Source: Cirrosporium novae-zelandiae
Taxonomy: Eukaryota
Length of the DNA stretch: 64,000 nucleotides
Assembly: GCA_026023565.1 (NCBI GenBank)
Contig: JAPETS010000005.1
Location: 62,001-126,000, forward strand
Direction: 5' to 3'
The stretch's first letter is position 1, and each line of letters starts with the position of its first letter. Shown here piece by piece: positions 1 to 64,000 of this stretch. The notes beneath the pieces are model-generated. The model saw only the letters and a list, made by a program, of their open reading frames with translations. It was not told the origin of the DNA and made no database searches. The position numbers were made by a program, and so were the translations under genes.

Positions 1-850
1 AAGGATTATAAAAAGATAAAAAAGAACGAAGGTTTTAAAAAAGCCTACAAGAATAATAAAAAGGAAAATTTGTTTGAATTATTTCCATTTGAAGGAAACC
101 GTTGAATTTACCGGCCATAAATATAAAAATATGACGCTCAATTTTAGGTCTTTAATCATCTCTAATCATCTCTACTTCTTCCCTCGACCCACAGACATGC
201 TCTAGATCCTTCTCCCCCAGCCGTCTCCCTGTCGCCTGAGTCCCACGAACATATCTTCAGCTCTCTAGTGTAGCTTCGGGATATCCCATTTTTGGGGCCA
301 CTGCCTTGTTAGCCAGTCCATTACGACTCGATATTTTGAAGGGGCGGGTTAAGAATTTTCCACTTTCCTTTTTTTTCCAAATGCAGAGGAGTGAGGAAAT
401 GGAATGTTGATGGGATGATGTCTTCGACTATGCCCTTAAGATTTCCGATATAAAAATTATACGTAATTATAAGTAACAAGATGACCGGTGGTGCTGTTGT
501 GCCCCTGAATTTACGAAAATCTGATACAGATGACTACAACTACCAGGAACGAAAGAATTTACGTCACATTTCACTCATCCACCGTGACCACTTAGGTGGC
601 AGCTGGATATTGATCCCAACGGGAATGTACTTGGATATTGTAACTACCTTTACAGTAACTGTCAATTCCCTTCTTTACAACCCAATAAAACCTTCTCTTG
701 TTTTCAACAGAACTGTCCAACATTTAGCAGTGTAATTCGTTGGTTGTGGTTTTCGCATACCAATCACCACTGTCTTTTTCTTAAAGCAACTCATGCGAAC
801 CTTCCAAATTGGCCCGATCTAGCTTCCTGCTCCGGGTCTGCCGGACGGGA

Positions 851-3800
851 ATGGCTGCTATTGACGGCAAAACATCTTTCCTGGGCTCTCTATCACCATG
901 GAGTGGCCCAAGGAGCACTACCCCAAAATCCAGTGGTGGCCCTTTAGCCAATGAACCAGAGAAGATAGAGGAGCCCCCCGCTCAACCTCAAGGGGGCGAC
1001 CATACTGTTCCCCATAGGCACCGCCTAAGCTTGAGAAAATATCCAAGAGATGTACCACATTTGAAGGTCCGATGGTTCTATGCTGTTGATGTAAGTAGTC
1101 CCGTGCTCCCTCGATATATTTACCTATAATCAATGCCCGTAAGGCTAGGTTCTATGGAGATGAGTCCTTTTGAAAAGTCTATATGCCGTTGCTAATACAA
1201 ATCAAATGTAGGTGCCCAAACGCAAACCTTTTGCGCAACCGTCTAAGGATGTTAAACCCCCACCCCCCAAAAAATTCGTTGCATTTTCGCCAATCGATTC
1301 ATACTCCATCGAAGCTGCGTTTCAGAAATTGGCAGAGCAGGAGGATGCCGATCAAGCAATGGCTATATTAGGGCAGAAAGATGAAACAAAGACAAATGAG
1401 CATAACTCCGACGTTGAATCGAAACGTCCGATCAAAGTGCCTGTTAACGAGGATTATTTGTTTGACGTAAATATTGAAGAACGAGAGCTGGAGCCTGCTT
1501 ATTGGCTGGGACCTGTCTACGATGTAAGAAGGGGCACTTGGTTTTTCCAGGATGGTTCAGCGCTCAAACCCTGCGAGGAGAATCTTGCGACCCAACTAGA
1601 GGAGGGATACTTGAAAACCAAACCATGGCGATTTCCGGGACAGCAATTGCGACAACCACCGTCACAGACCAGGACCAGATCATCTTCAGGGCCTGAGCTT
1701 ACATCATTTGATCGACAACGTGAAAATGAGTCTCAATCTTCAAAGGCCTCTGCAGAAAAGCTTAACCCTCACGAGACGAAGGAGAAAGACGACAAGTTTG
1801 GAGCCGCTGTAGATAGTGCCAATACTCCAATCCGTCAAACTCCTCATCGTCTTTTTGGAACTTATATGAACTCAAGTGTCACGTACCAAGATGCAACTAC
1901 TGCATGGCTTCTTTCCGATGATTTCATGTCGCGGATGAGCAGTACAGTTTATCAGCGATTTGGGGCTGTTGGGGGCACCAAGTTAGTACGGGGATTCGAG
2001 GAGCCCAAAAAGCCGAAGGATGCAAAGGATGGCAAGAACGAATACTCGAGCCCAAATATTAAGAAAACTACCGATGAAAATTTACTGGATTCAAGTTCCG
2101 GTTCAAAAGCTAATAGACGATCTGCCCCCCCAGGGTCTATTGCTTCTCAGTCTGAGGAGTCAGATACCGAGACAAAGGAGCGTACTTTGGAAGAATATAG
2201 ATCGGAAAACCTTAGAGCCTCATTGGAAAGGCAGGTGTCCAATCTTGTCGGCGAGACAGAAAATCCGGAGGAGCAAGCAGAAGAAGTTCGAAAGAGGGAT
2301 GAGAAGGAGATGGAAGACGATTATCGGGAACATTATGGTGCCGAACAGGGTAGAGAAATCAACCACCTTATTCTTGTTACTCATGGAATCGGGCAGCGGC
2401 TAGGTCTCCGTTTGGAGAGCGTAAACTTCGTACATGATGTGAATGTGCTACGGAAGACCCTCAAATCTGTATATGCCTCATCTCCTGATTTGCAAGCTAT
2501 GAATTCTCAAGATAAGGATGCCCCAATGAACTGTCGCGTCCAAGTTTTGCCCGTGTTAGTAAACCCCCTACGCTGTACCAGGAAGTAGCTAACTGTATTC
2601 GGGTTGTATTAGATGTTGGAGACATTTACTCGATTTTCCAAAACAAAGTCTGAAGCACAACCGAAAAGAGATGGATCTTGCTGATGCAGACTTTGATGCT
2701 GAAGTTGAAGAATATCCAAGTCTTGAAGATATCACAGTTGAAGGGGTTCCTGCAATTAGGAATCTCATCTCCGACCTTGCCTTGGATGTTCTTCTCTATC
2801 AAAGTGTTTACCGTGAACACATTGGTGGAATTGTTCAACGAGAATGTAATCATATATACAAAGACTTCAAGGAACGCAACCCCACCTTTAAGGGAAGGGT
2901 CAGCCTTGTTGGTCACTCTTTGGGAAGCGCTATTCTATTCGACATCCTTTGTCGTCAGAAAGAGCCTCCGACAGCCCGACCGTATTATTACAAGCAATAT
3001 CATGGCTCCGGGAAATCCAATGCGCAGGCTACTGAGCTAAAATTGGATTTTAACACTGAAGACTTCTTTTGCCTAGGATCACCCGTTGGCCTCTTCCAAA
3101 TGCTGAAGGGACAGAAAATATCCGGTCGCCACACTCGAGATGCAGCCCTAGCTGAAAGCCCTTTCGAGCCTGATAATTACGATGACCCTTTTCTTGGAAC
3201 TGGGACAAGTCGACCGCAGAGTAGTGGCGGTATCAGCTCTTCTCCTTCTGCTGCTATCGCTTCTTCATCTCCCAAATGTCGAGAACTATTTAATATTTTT
3301 CATCCTACAGATCCAATCGGTTATCGAATGGAACCACTAATTTCCTCGGCAATGTCATCTCTAAAACCTCAGCCGCTTCCATACACGAAAAAAGGATTCT
3401 TTGGAGCTCAAGGTCAGGGGATTTCTAGTATAGGTGCCCGCGTCGGACAAAGTGTTGGTTCTCTTTGGTCTAATCTCGCTTCTGGGGTCGCGAGCAGTCT
3501 TTTGAATCGAAGTTTAGGTATCACTGGGGAGGAACATAGCACGGTAAATACGCCACCAAGGATACCAAAAGCGCCAGTCGCTCCAGGAGCAGGTACAAAT
3601 ATAACGGCAGGTGTGGTATCCACCCAAGAAGCAATCAACGAAGAAAAGAAACGTCGTCTTGCAGCGGACAAAGGAAAAGCTAGAGGACCATCAGACCATT
3701 TGCCGACATTGATTGATGATGAAATAGAGACATTGTTCTCGGGCTTCCAAAAGCGCCGCAGGACCCAGCAAAGTGAAGGAAGCCAAGACTCAGGAGACCA

Positions 3801-4105
3801 TGCTGAATGGGAAGAAGCCGAAGAGCGTGCACGTAGGCTGAGAAGAGAAGAAGCAAAAGTAAGGGCGTTGAATAGCAATGGGAGGGTGGACTACAGCATT
3901 CAAGAGTAAGTTTGATGCTTTGTTTATCAGGTGATCTGCTGGATCCATGAAGACTAACCCAATGATACCATGCAGGGGTTTTCTTGATATTTCATTGATT
4001 GCAAGTATTGCAAGTCATCTGTCGTATTGGAGCGATGAAGATGTCTCTCACTTTATCATGTCGCAACTGCTTTCTCGGCGCCAACCTTTAGAAAAACGAG
4101 GATAA
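851..4105 (+). CDS. DDL1: DDHD-domain phosphatidic acid-preferring phospholipase A1 (yeast Ddl1-like); 4 exons (851-1090, 1212-2554, 2613-3905, 3976-4105)
   Basis: Motifs RWFYAVD, PVYDVRRGTWF, HLILVTHGIGQ, lipase GHSLG, NIFHPTDPIGYRMEP and C-terminal GRVDYSIQE...SHLSYW; GT-AG introns join ORFs 1212-2588 and 2671-3909 in frame. Confidence 0.9.
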
Positions 4106-4585
4106 AAAGGGGCTACGGTAGTAAGAGGGGTGTAAGAATAGCAAGGGCGTAGATTGTGGGATGGGCGGATACCACTCTGGTATTTTTTTTTAAAAAAAAA
4201 TGGAAAGAAAAAAATCATCAATTAGATGTAGATAACTATCCATATTCTTCATGAATGAAGTTTGTAAAATATAAAATTATTAATTACATAATTACCTAGG
4301 TAATTACCGTAATTACTAGGTGGCTGTTCCTGGCGGTACTGTGTATCGGGCCGTAACTTTAGCCTTAAATTCTGGGCTGCTGCGCCCCACTACTCAAACT
4401 TGATCTTCGCCGCTTTCCTGAAATACGTAAGAGGGGACTTGCTCTGAGGTCTTGTCATATTTGACGCGCAAAATAAATCAGGCATCTGCATTCGGATAAC
4501 CTACTTCTATCTCCTTTGATCTCCTTCCTTTTGCTTTTTCTCATATTACAATAAATCTCTACTGCTAAAAAAATTAACTGCAGTC

Positions 4586-6671
4586 ATGAATATCATCAAA
4601 CTGCAGAGGTAAGAATCCCTTTATTTAGGCCCCACCGCAACAGCTTTCACTAACAACGCCAAAGGAAATATCCTCAATTCGACCAGGCCGAGATATTTGG
4701 TTTGCAAGATGCCTTCCGACGTCTTGATATCGACGATAAAGGCTATGTCGACGAAGCTACAGCAATCAAGGCTACCCAGCAATCCGAACGTCAACCGTAT
4801 GATGTTGTTAGACAAGCGCTGAAAGAGGTGGACCTGGATAGTTCGAGAAGAGTGGAACTCGATGACTATGTTGATCTCATCGCTAAACTGCGCGATTCTT
4901 CTCCGGCGCAGAAGCGCATGTCTACTGGTGGAAGGGCACCTGCTCCTGCGCCTGGAGGGCACGGGCATGTCTCGAAGGGGAGTGTTGGAGGCAGGATACA
5001 GGTCCAAGGATCATCCGCAAATGTTACCCACACTATCAATGAAGACGAACGAACCGAGTTTACCCGACATATCAATGCTGTACTGGCAGGGGACCCCGAC
5101 GTTGGCCATCTACTCCCTTTCCCAACGGATACCTTTGAGATGTTCGATCACTGCAAAGATGGCTTGGTCCTTGCAAAACTCATCAACGACAGCGTTCCCG
5201 ATACCATCGATGAGCGTGTTCTTAACCGGCCGGGCAAGAAAATTAAGACACTCAATGCTTTCCACATGACTGAAAACAACAACATTGTGATAAACTCCGC
5301 TAAAGGTATCGGATGCTCGGTCGTTAATGTTGGAAGTGAAGATATTATCGAGGTTCGGGAGCATCTGATCCTTGGATTGATTTGGCAGGTCATTAGACGA
5401 GGCTTGTTGGGGAAAATTGATATCAAGCTGCATCCTGAATTGTACCGGCTTCTCGACGAAGACGAGACGTTGGAGCAATTCCTTCGCTTACCTCCTGAGC
5501 AAATTCTGCTACGTTGGTTCAACTACCACTTGAAGAATGCCAAATGGAATAGAACGTAAGTTATGGACTTATCAATACTAGTTTTACAGAGCTAACTACA
5601 AAAAGGGTTTCAAATTTTTCCACGGATGTCAAGGATGGCGAGAACTATACCGTGCTATTGAATCAATTAGCACCAGAGACTTGTTCTAGAGGACCATTAC
5701 AGACTCGGGATCTACTCCAAAGGGCGGAGCAAGTTCTTGAAAACGCCGACAAGCTGGATTGTCGTAAATTCTTGACGCCCTCGTCTTTGGTCAAAGGAAA
5801 TCCAAGACTTAACCTCGCATTTGTTGCTAATTTATTCAATACCCATCCTGGACTGGACCCCATAACTGAAGAAGAAAAGGCAGAGGTTGAAGATTTCGAC
5901 GCAGAAGGTGAACGTGAAGCTCGCGTTTTCACACTCTGGCTTAATTCTCTAGACGTTCAACCTGCCGTGCAATCCCTATTTGACGACCTGGGAGATGGTA
6001 CTATTCTCATGCAAGCTTATGACAAGGTTCTTCCCGGAAGTGTGAACTGGCGTCACGTCAACAAACGACCGGCTCATGGAGGAGAAATAATGCGCTTTAA
6101 AGCAGTGGAGAATACAAACTATGCCGTAGAACTCGGGAAGCAAAATCGATTCTCCCTGGTCGGAATTCAAGGCGCTGATATTACGGACGGTCAACGAACC
6201 TTGACTCTCGGTCTAGTTTGGCAATTGATGCGCAGGGATATATCCGAAACTTTATCTGCTCTTGCACAAAGAATGGGCAAGCGCGAAATCACCGACGCTG
6301 AGATGATCAAATGGGCCAATTCCATGTCGCAGAAAGGTGGTAAGAGCTCCAGCATCCGTGGTTTCAAGGATCAATCCATTGCTACTGGTGTCTTCTTGCT
6401 GGATGTTCTGAACGGCATGAAGAGCAGTTACGTTGATTATGATCTCGTTACACCTGGGAGAAACGAGGAGGAGGCTTACGCTAATGCCAAACTGGCCATT
6501 AGTATAGCTAGAAAAATGGGTGCAACCATCTGGCTGGTTCCGGAAGATATTTGCCAGGTCCGGAGTAGGCTGGTGCTTACGTTCATTGGTATGTATTGGT
6601 CAAATCCTTTGGATTATCGGCACGCTAACAATTACGTAGGGAGTCTAATGGCCACGAATGAGAAGCTGTGA
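4586..6671 (+). CDS. SAC6: Fimbrin (actin-bundling; EF-hand region plus four CH domains); introns 4609-4664, 5556-5605, 6589-6639
   Basis: MNIIKLQRKYPQF start after splicing; DGLVLAKLINDSVPDTIDERVLN, LPPEQILLRWFNYHL, EGEREARVFTLWLNSL and NAKLAISIARKMGA are fimbrin signatures. Confidence 0.97.
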
Positions 6672-7115
6672 GGTAGAACGTTTTTATTTTCTGCCACTGG
6701 TGCGTCTTGAGAGGACATGATATGATGTAGTATGTTTATGAGATACAAGAATCGAAGAAACCCGTTTCTATTGAACGTTGGTCATTATTTTTTAAAAAAA
6801 ATAATAATCCGAACGGTTGTATGCTGGTGGTTATAGAAAGTAGAATGAAATTTCATTGAGTTGCTTGTTCCGGTCTATTCTCCCTACTGCATAGCCCCCT
6901 TCCTATAAAGATGTTTCAAAGGTAATTTAATCTCATTTCATACTTGTGATATTTGAATAAGGGTAACCATGGGGTTTCATTGGAAGAACTGTATGGGGCT
7001 ACGCTAACTAATATCGCTTTTTGTTCATATCAATGGTTCTTCGTTTTCTTTTCTTCAACTCATCAATCTTAGGTGCATTGCACATTCTACAAAAACAAAT
7101 GCTCCAGGTCAAAGC

Positions 7116-9053
7116 CTACTGGATAAAATATCCCTGGATCAACTCATTCAGCCTCCTACCCCCGCTCGCAAAATCGACCCCGCTCGCTCCCCTAACCTGA
7201 TACCGCACCCTCTGGTTGTCGTTGAAATTGTCCATCCGGGCGCTACACTTAAATACCCAGGTCCTGCAGTTAGCCTCCTGGAACGCCTCGCTCGCCTTAG
7301 CCTCGTCGTTCTCCTTCAGGCTCGTCAGCTCTTCGGCGTTCATGCCCATGATCAGGCGTCCCACGCTATCGAAACACGACAGCCAGAGCTGACCCGTGTG
7401 GTCTGACACGTTGACCGACATCATGTACCGGTACTGCGGATGAGGGTGGGTAACGCTGCAGCTCTCGCAGCGCCACTGACCTGGGTCCAGCTCAATGACT
7501 TTCTTGTTGCAGGTTTCTGAGAGACAGGCTGGGTAAGTAACGGAATCCTGTTTCACATAGATGATTGTGGCTTTGAGGGTGAAGTAGTCTGTTTTTTCTT
7601 CGGTCATTCCCAGGTTCTCTTCTCGGACTTGGGCTATGGTTTTTAGGGGGTCCAGGCGGCCTGTTGCAGCTGAAGTGGAGTCTGCGGTCGAGGCGTACGA
7701 AGTGAAGGTTTCCGAGTGCCCGGCGGCGTCGTACCAACCTTTAAGTTTGTGGGCCTCGTCGATGTCCGGATCGACTGTCATAGTGCCGCTGGATAGGAGA
7801 CTCAGGCTGCGACCGTTGAAATCGGACACCCTGACGCCCTTGAATGCGATTATCGAATTGATGGGAACCTCAAATTGCGTGGCCGTGTTGCCCCAGATTG
7901 TTAACCGTACCGAAAAGCCTGTGTTGTCGACGAGGGTGAGTTCACGCTTGTCATATGGTTTGGAGGTTGCTTTGGACACAATTTGGGAGACCTCGTCCAC
8001 GGATTGCAGGACTCCGATTATGTCTATGGTGCTGTCTTTTTCGATTGTTTGGAGATCCCCGATTGGAGTGAAGTTGAAGCGGACTTGGGGTATGCCATCT
8101 TGCTCTTCGGCCTACGAATAGTTAATGATCAAATGCACCGCACCAATAAAACGATAGAAAAAATGGTATACCTTTTCGACGATAGTATCTCGTCCAAAAT
8201 TTATTTCATAGTCATTGTTGATGGTGCTAAACTGCTTTTTGGCAAACTGCACTTGGCAAGGGCTTGATATGTAATAGACGCCTCCCTCTTGAAACACATC
8301 GTACAGCGAATCGCATTGGTCGTTGAAGCCTGTGGCTCTGATTTCACCCGTCTCATCAAGTAGGTTCACATTGAACAATTTTCCTTCTCCGTTTCTGTTA
8401 TGCCAGGTCTTGATATCTGATTTAAATACGCATCGTGCTTTAATTGTCCATTTATGAGCATAGGGCGATATCCCTTCGATGGGATATATCGTTCCATGAC
8501 CTCCAGCAGAGGAATTATTTGGACGTGAAGGTAGGGACTGTCCCGTACTTTGCTGCTGTTTTATTGGCTGCTGAGGTTTGTTCCCATAAAATCCGTTGGC
8601 AGAAATAGAAGTGGTCTGTTGCTTATTGTCATCTTCATGCTTTACTTCCAGGCCTTGGGGATCTCCCAGCTTCTCGGACTCCCCTAGTTCTTCTAGAACT
8701 TCAAGGTCAAGGACAATGATGATCCTAAAGAGTTAGTTATGCCTTGAACATTTTTTAGTCTTGACGTACTTCTTTCCCTTAACGGCGTTTGCTTGGAACT
8801 GCTTAATGCGAACAAAACATCCCTTCCGTAATTTTCCTTGATGCATGATATGATTTGCTTGTGTTGCAAGCATGCTCTGAACATAGTTCTGGATGTCACT
8901 GAATACCACTCTATATCTTTCTGGGTTTCCTCCTTGGCCAGCTAAAGGTTTGATCTGGAGACATTGCAGAATAGGCTGAGCAACAATATTCCCTCCATCG
9001 AATATGGCTGCGAGGGACCCTTGTGAAACATGGGATGCTGGATCGGAGGCCAT
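7116..9053 (-). CDS. RFA1: Replication protein A 70 kDa subunit (RPA1); 3 exons
   Basis: RYRVVFSDIQNYVQSMLATQ (N-terminal OB fold), YPIEGISPYAHKWTIKARC, LLDETGEIRATGFN, YPAC...CNKKV...WRCESC zinc motif, VSDHTGQLWLSCF. Confidence 0.97.
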
Positions 9054-9203
9054 TTTGAAATAATAGATATATAAATCAATAGTCCCGAAAAGGTATTAAT
9101 CAAAGAAGATGAGATGAAGGGAATGAGATGGGATAGGATGGAATAGGATGGGGGGATGAAGTTGAATTTTCCCTTGTTGGCAAGTAAAGAGAGGGAGAGA
9201 GAG

Positions 9204-9215
9204 ACGCGTTTCGCG
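9204..9215. promoter_or_regulatory. MCB element (ACGCGT) with adjacent CGCGAAA-type site upstream of RFA1
   Basis: gagACGCGTTTCGCGcc lies about 150 bp upstream of the RFA1 ATG; MCB boxes are established G1/S elements of fungal replication genes. Confidence 0.65.
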
Positions 9216-9574
9216 CCACTTTGATTGAAAAACCCCGCTGTGGTGCCCGCGTTGCTATTAAAGTCTTGTTAAAAGATAGGCCAAGTACTTTTCGGATAGG
9301 CTTGCGTCATTGGTTCCTTTGGGGTCCCTTGAGTCCTTTGGGTTGGGTCCCTTAGGTACAGTACCTTGAAGGAGCCTGAAAGCTAATAATAACCCCCCCC
9401 CCATGCCCCCCATAGCATCCCCTCTCCTCCCCCCCTCTCTCGACCCTTTCTAGGCACCCAACAGTCAACTATCTAGATAATTGACAATTACAACTCCAAC
9501 TTCAACTACAACTACACACCTATTTTCTAACAACCAATTTCTCCCAACTATTTACCAATTACAATTCCTTCATC

Positions 9575-10854
9575 ATGTCTGAACCAGAAGTCTCCACCAA
9601 ATCCCCCGAGAATGATGCCCTGGAAGCTGTTCCGATAGCCACAGCAACATCATCTACCCAAGACGAAGCTCCAGCTACCAGCGAGAATCCCCAAACTTTG
9701 GAGGTAGGAAGCACCAAGATTACCTTTTACCAAAATACATTTATAGATTCTGACAGCAATTCAGGAACCCAGTGAAACTGAACCACAGACTTGTACGTCC
9801 ATTATTATTCTCTCAACAGTCCTGAAACAACGCTGATGACGAATCCACATATCCAGCTGTTGGAACAATACCTAGTGGTGTATGGCACTACCCATCCCTA
9901 AGAAAAAGCTGTATATTAGAATGTATATAATTAACTATTTCCCAGGAATTAACTCAACTCGGTGGGATCGATGTATGTTCCTCTAATTCTTTAATTCAAT
10001 TCCCCAAACTCACTAGTCTCCGCTTTCTAGGTCTACATATCCAAACCCGCCGATTATCCTCACTCACCCTCCAAATTTCTCCTTTTTCTTACCGGTGGCA
10101 CCGGTCTCTCCTCAACCAACCAACTCCAAGCAGACGTATACGCCAAGAATGGCTTTGTGGTTGTCATGCCCGACCTATTTGCTGGCGACCCTGCCCCCAA
10201 TACCTTCGACCCCAACGCCCCAGATCCAAATGGAGCCTCTGCCTCCCTCCTCGAAAGGATAAAGCTCCATGCAGCCGAAACCGCCAAATCATTCCTTATT
10301 GATATGTGGCTCGCACGACACACTCCGGAGAAAGTTCTTCCCATCATCTACACCGTCCTCCAAGCCGCTAAGGACGAATTCGCTGACGCTGTCGCAAATG
10401 GCGACGGTGTTTATGCCGTTGGCTATTCGTTCGGTGGGAAATATGTGATCCTTCTTGCAGCTGAAGGCAAGCAAGGCGACGAGGAAGAAGGCAAAAAAGC
10501 CCCAGAAATCAAAGCGGGCGCCGTAGCGCATGCCACAGCTGCGTCAAGAGAAGACATGGAGGGAATCAAGGCGCCTCTGACATTCGTTTGTGTGGGGCCA
10601 GAGGACCCTCTATTCCCTCCTGAGGTGGTCGATGTAGGACGGACGTACATGAAGATGACGGGGATACCATATGAGATTGAGATGTTCGAAAGAGTGCCGC
10701 ATGGTATGTCACCAGCTTCATTTCCATTCCATTCACAGCTACCCAATTAACCCGAATAGGTTTCGCAATTCTGGGCGGGTACACAGATCCTGCAATCAAG
10801 GAAGCACAGTCAAAGGCATTTGAGCAAATGCTCAAGTGGCTTCAATCGCATTGA
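9575..10854 (+). CDS. Dienelactone hydrolase family protein with three micro-exons (about 9765-9792, 9857-9880, 9946-9972)
   Basis: Spliced product reads GELTQLGGIDVYISKPADYPHSPSKFLLFLTGGTG...QLQADVYAKNGFVVVMPDLFAGDP...GYSFGGKY...VPHGFAI. Confidence 0.85.
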
Positions 10855-11520
10855 GGTCGGTCCTTCAAAAACGAACATGAAATGGCTTAACCAATGCCCC
10901 TGATGTGCGTAAAGAAAGGAACAACAATGTTTCTATGTCTGTCCAGGGATTATTAAACTAGGTTTCATTTCATTGTTGCTCAACACAAGGTTGCAATATC
11001 CAATGTTTATCATGGAGTTTAGGATTTGGAATTATTATTTTTCGCTCGCGGCGGGGGACTTAAGCAAGATATGTTAGATAAAAGAGAAGAAAAAAAATAT
11101 AGATACCCAACACAAAATGAAAGCCTTTTGCGTTTTGAAAAAAAAAATCGAATCTGTAGTTGTGGGAGTAATAATTAATTGGTATTGGTAATAGGAGTAG
11201 GGAGATAATCCTTTGCACTTGATTAGAATAATCTGCAGGAGGTGATCTGAAGGGTTTAGATGCAAAGGTAGATGGCACAGCACAACAGGCCCTTTGGTCC
11301 GGTAGTTTTATATGGAACTACTAAAATCGAATCGCAGAATGAACAAATCAAAAGATTAATAATTATAAGAAAACAGGCTTATAAAAACATACACAGCACA
11401 ATAAAAGCCCCCAGCATTGTCGTATTCATTTGTTTGTAAAAGAAAAAGAAAAAAACTACAACGCCTTCGCTCTAGGGTTTCCCCATTTGTTACCATTTTG
11501 TAGACTATTTCCCTGATTTT

Positions 11521-11557
11521 GTTTTCACTGTTTTCACCGTTTTCACTGTTTTCACCA
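11521..11557 (+). repeat. 9-bp tandem repeat GTTTTCACY, about 4 copies
   Basis: gttttcact gttttcacc gttttcact gttttcacc, read directly from the sequence. Confidence 0.8.
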
Positions 11558-11913
11558 GTAGTATGAAAAAGAAAGAAAAAAGAAAGAAAATCATGAAAGC
11601 GTGCCTGGTTTTCGCCCTTTTTTTCTTAGGCCCTTCCTTACCATTCCTTCCATACGTCCATACGTGTCTCTGCTTCCCATCCATCGTATCGTATTTACAC
11701 ATACATACGTTGGTTCAGTTACTTCTCCAAATCACAATCTCCTAACTCCCAACTTCAGTTGTTTCATTCAATTTCTCACGTCCGTCACAATCCCCATAGC
11801 TCATATGTATAATATTGTCATCCCCAGTCGGAATTCGCCATCTCATCCCATCACATCCGCAACAAACACATGATTTACAATCCAAATTGGTTTCGTATAG
11901 CATTGCGATTTGC

Positions 11914-12697
11914 CTACGCGGTGGTTTCTTGTGCCGACACCTTCTCGATTTCAATCTTGGGGAGCGGCGCCGATGTGCCACCGAGGTCTGTGGATCGAGC
12001 CTTGGGGTTCTTGGTGTAGTAATTTGAGATAGCGGATTTGATAGCATCTTCAGCGAGCATGGAGCAGTGGACTGGTCGGTATGGCGTTTTAGTATGTGGA
12101 TTGTGACAAAGAATGGATAGATGAAGTATGATGGCATAGGTAGTATGGAGGGAGAAAACATACGCTTCACGGGCGGCAAACACAGTTCTTTTGCAATCTC
12201 CGTATTCCGAATTTTCCCCGCATCCTCCAACGTCATACCTCTAACAAGTTCAGTCAGGTAGCTTGAGCTTGCAATGGCACTTCCACATCCAAAGGTTTTA
12301 AATTTCACATCGCTGATAGTGTTACTGTTGGGATCGACTCGGATTTGAAGTTTCATGACGTCGCCGCAGGCGGGTGCGCCCACTAGGCCTGTTCCGACGT
12401 CTGTGTCGGTTTTGGACATGGAACCGACATTTCGGGGGTTGCTGTAGTGGTCAAGCAGTAAGAGGACGTTAGCCGGGCATTTTAATAATGGTATTATGAT
12501 AGTTGGGGTTGAGTTGGTGGAGAAATAGGGCAATATCAAAGTTCGGAGGATGACATATCTTTTTCGTGATAATTTCTCCTTCCATTTACGGCCACGGCAG
12601 CAACGGGTTGTGCTTTTGAAATGAGAGATGGTCGTGCAGCTGAGGAAATGATTCTTCCCGTCGAGCGAGGAACTACTCCAAGGACACGTTTGAACAT
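11914..12697 (-). CDS. ISU1: Mitochondrial iron-sulfur cluster scaffold IscU/Isu1; exons 12697-12559, 12457-12164, 12071-11914
   Basis: Basic presequence MFKRVLGVVPRSTGR..., then YHEKVLDHYSNPRNVG, GAPACGDVM, FKTFGCGSAIASSS, LPPVKLHCSMLAEDAIK. Confidence 0.97.
12458..12558 (-). other. Non-canonical AT-AC intron (ATATGT ... GCTAAC ... TTAC), intron 1 of ISU1
   Basis: Removing it gives GAA AAA G|TG CTT GAC CAC TAC (EKVLDHY); the 101-nt interval contains no AG on the coding strand. Confidence 0.8.
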
Positions 12698-13210
12698 TGT
12701 GGCTGTGGATAATTGATAGCTGGGGTGAGTTGTTAGCGGAGATGCGGATGATGGCGAAAAGTGCGGAGGTGGAAAGATAAGTAAGGTTTTAATGGAGAGA
12801 ACTGCTAGCTGGCAGGTGACGTACAGTTTTGCTTGTCTTGTTTTTCAGGAAGCGAAAATCAGGATAAAATTCTAGATGAAAAGTTATTGGCTTTTCTTTT
12901 TGTTTTGGTCTTTGTTTAAAAAAAGGAGAGATTATAGGATTGAGTGGAGAGTTAAAAGCGAAGTTGAGAAAGAAGAGATGGTTTGTTTGGTGACGATGGA
13001 ATTGGTGGATGTTCGGGTCTTTGTGAAAGTTCTCGACTTCAAATGGCCAAGCTTCTTTGCCAAGATCAATTACGAGATATGAGGTAAATAGTCTTACCCG
13101 AAGCAGTTAGTGGTACTGGCGATCAAAGATATGATTGGTGCCCTCTTATCCCTCTGATTCCCCCGACTTCGGAACTCTGTAATCTCTGTCAACTAAGAGA
13201 CGTGGAATTT

Positions 13211-13219
13211 TTATCAGAT
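13211..13219 (-). promoter_or_regulatory. ATCTGATAA box (SreA/Sre1-type iron-responsive GATA consensus ATCWGATAA) upstream of ISU1
   Basis: TTATCAGAT on the + strand, about 515 bp upstream of the ISU1 ATG; further GATAA cores near 12776, 12863 and 13146. Confidence 0.55.
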
Positions 13220-13816
13220 GTGATTATTAATTAATTAATCGGAAATATCGCTCATTTTCGTACGACTATGGCCATATCTCCGACAATTCCCTCCACCTGG
13301 CTGGATTCACCGACTCTGGACACCTCATACCTTGATGACTCTTTACTCTTATGAAATCTCCCACCAAGGGATTGTTAGTACTACTTGAGCAAGGACAGGA
13401 AGATGGGTTAGTGCAGCACTGAAATGCTAGTTTGCAAATTTTATACTCCCTATGAACATGGTGTTGGACGATAGAGAGCATATTGTTTTTAGCTGTAATA
13501 ATGCCATGTAACCCAGCCCTAGTGAATGCGTGTGACGGTATATGTCATTAGAAGGGGAGGTGAGGAAGGACGAGTATAATGAAAATCATAGTAGTTTATA
13601 TCTCAAATATCTTGGCCGAACTGTCACTAGGACCGAGGAACTCACAAGCTATGAGTACTTCGTGTATTCAATACTAGGAGCCTCATCTAGAATATTCGCC
13701 TAGAACTCCACATGGCCGTTAACCCTCTCACTCTACGTGCAATCTCACCTTTCTCTTAGTGGAAAGAATCAAGCCCCCCCCCCTTGTCCTTCCCCCAGCA
13801 CAACACCGAGGGAATC

Positions 13817-14098
13817 TCACACAAACCACCTCATCCCTAAACCCACCAAACCCATCAAACCCCATGTAGTACTACTCTTCATTAAATTAGATTTCAGCCC
13901 CACCCCTCTAGATGTCTCTCCCGAACCTTCGTCACAGTCTCCATTTATAAGACATCCGGGAATTATGATCGCTTTCGTGTCAGTGAAGACATTTGCTAGT
14001 GGGACGGCCTGCGTCGATGTGGTAGTCGTGGCGAGGGTCATGCTAAATGTGAGGGAGAGGGAGAGGAAGAAAAAGAGGGGGGAGAAGAGGATACGCAT
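13817..14098 (-). CDS. Small putative secreted/GPI-anchored protein (93 aa)
   Basis: Hydrophobic signal-like MRILFSPLFFFLSLSLTFSMTLA, Thr-rich tract, two Cys, then small residues and a hydrophobic C-terminus (WGLMGLVGLGMRWFV). Confidence 0.5.
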   Translation of the reverse strand: MRILFSPLFFFLSLSLTFSMTLATTTTSTQAVPLANVFTDTKAIIIPGCLINGDCDEGSGETSRGVGLKSNLMKSSTTWGLMGLVGLGMRWFV

Positions 14099-15024
14099 GT
14101 TGGTGGATACGGTATTCAAGGCAACAGAAAGAAATATGACGATGATAGAAGTTGTAGAGGTTGTACTAAGTAAGTGGTAAAGAGTAATACGAGAGGATTT
14201 GTTTCTTTTTTTTATAATAGTAGGTGGGAGACGGATAGAAAAGAGATAATGTGGGGATTTGGTTCATGAAATTATCTACCAGTCTATTCACTTGGTAATT
14301 TGACCGGTATAGCTTCTTTTTGTTGAACAATACAAGCTATAGTGAAAATAAATGAGTGAGCGAGTTGAGATAGATATGGAGATGGCATCACAGAAATAGG
14401 GTGCGGCAGTTTATAGCAATCAGTGTAGGGTTACAACTAAACTAACTGATAATTAGTGAAAATAGATAGACTATTCCTAAATTGTACTGGCAGAAACTTC
14501 TGGCGGTTTAACATGTGAATGTTCGAAGATAGCCTAATTATTTATTTAATTATTCCTCTTTCTCCAGAATGAAGAAAATCATCTTGACTTTCCCTGACGA
14601 AACTTTGCTCTCTTGCATTAAGAAGAATGGATAAACTTAATGATCCCCCCACACAAGCCAAGGACTGCGGAATTGATTGAATATTGAGGTCATTCCGAGC
14701 GATAAAGTCGAACAGCTCACCCTCTCTTTCTCTCTCTCCCTTTCTCTCAGAATGACCTCAATAACGTCTCTATTTTCTATAGCAGGGACTATCTTTATTG
14801 CAAGATTTGACTACAATTTAATGTGCTGCAATTTGTGTCTTGACATTCCTAATACTATGTATAATGACTAGATCTCACCTAGTCTGCCTTGCATAGCCTA
14901 CCACTCCTCTTTGATGGGCGATCAGACAGACCAAGCCTCCAAAGCAACTCCAATATTATTACCTTGAAGTTTAGCATCAGTTATTTATCTTTCTCATAAA
15001 CCCTCTAAAGTATTATGCCATTCA

Positions 15025-15939
15025 ATGTCCACCTCATATATGTCATCATCATCGCCTACCATACCAGGCCCCTCAGAGCCATCGCGGTCGTCCTCCGATC
15101 CTTCTAAAGATGATATCAATAACAAAAATGAGATCCATCATGATGAACCTCTACCACCTTTCCTACCTCCGCCCTCCTACAGTGTCTCACCTTCTACTAC
15201 ACTACTATCCCTAACTTACAACGATAACGCGGTGTACATAACTAATACGCCCAACACAATTGCTTACGTTACCTCCACGCCTCCCGGTAGCTCTTCTCTT
15301 CTCATATTTCGTGGTAGCTCCATACACCAACAGTCCTTATATGAAGTTTGTCCCGATCTCGATGACTTCGGTCTATTTCACCTACGCAGTAGCCACGATC
15401 GATGGCCACACGTACAACTCCGTGTGAAATTTGGAGACAAGGGCATGGGATTTGAAGTGCATACTCGGGACTTTACCGGACAATCCGATACAGGAGTTCG
15501 AGGGCAACGTCTATTTCGCTCAGATGGACGACAGGAGCAGGGGAGAAAATGGCTTGATATACGTGAAGCCGAGAGAAAACCTCGAACGATGGCAGTCGAT
15601 TCCGAGACGAACAAGGTCAAGGTCAATGAGAAAGGCAAGCAAAGAGCACAGGAGCATCCTCCGGCCAAGCTCGTTTTCAGAAAAGCCTCGTCAGACCTTG
15701 ATGAACAAATGAAAGATATATTAGTGGCGTCTTGGATAGCAACGCACTGGATGAAACAACATCGAGAAACGATTGTAGAGAAAGGAAAGCCGTTGCCGTG
15801 GACAGAAAAAATAAGATCATACCTCTTCGACGGGAGACTATCAATAAAGGAATCAATTAAACAGTACAACGAAAGAGGAGGGCCATTGCCAGGAACCAAA
15901 ACTTCAATTCTATTTGGAAAACGGGGAATGTTACTCTAA
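15025..15939 (+). CDS. Hypothetical protein (304 aa, intronless)
   Basis: Long ATG-initiated ORF with a Pro/Ser-rich N-terminus, a PPPSY motif and a globular-looking remainder; no family recognised. Confidence 0.7.
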   Translation: MSTSYMSSSSPTIPGPSEPSRSSSDPSKDDINNKNEIHHDEPLPPFLPPPSYSVSPSTTLLSLTYNDNAVYITNTPNTIAYVTSTPPGSSSLLIFRGSSIHQQSLYEVCPDLDDFGLFHLRSSHDRWPHVQLRVKFGDKGMGFEVHTRDFTGQSDTGVRGQRLFRSDGRQEQGRKWLDIREAERKPRTMAVDSETNKVKVNEKGKQRAQEHPPAKLVFRKASSDLDEQMKDILVASWIATHWMKQHRETIVEKGKPLPWTEKIRSYLFDGRLSIKESIKQYNERGGPLPGTKTSILFGKRGMLL

Positions 15940-17083
15940 AAGCCATTGAAGGTATGAAGTTCGGATCATTCTGTACTGTAGTTTTTGTTATGAATAATAA
16001 CTATACCCAAGCTCCGTTTTTTTTTTCCAAGCAGGAATTAAATTCACTTTCTCGGATTTTCAATCTTTCCATGTTCATGACCTTTCGATCTGACGTATTC
16101 GGATTGGAAAAGTTATCGGACTCGGAGACGATATCGCCTGATAGATCCGAGAGTTTAGATAGTAGGTTAGGGAGGAAGGGGTGTATGTGGCTTAACGGAT
16201 TGTCCGGAAGATGTAAATGTAAGGCTGAGAAGGCTGACAAGAATGTGATGGTATAGGAAGTGATTGGGGCCAATTAATGGGCTAGGTGCTTTGCTGCCTG
16301 ACAAAAAGGAAAAATAAACCTTGCCATTGATGTTGGTGTTGTTGGTTTTTTCCATTTTTCTTTCTGAACATGTGGCATCTTTCAAGCACTTCACATGATG
16401 TACTTTCTATAATTACAGAATTACAGAGTTACATAATTACACAGAGTTGAGGTTGTGAAGTGCATGCATAAATGAACAAGGTGATTGCATCGGTGGTCGG
16501 TAGTCATGTGCACATTCTATCTTCTCCGACCCCCCAATAAAGGTCCGTGAGGGATTCCGAGGGGAGTTGGGGAACAACTGCAAGGAATAACTAGGCACGT
16601 GATAGGGTTCCAAGACCTCTTTCTTCACCCCTTTCATCTTTTTCATCCCCCGATCTTTGTGATGATTCGACTGACACATTCTTGTAAATCATTGATGACT
16701 GCGCCACCCGTATCTGGGTACCAAGATAAGTAATTATTACGAAGAATTGTTTCTTGCTATTCGCTCACTTGTTCGTTCCCCCATGAACCGAATCCGAACC
16801 TGCCGCCTTACGGGTTGCGTCTTACCGGCCCTCCGACGGGCCTCCTAACTTTATATTTCTTTCCAGAAAACTGCTCAGTTTAAAAGATGACGTCTGGAAC
16901 CCCCCCTCAAATCTTTTGCGAAATTTGTAATAATACAAAATTCTTTAAATAACTTCATATCGCTAATACGCATCCATACTCCCTGTCATTACGCGACACT
17001 TAACCCATTGTCTTGCAGAAGAATCCATCAACATTAAGACCATCCATCATCGCCTATACCTACTTGCTCCCTTTTTCTACCCC

Positions 17084-19362
17084 ATGACTGCCCCCGGCCT
17101 AGTGCACCCCCCGGTGCCTACGGATACCGATTCAATAGATGAAACTGCGTCTCACCTAGAGGGAGAACTTGGCTTGGATGGAACTGCCTCGTTGAGAACA
17201 GAAACGCCTGCTGAACCGTCAACTCTGCACAATCATCTTCAAGCACCATCTAGCAATCGGTTATCGAGGGCCTCGACTAGCTCAGACAGCTCGGAAGGCT
17301 ACGATAGTATCCAAATCGACCCTACAACCATCATTGAAGGTGGAGTAGGAGGAGGCGTCGAACCTGGAGAAGCTTGCCTATCTCCCCCACGACGACATAG
17401 CATTACACCACGACAGCCGTCTCAGCATACTAGTCGCTTCGAATCCATCAAGCCTCCATCATTAGATACGAAGCGCCCCGAATTTCAGAGGAGGAGAAGC
17501 ATACCTATCAAGTTGGAAAAAACCGATAAAAAGGGGCGATACCTCCTTATAGCCGATGATGCGGAATTGCGAGATATCCTTAAACAAGGTATCGAGCGTG
17601 GAGAGAATGGGAATATCAAGAAAAGACGGAGTCGTTTCGGTGATCTGGTATTCACCAGACAATTCACCGCATTTGATCGCCAAAATCCAAGCGGTGTTGG
17701 GTCGGCCTTCCATGGCTTCTATACTCTTTTCTGGCTAGGCACTGCTGTGATGCTGGTAAAGATTATGGCTAACAACTGGAGAGACACTGGAAGCATTTTG
17801 GGGACAAGCGAAATGCTAAAAGTCATGTTTCACAGGGATGTGGCTGTGATGTTAGCAACAGATGGGGTGATGTGTGCTGGCACAGTATTTTCCTTTTTTT
17901 TACTGAAAGCTATCAACAACGGATATCTGAGTTGGAACAGGTCTGGTTGGCTGATTCAAAATGTATGTATCTCATACCGGTTCCTCAATTTTGACCCCTG
18001 TTGCAATGTGCTGATTCGATATGACAGCTCTGGCAAATATTATTTCTGGGTGTGATGATTGAATGGACTCTACTCAGAGAGTGGCCTTGGACTCACACTA
18101 TTTTCATTGTTTTGCATAGTATCATCATGCTCATGAAAATGCATAGCTATGCGTTCTATAACGGCCATTGTACATTTCCCGTACTCTACTTGCTCTGGGT
18201 AAAAGACACTAACTCTCTCATAGTATCAGAAGTCCTCAAACGTCGCAGAGTCCTCGAAAAGAAACTCCATCAGCTTGATGAGCTTGATCAGGAAACGATC
18301 CCGACGACCCTAACGCCGAGTGTCTCAGCTTTTGCAACCTCCTATCTGGAAGCAAAGGATCTTCACCATCAACTGAACCATCGCCGCCGACATTCTGCTC
18401 ATGCTTCGACTCCTACTGACAGGAATGTAGCTTCCGAACTTGCCAATGTGGCCTCTGCTCTCGACTCCGAAGCACCACTTGATGCTGATCAGATACGCTC
18501 GCTCCGCCGACTTTTAAGGTGGGAGATCGATACTCTAAACGAGGAACTCCGAGGCAAGTCCACCGAAAGCGAAAACATTTACCCTTTGAATCTCACGCTA
18601 CGCGATTTCTATGCCTACATACCTCTCCCAACTGTCGTTTATGAACTGGAGTATCCCCGTCAAGCCGAGATTAACTGGGAATATGTGGTGGAAAAGACAA
18701 TCGCAGTTTTTGGCGTCATTGGCGTCATGATGGCAATTAGCCAAGCGTACATCTACCCTGTGGTCATGCAAACGGTCCACATGCGAGACCAAGAAATGCC
18801 ATTGGTAGACCGACTCAAAGAATTCCCTTGGATTTTACTGGATTTGATAGGCCCATTCATGATGGAGTACCTACTCAGCTGGTATGTTATCTGGGAGTTG
18901 ATTGTAAGTTACCTATGCAACATGACTATCCCGCTCCTATCTAACATTGTCCCTTAGCTTAATCTTCTCGCTGAAGTAACCCGCTTCGCTGACCGTGGTT
19001 TCTACGCCGATTGGTGGAACTGTACGTCTTGGGATGCCTTTGCCCGTGATTGGAACCGCCCTGTTCATAACTTCCTTCTCCGCCACGTTTATCACAGTTC
19101 TATTTCTAGTTTCCATGTTTCCCGAAATACAGCTACCCTAATCACGTTCCTGTTATCTGCGTTTGTGCATGAACTCGTTATGTGGTGCATTTTTAAAAGG
19201 CTTAGGGGTTATCTACTGTTTTTCCAGATGATCCAGTTACCACTTATACAGCTGAGTCGAAGCAAATGGATGAAGGGAAGGACGGTGTTGGGGAACATTG
19301 CCTTTTGGATTGGAATCTTAACAGGACCGAGCCTGCTCTGCAGTTTATACCTGATTATTTGA
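17084..19362 (+). CDS. ARE2: Sterol O-acyltransferase (MBOAT, Are1/Are2-like); introns about 17964-18027, 18170-18223, 18904-18957
   Basis: FTRQFTAFDRQN, MKMHSYAFYNGH, PTVVYELEYPR, TRFADRGFYADWWN, WNRPVHNFLLRHVY, SAFVHELVM. Confidence 0.93.
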
Positions 19363-20323
19363 GTGGGATAGTTGTTTTTTGGGCAATAGGGTCGTAGGTT
19401 TAGCCGTGAAGCCCACTAAGGCCTGTCTGGTTATGGACCTGTTTGCTTGGTGTAAGAGGAAAGGATCGGCGGGGAGCAGAGGAAGCTGTGATGGGGTTGA
19501 GAAGATTTACGAAGGTTATGTTTGCGTCAGGCTTGGAGTGCTGGCGATGATAGTGAACTTGATAACGGGTTGAGTTGGTTGGCCAGTTGGTTGATGTTTT
19601 TGAGCACGTGTTTCTCCCTAACTATACCCATTTGCACCGACATGGGGATCCGGTGCATATTTACCATTCGTTTGAGTTTCTTGAATGCGTGCATTCAGTA
19701 TATATAGATATATGTATTACTAGCTATCCTTTTTATTCGTTATTATATTGCATCGACTCTTGGAGTTTTGGTTGACCGTTTTGATAATAGGGAGGTTTCG
19801 CACCCAGGCCTCGTCTTATTCCGAATTTTCGGAACCCTAATATATTACCGAATACGCCATTCAAATTATATCTCGGTAGATAGACTAATAATAATTATTA
19901 TTATTATTCTCGCAAATAAGACTTGTTTTGTCTAGTAGGTAAGTGTCAAGGAGCGGGTACCTAACCTAGCACGTGCTAAGTAAGACCTAGAGAAGACTTG
20001 TCATAGCGAAACTCGGCATTTGGATTATAGCCGACTGAGCTGCATGCAGGTCCCAGTCTGTGTCCCAGTCTGTGTGACGCATGTCAATATCATGGACGAC
20101 TGTGAGAGACCTTAGATACCCCACCTGCATTGTACGGAGTTTACCTGGTAACACCTTCTTTCTTCTTTTCCTTTCTTTCCTTTTCTTTTCTATATAACTT
20201 GCTTTCCTCTGCTCTTTTCTTTTCATCTTCCATCTCCGTCTTCATCATCGTCTCCACTCAGTCGTTCTTGGAATCAATTGACAACTTCTCTATTCAAGTA
20301 CCCCACTCACTTTATCAATTACA

Positions 20324-21356
20324 ATGGCTTCAAATCCACCTGGCAAATGTTGTACCGTTGGTATGCCAAACTTTCTAATGCTCTGATACCGAAAGATTTA
20401 AAGGATCTAACTTTAATTGCCTTGATATAGGTGTTAAGCATGAGGGAGAGAGCTCTGGTGAATTGAAGAAAATTGGTGATGGTACTACCCCTAGCCTATG
20501 CCCAAGACCTATCAATTGCCAAACCCACGACAAGTTTCGCTCATGCGAGCAAACTGCAGAGCAACAAACTAACAGTTCCCTATCCAGTTGAGGTATACCT
20601 CGCCTATCCATCCAACAAAAGCACCCACAACGCCATCCTCCTACTCACCGATGTTATCGGTCACCGTTTCATCAACGCCCAACTTATCGCCGACCAATTC
20701 GCCGCAAATGGCTACTTCGTCGTGATGCCCGATATCTTCCGAGGGGACCCGATTCCCCTGAACCGTCCACAAGGCTTCGACCTCATGAAGTGGTTGCAAG
20801 GACCACCGGGCCACGGGCCTAATATGGTTGACCCTGTTGTCGATCTCTGCTTGAAGGAGATGAGGGGTTCCATGGGTTGCAAGAGAATTGGAGGCGTGGG
20901 ATACTGTTTTGGTGCTAAATACGTCGTCAGGCACATGAAGCCTGGCCAAATTGATGTAGGATATATGGCACACCCATCTTTCGTGGAAGAAACCGAACTC
21001 GAGGCCATTACAGGCCCCGTTTCTATATCCGCAGCGGGTAAGTAAAACCAAATCCAAAGTCCAAAATCTCAGCCCACCCTCACTCACCTATTATACCCCT
21101 ACCGCCCCTCATATCTAGCTAGCCCGGTACTCACCTACTCTCAACAGAACATGACGACATCTTCCCCGTGGAAAAACGTCACAAATCTGAAGAAATCTTC
21201 AAGAAAACTGGCCAAGCCTGGCAGATCAACCTGTTTAGCGACGTGCATCACGGGTTCAGCGTACGCGGCGACTTGTCCGTTAAGCAGAATGTGTTTGCAA
21301 AGGAGCAGGCGTTTTTGCAGGCTGTGCACTGGTTTGATGCTTATTTGAAGGAGTAG
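20324..21356 (+). CDS. Dienelactone hydrolase family protein (Aim2-like); 4 exons
   Basis: MASNPPGKCCTVGVKHEG, NAQLIADQFAANGYFVVMPD, nucleophile motif GYCFG, AHPSFV, HHGFSVRGD. Confidence 0.92.
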
Positions 21357-22133
21357 ATCAAATTAGGGCCTAATCACTGGGGGGCATGTAGCCGTAGTGG
21401 TGCAATAAATGAATTGAAATATCTAGATGGATTAGATGACGAGAGAAGCACAGGAGTATCGAAAATAAATCTATCTGACCTACTAGCTAGATATAGTATT
21501 CTTTAATAAACCGCGTTGAATTTGAGAATAATACAACATTTAGAGATGAGGTTTTTTTAATAGTTTGGTAAGGTACAGTACCTACAGTAGAGAGTAGCTT
21601 CAGGGGTGTTGATAACGGTAATCTACTTTCTAATTCACAATCTTCACGTTTCCAGCCTTGCTCATCTCTCCTCCACAATCTCCCTACAAAGTACTGGGGA
21701 TAGATTTCTTTTGCCTGCAGATGTCCTGAAGAATATTGGCCAACAGCACCATACTTTTAGAACAGCTCCTTAAACCAATTACGTCATTTTCTTAGCTCCG
21801 TAACCTCCGCATCTTGAGCTTTCCATCTTTCTATCCGTTCCCCGGTCGGAGATGTTGATTCTTCTGAATATTTGAAGTGCAAGTGGAATAATTCTCTATT
21901 TAATAGAACAGAATATTTACGTCTATCTCGTTATTTTCAAAGCCAAACAAAAAAAACAAGCGGAGAATCTGAACTCCAGTGATAAATTATTATTATTAAT
22001 GCTGCAGTGCTTTGCCCCACCATTTAGAACTCACCCATACCCCACCATAACCAACTAATTATAATATTTTTTCCTCTTGCAGACCAATTGATGCAATTCT
22101 AACGAAAATAATCATTCCGAACAAGCCTTTAAA

Positions 22134-23365
22134 ATGATGAAAGCAATTGGCACGTTCTTTTCCCTTCTACTGTACCCTGCGTTCCCTCATCCCTAAACTC
22201 CCTCACAGCTCCAAATTAACAGTCTCCCACAACCAGAAATCAGAGATGGTAAAGGTCCTATTTCCTCCCTCTTCGTCGGCTCGATCCCCAAGCCTACCCC
22301 CACAGGAACCCAAGCCCTCGTGCATATCAAAGCCTTCGGCCTGAACCGCATGGACCTCCTCCAGCGTGAGGGACATTATCCCGTCCCTAAGGGCGCCTCG
22401 GAAATCCTAGGGGTGGAGTTTTCGGGGATTATTGAAGAGTTTGGCGATGATGTGGAAAAAGGGTTTAAGATCGGAGATGAGGTCTTCGGGTTGGCCTATG
22501 GAGGTGAGTGTATATATTTACATGCATTTTTATAATAATATAGATATGGGGGCGAGAATATACGCATACTAACCACCCGCGGGTGGAGGAGTAAAGGTGC
22601 ATACGCTGAATACATCGTCGTGTCAACACATATGCTAATGCACAAGCCAACCGAGCTCTCATGGGAGGAAGCGGCCGGGATTCCCGAGGTACGCTCCTCC
22701 CCTGATAATATAAAACACTCAGCTAATGCCCACAGACCTGGCTAACCGCACTCCAAGCCCTGCATCTAATCGGCCAACACAAGCCTGGCGAATCGATCCT
22801 CTGGCACGCCGGGGCCTCCTCGGTCTCAATTGCCGGGATCCAGCTCTCGCAGGCGGCCTCGGCCTCCCCCATCTACGTAACCGCAGGCTCCGCGTCCAAA
22901 ATCGACTTCTGCACTGCCACCCTTGGCGCAACCAAGGGCTGGAACTACCACTCCGTAGACTGGGCCCAGGAACTCTTACGCGAAACTAATGGCACGGGCG
23001 TCGATGTTATCATCGACTACATCGGTGCGGGGTACTTCGCTCAGAACCTCGCTGCCGCTGCCGTGGACGGCCGCATCGTGAATCTTGCATTCTTGGGCGG
23101 GATTAAGCTGCCTGAGGGCGTGGATATCAGTCCGTTTCTGAGGAAGCGGCTGCGGTATGAGGGGAGCAGCCTGAGGAGTAGGGATGAGGCGTATCAGCGC
23201 AGGCTGAGGGATATGCTGGTGGAGAAGGCGATGCCGAAGTTTAGGGATGGGAGTTTCAAGGTTTATGTTGAGAAGGTGTTTCAGATGGAAGAGATCCAGG
23301 CAGCTCATCGGTTGATGGAGAGTAATGCCACTAAGGGGAAGTTGATATGTTTGGTTGGTTGGTAA
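22134..23365 (+). CDS. NADPH:quinone oxidoreductase (MDR superfamily, PIG3-like); intron 1 (22150-22236) is GC-AG
   Basis: MMKAIEIRDGKGP..., IKAFGLNRMDLLQREG, EILGVEFSG, GGAYAEY, AAGIPETWLTALQAL, ILWHAGASSVSIAGIQL. Confidence 0.9.
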
Positions 23366-24135
23366 GGGTTGGATCGGAATCGATTCTTGCCCTATAGTAG
23401 TGAGGGAAAGAATGTGGTGGAGAAAAGGTTGAAAAGGAAAGTACAATGACATAAAACATACATTGATATTGGATAATGACTATAATGGCTGCTCGAATAT
23501 TCCTTTCTTGGTATAGCTTGGTTATTCAGTAGATCTTCCCTTGAAGCCATGGATCGGATAATTAAAGGCCGAATGGAATAATACATCTATCCACCTCATC
23601 ACATAGCAGTACTTACGGTCCTTGCAGTACCCTCGATGCTCAAAGGTGGAAAGTGAATATTAACGTTGAATTAGACATTTATGGGCTGAAGCGGACCGTG
23701 GAACCTACACAGTCAACCCCCCACCCCCACACACCAACATCATCATTATCATCATCATTACAACAAGACATTATTTGCTTCAATTTAGCCATCATAATTT
23801 CCATGTTTCATTTCCCTTGGTTTCTACCACAGTATCAGAAGAATGAACATGTATGAAACATAACCTAGTCTTGAAAATGTGACGGCGGTTACCCTCCTAA
23901 TGTGTGCATCTCAGTTGCTGTGCCGCAAACGTGATCCAATCAATCCGAGTAGATAGCCGCTACTAGCAAATCGGACTTCTAAATAAGCGGGTGATAGAGT
24001 GATAAGGCTGCGGCTAGATGGGACGACTGTGCCAGCTATTGATATATCTTATATATTTGAGAGCCATGTGGTCTAGGTCCAAGTAGTTCAAGGTGCCAAT
24101 CTGACAGTCTCCCCTCAAACATTTCTATCAAGAAC

Positions 24136-27032
24136 ATGCAATCGCAGAAATTTTCCGCAAAAGATATCCATTCCATTACAGAGTTACTATGGACTCTTTA
24201 TGAAAAGTCCAAGTCTCCATCTACCGAGTTCCTTAATCTTCATAACGAAGTCTTAGGCTTATATACATAGTCGTTAAAGTCTTGCAAAACGAGGCCGATG
24301 ATGTCACCTCAGTCCTAAATGAAAGTGAAGAGAGAAGAAAACTTGAGCTGGAAGCAATTCTACGCAACTGCATGAAAACTCTAAACCAACTAAGCAGCTA
24401 TCTGGACGAGTACAACAACCTTGAGAATAGCCACAATGATAGGTCCTGGAGCATGCTATGCTTCACCTCCGTGCAGTCACACGCTATACGATCGCGACTG
24501 ATGACTCACACCTCCGCCATCGTGTTTTTCTTGAGTAATTTATGCCGTGGTTCTTTCGGCCTGACTGAGGACAAGCTACACGATGTTACAATGAAAGTCC
24601 AGCCTAGAATATACAAGCAGGAGAGTAGCATTGAAGCCTCACCTTGGAAGCTACTGATGAGTGAATTGGTGGAGGATACGAAGCTTTCAGATATCGAGGC
24701 GCATAAGAAAGAAATAAAGTATTACATAAGGACTTTGGTTCAGAATCAAGACATTAAGAAAGATCCCGACACTAAGGGGGATCTCGACAATAAGGATAAT
24801 CTTGATATTAAGGAGAATCCCGACACCAAGAAAGGAGTACCAGTTAGCACAGATCATACTCCTGCGACATCCTCAATTGGCATGTCAACTGGATCGAAGA
24901 GATCGGCGAAGACACGTAGAGATCTCAGGGCTACGGTCGAGAGTGTTGATGAATCAGACTCTGAAGTGAATACCTCTAAGAGGCCTGCAAAGGCAGATTC
25001 TAATGATTCGCGAAAACCGTTTCTGGATATCTCTGAGCCCACCGCCGAAGCTACTGCAGTACCTACTATTGTGCCTACTACTGTGCCTACTGCCGAAGCT
25101 ACCTCTAAACGGACCACACGCGTTATCGATAGCATATTTGGCTTGTTTCCTCCACTGGGGTATAAGAATTCAGCGAATGATTTATGTGTTGGAATTGATC
25201 TCGGTCCCGACTATTGTAGCATAGCTACATATGATTACAGTTTATGTGATGCTATCCTTCTTCAGTACGAGCCCTCATAGTTAATATTCTTTCTTTCTGA
25301 TATTTTAGAGCTGACTTAAATGAGGAATGAACACTGCAATCGTAATACGCCAGTATACATTGCCTTTACACCAAATGACATATTGATTGGAGAAAATGCA
25401 AAAAGCCAAGCGGCACGAAATGCGGAAAACACGAGTAAGTCAAATTAGATTCACACCATTGAAAAAGGTCTGGCCTCATTTCTTAATGTAGTTTTCGGAT
25501 TCAGCCGGCTGTTAGGAAAGAGGTACGATGATGGTTTTGTGAGAGGGTTTTGTAAGGTATGGACTTGTATGGGTTAATAATTGGCAGATTTCATCTAACA
25601 TTGCTCAAAGAACTTACCCTTCCAAGTGATTAATGATGGTGGCAAGCCTGCATTCTGGATACCTACTCGAAATAAGGCGTACTCACCCGAAACGCTAGTC
25701 GCATTTTTGCTCTCAAAGTTGTTGAGATTAGCTGAGCTACATTTCAAATCTTCGATTGGCTGCACTTATATCGCCGTCCATCCTTCATGCACTATTGAAG
25801 AGCGGCATTCAATTTATAGGGCAGGGCAGGCTGCCTTAGAATCTCATATATCTCGATTCTTTATCTATGTTGTCACCGCCTCAACAGCCGTAGCTTTTAA
25901 ATATGCACACGATTCTGCAACGAGACTACAACATGAGAAATCCGATGAAGCATTACGGGAAACAGTGTTGATAGTTAATGTGGGTGCTTATGGCTTTGAT
26001 ATAGTTGCTGCCACCATCAAAAAAGGCATTTCCCGGAGAGGAAGAATCGAGCTAGTAGGAGGGGAATCGTCATCTCTGCAAGGGAAATCAATTGATCAGG
26101 AGATCGTGGAATCAAAACATCAAGAACTTCGACGGATGCATTCCAAGATCACAAAGTTCTCTCCTCGTGCCAAGGTTCGGGTAAAGAAGGCCGTTGAAGA
26201 AGCACGGAAGCAACTCATCTCTGCATCCAACGTTCCTATGGAATTAGAATCTTTGCAAGATAGTTTTGATTTCGTAAGCGCATTGGACCGGACTGATATT
26301 GAGGCCCAAGTAAAGGATATTCTCCTTCCCCGGCTTTCTTCAGCTTGCAAGCGATTCGGAGCCTGTAGGCGGATTGAGAAGGTTATTTTCACCGGAGACC
26401 TAGCGAAAATGCCTCTAATTCGAAACACGGTCAGATCAGAAATTAAAGCCTTGGATAATCAAAGCAGTGAAGCGGACGCAACAGTGTACCTAATGAGATC
26501 GGTTGATGATATTGCTATTGGTGCCGCTCTCGAAGCCGCTAATCAGAAATCCGACATCTCCCCAACCCAATTTTCGCAGTGTGATTTTGCGCCTGATATC
26601 TTAGGCCTAGAAGTTGGCACAGATATCGAGAAACCTTCTAAAATCATCGATATAGGCACCCATGCCCGAATCCCCTCGGTGAAAAAAATGATGTTTCGGA
26701 CCCTCAGCGAGGATCAAGGCGGAATATATTTCCACGTTTTTACGAAAAACGTTGATGGGCAATCGTCTACCTTTCACGATTTGGTTAGGCTTGCAGTTTC
26801 TTGTCCACCAAACGAACTCATGACGAGATTTTTTGATGTCGAGATTCAGGTATCATTCCTAGAGAATCACGAACTAGAGTTCTGCCTTAGTACGATTGCC
26901 ATTGGGCGCAATAGACGATATAAACTCCTGGATCTCGTTTGCGAACAAGACGGAAATCTGCAGGTAAGGAAAGGAGGTTGTGTTCCTATCACGGAAAGCA
27001 TCGAGAAATATTGGAGATTGGCCGAAGTGTGA
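24136..27032 (+). pseudogene. Fusion of a fungal HeLo-like/SesA-type N-terminal helical domain to a degenerate Hsp70-like domain; one +2 frameshift near 24262 (pseudogene or sequence error)
   Basis: ATG 24136 reads MQSQKFSAKDIHSITELLWTLYEKSK...EVLGLY then stops at 24268; the domain continues in the frame of ORF 24282-25280. The Hsp70-like part reads VGIDLGPDY / NRNTPVYIAFT / IGENAKSQAARNAENT / SRLLGKRYDD across three short introns into ORF 25626-27032. Confidence 0.7.
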
Positions 27033-27484
27033 GCTTGTTGATGACGATATTCTTTGGTGTCCAGAATGGATGACAGAGAGAGGGGTGGGGTTATTTCGTG
27101 TATCTACTCTCATGGGAGAGCCCTCTGGATATGTTGTAATTACATGTAATTTCTTCTGTAAAGCTACACTACTGTGTATGAGCCTTAATCTTTGAAGTGT
27201 GTGGTGTGTGGTGTGTGGTGTGTGGGTAGGAATCTTGGAGAGTCGGAATCGGGAGTCGGGGATTCGGGCAATTGTTCCACCATTTACCGATAGTACCTAT
27301 GTTACCGCAGTAAAAGTGGGAAAATTTCACAGCTTCAACTTCTCACACCAGTATTGCCCAGTAAAGTACCTACCCAGGTATCTAGTTTACTTCTGACCCA
27401 CAGACATCTTGGTACCGAACTTACACCTTCAAAACATCTTCCATACATATTTAGGACTGCATTACCTGACATATATTTCTAAAA

Positions 27485-29059
27485 ATGGACGAAAAACGGG
27501 GCAAGAAAAGAAAGCTCAAGCACTCGAATACTTCTACGCCTTCTGAACCAGCACAATTGCCAACTCCACAGAGCGAGACTACCACCTCCCATAGCCATAG
27601 CCGCTATCATGAAGATTCTCAACTTTCAGCTCTACCTCAGTCCGAAATTGATACCTTCTTGGCCTCCAATTTCATCTCAATTGAAGATCCACAGTCGTCA
27701 TCGCTACGTCCTATAATAGCCTTCGAACATTTGCCCTCGGGTTTACTAGCAGAGCAGTCCCTCTTTCGATCCTTCAAATCCCCTACTCCTATTCAATCGG
27801 CCGCCTGGCCTTATGTACTCTCGAAGCGCGATGTTGTCGGTGTCGCGGAAACGGGCTCTGGGAAAACACTTGCGTTTGGTCTACCGTGCATAAGACGGCT
27901 CGCATCCAATAAAGAGAAGAAGGCCAAGAAAAACAAAAAAGAGAAGGCCAAAGTACGTGCTCTTATATTGTCTCCTACCCGCGAACTTGCTCTACAAACT
28001 ACGGAGCAAATCGAGAAACTTGCAACTCCTGCGAATCTGCCTAGTGTCTGCATTTATGGTGGTGCGCCTAAAGATCCCCAGCGCAATGCTCTCAGATCCG
28101 CCGCTATTGTCGTTGCGACACCCGGCCGTCTTAGAGATTTCCTCGAAGAGGGTGCGCTAGACCTAAGCCATGTAAAATTTCTCGTCCTTGATGAGGCAGA
28201 CAGAATGCTTGACAAAGGATTCGAGGAGGAAATTAAACACATTTTATCGGAAATGCCATCCACAAAAAGTAGGCAGACTCTCATGTTCACTGCAACATGG
28301 CCGCAATCGATTCGAGATCTCGCACAGACCTTTATGACAGAGCCCGTAAAGATTGCAGTCGGTGATAACCCCTCAGGAGAGTTGCGTGCAAATACAAGGA
28401 TTAAGCAGCAGGTTGAAGTCATAGATTCCCAAGGCAAAGACAGACGCCTCATGGAAGTCCTTCGCCAACACCATTCGGGCTCCCAAAAAGATGATCGCAT
28501 TCTTATTTTCTGTCTTTACAAGAAGGAGGCCGCGCGGGTGGAAAGCTCAATACGGTATCGTGGCTTTCGCGTTGCTGGTATACATGGGGATATGAATCAG
28601 GCCGCCAGAGAGAAGAGTCTTGACGCATTTAAGAAAGGAGAAGTGACGTTATTGGTGGCTACGGATGTTGCAGCCAGAGGATTGGATATTCCGGAGGTGA
28701 AGCTGGTGGTTAATGTCACGTTCCCATTGACGATTGAAGATTACGTGCATAGGATTGGTCGAACTGGAAGAGCGGGTAAAACAGGGATTGCAATTACGTT
28801 CTTCACGGACTTTGATAAGGCCCACTCAGGAGAGTGAGTGTTCCCTGTTTACGACCATTTGACGACCGATAATTTTTTATGGCATAACTAACCTTTCTTC
28901 AGGCTTATCAACGTTCTCAAAGCCGCCTCCCAGCCTGTCCCCGAGGATCTCATGAAGTTCGGTACCACGGTCAAGAAGAAGGAGCATTCGGCGTATGGGG
29001 CGTTTTATAAAGATGTGGATACGACTGTCAAGGCCAAGAAGATTAAGTTTGATGAATAA
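27485..29059 (+). CDS. DBP3: DEAD-box RNA helicase Dbp3 (60S biogenesis); 2 exons
   Basis: [23 protein letters not shown], Dbp3-type [17 protein letters not shown], and C-terminal [20 protein letters not shown]. Confidence 0.95.
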
Positions 29060-29576
29060 AATAGAGGATAGAGGATAGAGAAAAAAGAAAAGAAAGATAG
29101 ACGGATGTGCAAAAGTGGTTAGAGGCATCCTAGGACATTCATGCATTATGCTTTGAAGAAAACAGGTGGTCAATATAATTTCCAACTGGGTTTTGCATAG
29201 GGAAAAACGGTGTATCTGAATGATTGAAAGCAATGATTTACCTTGATATAAGAATTCTTCATTCAAATATCCGTCCACAGCATTGATCCCTTTCAGCTAT
29301 CCTCACATATCAAAAGGATTTATTGCGGCAATGAAAAGTTAGAGATCATTTGGTAAGATTAGGGATTATAGTAGTATCTGGTACAATATTTGGAATCTAT
29401 ATATTTATTTTCATTCATCCTATAGCAAGAATGTGTGGTTTGAGCAGCGGTTCAATCAGCGTTCTAGTCCATGGACTATAATCAAATAGTCTATCAGTAT
29501 CAAAGATGATATGCGATATAGCGGATCTAGTGGATAATATACCTATCAAACAGATGACCTTCTGCCACTTATATTC

Positions 29577-30068
29577 CTACTTCCCCTCAACTGACCCCTT
29601 CAGTTGGGTGAAAAATTTCTCCCACTCTTGATCGGCAATTTTGTTTTCCTCTGCTGGTGCTACGTCCACAGTCAGAGACTCTCCCTGCACCCCTAACACC
29701 TTCAATGCTCTCTGAATTCTCTCCGCCTCCTCCTTGGTATCTGTGCACCAACTCCATGGCCTCCCAACTTCCTTTTTTGGTTCCTTTACCCCCGGGATAC
29801 CGCCAAGTCCATTTGCAAAGGCCTTTACCAAGAAAAAGGCTTTGGCAATGGCACGGTTTTCTTCGTCTTGGGCAGTTCCGGGACCAGCCACCTTGAGGGG
29901 CCCTTCGACGTGGCAGAAGCGCACAGTTGGGTTGAGGATAAAAACAACATCACCAGGAGGATCGAGAGGGACATGTCGCATTGAAAAATGCCAGTGGTTT
30001 GGGGCTATCCCAGAAGGTACGGTTTCTTTGCGAGGTAGCGAATTGAAGGAGGAGATGACTGCTTCCAT
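29577..30068 (-). CDS. Hypothetical protein (163 aa, intronless)
   Basis: ATG in CCACCATGG context, ordinary globular composition; no function recognised. Confidence 0.7.
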   Translation of the reverse strand: MEAVISSFNSLPRKETVPSGIAPNHWHFSMRHVPLDPPGDVVFILNPTVRFCHVEGPLKVAGPGTAQDEENRAIAKAFFLVKAFANGLGGIPGVKEPKKEVGRPWSWCTDTKEEAERIQRALKVLGVQGESLTVDVAPAEENKIADQEWEKFFTQLKGSVEGK

Positions 30069-30640
30069 GGTGGGGGGACTGTGCGATGGATTATTGTATA
30101 GATAGCGGGGGAGGGAGGGGGAGGGGTATAAACAGTATATTTGGAAACTTATGGATGTAGAAACAGGAGAGAGGAGAAAATTAAAGGATGATTTATAAAT
30201 GTTTTCAGGATGACATGCTCGCTGGCGTGCCAGGATATTACATGTATTACATGTATCAATGGCATGATAATTTCAATTAATTCTGAGCTTGATTCCTGAT
30301 TTTCCCATCAGCCGATAAATCGAATTTTCTTCTTTTGTATCGTCGACGAACTTTAATGAGTGTGCCACTTTTTTTTGCATTTTGTTTTTTTTGCATCGAA
30401 GCATTTGGGTGAAATAACTCCTGAAGATCTTGAGGTTTCTTTTTTGTTTCGAATTATAAATCTCAGGATTATATATATCATGCGAAAAAGTGTGACTGTC
30501 ATCTTTGTTGAAGATTTCGTTTCGTGTTGTGGTCATCATTTGTGGACACATCACCATCACCATCACCCATCATTCTTCTTCTTCCCCGTCCTTCTCTAAA
30601 TATTAATTCATTAATTGATGTATCCAATTCTTGACCTATC

Positions 30641-32471
30641 ATGGCCGGTGACAATGTCCTTCAAGCCTCAGCTCGGGGAGCTCAATACCTCATTCTCCTT
30701 CAGATCGGCTCTCGCGCCCTAACTTTCATCTTCAATCAAATTCTCCTGCGCTTTCTGTCTCCTTCTATTCTCGCTGTATCTACTCAATTGGAATTATTCT
30801 CAATCTCCATCTTTGCATTTTCGAGAGATAGTCTTAGAGTTGCGTTGCAGAGGGCGGGCGGCGCTGATGGAAATAATGGCTCTCGGTCCTCGTCCGCCAT
30901 TACTACTCGCAAAGCTCAAGTAGCAATCAATATATCCTACCTTTCGCTCCCTCTCGGCACTTTTTTTGCTCTCCTCTTTGCTTATATCTACTACGCTCAT
31001 GCTTCTTCTTCTACTTCTGGCATCCTCTCTATCCCGTATTTCGCCACGTCATTATTAGCATACGGCCTGGCTGCCCTCCTCGAACTAGCCACGGAACCAG
31101 CATTCACGCTCCTCCAGCAAAGACTGATTTACTCGGTTCGCGCCTCTGCAGAAGGCCTAGGTGCACTCACCAGATGTCTCGTCACATGCGGGACGGCATT
31201 CTGGGGGTTCCGACAGGGCAACGATTTGGGGGTGTTACCGTTTGCAATGGGGCAGATGGCTTGGGCAACTACTCTGGCAGCAATATACCTCGTTAGAACG
31301 GTCCCAATTGCTCGAAAAGAGAACGTTTCTCTGATCATCCAGCCGATCCACGACCCCTCCAACAACAAATACCTCTTTGGCATCTTCTCCCAGCCTCTCC
31401 TCACAACAACAATAAACCTCTACATCCAATCGCTAGTAAAATACCTCCTCACGCAAGGCGACACCCTCCTCATCAGCGTGCTCGCAACCCTCGAAACCCA
31501 AGGCGCCTACGCCCTCGCCTCAAACTACGGCTCTCTAATCGCACGCCTGATATTCCAACCGCTAGAAGAAACTTCGCGCTCCGTCTTCGCTAACCTCCTC
31601 GCCTCACCATTCTCACCAACATCAACCCCCCAAGAAACAGAAACAAAACCCAAAACAGAAACGAAAACCAACCCAAAGCCCAACAACCACAACCCGACAC
31701 CTACCCAACTCTCTCCCTACCTCCTAACGCTCCTCCACCTAACCACGCTCCTAACGCTCCTCGCCTGCTCCCTCGGACCCCCCCTGGCCCCCCTGCTGCT
31801 AACCACGCTCCTGTCCTCCCGCTGGACGCACACCTCCGCCCCCCGCGTCCTCGCAACCTACACGCTCTACATCCCGATCCTATTTCTAAACGGGCTCTCG
31901 GAATCCTTCGTCGCGGTCGCGGCCTCCAATGCCCAGATCCGCGCCCAATCCGCATTCATGACGGCGGCGTTCTTCGTCTATGCGGCCGCCGCGGGACTGC
32001 TGGTGGGCGTTTTCGATCTCGGTGGTGTGGGCCTCGTGGCTGCGAATGCGCTTAATTTGGTGGGGAGGATTGCGTGGTGTGCTAGGTTTGTGTTGGGGTA
32101 TCTAGGTGAGGATGCAGTGGAGGTGGAGTGGAGGGATGCGCTGCCGAGTGCGGGTTCGGTTTCTACGGCTTTGGTTTCTGGGCTGGTTTTGAGGGGTTTG
32201 GGGGACGGCGGGGGGCTGGGGGAGTTAGTTAAGGGGGGATTCGTTGCCGGTTTGGCGGGCTTGGCTATGTGAGTTTTAATTTTCTCGCTCTCTAACTTGA
32301 TGTTCCCTTTTCTCCCCCCTTTAAAAACAACAACAACGACCACCCCAGCACAATCTATTCTATATAAACACAAGCAATCCCACTAACCTAAATTCCGCTC
32401 ACAGTCTCTACTTCGAACGATCACGCCTGCTAGATTCTTATAACCTAATACGGCTGGGACGGAAACGGTGA
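30641..32471 (+). CDS. RFT1: Man5GlcNAc2-PP-dolichol translocation protein Rft1; intron about 32269-32404
   Basis: LILLQIGSRALTFIFNQILLRFLSP, SRDSLRVALQR, KYLLTQGD, QGAYALASNYGSLIARLIFQPLEETSR, YIPILFLNGLSESFV. Confidence 0.93.
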
Positions 32472-32858
32472 GTGAGTGAAGGGGACGGGGGAGAAAAAAA
32501 ACGTTCCGGGTTTTTTTTTTCAAAAGTTAAGGGTATATATATATAACTGGGGTGGGGTAGCGCTGACTGGCTGTGAGTGAGGTCTAAGCTGAGTTAAGCT
32601 GAGCTGAGCTCTACGAGGGAGAGGGAAATAGAGACGTTTTTTTTATATCTAGGAACTGGTAGCTATAGATAGATAGATCAATACGACTCCAAGGAAGGGG
32701 TGGGATCTGTAACGGTTATTATTTTTTTATATGACATCTAGAGATATTATATTATATAGATATATATGTGTGTGTGTTGTGTGTGGGTATATATATATCA
32801 CACACGAACTTTTCAGTAGGATTGTCGTGGAACAAAAAAAAAATACTAATACGAATAC

Positions 32859-34519
32859 TTACACAGCATATCTAAAATTCTGATTCTGCATATCAGTCCG
32901 ATCCAAAAATTCACTATCGGGCAAGACCTCCACGCCCTCAACTGTAGCTTTCAAACCCCTCCTCTGATTCTCCCGCCGATTAACCAAATAAAGCGCCAAG
33001 CAGCACAAAAAACTCACGATCCAGCACCCAATCACACCCAACTTCGCCTTCCGGTACGTCGGCCCGTCCCTAAAAATCTGCGGCCCGACCAGAAACCCAA
33101 CGCAATAGGCAATGAGGTTGAGTGCGTTGACGGTGACTTTTTTCGTGTAGCCTGCGCAGTTGGTGGCGATCATGCCGAGGATTATGATGAAGGCCGGGGA
33201 GCTGTTGCCGATGGTGATGTAGTAGCCCACGAGCTGGCCGATACGGGCGCGGAGGGGATTTGAAGGAGTGGCGAGGCCGACCATGAGGCTGGGGCCGAAG
33301 ATTGAGAGGAGCATGCTTAGTGCGGCGACGAGGGCACGGTTGTGGAGTTTGTGCGCCAGCCAGCAGAAGATGAAGGTTGTAGTTAGTTGGACGAGGCCAC
33401 TTGGCATGGAGATTAGGAGGGTTTCTGTGGTCGAGAAGCCGTAGCCTGAGATTAGGAGTGTAAAGAATACGGTAATGCCCCCCGACGGGATTTCGCAGGC
33501 GAGCGTGAAGAGGAAGTAGAGCCACGTCTGGATGGATGGGGGTGGGGATTAGCGGGGCGAGGGGTTGAGAGGAGGGGGGGTGCATGAGGCTTACTCTGAT
33601 ATCCGTCAGGGCTTCTTTGAACTGGTCTTTCTTGAATTTACGATTGCCAAGACCTTGTTGGTTGCTTCGAATGCGTTCAATGGCTGCAAGCTTTTCCTCC
33701 TCGGTCAGCCATTTTGCATCCAGGATTGTATTTGGCATAAACCAAAGTCCGGCTCCAAAGCAACTGGTCAACAGACCGCATAGAATGAAGATGATCTTCC
33801 AGCCTGGGTAGGTGATTCTGGGGTTATTCTCAAGCCCCTGGGCAATCCCATAAGCAACGGCCCCACCAACAATCGCCGAGACACCGTTGAACGAAAACCA
33901 AATACCAATTCGATTCGTCTGCTCGTCGGCGCGGTACCAGCGTGCGGTAATAAGGACGAAACCTGGTGTGACGGATCCCTCCAGAGCTCCTAGAAATGCC
34001 CGAACGACCATCAGAGATGGATAGTTCTTGCACGCTGCCATGCAGCAGAGAACCAACCCCCATAGGATAATACACGTGGACAAGTATTTGGTGGCTGGGA
34101 GCTTTTGCAAAAGAAAATTGTGGGGGTACTCGAAGATGAGATAGCCTGCATAGAAGATGGATCCAATCCAGCCATATTGATAAGTGTTTAGGTTTGTGTC
34201 TGTTTTGAGCCCCATTATAGCAGCATATGATAACCTGTCTTCTCAATTAGCATATGAAGGGTTGAAAAAGACCTCGCAAATGATATGCTTACGCAGTCTT
34301 ATCGAGGTACTGTAGAAGGTATAGAGTGCACATCAGGGGTAGCAGATGCCAGTCAATCTTCCGTAGAACACGCTTATTGGTCTCAGTGTCAAGCTCGAAC
34401 ACTTGACCTCTGACAAATTTGAGGGCTTGATCTGCATCATTTTCGTTGATGGATAACTTAGATGGCACCTCAGCATCTGTGGACAAGAACCCTTTGACCT
34501 TGGAGTCAATAGCTGGCAT
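32859..34519 (-). CDS. MFS transporter, anion:cation symporter (Dal5/allantoate permease) family; 3 exons
   Basis: LRKIDWHLLPLMC..LQYLDK, SIFYAGYLIFEYP, RAFLGALEG, AIERIRSNQQG, NCAGYTKK, FLDRTDMQNQNFRYAV. Confidence 0.92.
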
Positions 34520-34996
34520 GTTGCGGCTAGTTTGTTAAAGCCCTTGGGGTCGAGCTCGAAGCTCGCCCTTGAGAGGTCCTCGAGCAATTTAACCCAATGC
34601 ATGCTGAGATATCACATTATTACCTGCAAGTTGGTGTATTTTTCTTATCGTAACGAGTTTTTTTTTATCCAAGACTTTTGATGACGACGATGTTAAAGGT
34701 GGAGGTGAGCGAAGAGTGGAAGATAACGTCGGCCTTTCTCCGAAGAATTAACGTTATCAAGTATGGGGCCTTTTGGTGGGTCTCGCACTTCCTCGATACC
34801 TCTTATGGTAACGGGTCATCGGTCCAAAATTTCGTTTTCAGGCCCGGTTTTCGGCTTTGGGCTCTGGGCTTTGGGCTTTTCGCATTTGCCCTTAATCTCT
34901 ACCTAAACTTCTAGCAATGATCCGACGTAGTCCAATCCTAAAGGGGCCTCCATAAGACCATTGGTGAACTCGAATGCTGCTGTTCAGTACTGGAAA

Positions 34997-36825
34997 TTAT
35001 ATCGCATTCACAAAACTTCTCCATACTCTATAAAATTCCCTGCCCCCCTTCCAGAGTGACGAACATGATATTAAGATTTCAGAACATTCGAGCAGAGCAC
35101 CTACCAACTCTGCTTTATCAACCCAATCACTAGTGATGCCAGTGACAATGATGCACCCAGCAGTGAATGCTTTGGTACTGGCCATGAATGGCGGAACGAA
35201 TCCAGAACTAGGAGCGATTTGAAGATGAAGACCATGAAGAAATTGCGCAGCCGCAGATACCATGGTCGTGCATAGCCATTGCAAAGCAGTGAAACTTTGA
35301 CCTTCTTGCATTAACGAGCAAAACCTACACGGTTTATGCCCAATGCACAGTGGCAAAAAAAGAAGCCACGTTTCTAGAACAAGAGGGTTTTGAGCTGGCA
35401 GTTTACTGAGACTTGCAATTAGACTCGACAACGGTTCTTGGGTAGGGCATGGGTGAGTGTCATATGGCTTATTGGATTCATAGAGCTCCGAAGATATGTG
35501 CTTATGGATCTCAAAGATAGTATCCTGCTGATAGAGGTTCGAGAAGGCAGAAGATGCCAACATCGTCGGCTTTTGAAAAATCATTGATACAGGCCTATGA
35601 ATACATTATATTAACTGCCGGAGGTCATTTCATTTAAAGGCTACACTGATTGGCACATACCTTTCGATCGAATATAAGACAGTCATCAACTGTCGTATCC
35701 TGGAATCGCTGAAACCATTTCCACCCGGACCTTCTATGATAAAAGAATCATGCGATTTCGCGCTCCCTTCCGCTTCCTCGTCTTCAACTCTCTGCCATCC
35801 GAGTTGTAGGCAAGTTCGAATAGCAAATCCTAGAAACTCCCACAACATTCCTCTATCTGGGTCTGCTAACTCATAAACCAATAACAGTAGAAGTGCCACG
35901 AAGGCCTCCCCATCGCGTTCAGAGACGATCGGTGTTGCAAGTTCACCAGCCCATTCCCGACAGACCTTTGCTATTACACGCCAATTCGGTTCACGGTAGC
36001 TTTTATGTGCAGCAGCGATGCTACACGCAATAAGAGTATGAAATCTTTGCAGCCTTGGGAGAGTTTTCAGAGTACATTCTTCTTCTTTTACGAAAGATAG
36101 CGGAAGGATAGGATAACTAGGTCGAATATTTCTGTCGAAATGTGCGAGAAGAAGACGAACGGTAGCAGTTGAGACTACAGATCTGTCAATCTTCGAAAAA
36201 TCTAGTACATCTTCATTACTATCGGGCTCCAGTTGTAATGACGGTGCTTGAATTTTATTATCTAAAGCGAGGAGCGCTTGTACAGCTGCACATGCATTTA
36301 TGGCCGGTAGAGAGGGTCCAAGGTAGAGATATTGCCCATTTTTTGAGGCTGGGACATAGAACGACTGCTTTTGGAGAGTGAAGGTGTTAATTGTCCCCTG
36401 ATGCCGACTGTGCCTGCATATTAATCCCTCAGCTATGACCTAAGGATAGGAGAATGAAACTGACTCTGGTGGACCGTGGTCTTCCAGCGAAAGAAGCGAT
36501 TTAAGTTCTTCAATTCGATCGTAAAGGCTCTTCACATAACTATCATGATTGGAAGGTCAAATTCATGAAGAGTAATCTTTCAATGGAGAGATGATATACC
36601 TTCGAGGGACGTTCTCTTGTAGAACATCGTCTTTGAACGTACATAGCAATTGAGCTTTTGCGCAATTGGCGCAAGCTGGTAGGAGAGCATCACACTGGGA
36701 ATAGAGTTAGAAAATAAGGTAATTAGGTGAAGGATGATATGAATAGGAGGAGGGAAATAATGATGATGACGGTGAACGGGTACCTTAATCCTTCGAGCTC
36801 GACATCGATTACAAGTCTGTAACAT
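34997..36825 (-). CDS. Zn(II)2Cys6 transcription factor; about 5 exons; start uncertain
   Basis: Spliced CNRCRARRIK|CDALLPACANCAKAQLLC followed by coiled coil YVKSLYDRIEELK; the frame continues to ALLLLLVYELADP and ORF 34997-35584. Confidence 0.85.
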
Positions 36826-37255
36826 TTTTCGTATTCCTATACTGACTTGGTCGAAGATGTTATTCAAAAGAGATTTGTGTCAATGGCATGGTGGATTTCA
36901 AGGTCACCATCGGGCCTCTGTGACTGACTTGTTGCTAATCAATCCATGGAGAGAAGTTGGGTTGAATGAGATCCCTGTCGCCGATGCCGCTATCTCCACC
37001 CTTGAGATATTGAACCTTCCAGTGTCTCCACTGCCATCCACCCCCACCTACTTTAGTATGCAGCTGTGTCACCCATCTAACAGCCATTTACCCCGAAAAT
37101 ATACATATTAGGCAATTTTTTGTCGGACTGGTTAGTCTCGCGATAAGATAGCTACCAAGAATCAAGTAAACATTCGCGACCTAAGCTAAAGTACGTACCT
37201 ATCGTCTACTTTTATATTTTTATAATTATTGAACAATTTTATTCAACACACAATA

Positions 37256-39479
37256 ATGGAGAATTTTCGTGTTCGTAAAGCTGCTTCTCATCGTCGTTCC
37301 TGGAAAGTCTGCGCTCGTTGTCGCAAACGCAAGACCAAGGTGAGCGCATAGTATATCGTCTTATTCGTCTTAATTGTGACGCTGAAGTAGCTTCAGTGCG
37401 ACTTCAAATTACCGAAATGTACTCCTTGCAAAGCTGCCAATGCCCATTGTGTAGGATTTGATCCTGTGACAAAGACTGAAATTCCAAGAAGGTTCGGCCT
37501 GCCATCAACTCCAAGTGGAAAAAGTGTTTCATGCTAACACATTTGATGGCGAAGCTTGGTGAGGCATCTGGAGGATAGAGTAGCAGAATTGGAAGCCCAG
37601 GTTGAAGCATATCAGAAGTCACCAACAAATCTACCTTCAATCTTTGCTTCCAATATAGCCAAATCAATTGTGTCCATTGCTGTACCTAATTCTCGCTCCT
37701 TCTTCTATTCGACTATCTCAACACCTTTATTCCTTCATTCATCGTGTCCTCCACTTCCAGTCGCCCGTGCTCGACGAAATCATACCTCTCACAAACCAAA
37801 CTATAATGCAGAGGACTCGCCCCAAACCAAAAGTGACGGTACTCCCAGTAGACGGATGCCATCCACCAATTTGAAGTCCGTGCCACCCAAAGCTATTGAA
37901 TCTATGATTCGGAATTACACCGATATACACCTCCCGCAGTATCCATGTGTTGGTGAGAAGTGGCTTTTGGAAACCGTGGACAGGGTTTTGGAAGAACAAT
38001 CTGGCGATACCGACTCAATTTTAACATATGGAATTCCGCCTGATTCTAGGTTGACTCATTTTGAATATTTTGTCGTATTTATTGTACTGGCTATTTCGTC
38101 ATTGACCTTGACTTGGCGATCGGAATTTCGAGCAACGGCCGCATCAGAGTCGTTCTGTTTTTCCGCACTAAAGCATTTGCAGCTTATGAACGAAGTGGAT
38201 TCTATCCAGAGTCTTCAGGTGTCGCTCCTTCTCGCACATTATGCTCATATGAATCCAGAGAAAGCGGACAACTGGACTTGCATTTCTAATGCCGCCAGGA
38301 TAGTTCTCGACCTTGGGTTGCATAAAGGCTCTGATGGGGTTTTGAGTGAAGAGCAAAAACGGGTAAGGCGAAGACTCTTCTGGGTTACATATGGAATGGA
38401 ACGATCTCTATGTGGAATCCTTCGTCTTCCTCTATCGTTTCCTGAAGAGTCAATAACAATAGAGGTATGCTATATCGCTCGTCCTTCCTTGCCTGAACAA
38501 TAATGCTACCTATTCAACTCCCGAGAGATTTCTAATGATGTCTAATATATTGGGTAATCTTCAGTTCGATCTTATACCGACCGACGACTTGAATCTCGAT
38601 GAGGCTACAAGTGATATGCTACGTAGGAAGTCATCAGCAAATCATATCTATCTATACCGTAGTTTAGAAACAGAAGTCCATCGGGTTCTCCATCTTCGAG
38701 AGGACGAGCCATTACAGGGGCAAGATATTTATCATTGGTTTCAGAGCATTAACCATCGGCTTGCAGGGTGGTATGAGAAAGCTAAAACGTTTTCCCCATA
38801 CCGTATGCTTGAGTTTAGAGATGTCCAATTCAATCATTTGTTGGCCAAAATTCACAGGCCAACCCCTCGGTTGCGAATCCGCACCCATGAAGATCGGCAA
38901 ATATGTCTGGAAGCCTGTCAGAAACTTGTTGAGAGCTATAACGATCAGACTAGACATGCAAGACTTTTCTACCCGTGGCATGGCGTCCATATTCTCTTTG
39001 AGGCAGCCGTCATCATGCTAGATGCTTGTTGGGAGTCACGAAGTTGGATGCCGCTGATAGAATCGATCCAGCGTACTATATCTGTGTGCTTGCCAGATTG
39101 CTTAGCGATATTGATAAAGGTTGGCGAACGATGGAAAGATGCCGCCTTGTGCGCAAAATATCTACGTCCTATTGTGACAGACGTTTCTATATCTCTTGAT
39201 CATGGAATGGAACAGATTGCCGAAATTAATACCAACTATGCCTTGACAGAAAAGCTAAGAGAACTTCTTTTCCCTGATGGACCGTTAACATGGGAATCAC
39301 CTTCCAATGGGTCAAGACGAGGTAGTGGGGAGCCGACGACCCCCATCAAAGGCGTGGAAGAGTTTCAATGGGATATCGATTGGGATATCGCGGATATTTT
39401 AATCAGTAACCCGACTTATGAACAACCTATCACGGCGCCCGAGGGACACAAGGGAGGAGATTATATGGCATTTACCTAA
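37256..39479 (+). CDS. Zn(II)2Cys6 transcription factor with fungal-specific middle homology region (Ppr1/UaY-like); 4 exons
   Basis: CARCRKRKTK|CDFKLPKCTPCKAANAHC, EIPRS|LVRHLEDRVAELE, ARIVLDLGLH, RRRLFWVTYGMERSL. Confidence 0.92.
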
Positions 39480-40247
39480 ACATAAGGCAGGGCAGAGTCG
39501 AAGGAACGTTCACTTTATAAGCATTTCAGGGAGGTCGAACCTAGCCATTGAGATTTTAATGATCATTGAAGATCCCTATTTTACTATCACCTGCAAAGAC
39601 TTGCTATAGCGGATCGCTCGTTTAACCATCTCTCCAATGTGAAATTAATACAGCTTTAATATCGGCCCTCCATAAGTATTTTTACTTTACCGAATGATCT
39701 AGCATTACTTCATCTGGCCCATTCCCACCCACCTTTACGGCCTTCGGGTTGATATAATTCCGTATTTGAGCACCCCCGGTATCTATTGACAATAGTCTGC
39801 GGAGTGGATACTAGAGAAGCCAGGCCTGTAATGCTATATGGTGTGGTTAACCTTGTTGTATAATGATTATAAGTATTGGTTAGAGAGAAAATATAGACTA
39901 TTAAAAGATGTTGGGTTTCGAGTCCTGAACTTTCAGGCCGCGAAGATTTAGGTTAGAATGTCGATCGGTTGGCTGTTCCTGCGCAGAAAGTAAACAACCC
40001 TGACTCAAGATAATTATTCATTGGAATCTTTGAAGTGTCCTAGTTTGCTTTTCCATGGTTGTTGGGATATCAGAGATTATGAAAATATAGAACAGATGGA
40101 CTGTGCCGGGTGGCCAGGAAACTACAGGATACTCTTAAATCTAATTCTACAAGTCTTTTATGCTAACACATTGATTCTGTATAGATACCAAAAGCAAATC
40201 CGTGAACTTCACTTTCACATACCAAGCTAACCAACTTAAATAGTAGG

Positions 40248-41280
40248 TCAGTCATGATTTGATATCACTCCTTTCAATACTAGCAAACGACCCCCTTCCA
40301 CACGAACAACCTTTCCATCCATGAATGCTCCTGCTCTACTTGCTAGCCAGACGGCTGTCCCGACCATATCCTCTTCGTCTCCAACCCTTCTAGCAGGCGT
40401 TTCACCGGCTAAGTGAAAGTTTGAATTAGGATCTGTTGGGTCTGTCATACCTGATGGCACGAGACCTGGAGAAATTGCATTGACTCGTACTACTACTTGT
40501 CAAATGAGATTCTTTCAAGAATGTAAAAGCGCTTACTATAAAAATCGGCGAACTCAGCAGCAAGGATTCTCACTAGATGGTCTATAGCAGCTTTTGGAAG
40601 CTGATAGGCCGGCACAAATTGGTGGTTATGAACACTTGCCGGGCTACTAAACAATATAACACATCCTCGACCATCTCCTCGTTTTGCTGCGGCACCAAGA
40701 ACTTTGACCAATCCAGCTGTTAAGAAATATGGTGCAAACAGGTTTAAATGGAAGGCATGGTCCCATTCTTCCCATGATGCTGATGATGTCGCTTGCTGCA
40801 ATATTTCGAGGTTGTTTCCATGTTTAAATTCAATCTTGTTCATATATCGGATGGCAGCACAATGGATAAGAACGTCCAGCGAAGTTATTGAGGCATTAAT
40901 TCTGTCGATGACCGCCTGCAAACCCTCTGTATGAGAAAGGTCCACGCAAACCCTGGCGCAAAATGTTAATTTGAGTTTGTGCTGAAAACTAATCTGAAAA
41001 CCCCTCACGTCGTTATATTTGTCTTTCCCCCAATAGAAGCAATGATCTCATCTAATTCAGACTTGGTTTTTGAAAGCAGAATATCATTAATGTCAATGAG
41101 TATTAAATTAGCACCACCGACTGCGAAGCCTTTAGCCAGCATTTTCCCGATACCGGAAGCTGTGTTTTCTACCATCAGCTATATCATAACATTCTCCGTG
41201 ATTCTGAACGGACCTGCTCCTGTTATAGCCACACTTCGGTCGGTGACGCTGAACAGATTTTGTGGAAGAAGATTCGCCAT
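40248..41280 (-). CDS. Short-chain dehydrogenase/reductase; 4 exons
   Basis: LFSVTDRSVAITGAASGIG (Rossmann motif across intron 1), catalytic S...YQLPK, VRVNAISPG, TPARRVGDEEDM. Confidence 0.9.
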
Positions 41281-41960
41281 GGTAAGGGACGATTGCTCGC
41301 AGTTAAGATCTTGGAGAGTGTTATGGAAATGGTCTACCAGATACCATTCAAGATCTTTTGGGGAGATGGTACCTTGGTGGTTAAATTTGAGAAATCAATA
41401 TCTCAGCAAAATGAGATGCCGCCGTGGTAAAATTTGCTACCTATGGATGGTATGAAAGGGATTGCTAGCTCCGTACGAAACAATATGTGTTCTAGTTAAG
41501 AGAATATATGCACTCTTTCTAGTGTCCAAGATATTCTCGAGGGAAATAAAGGCCCAGTTTTTACGAGGACTTCTATCGCTTACAGGTAAATGGTGAGATC
41601 CCACGTAGGCACGCTAACATATCTTCTAGTTATCTTTTCAAGGTTTATACAATGTCGGGGCCTTGGTTTTTCTGGTCGCCCTCGACAACTATCTGTTTGA
41701 AATAATATTTATAGCGAGGTTAAAGTTTCTCGGAGTTCACCTTGCAGTCGTCATGAACCGACTGAGTTCTCCGGTCAAGTCTCTGGAACCCCCCTGCTTC
41801 ACAAACAAAAATGCGGGATTGCTCTTTGTGAAACACTGACTGGCTTCCCGTATTGATTGTGGTTATATCTTGAATCCTCTCCTTAAATCATTTCCTTTGA
41901 TTCTTTGCCAAGACTCTTCTATTCATCACTTTCCAATACTTCAGTTTGCTTTTGCCGGCG

Positions 41961-43858
41961 ATGGAGGCTCTTCTCCATCTTGTTTACCTCCAAGTGGTTG
42001 TTTTTATCTTCCTAACTATCACTGCTGGAATTGCAGTCTTCGTCTACCTAAGATGGTTCTATGTTGACTTCGCAAAAGTTGAGGGTATCCCTGAGATCCC
42101 AGGTGGAGGACTAGTCTCTGGACATTTGTATATGCTAGGCGAAAACCATGCTGCCACGGCTGAAAAATGGTCCGAGGAGCATAATTGGCCAATATATCAG
42201 CTCAGGATGGGAAACCGACGGGCGATAATGCTCAATTCCTTTGATGTGGCAAAGGAGTGGATCATTACGAACCAGACGGGAACAATCGATAGACCTTGGA
42301 TGTACACGTTTCATGGGGTGGTCTCGTCGACTTCTGGTATATTGACCTAACAATATTGGTAATACTATAGTGCTGATTAGTCTTTGGCCAGCGGCAACAA
42401 TTGGCACAAGTCCCTGGGATGAAAGAACCAAGAAACGAAGACGGATTGTAGGGTCACTAACGACAGGTCCATCCATTCAAAGACTTAAGCCTCTGTTCGA
42501 TATGGAATCTACGGCCATGATTGAGGGCATGTATAGGTATAGTAACGGTGGATTATTAGAAATCATGCCTCATGATTTTGCGAAGAGACTTGCATTGAAT
42601 ATTGTCACTATGTTTTGTTATGGAACACGGTTCAGCAGTATTGAAGATCCTCTTCTGCACCAGATATTGAATGATGCTAACCGGATAGCAAGGTGGGCCC
42701 TAATTCTACTATTCAAGCAAAATCTCCCAGTAGACATGCAACTAACGGCGCTCTGCAGCTTTCGATCAACCAATTCAAATACTCAGGACTATATACCTCA
42801 TCTCCGCTTTTTCTCGAACCAGAAGAGAACAGCCGAAGCTATCGAGGTAAGAACTCGGAGAGATCGTTGGCTATCAACAATGCTAGACCGAGTCCGCTCA
42901 GCGATTGCGACTGGTAAAGGGAAGCCGTGCGTAGCAGAAGGGCTCTTAAAAGATAAGGACGAGAGGCTTACAAAGGGTAGGTGTTTCCACACCTATAGTT
43001 AAATTTATTCTAGCCCAATCTCATTACTATGCAGACGATGTCAAAATAATCCTTGGTGGTCTCATGTCTGGCGCATTCGAAACCATGTTTTCGACCATCA
43101 TAATTTGTATTGGCGTACTCTCGACCCCCGAAGGCCAAGCAATCCAGCAGAGCACGTATGAAGATATCATGAATACCTACCCTACCGCCGAAGAAGCTTG
43201 GAAGCGGTGTCTGCTCGAAGAAAAATGCCAATCCGTCATTGGGCTAGTACGGGAAACTCTTCGGTTTTATTCCCCTTTGAAATTACTACCCCCGCGGCAG
43301 ACATACAAAGAATTCAACTATAACGGCTCAAAAATCCCGAAAGGATTAATGGTTTACATCAACGCCCAAGCAATCAACAGGGGTAAGCAAAGCCCATCCC
43401 TTCTTCCCCATCAACCACCCCCTTCACCCACTCACTAACTAACTAACCCTCAACCTCCAGACAAATCCAAATACGGCCCCGACGCCGACCGTTTCCGCCC
43501 CTCCCGCTGGCACTCGCCCCCAACCTCCTCTCACCCAGTCCCATCACCACCACCACCGCCACCGTACCACTTTTCTTACGGGGCCGGCTCCCGAATGTGC
43601 ACCGCCGTCAACTTCTCCAACCGTGTTCTCTACATCGTCTTCTTGCGTCTTGTCCTCTCCTTCAAAATGGTCCAGAGTTCCTCCATGCCCCCAAACGTCG
43701 ATTATATGGATTACAACCGCAATTTCAAGGCTAGTAATGCAATCTCGAAGGACTTTAAGGTTACGTTTGTGCCAAGGGAGAAGGGGGGGCAAGATATGTG
43801 GGTAAGGGAGAGTTGGAAGGAGGTTAGGGGGCTAGATTTGGGCGGGGGTGAAAATTGA
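41961..43858 (+). CDS. Cytochrome P450, CYP504-like (phenylacetate / 3-hydroxyphenylacetate hydroxylase family); 5 exons
   Basis: N-terminal membrane anchor, TFHGVVSSTS|AATIGTSPWDE, RLALNI..MFCYGTR, ETLR, heme motif FSYGAGSRMCTA. Confidence 0.88.
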
Positions 43859-44696
43859 GAATGGAGGGCGTGAGGGAAGTGAGTTGGGTTACTAGAGTGT
43901 GAGAGGTGGAATAGACGGGATTCATCATGAGCTGTTGAAAGGAAGGGAAGAAAAATCATCGTTACTTTCCCATATCACCTATTACCAGCTCTTATATAGC
44001 TAGATAGATTAAGACCCATTAATTATCAAAAAAACCCTCTAGTCCACAAACAGTAAAAAAATGAAGTCCTATTGTGACTAACAACGTACCCAGCATGAAC
44101 CCATTGCGCCACAGACAGACACGGACAAACCAAACACCCAACCCTAAAGAGCCTAAAAATCTAAAGGATAAAAGATAAAAAACTCTTAATTACATACTGT
44201 AATCGTCCCCTCTCCCTGCGCCTCAGATCTCGGAAACTCCCGTCCTGCATAACAAACTAACAAACCCCACAGGGGTTAGTTAATTAGTTATGTCATTCCA
44301 AAAACTCCGCAAGATGGGTTCACGGGACGTGGGGTTCTCCGATATGATACGGGGGACCGGGGGGGGGGTTAATGCGATATCGATATGTGTGATACGCGAT
44401 TTGGAGTTTGGGATTTGGGATAAGATAGGGATTGGTTATCGAGGTGGGGGGGAGGGGGAGGGGGGTTTGTCTTCTTTTCTTTGCGTGCGTGCATGGATGG
44501 TGGATGGGTGGATCTGCGAGTTGGCTATAATCACGGCTGCCGTTATTGTCGTAGAATTTTTGTTTTGTTTTTTTTTTTTAAAAAAAAACATTTTTGGAGA
44601 GTTTCGTACTGTAATCTGCATCTTGAAATATATTCGCATTCCTCCTCACAACATTCGTATTTATCATCATTAGAAGAAGAAGAAAAAAGAGAAATA

Positions 44697-45983
44697 ATGG
44701 CTCTCTTCATAATCCACACCACGACCCTCTTCTCCCCGCTGACAAAATCCCTCCTCCACAATGCCTCCCTAATAATCGACCCAACCACAGGTCTCATAAC
44801 CGACACGTACACGCGCCCGTCCCCCTCCTTCCCGACACCCCTCCCAGAAGGCGACATCGACCTGACAGGAAAATTCGTAATGCCAGGCCTCGTCGACGCG
44901 CACACGCACATATTCCTGCATTCCTACGACGAGAACCCAGCCCTGCCCCAGAAACGCGACGAGAGCTTCGTCGAGCGCGTTATTAGGAGCGTTTCGCATT
45001 GCCGTACCGCCCTCCTTGCAGGCTATACCACATATAGGGACTTGGGCTCTGAATCAATGCAGGAGGCGGATGCGAACGTGCGGGATGCGATTAATAGGGG
45101 GTTGATGCCGGGGCCGAGGCTCTTCGTGGCGACGCGCGTGCTTGCGAGTTCCGGGTCATATGAGCCCAGGACCGAGAATGCGATCGGGGGCACTTGTTTG
45201 CCCGCGGGTGCGGAGGTGGCAGATGGGGTTGAGGGTGTGCGGGCAGCGGTGAGGAGGCGCGTGGGGCATGGCGCTGATGTTGTCAAGGTTTTTGCGGATT
45301 ATCGGAGGAGGATTATGAGATGTCCGCCTGCGCAGCAGCATCCATATGTGCCGAGTGTTTTGTTCCCCCCGCGCGAGCCCAATCCGGATTATTGTGTTTA
45401 TAGTCAGGAAGAGTTGGATATGGTGGTGAGGGAGGCGGGCATGGCGGGTGCGCCTGTGAGCGCGCACGCGTGCACGCTTGAGGGGGCGATGAGGGCGGTG
45501 AAAGCTGGGGTTACGACGGTGGAGCATGGGTATTTTGTTAGTGGGGAGTTGCTGGCGTTGATGAAGGAAAAGGGGTGTATTCTTGTGCCGACGTTGGCGA
45601 TTGCCGAGAAGTTGCATGCGCGGCGGTTTGGGGAGATTATGGCGCAGGTGAAGATGGCGTGGGAAACGGGGGTTAGGTTGGCCTGTGGGGGGGACACCGG
45701 GACGTATCCGCATGGGGAGAATGTAAGGGAATTGGAGCTGATGATAGAGACTGGGATTCCGGTTTTGGATGTCCTGGAGGCGTGTACCGTTGGTGGGTGG
45801 AAGGCTTGTGGGGGGGAGCTGAGTGGGTATCGGTTTGGATGGTTGGAGGAGGGTTGTAAAGCGGATATTATTGCGTTGGACGAGATGCCAGCTGTGGGAA
45901 ATAGTGCGTTGAGGAAGGTCGATTTCGTGATGAAGGATGCCAGGGTTTGGAAGAGGGATGGAGTTCCTGTGGGGATAGTATGA
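44697..45983 (+). CDS. Binuclear metal-dependent amidohydrolase (Xaa-Pro dipeptidase/ochratoxinase-like group), intronless
   Basis: MPGLVDAHTH, GYTTYRDLG, bridging Lys in DVVKVF, AHA, EHG, GGDTG, ADIIAL. Confidence 0.92.
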   Translation: MALFIIHTTTLFSPLTKSLLHNASLIIDPTTGLITDTYTRPSPSFPTPLPEGDIDLTGKFVMPGLVDAHTHIFLHSYDENPALPQKRDESFVERVIRSVSHCRTALLAGYTTYRDLGSESMQEADANVRDAINRGLMPGPRLFVATRVLASSGSYEPRTENAIGGTCLPAGAEVADGVEGVRAAVRRRVGHGADVVKVFADYRRRIMRCPPAQQHPYVPSVLFPPREPNPDYCVYSQEELDMVVREAGMAGAPVSAHACTLEGAMRAVKAGVTTVEHGYFVSGELLALMKEKGCILVPTLAIAEKLHARRFGEIMAQVKMAWETGVRLACGGDTGTYPHGENVRELELMIETGIPVLDVLEACTVGGWKACGGELSGYRFGWLEEGCKADIIALDEMPAVGNSALRKVDFVMKDARVWKRDGVPVGIV

Positions 45984-46098
45984 TTTCTCTAGGTTAGAAG
46001 AAAATTGAAAATTTGCGGTATTATTACATAGGAGCTTTGGGTTTGAAGTACTCTCTATGTTTATTCATTCTAAAAGAGACCATTATAAGAACATTGTT

Positions 46099-47706
46099 TT
46101 AGGTTAGGGTAACTAGCTCTTGTTCTTTAAATACTTGACCAAACAGAACACCGGGGGTGTACCATGAAGTACCATCATCATCGATTCGCCTCGCGAGACC
46201 TGGGGCTCCAAAAGCATATTGGATTGACGTTGAGACCAGCACGGACACAGCGGCATCGGCTGCAACAGCATGCTGTAGGAAGAAGAATCCATCTTCAAGC
46301 TGCAGATATTCATTGCTACCTAGGAACCCAATTGCCTTAAGGAAGTCATAAATCAGTAATCTAGGATCACCTTCGTCTGGAGTTTCTATACTAAAGTCGA
46401 CAGAATTTGGAAGGTAATCGGTTCGCTCTATCCAGCTAGTCATCCAATTTTTCGCCTTTTCACATAACCTCTGACCCGAAGTCTGATATACCGCCATATC
46501 GTGGAGTGTTAAAGTGCCATCCTCGTTCCGCTTACCCTTCTGACCTGTTCCAAAGTTATGTATGGGGACGATGGCCGGGAATTGACCAAGGCGAGGCCGC
46601 CATCGTTTTGTACTTGTCTGTCTTTCGAATGCCGGGGACCCTACTTCTTCGGCTTGGCGGTCTGCCGATGAAAAGATATAGGAAAAGTCTTGCTTACTCT
46701 CACAAACGTCGATAAACTTTTGGCAAAGTTGTTGCTCTGTTGCTCCGACCGACCGGGCTGATCTTTCCATGGTCATTGCTCCTATCATCGCATACCAGTA
46801 ATTCTTGAATTCAGTTGTTTCTCTTCCGTTCATACTTGCCATGACCCGCAAACCATACTTCTCCCCACCGAGCCACAGGTCACCAATGAGACTCTCAAAG
46901 GCATCGAGACGAGGGTATCTGCTTCTGATGTCGAGTTGATCTATGCCTTGTTGGGTTTGCTTGAATAATGTAATGTAGCCTCCTATAGCTGAGAAGGAGA
47001 CCCATGCTAATAATGGAGGTTTACTGCTGTCCTCGCATAGGAAAGAGAGGTCATTTGTTGGAGTTTCTAGGACTTCTTGATATGTCCATACACTTCGTAT
47101 CCATCCATCCTTCTCTAAGCAATCCAATTTCTGGGCATTAGCAAGGTGGCTCTTGTCAATAACTAGACGTTCTCTTCGTGCCTGATCTATCGTTGCGGTC
47201 ACGTCTATCATGTGCTCAATTGCAGCATAAGATTCTTCCACTAGCACAATAGCCACTTTATCAGCCTTATGGTAAATATATCCCATACTTTCAAGTGTAG
47301 CTTGTTTCTCAGCTACCGCTTGGATGTCTCCATCTTCGGCAACTGGGACACAGAAAGCATCAATCCAGAATGCTAGGGTTTTTGTTGCAAACTTTGAAAT
47401 TGTTGACTCGAGCGCTCGCATGGTATGCACAGAGATTCTTTTAGGACCCCAAATTCCGTAGAAAGGATTATTAGTCCATTCCGTATTTTGATCACCCCAG
47501 ACATATGATATACACGTGTAGTTGGGGATATCATTAGGGTCAATAATATCCTTGACCATCCATTTTCTGCCTACTAAAGGTAGGGTTGGTTCCAGGTGGT
47601 CATGATCAGCCTCAACGAGAAGTCGTAGCTTGAAGTCACCAGCTGTTTGAGAGTCAGCAAACCATATTAATATATTCTCTGTTTGAAAGGTGTTTGTACA
47701 AGACAT
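46099..47706 (-). CDS. HET-domain (heterokaryon incompatibility) protein, intronless, 535 aa
   Basis: HET blocks YTCISYVWG, FWIDAFCV, MGYIYHKADKV, WIRSVWTYQE. Confidence 0.88.
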   Translation of the reverse strand: MSCTNTFQTENILIWFADSQTAGDFKLRLLVEADHDHLEPTLPLVGRKWMVKDIIDPNDIPNYTCISYVWGDQNTEWTNNPFYGIWGPKRISVHTMRALESTISKFATKTLAFWIDAFCVPVAEDGDIQAVAEKQATLESMGYIYHKADKVAIVLVEESYAAIEHMIDVTATIDQARRERLVIDKSHLANAQKLDCLEKDGWIRSVWTYQEVLETPTNDLSFLCEDSSKPPLLAWVSFSAIGGYITLFKQTQQGIDQLDIRSRYPRLDAFESLIGDLWLGGEKYGLRVMASMNGRETTEFKNYWYAMIGAMTMERSARSVGATEQQLCQKFIDVCESKQDFSYIFSSADRQAEEVGSPAFERQTSTKRWRPRLGQFPAIVPIHNFGTGQKGKRNEDGTLTLHDMAVYQTSGQRLCEKAKNWMTSWIERTDYLPNSVDFSIETPDEGDPRLLIYDFLKAIGFLGSNEYLQLEDGFFFLQHAVAADAAVSVLVSTSIQYAFGAPGLARRIDDDGTSWYTPGVLFGQVFKEQELVTLT

Positions 47707-47770
47707 TGTTGATATATTTCCCGATGTAATGATTTACCTTCAAGCTAGCTATGGGGAGAGCTATGAACTA

Positions 47771-48147
47771 GTCTCGGCCGACCATCCGTAAAACTATTTT
47801 TTTTGACTGTCGGATCAACTTTTAATTAATTATAGGGCCCATACAACATTGTGTGCGTAAAAAATAAATGAGCGTACGAGGTCAAGCGACCATTCGCCTA
47901 GCTCGGCTGACCATTCGGCGTTTTCAAAGGACTTCCGACCCTAATAAATTACCAATGAGATTAGAAAACCCGAGGTTGACCGAGTTTTATGGCACGTGCG
48001 CCAGGTCAGCCGAGTTGAACGAATGGTAGGCCGAAATGTGCACTCTCCGTAAAATACGTTTTTGATAGTAATTACGGGGTTTATACAAAGTATTTACAAC
48101 ATTAACCGCGTAAATTTGCCGTAAATTTTGCTATGGTCGGCCGAGCT
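47771..48147. mobile_element. MITE-like non-autonomous element (377 bp) with terminal and internal inverted repeats, flanked by TA
   Basis: CTCGGCCGACCAT (47773-47785) and its exact reverse complement (48133-48145); a second inverted pair at about 47887-47912 and 48004-48030; TA at 47769-70 and 48148-49. Confidence 0.65.
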
Positions 48148-48647
48148 TAACGCCTGGTCGGGTGAGTAGCCCAGTTACAATTTACTCCAACCACCCCAAG
48201 TCCAGTTCCTCATCCATCTCCACTCCTCCAGTCCACCCCGCGTTCAACCCCTCCCCCGATCCCCCATCCGACGCCCATCCCTCTACACTCAACTCCCAAT
48301 CTCCATTCTGCTCTTCATCTGAGCTAAACTCCCCCCAATCCCACCCCCAGCCCGGGCAAAATTGTCACCATATCGATCACCAATCTTGCTTGTTTATCTA
48401 TAATATTTGAACTTGGGTTGAAGTATATTGAAAGAAAGGTAAAAGGTCTCAAATAAAAGGAAGCTTCAGACACCGTGCTCTGATATGAAGCACAAAAGGT
48501 GTATGCATGGTAATATTAGGACTACCTCAGGCAGTTATAGCAACTAAAGTAATCGACGCCTCCAAGATTTAGATTATATCCTAAACCCGAGCTCCCCACG
48601 CTCCTTTAGTTTATGCACATCACATCACAAATCGAATATCAAATCCT

Positions 48648-49466
48648 TCAATCCTCGAGATCTGGAAGTTGGTTGAAAGATCCATGGTCTAAAGTGTTGA
48701 ATCCGTCGTCCGAATCATTTATTATATCTTCGAGAAAATGGTGCCAGCTAGGATCCTCATCTGAAGTATTAGCGTCGTAGTCAAAGAGATGGATGTCATT
48801 ATCAAAGACATTGATTTCATTATTTGATATGTTGGCTTCGTTGTCCAAAACGTTGGTCTCTAGGCTTTCGGTTGTCTCGAAGCTTCCGGTTGCCTCGAAG
48901 CTCCCAGTAGTCATGATGCTTTCGGAGATTTCATTGGCCTCTTTATCTATAACCTCGAATGGTTGTATCAACGTCTCTGATAACGGGAGACGCATATCTC
49001 TAGATGGTTGACCCCAATTCCGACGGTTTCTAGGACCTTCCTCCACCAGGTCTTTTATTTGACCCGATGTCAAGTTCCTCATGCCACGGGTTGTATTGAT
49101 TCGTTTCATATCACCTGTGAGTTCTGCCTCTAGTTTGTCCACAAAACGCGCGGAATCTTGTCTCGGTTCCCAAGCTATTAACCGCCCTTCTCTTCTGAAC
49201 CGTGTCCGTCTCATTGCGATGACACTAAGCCCGGGTCGTTTATCCTTGCCATCGACAGAAGGCTCTATCGCCATACGGGCTCTAATATCAATATTTGAAA
49301 TGCGCAAGTCTTCCCGTATTATAGCTTCCATTCTTGCACCCTCAACTTTTGTCGAGAATGTTGAAGGCATAGGAAAGTTTTTGACCGCCCATCCTAAATT
49401 ATCTAGAAGGATGCGCCCTTGGTCGTCTCTCATATGCCCAATGGTGTTTATTTTTGCTGGGCGCAT
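48648..49466 (-). CDS. Hypothetical protein, probably the 3' part of a larger gene with damaged upstream exons
   Basis: 272-codon ORF with a basic domain (DIRARM...IAMRRTRFRREGRLIAW) and an acidic tail; in-frame TAG at 49518-20 shortly upstream; splice-like signals near 49680 and 49795. Confidence 0.5.
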   Translation of the reverse strand: MRPAKINTIGHMRDDQGRILLDNLGWAVKNFPMPSTFSTKVEGARMEAIIREDLRISNIDIRARMAIEPSVDGKDKRPGLSVIAMRRTRFRREGRLIAWEPRQDSARFVDKLEAELTGDMKRINTTRGMRNLTSGQIKDLVEEGPRNRRNWGQPSRDMRLPLSETLIQPFEVIDKEANEISESIMTTGSFEATGSFETTESLETNVLDNEANISNNEINVFDNDIHLFDYDANTSDEDPSWHHFLEDIINDSDDGFNTLDHGSFNQLPDLED

Positions 49467-51550
49467 GTTTTTGTATTCGAACAGAATGTCAGGGCGTTTA
49501 TCTCTGGTGTCAAATCTCTAAGTTTTATGAGGCCCATAGTTGGCCGTCACGTCCCCCGAGTTCCTTCCGCGAGCAGGTCTGAAATTTATTGTTGTCCAAT
49601 CAAGTTAATGAAGGAATCTATGGTTTGGAATGAAGCTAATGTCTAGGTCCCTCGGGATGATCCAGAAAGAAAGGTTAACTTACCATATTCATCGTCTGTG
49701 ATACGCTGATCTTTAGCCTACTGCCAAAGGTACTTTGCGGGTTCTACCGTAAACGCTTAGTGACGTCCCAAGGAATAGGAATGTTTAAGCAAACTCACCA
49801 GCTGTGCCGAGCTCCCTAGTGTAGGGTAAGCCGTCTTCAAAGAAGACATGTGGAGATGGATTTTTTTCTATTCGCATGTTTATCAGCTTTGATACCTGTT
49901 GAGTTTGACTTTAAATGCTGACCTTTGTACTCCTGACCCCTGATTCCAGCAACTCTTTTCTGCATCGATTTTTGAGCTCTACTACGATCTTGTTTCTTTC
50001 TACTTTCCATTCTCCCCTTGAGTCTTAGGTTCACTTAGAACCGCCATCCTACATCAATCTATTCAGCAAAGAATAGTTAGCAACGACCATCAATAAGCCT
50101 GAATTTTTCTTGCAAGCTAAATAGACTCAAGTGGACGAACCTCGGGATCCTTGATGTGGTTGTGCGATAGCGTATTCAATTATAGGATCTCTAAACTCGC
50201 ATCTTTTGCTATTATGATGAGAACTGACTGTCTCTCGACAATAAGGATTCCACGTCTTGGAAGGAAGGACACTAACAGAAAGGGTTTAAATGGCGTCTCG
50301 TTGTATCAGGCGAAGCCGAGAAGATCAACTATCCTCAAACTAGAGCCCTTGACCTTGAGCTTGAATTTGAGTTCTTGATCGAATCCTGAGTACTGTGGTC
50401 TGCATAAGGATCTCTCGGACACTTTAGTCTTAGAGTTGAGCGTGTAGTCGGGGCTCCACGCTTTGAGAACCAATAGGTTGCCAACGGGTCAAGAACCCCT
50501 GGCCTCAAATGGATAAAGAAATATTGTCGACTAGTTCGTTGTCCTCTCGTATTTAAGATGAGTGAGTTGATGGTATTGAACAAGAATTTGGAGATGTGAT
50601 GGAGTAGAAGGTGTGAAAGCTATTGAAATTTTTTCAAGAAGGGGTACTGGTGTTGACGGGTGATGGACAATCCTCAATCATTTTCAAAAAGAATTCCCGT
50701 TAAAGCAAATGTTGTGTTGTGTCAACGAGAAATCAACAAGAACTCAACCAGAGATCAAAAAGAGGATCAGAGAATCTACCGTAGGTGTTGCTACGCCCGA
50801 ATCTCCAGTTTATGAATAATTGAAGCTCAGGAATCTGCCCAACCGCCCCACAATACATGATATTCATCCCAAATTCTTAAGCTCTGAAGTTTCCGTCTCT
50901 CGTGGTTATAGTTTCAAGCTTCCTTTGGCATTCTTCACGATACGTTCTTCACGAGGTGGTCCTACATCTGTCATGGCTATCTAGATGGAAATATCGAACT
51001 AGCTCTTGAACCACCTACATCGCATCTAACCATTGTCCAGCACGGGTTCTTACTTGGAAACGGTTTAAGAGAAGCCCTTTCATGTTCACCGAACCGTGCA
51101 AAGTGAAAATTGATGCCCAAATCTCATAAGAAATGGAGCTATTCGTCACCACCTCGATTCGGATGTCATTGGTTTCCAGACATGTTCATTTGTTCTGCAG
51201 AGTAAATACCAGAGAGTTAAAGCAAGAGATTCTTATGAGAAAGACGAAAAGGAGATACTTAGCTGACCTGGATCTATCTGGCTTGCTTTCAAGTTATTTC
51301 TCTATACTAGTGGAAGTGCGGTTACTGTAAATAGCTTACCACGGGGCTCAATATGTAGGTAGAATAATATATAGTCGTGTCAATACTATAATATATATAA
51401 TGCCAGCATTTACAAAATCTGTAAATAAATGTTCTAGAAAACTATATGGCAGCTAAGGACTATTTATCTTATGACTATATCCCTTCATGTGATGTTCTTT
51501 GATGTTTGTGTTTGACATATCTAGATTTTCTGCAGGTCACAATGTGAATT

Positions 51551-51585
51551 CTTATCTGTCCGTCTTATCGCTACACCCGTTTATC
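51551..51585 (-). promoter_or_regulatory. Three clustered GATAA sites (AreA/Nit2-type) upstream of the deaminase
   Basis: CTTATC 51551, CTTATC 51564, TTTATC 51580, all in the same orientation, 100-135 bp before the ATG. Confidence 0.5.
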
Positions 51586-51684
51586 TCCGCCAATTGATTG
51601 CTTTCCAAACAATATTCACATCACCATTAAACGCAATTGATTGCTTCCTCATAAGGCAGCTTCCCCCCCCCCCAAAAAAAGAAA

Positions 51685-52731
51685 ATGGATATCTCAACCT
51701 TCATTGCCGGTCTCCCCAAAGCGGAGCTCCACGTGCACCTAGAAGGAACCCTAGAACCAAGTCTAGTCAAAAAGCTCGCCCAGCGCAATGGCATCAACGA
51801 TATCACCGTCGACGAAAGCACTGAGGGCTTCGTCTTCACCGACCTCACCAGTTTCCTCGCAGTGTACTATCCCAACATGAGAGTCCTCCTAAAAGAAGAC
51901 GACTTCTTCGACCTCGCCTGGTCCTATCTCCAAAAGGCCCACAGCCAAAACGTGCTCCACAGCGAGATGTTCTTCGATCCCCAAGCGCACACCAGCAGGG
52001 GTGTCCCATTCCCCACAGTCCTAGCAGGCTACCGCCGAGCGATCCTCAAAGCACACCGCGAGCTCGGCATCAGCGCCCAACTAATCCTATGTTTCCTACG
52101 AGACATGAGTCCCGAATTCGCCATGGCCACCCTTATGAACGCCCTGCCCTACAAAGACTGGATCGTAGGCATCGGCCTAGACTCAGACGAGCGGGACAAC
52201 CCGCCCAGCAAATTCGCAGCAGTCTTCGCTCGCGCTAGAGCCGAGGGCTTCATGCTCACGGCTCACTGCGACATCGACCAGGAGGGTAGCATCCAGCATA
52301 TCCGACAGGTTCTCGAGGATATCGGCGTGGATAGGATCGACCACGGCACCAATATCGTTGAGGACGAGTCTCTCGTGGAAATGGCGCGCGCCAGGGGAAT
52401 CGGGTTCACGACCTGTCCTGTCTCGAACTCCATCGTTACGGAGGACTTCAAGGGGAAGGAGATTCTGGATCTCCTGCGCAAGGGTATTAAAGTCACGGTT
52501 AATTCGGATGACCCTGCGTACTTCCGCGCGTATATGAATGAGAATTTGCTCAGGCTTGCTGAGGCGGAGCAGGGGCAGGGGCAGGGGAAGGGGCAGGAGC
52601 AGAGGCAGGTGACGAGGGAGGAGCTGGTGAGGCTTCAGAGGAATGCGTTTGAGGTTTCTTGGATCTCGGCGGCGAAGAGGGATGGGTTTTTGGGGGAGCT
52701 TGATAAGTATGTTAAGGCTAATTCGGAATGA
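51685..52731 (+). CDS. Adenine/adenosine deaminase family protein, intronless, atypical active site
   Basis: LPKAELHVHLEGTLEP, EMFFDPQAHT, RIDHG, VNSDDPAYF; HCDIDQ in place of HAGEE. Confidence 0.92.
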   Translation: MDISTFIAGLPKAELHVHLEGTLEPSLVKKLAQRNGINDITVDESTEGFVFTDLTSFLAVYYPNMRVLLKEDDFFDLAWSYLQKAHSQNVLHSEMFFDPQAHTSRGVPFPTVLAGYRRAILKAHRELGISAQLILCFLRDMSPEFAMATLMNALPYKDWIVGIGLDSDERDNPPSKFAAVFARARAEGFMLTAHCDIDQEGSIQHIRQVLEDIGVDRIDHGTNIVEDESLVEMARARGIGFTTCPVSNSIVTEDFKGKEILDLLRKGIKVTVNSDDPAYFRAYMNENLLRLAEAEQGQGQGKGQEQRQVTREELVRLQRNAFEVSWISAAKRDGFLGELDKYVKANSE

Positions 52732-53750
52732 TAATAATAATGTTGATGATGCGTTTTTTTTGTTGGTAAAATAAATGGGATTTTTATAAGGGTTTCCTGT
52801 CTCCTTGGTTGGTTTTTTATTTTATTTATTGCCCTTTAATCCTTACTACTAATAATGAGAAGATGGGCAGCTATCTCGTCTCTACTATACCAAAAGCCCT
52901 TTACATTTAGAACCAGAAACTACTATTAATGGATATGACTAACCAACCCATGTCTACCATCGACTACCCATCACCTCCAAAACCCCCCACAAAAATAACC
53001 CTCCTTTTACCTCAACCCCAATCATCCTATTTCTATTCTATCTCACCATCACAAAGCACAAGGCACAAGGGGGGCAAAGACATCCCCCCCGCCATAGCTA
53101 TATACATTTACCTTATAAACTATTGAACTACGCACTACACTGCACTGCACTACACCATATTCAATATATTACAGTATGCATATAACTAGGTTTTTGACTC
53201 AGTAATCCCAGTCGGTCAGTCAGTCACCTTTTGGATATAACTCAACATAAATAGAGAGGATGGAAGGAAGGAAGAGGGGGGGTAAGGGTAGAGAAGGAAG
53301 ATAAACAAGAAAACACGATGGGAGGAAATGGTGACAATGTGATGTATTGCTTGCGATTGCGGGGTTTGGGTTGGGAAGTGAGTTGCTTGAGCAGTGAAAT
53401 ATGTTTGCGAATGAGTGAGTAGGATAGGGAGGTGCTACTATACTTCGGCCACAAGCAAGTTAGGGCTTGGATAGTTAGTAGCTCAAATCCGTAAAGGCCC
53501 TAGTTAGTACCTGTCCTTTTGTAAGGTAAGGGATCTTCCATTAATTATATAAATTCAAAACGACCAAGGGTCCCTAATATATATTCATTCGTCTTTTGAA
53601 AATTGGGCCTGTTGTGAAAAGAACTAGTACGAGAGGGATAATTATCTCCGATCGAATTTTCTTTCTCCCCTCTGTCATATGTTATAACGGCTAGGATATG
53701 GCTCAACAAGGCTCACAAAGCTTAAATCCTGGGATATATAAATCTTTCAA

Positions 53751-55389
53751 CTACTTAGCATGACTTACATCCACCTGTCGATTGACCACAATTCCCCCCA
53801 CTAGAATCCGCTTCTGGCTTTCTGAATCCCCAAGGCTGCTTAGGCTGTTACTCCGTTCCCCGACCTGGCCACCACTACCACCACCTTTGATGGTTGTTTC
53901 CATGGCGGATACGTGTTGGAGATTCTGGTGGTTTAGTTCGTGGGATTGGAACTCTTGGTAGGTGCGATGGCTGTTGGAGGGCCAGGGGGGTTGGTGGTTT
54001 GCTGGGGGGTTGGAGGCGTTGGAACCGAGGTTGAAGAAGCGTTGGAGGAGGGGGCGGAGGGTCTGTGAAGGTGAAAAAGGAGTGGGTGAGTTATTTTTGG
54101 GAAGATGGAGGTGGATATGTGGGTGGCAGAGAGGGCTTTCTTACGCTTATATTCCCGACAATCATTCCGATGCCATTTTCTGAGTCTAAGGACCACAGTG
54201 TTAATACGACTCTTAGTTGACGAACTGAGCTCACAGGTCAGTAGACTTACAGCCCCAAATAACAATCTTTACAACGCCATCTATGCAGGACAAAAAGTTA
54301 GCATTCGTGTAATACTTTTCAGACCTCTTTCATAAATATAGATCCAATATAAGAGGCCTTTCGCTAGAAAGAACTTACAGAGGTAATCGTCAGAGTTTGA
54401 AAGGTTGATTGTATATTTAAGGCGAATCAAGCCTGAAACGCTCGCGCTATAGAAGTTTCGGCAAACGAACAGGGAAACCCAGTAACTTGGAGGAGAGCAA
54501 CTTACAAAATGCCCAAGCTTAAAAGGCCAGCTACAGAGATTTTTGCATTGCGGTTGAGCTTCACATTCCACAGAAGAGGGATAGGTCTAGGGGTATTAGC
54601 TTGACACTCAAGTTTTAATTGTTGACCGGGAAATATAGTTAACGTACAACAAGGCACAAAACCAATCGGTTGAAATATTTATTGCTGTTGTGACATAGTA
54701 GACCATCACAAGAATGTTTGCATCATTGCAATGTCCTCCAGGGGTAGATGTATCCCATGCATACCTAACATGTTGAATTAGTATTCAATATTATATTCGC
54801 GGTCCAGTCAGGATTTAGGTGAGTATTAAAAATCGTTAGCTTACGAGATAGGTGAGCACTGAGCTATAATGTAGATGGCTGCGATAATGTTCATGGCGGT
54901 GAAGGCAAACATAACCACATATAGACCGTATACGTAGAATTTTCTTCCAGTGGCAATGCGAAGCAAGGTAAATGCAATACTCAATTTAATCGGAATAATG
55001 GACGTGCAATAGAAGACTTCAAACATGAAGAACCACTATAAAAGTAAGCATCTAAAATTGACAATATTTTGTTTTAGAGATTGGGATGTACTTTAAGACC
55101 CTCGACTGATTCGCCCTTTGTTAGATTCCAGGTATGAACCCCAATGCCATGGTAGGATCCCATGAGACAAGATGCGACGAGGACAGCGAAGGGAGCCTAG
55201 AAGAATTAGTATTCCGTCATAAGGGACTGGAGCTAATGTAGTTACAGCAGCCACGATCATACTCCAATCATCATAACCCCAGGATGCTTTCGTGAGCCGT
55301 GTATAGATTCGTAATATCAGCAGGGGATATGCCAAGGAGCACAAAGCTATCACCGTCGCCGCAAGCTGTGGGGAATTATCTTGAAGCAT
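53751..55389 (-). CDS. PTH11-like integral membrane protein (fungal rhodopsin-like domain, no CFEM); about 8 exons
   Basis: LRIYTR..WGYDDW, IKLSIAFTLLRI, QCSPISYAWD, ISTDWFCALLPIPLLWNVKL, ASVSGLIRLKY, SENGIGMIVGNIS|TLRPLL; stop at 53751-53. Confidence 0.88.
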
Positions 55390-57189
55390 TTTCAAATATT
55401 CGCGTCACTGCATGCGCTGCGTATAATAATGCCAACTATTACACACAGGCCAGTGAAAAGACTGCTACAAGTGATATCTGTCGTGAACAGGTCTCTTATG
55501 GTCACTATAAGAACACGTCCGTCAAATAACGAGAGAAAATAACTGGTTAAGATAGACTATAAATGATAGGGCGAATAAAATATTATAGGTTAAAATAGAA
55601 AGAAGCAAAGCTTCACAGTAGCAGTAGAAAGCAATGGACATGCAGAAAGGATCTTTGGCTGTTGAGATAAGATGGTTTTATTGCAGAAAGCCCCAGTACG
55701 GGGATTCAAAGAACGGTAGGGAGAACAACATTGTGGAGAAGTCAAACAAGCACTTGCTGACCCCGTCCATGTAAAAGATGGCGCAAATGAGTCCATACAT
55801 TCTTAATTGAGACATAAAAGCATGGGGTATGCTGTATAGCCAAGGTTTATACAATGGTCTAGTAGGTAAGTAAACTTCCCATGCCACTAGCAATACCTAG
55901 GGCATGGACCTAACTGCTATAGTCGCGACAATCATCGGTTCTGGGCCCGCACATTATTCCCGAAAGCTCCACCAGACACTGACTCGATCTCATCAGAGTA
56001 TGCATGCCGTGTCCAGGAGGATTAAGATAAAAGCCACTGGGTATTTGGGCCTATCCCAAAGTAGCATTGTGGACCTGCATCATAGACTGGAAGCTTTGTT
56101 GCTTAAAAGGAGAGCTGCTGTCTGTATGGGTGTACCATAGTCTATCCATCAATGGGTAGGCTTGCTCAACTATGCTAAGACATATGCCAAGACTCCTATT
56201 TTTTTTTAGACTGTACATATAGATCGACACTTTGTTATTCCCGGGTTGTCAAGCATCAGGTACAATTAAGGTTTGATGTGCGTTGCATGGGGGTTGTGTT
56301 AGAGCTCAATATGTCAAGGTGTCAAGGTGTCAAGATGTCACGGGCGTCAAACATCAAATATCTCAGTGAACCATCATGTGATCAGCATATCCAGTTACGT
56401 AAATAAATTTTAGATCAATCATCTACCTAGGTGCTACCCGAGGTGCTACCCGTATAAAGCTGTAAGCGAGGTTCCACACACAAGATACTGAGGTTATCAG
56501 CTCTCATTTTTCACACAATGATAGAATATTGTGCATAATGTAAATACGCAAGATCGAGATTGTACCACTCTATTAGTCCGAAGTTAAAACCGAATCTTCA
56601 GCAATGGCAACCATGACATCTTCTCAATACAGCTTTTTAATAAGCCTCTTTACTTATCTATGCTGATACAGTCAGCCTACAGAGAACGTAAATGCATGAA
56701 TGAAACTGGCCTAACATCATTCTTAAGATAAAAGACCCTAAAATGATTCTACTTTAAAGAACATTATCGTGTGACGAGATATCAGTTTGGCTTGCTTATA
56801 GGTAGTATCACTATCATAAATGTAGCTCTCTCTAGCATCCCAGTAATTAATCAACTCCTGCAATCTAAGAGTAACAGAAGCATCACGATATAAAGCCTCA
56901 TCTTCATAATATCAACGAACAAAAATATAGAGGCGATCAGATGCTAACTAGAAAAGTTACATTAGCCGTTATATACATATTGTCATTTTCCGAGGTCGAC
57001 TATAATTAATACGGCTTGAAGGGTCCCTTCAAAACATTGGAGACTTTGAACTATATCTAGGTACTAGTTGGACAGTACCAAGGTAAGATAGTGAATGACA
57101 ATTATTGAAGGGAATTGGTCTCTAGGCGTAAACATAGATGGATGCTTAATATTAAATAATATTAGTTAATCGTTTGGAGGCTGTATGGG

Positions 57190-57859
57190 TAAGGGGATTC
57201 CGTGGCAAAGTACAGGCTTTTCTTTTAGTAGATCTAGCCGGTCTAGGTGACGGTACTCTGTATGTAGGGTGCTGTTGGGAAGAATAGTTGATTTTATGTA
57301 AGCTTTGACTTACATGTGTAGCTTGACTGTTGTATTGACCCGAGAATTTACGTCGAAAGAGATAGTGGTCCAGTGTAAGCTTATTTCAAGGGTAAATAAA
57401 ACATTATATATGGTATCGAATTCAGCGACACCTTCATTGTCAGTTAGCTACATCCCACATAAAATAACGTGTTCCAGCGATTCCATTGTAGACACCGGCT
57501 GTGTTGGCCTGTTACAATTCCGTTGTCAGCAAAATAAGACAATTAAATCTGTCAGATGTGGCAGTGACCGTTCAAATGATCACAAGCATTCCAGTCACAG
57601 GTCCACAGGTATTTGCGTTAATCAATTCGAGCTTCATGTATACATCGACACCAGCTTAGTTCTCACGGATATCTAAGCAAATCCTCTAGTTCCGACTTAC
57701 CAGCACAACTTTCGGATACCTGAACCATTATGCCAATAAATTGGTCTCATTATCTCTACCTCATCTTTGACCTTCGCATAATCATACTTTTAATCATGGT
57801 AGGCTGTAACAGAACTGACGAATAATGCAATAATGGAAGGGCCATACAATTTTGAGCAT
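57190..57859 (-). pseudogene. Decayed fungal secreted intradiol ring-cleavage dioxygenase-like gene
   Basis: Hand translation gives DIREN*AGVDVYMKLELINANTCGPVTGMLVII*T|ANTAGVYNG...LCGM*LTDNEGVAEFDTIY...SGQYNSQATHV/VKAYIKSTILPNSTL, collinear with the family motifs but with several stops and frameshifts. Confidence 0.75.
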
Positions 57860-59103
57860 TAAGGTCATTGTAGATGTAGGAGATAGGAGAAGGATAGTTG
57901 CCAGCAAATGTGACCTAGTAATCCAAATCGAAGTTAGGGGTGATGATTGCTTTTTATATCTCAACGAAGTGATCCATCGAGAACATATTTTTTTGCAAAT
58001 TTCATGGACCTGGCTAGCCCCTGGAGAACAAGAAAAAATTTTGAAAGTAAAGAATCGTTGTTACGGTTGCCTAGGCATTGAAAAATGACAAATATTAGTT
58101 AGAAATTAGAAGTGGGCTTTTGTCGATCCCCTTGAATAGTAATGGAGAGAATAGGGCAGCTGGTATGAATGTGATGTCGATGATGATCAAATTCAGAAGT
58201 CCTGTCCTTTCTATGTCCTACGGAGTTTCGTGTTTCATTAGTTTTAATTTCCAAGTGGATATCACATTACATTGCATTGCAGAGGTAACCTCAAGGTATT
58301 GTAGTCTTTTTGTCATGGATTAGTCGGTCTTGTACCTGCTTTTCTCCGATTTTCCGATGTTTTGTCCAGAGAAGATATCGAGTGAAGATCATGGCCCAAT
58401 TGACGGATAGATTGTTAATGGTATCTGAAATATGAAGCCTTGTTAGCCGTTAACCCCGAGACACTGAGTAATGAATTAGTTAATTACTGCTTGTTATTGA
58501 AAAAAAAGAGAGAAAATTTCAAATAGTCACTGAATTGCTGTGATTAGTGAATGCAGAAATGCCGAGGTTGAAGAAGCTTCTTCAGAATTTTGCGGGTTTT
58601 CTTTCTTATTTTTTCCAAATACTTGTCTCCACTTTGCTACACTTCCACATCTATCAAACTTTGATTTCAACGGAGAACGGATAAAAACTAAATTATGATT
58701 CGTAATGATTGGTAGCACAGCAATAAGAGCACTATCATGGCTAGGCCACACCAAAGGGGATGGTTTTTGAGGCAGAAGTGGGCCAGAGAAGCATCCACTG
58801 ATTCAGTTACTAAGTTGGCGATAGAAATGAACGTCGAGTTATCAAGATTGTCTAGATACGCAACATCAGCTAACACGTACAAGGAAACAAGACCTTAATT
58901 GCGTTGAGAAAAAAAGCTTGCCGTTGAAACGTCCCCCACTGCGGAGATGTGTATTTTTTGGTTGCCATGAGCTTGAAGAGAGTGGAAGGGGGATGGATAT
59001 AATCATGTCCTAGGTTCTTCTTTTTCTTCTCTTCTCTTTGTTTTGGTAGAGCGGAATTCAATAGCTAGATTTGAAAATATCATACTCCATACCGATTGCA
59101 GTC

Positions 59104-60184
59104 ATGTCCTACCAATTCTCTACTTTTGTTGGTCAACCTGATGGTTCTCTCAAGAAGGGCGTCTCAAGTCGCGGTCCTCTTGTGGGCAACCAAATACTTT
59201 TGAAGATGACCCATAGTGGTATTTGCGGAACTGATATCGTCTTCAAGAAGGCCGGTATCTGCCTTGGGCACGAGGGGGTTGGCATTGTCGAAGCCATTGG
59301 ATCAAATGTCACAAATTTCAAAGTGTAGGTCCAGCATGCCATTGCATATCTTGCAGAGCCTTGAAAGTCGTAGCTAACAGCAATTGCAAACATATAGTGG
59401 CGAACGCGCTGGATTCGGCTGGGTCCACACCTCCTGCGGCAGTTGTAATGAGTGCCTCTCCGCCCAGGAACCCTTCTGCGAGAAGAACACGGTATTCGGA
59501 AGCTCTGACCAAGATATTGGCAGCTTAGCCACCGGCGTCGTCTGGGACGAGAAATTCCTTTTCCACATTCCGGAAGCCATGGCTTCTGAATATGCCGCCC
59601 CGCTAATGTGTGCCGGTGCCACTGTCTACAGCTGCTTCAAGGAATACAATATCCGGGAAACGGATACAGTAGGCGTAATCGGAATCGGCGGGCTAGGTCA
59701 CCTTGCCCTACAATTCGCAGACAAGCTCGGCTGCCAAGTTGTCGCCTTCTCTAGAACCGACAACAAAAAAACAGAAGCCATGTCCTTTGGAGCCACTAAG
59801 TTTGCCGCCACGGCTGATGGCGCTGACCTCCAGAAGCAACTAGGCGATACGAGAATTAACCATCTCATCGTCACGACCGAGGTCCAGCCTAATTGGGAAC
59901 AATATATTCCTGTCCTCGCACCACGAGCCTCCATATATCCCCTCACTGTCGAATTGGGCACCACGTTCAACATCCCATACCTTCCCATTATCGTCAAGGG
60001 TCTACACATTCAGGGGTCAGCAGTAGCGTCACGGGCCGTTCATACGCAGATGCTAGAGTTTGCTGCCAGGAAGGGGATCAAGCCACAGATTATGAAGTTC
60101 CCGTATACACTAGAGGGCGTAGAGAAGGCGTTTGAAACGCTCGAGAGCGGCAAGATGAGGTATCGGGGTGTCATTGAGTTTTAA
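59104..60184 (+). CDS. Zinc-dependent (NADP) alcohol dehydrogenase, cinnamyl-ADH/Adh6-like; 1 intron (about 59325-59397)
   Basis: SGICGTD, GHEGVG, CGSCNEC...C, APLMCAGATVY, GIGGLGHLA, RYRGVI. Confidence 0.93.
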
Positions 60185-60801
60185 TGTTTTATGTAGATGG
60201 ATATGGACATGAATAAAGTTATGAATTAGCAATGATGATTTTGGTCTTAAGGCCATTTATTGATACACACTTTAGTGATGATGCCTGAGGATTCAATGGC
60301 TGTGACTGTTAAGATTCATGTTCGCGTGTAGTTTTTTTGGCAAGATTGTCACGATATCAAGTTCATGACCATGACAAACCACTTCAAGGATGATTGGATT
60401 TCAACCGTTGTAATTTATCAATTTAATATTTTGACCTTTGTCCCGAGGCTTTAAAGCCCGCAAGGTAGGTTAAGGAATGCACCACGTCACTCTACTGCCG
60501 AGTGAGTTATGGATGTCTAACTAATTATCCACCCGAGATTCCGTTGTTAGTCCTGCCGAGTCAACCTAAATAGATAGACTTTCCAATAGCACATGGATAT
60601 TATTCCATGCATAATTTGGTTTTGTGGATGAGTAGCTCCGGTGTTGGGCCAATCCCTAAACCCCAAGAGTAGGTAACCTTTCCTGCGCAGGATGATGTAT
60701 GCTTAAGCGTGTCACCAAGCATGTTAACAAACATGCCTTGATGTGTGACTCGCATTGCATCATCAGGATTGACCCAGGTTGTGTTACTGCAAACACCGTA
60801 T

Positions 60802-64000: not shown

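Follow-up and report, generated by a model that had tools for sequence, protein, structure and literature searches.

Very probably, the first intron of the ISU1 gene of Cirrosporium novae-zelandiae is a genuine and ancient spliceosomal intron that begins with AT, ends with AC and is removed by the major spliceosome, while the GT-AG intron placed there by the public gene model is an artefact. We observe the sequence anatomy of the intron, boundaries fixed by protein homology, conservation across species and a recurrent pattern of mis-annotation in public proteins; from these features, splicing in C. novae-zelandiae would join positions 12559 and 12457. ISU1 is a core and usually essential gene of Fe-S assembly for which the public models of many fungi are in error.

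Anatomy of ISU1 and its first intron

The gene lies on the minus strand of the window, by which we mean the whole 64-kb stretch of DNA analysed here, and is an IscU/Isu1 scaffold gene with a NifU_N domain and three ligand cysteines. Its parts are as follows.

12697-12559, minus strand: exon 1, coding part; ATG at 12697, 46 codons ending ...NYHEK, then G, the first base of a Val codon
12558-12458, minus strand: intron 1; 101 nt, AT-AC termini, phase 1; excision joins G to TG (Val)
12558-12553, minus strand: intron 1 5′ splice site ATATGT, in exon context AAG/ATATGT; the U2-type GTATGT with A at +1
12472-12468, minus strand: intron 1 branch-site consensus CTAAC, inside GGCTAACG; branch A predicted at 12469, 11 nt before the final base of the intron
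12461-12458, minus strand: intron 1 3′ splice site TTAC; YAC instead of YAG, with intron tail CTCTTAC
12457-12164, minus strand: exon 2; TG, 97 codons (LDHYSNPRNVG...GAPACGD...FGCGSA...LPPVK), then C
12163-12072, minus strand: canonical intron 2 (GTATGT...CAG) of 92 nt; interrupts the Leu codon of PPVK-L-HCSML in phase 1
12071-11914, minus strand: exon 3; TC, HCSMLAEDAIKSAISNYYTKNPKARSTDLGGTSAPLPKIEIEKVSAQETTA and the stop TAG (11916-11914); HCSMLAEDA...

A first-pass annotation, made from the letters of the sequence, had placed a 101-nt AT-AC intron at 12458..12558, and reading of the minus strand together with the translations confirmed both the coordinates and every sequence element given for it. 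Exon 1 ends AAT TAT CAC GAA AAA G and encodes a 46-residue mitochondrial-type presequence that is 100% identical to the first 46 residues of P0124, a public protein discussed below. Exon 2 starts TG CTT GAC CAC TAC and, from the L of LDHY onward, matches Pfam NifU_N over profile positions 7-102 (E = 2 × 10^-39). The AT-AC-spliced product is 196 aa long and contains all three cluster-ligand cysteine motifs (GAPACGD, FGCGSA and LHCSML); the best match among solved structures is yeast Isu1 (PDB 5t0v, E = 4.5 × 10^-54). The same annotation had described the interval as free of AG and not a multiple of three in length, with read-through disrupting the motif. Counts and translation bear this out: the intron contains no AG dinucleotide, is 63% pyrimidine and is not divisible by three, and reading through it reaches a stop after ...YHEKDMSSSEL.

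Choice of junction and the public gene model

To place the junction, we enumerated all GT-AG, GC-AG and AT-AC pairs around the interval with both exon frames kept open. AT (12558) with AC (12458) was the only pair to give YHEK-V-LDHY, in agreement with the earlier claim that excision restores the conserved YHEKVLDHY, and the placement is unique because any shift of the junction alters the mRNA. These boundaries were set by protein homology and were not fitted to splice signals; chance therefore falls far short of accounting for NTATGT right at the 5′ boundary and CTAAC 11 nt before the 3′ one, the odds being, by rough estimate, about 2 × 4^-5 for the former and about 30 × 4^-5 for a CTAAC near the 3′ boundary.

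The first-pass annotation had further held that GT-AG splicing cannot keep the motif. One in-frame, stop-free GT-AG alternative exists but deletes VLDHYS from the protein, so that the claim stands.

12554-12442, minus strand: rival GT-AG intron (GTCATC...CACTACAG); 113 nt, donor GT at 12554/12553, acceptor AG at 12443/12442; the sole in-frame, stop-free GT/GC-AG option

Splicing this intron yields YHEK-DI-NPRNVG, and it is this product that stands in the public record. A database query with exon 1 returned a single match, P0124 (192 aa), and no other protein of the same species; P0124 is named by NCBI as a protein from a metagenome-assembled genome (MAG) of Cirrosporium novae-zelandiae (Xylobotryomycetes) and is, letter for letter, the computed product of the rival splice. 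Its match to Pfam NifU_N begins only at profile position 12 (157.2 bits), with positions 1-11 missing, whereas in P0015 and P0107, homologues with a proper junction, the match starts at position 1 (172.6 and 175.9 bits, respectively). Aligned to yeast Isu1 (5t0v), P0124 shows a 4-residue gap at the junction. A profile HMM built from 153 homologues gave the AT-AC product 325.9 bits, 28 more than the 298.0 bits of the GT-AG product; as these homologues were picked by motif, this comparison is partly circular, while the Pfam comparison is not. Within the same motif-selected set of 153, the V, H and Y of the motif are invariant (153/153 each) and D is present in 151.

It is nevertheless conceivable that the public annotation is correct and that the cell splices from GTCATC at 12554 to CACTACAG ending at 12442, making a 192-aa Isu1 without VLDHYS. 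This option has the merits of being the only in-frame, stop-free GT/GC-AG choice, of having a branch-like CTAAC at a workable 27 nt from its AG and of being the model on record, but we consider it very unlikely. It drops both the residues conserved throughout the motif-selected homologues and the first 11 positions of NifU_N; GTCATC is a poor donor, while ATATGT, which starts four bases further upstream, lines up with the consensus. Moreover, the rival acceptor AG falls inside the codons TAC AGC, for which three related fungal loci (L001, L004 and L006, described below) read TAC TCC or TAC TCT and so lack the AG; a GT/GC-AG option keeping both YHEK and LDHY is likewise missing from each of them. 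The public GT-AG model of this gene is very probably an artefact of gene predictors that permit only GT/GC-AG introns.

The intron in other fungi

The first-pass annotation had pointed to ISU1 orthologues as a place to inspect the same intron. We scanned metagenome contigs with exon 2, kept 80 loci and sorted them by the sequence just upstream of the match. Most were prokaryote-type (74), with a start codon directly at M.YS.K[VL]; three were uninterrupted and eukaryote-type (L002, L003 and L005), and three were intron-bearing fungal genomic loci. All three of the latter carry an AT...CTAAC...AC intron at a position and phase identical to those of intron 1 in the window:

L001 intron 1: 105 nt; 5′ site ATAAGT; GCTAAC, 12 nt to the 3′ end; 3′ junction TCAC/TG
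L004 intron 1: 128 nt; 5′ site ATAAGT; ACTAAC, 11 nt to the 3′ end; 3′ junction AAAC/TC
L006 intron 1: 90 nt; 5′ site ATACGT; GCTAAC, 21 nt to the 3′ end; 3′ junction GCAC/TT

An alignment of the four introns (window, L001, L004 and L006) revealed no conserved element besides the splice signals, and since their bodies cannot be aligned beyond these signals, they represent independent, diverged lineages rather than copies. The recurrence of AT...CTAAC...AC at these loci rules out a double assembly error in the window. More broadly, a pair of non-canonical bases within a single intron might in theory stem from errors of sequencing or assembly, or the gene could be a decaying pseudogene, but such an account is extremely improbable: both bases recur at the three independent genomic loci, 25 gene models from other species indicate the same intron ends (see below), and all three exons in the window are intact and 92-100% like functional homologues.

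Locus L006 offers four in-frame GT/GC-AG options, all of which lose YHEK. Queried with its exon 3, the database returned relatives that were no more than 78% identical along the entire query, or 100% identical along 67% of its length, and no identical protein; its C-terminus is nearest to those of the Pezizaceae Terfezia, Kalaharituber and Tirmania. This likeness to Pezizaceae places the AT-AC intron in Pezizomycetes, an early branch of Pezizomycotina. Separately, L006 has an extra intron of about 75 nt (approximately 1091-1165) that splits the ligand motif as GAPAC/GD; the window, L001 and L004 do not have it.

The three uninterrupted eukaryote-type loci are contigs of 1.0-1.4 kb that have neither intron and read YHEKVLDHY; none of them shows a poly(A) end, and an RNA origin of these contigs is assumed. 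As an aside on the prokaryote-type loci, 5 of the 74 (L030, L053, L058, L076 and L077) have Leu for Val before [LI]DH[YF], reading M.YS.KL-, and Val at this position is thus not universal outside eukaryotes.

Public gene models from other fungi carry traces of the same intron. We sorted the best 120 homologues longer than 170 aa by their junction and found 90 with a normal YHxKV-LDHY, six with bacterial-type N-termini, one without the motif and 23 fungal proteins that were mis-modelled here; a third search (96 proteins) added two models from Terfezia, for a total of 25 mis-modelled junctions. The splice-site nucleotides of these 25 models were deduced from their amino acids and not read directly. 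In every one of them (25/25), the residue before LDHY is Leu, which is encoded by C plus TN and therefore indicates an intron ending in C; were the last intron base G, Val would be expected. The residue preceding that Leu is Ala in 11 models, Ser in five, Leu in four, Pro in two, Thr in two and Val in one, each of which has a codon ending in a pyrimidine plus A, so that the deduced end reads YAC. Among the models that read on past YHEK, the next residue is Asp in 12 of 12, that is, G plus AY, which indicates an intron starting with A, since a GT start would give Gly; the residue after this Asp is Lys in nine (ATAAR) and Met, Glu and Asn in one each. In some models, the stretch read through is too short for a whole intron, and these probably also hold predicted internal introns.

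This signature is found in Dothideomycetes (Alternaria, Didymella, Curvularia, Saccharata and others), Lecanoromycetes (Xylographa, and Physcia, which we take to belong to this class), Candelariomycetes (Pycnora), Geoglossomycetes (Geoglossum and, presumably, Trichoglossum) and Pezizomycetes (Terfezia). With Cirrosporium novae-zelandiae, whose name adds Xylobotryomycetes, the intron spans at least six classes of Pezizomycotina.

Two pairs of near-identical proteins allow a mis-modelled copy to be compared with an intron-free one. In P0114 (Neocucurbitaria sp.), the 11 residues DKLPSAQLPPL replace a single Val of P0107, the other 195 positions being identical, and P0107 is an uninterrupted open reading frame on a 1.3-kb contig. 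P0116 (Alternaria alternata) differs from P0109 by the same kind of junction replacement plus one substitution (193/195 identical). In both pairs, therefore, the stretch has been precisely removed in the intron-free copy, and, assuming that the contigs of P0107 and P0109 are RNA-derived, this is the best available sign that it is precisely excised in mature messages.

The AT-AC state is not universal, as 90 of the best 120 homologues have normal junctions, including all Leotiomycetes among the listed matches. Such junctions may stem from a GT-AG intron, from a gene without the intron or from AT-AC models built with transcript guidance; they suggest that the AT-AC state can be lost.

The errors left in public ISU1 proteins take the form of read-through insertions and false N-termini, and in Cirrosporium novae-zelandiae of a net loss of four residues from the conserved N-terminal motif. 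Such mis-annotation contaminates protein databases, alignments and structure predictions, and a predictor rule that permits AT-AC at the ISU1 junction would mend the models. In several public or assembled models, namely P0011 (Diploschistes diacapsis), P0012 and P0014, intron 2 has been read through too, for example as PPVK-RELFSLEERM-HCSML in P0011; ISU1 models in lichen-fungus assemblies are thus wrong at both introns.

Spliceosome, persistence and origin of the intron

Apart from its first base, the 5′ site of intron 1 has a U2-type consensus, AAG/ATATGT in the window and ATAAGT, ATAAGT and ATACGT in L001, L004 and L006, and intron 2 of the same gene begins GTATGT where intron 1 begins ATATGT. 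The intron 1 sites read ATATGTCA and GGCTAACG, compared with ATATCCTT and TCCTTAAC for U12-type introns. The U12-type 5′ site ATATCCTT matches the window three times, against 2.85 matches expected, and not once within ISU1. These results uphold the earlier reading of the signals (the donor and the CTAAC branch site) as U2-type rather than U12-type. A scan of the 64-kb window against Rfam at the gathering threshold gave no matches, a result that is uninformative for the rest of the genome.

The alternative that intron 1 is a U12-type AT-AC intron, removed by a minor spliceosome, draws on its AT-AC termini and on its branch site, which lies 11 nt from the 3′ end. A branch site about 11 nt from the 3′ end is a spacing also typical of U12-type introns. 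However, intron 2, whose position is common to the window, L001, L004 and L006, is canonical in L001 and L004 (GTGAGT...CTGAT...TAG) and has an equally short branch-to-3′-end spacing of 11-12 nt, which shows short spacing to be ordinary in these fungi. Against a U12-type intron also stand the 5′ site, which is ATATGTCA in the window and ATAAGT, ATAAGT and ATACGT in the relatives but never ATATCCTT, and the branch region, which is GGCTAAC and not TCCTTAAC. The first-pass annotation had placed the gene in a group generally thought to lack the minor spliceosome, and this agrees with published surveys, which report convincing minor introns or snRNAs for neither Ascomycota nor Basidiomycota (PMC10639083). 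A minor-spliceosome intron at this site is hardly credible given this evidence. We infer, from the sequence signals and from the published absence of a minor spliceosome in Dikarya, that intron 1 is most likely removed by the U2-dependent spliceosome.

U2-type (type II) AT-AC introns are a known if rare class, exemplified by those of vertebrate SCN4A/SCN5A and numbering 24 among approximately 610,000 introns of five genomes (Sheth et al. 2006, PMC1557818), and those of metazoans have a strong /ATAAGT consensus (PMC5029451). The ISU1 intron resembles the SCN4A/SCN5A type in having AT-AC termini on a U2-type 5′ site (/ATAAGT there, ATATGT here and ATAAGT in L001 and L004) and borders conserved over long evolutionary distances. 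It differs in being fungal and short (90-128 nt), in having CTAAC as its branch site, in interrupting an essential Fe-S scaffold gene and in occurring across at least six classes of Pezizomycotina, a lineage reported to be without the minor spliceosome. With U12-type AT-AC introns, it shares the terminal dinucleotides and the short branch-to-3′-end distance but neither ATATCCTT nor TCCTTAAC, and the machinery for such introns is reported as absent from Ascomycota (PMC10639083).

Among fungi, the closest comparison is with Saccharomyces cerevisiae, a major-spliceosome-only fungus, in which an engineered /AT-AC/ intron (Parker and Siliciano 1993) and a nested AT-AC intron of RPL30 (Gould et al. 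2016, PMC5029451) have been described. The RPL30 junctions make up roughly 1-2% of transcripts, their 5′ site is atypical and the cell does not need what they encode (PMC5029451), whereas in ISU1 the AT-AC junction alone leads to a normal protein, from a 5′ site close to the consensus. Among filamentous fungi, Fusarium graminearum has an AT-AC site among its Sanger-confirmed non-canonical sites; the gene may or may not be ISU1 (PMC3577648). AT-AC introns make up 0.019% of annotated fungal introns (PMC7072748), and fungal xylanase genes have been hypothesised to contain AT-AC II introns (PMC1557818). These recorded filamentous-fungal cases fall in the same rare class and the same subphylum, and ISU1 is not named for any of them in the portions of these papers available. 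Our literature search, confined to the main text of papers outside subscription journals, found surveys of fungal AT-AC introns but no relevant report joining AT-AC introns with Isu1/IscU or U12-type introns with ISCU. Within that scope, U2-type AT-AC introns are known, but the ISU1 case and its Pezizomycotina-wide conservation are not in print.

As a mechanism, we propose that U1 and U6 would pair with ATATGT after exon AAG and U2 with CTAAC, with a pyrimidine preceding the last two bases of the intron, departures from the fungal U2-type signals being confined to its two end positions, G to A at the first and G to C at the last. The first and last G of an intron normally make a non-Watson-Crick contact, G1/G-1, in the second catalytic step, and an A-C pair can substitute for it (Parker and Siliciano 1993, cited in PMC5029451). 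In intron 1, an A1/C-1 contact would take the place of G1/G-1, and the joining of G to TG would then supply the Val of YHEK-V-LDHY and hence the 196-aa Isu1. With its position, phase and termini constant across Pezizomycotina, the intron is very probably ancient. Return to GT-AG requires two simultaneous changes, since GT-AC or AT-AG would each cripple an essential gene, and long stasis would therefore need no function of the termini. Such a two-mutation trap is the likely reason for the persistence of the intron.

The first-pass annotation had instead proposed that inefficient splicing acts as a throttle on Fe-S assembly, possibly responsive to iron, and this proposal is not supported. In this alternative, the AT-AC intron is real but deliberately inefficient, and its retention, or use of the GT-AG option, limits Isu1. 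Retention would introduce a premature stop, and the AT-AC termini, apparently kept in at least six classes, could reflect selection. Engineered yeast AT-AC introns do splice (Parker and Siliciano 1993, cited in PMC5029451). Their splicing is reportedly less efficient. Nonetheless, the four intron bodies share nothing beyond splice signals, and no conserved sensor or structure is visible in them; the valley of two mutations between AT-AC and GT-AG accounts for conservation without function; and the normal-looking junctions of 90 of the best 120 homologues indicate that the AT-AC state may be dispensable. We regard an iron throttle as unlikely, the two-mutation trap explaining the conservation more simply, and intron 1 as a real, ancient U2-type AT-AC intron that is probably spliced constitutively.

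How the intron came by its termini is a matter for more tentative reading. It could be a molecular fossil, an ancestral U12-type AT-AC intron, at a very old intron site, captured by the major spliceosome when Dikarya lost the minor one; its termini would have been frozen while its internal signals turned U2-type, and it would have been kept since before the radiation of Pezizomycotina. The exon 1/2 boundary of human ISCU also lies just before VVDHY. We give this origin only an outside chance, but, if true, it predicts a U12-type intron at the exact ISU1 site in fungi with a minor spliceosome (for example, Rhizophagus, Basidiobolus and chytrids), and it makes the hypothesis of U12-to-U2 conversion testable at a single locus.

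Whatever its origin, an apparently natural, constitutive and deeply conserved AT-AC intron in a lineage whose sole spliceosome is reportedly the major one offers a test system for the A1/C-1 contact in vivo, and its persistence in at least six classes of Pezizomycotina illustrates how lock-in of a compensated double splice-site change can come about.

The surroundings of ISU1 have no bearing on the intron. About 360 nt downstream of the ISU1 stop, at 11520-11556, AT-rich intergenic sequence holds a tandem repeat with four copies of the 9-nt unit TGTTTTCAC. Beyond it, an open frame at 10031-10750 (plus strand) matches the dienelactone hydrolase family, and one at 7116-8732 (minus strand) matches the domains of the large subunit of replication protein A (Rep_fac-A_C, REPA_OB_2 and OB-fold) and is RPA1-like, an ordinary fungal housekeeping context.
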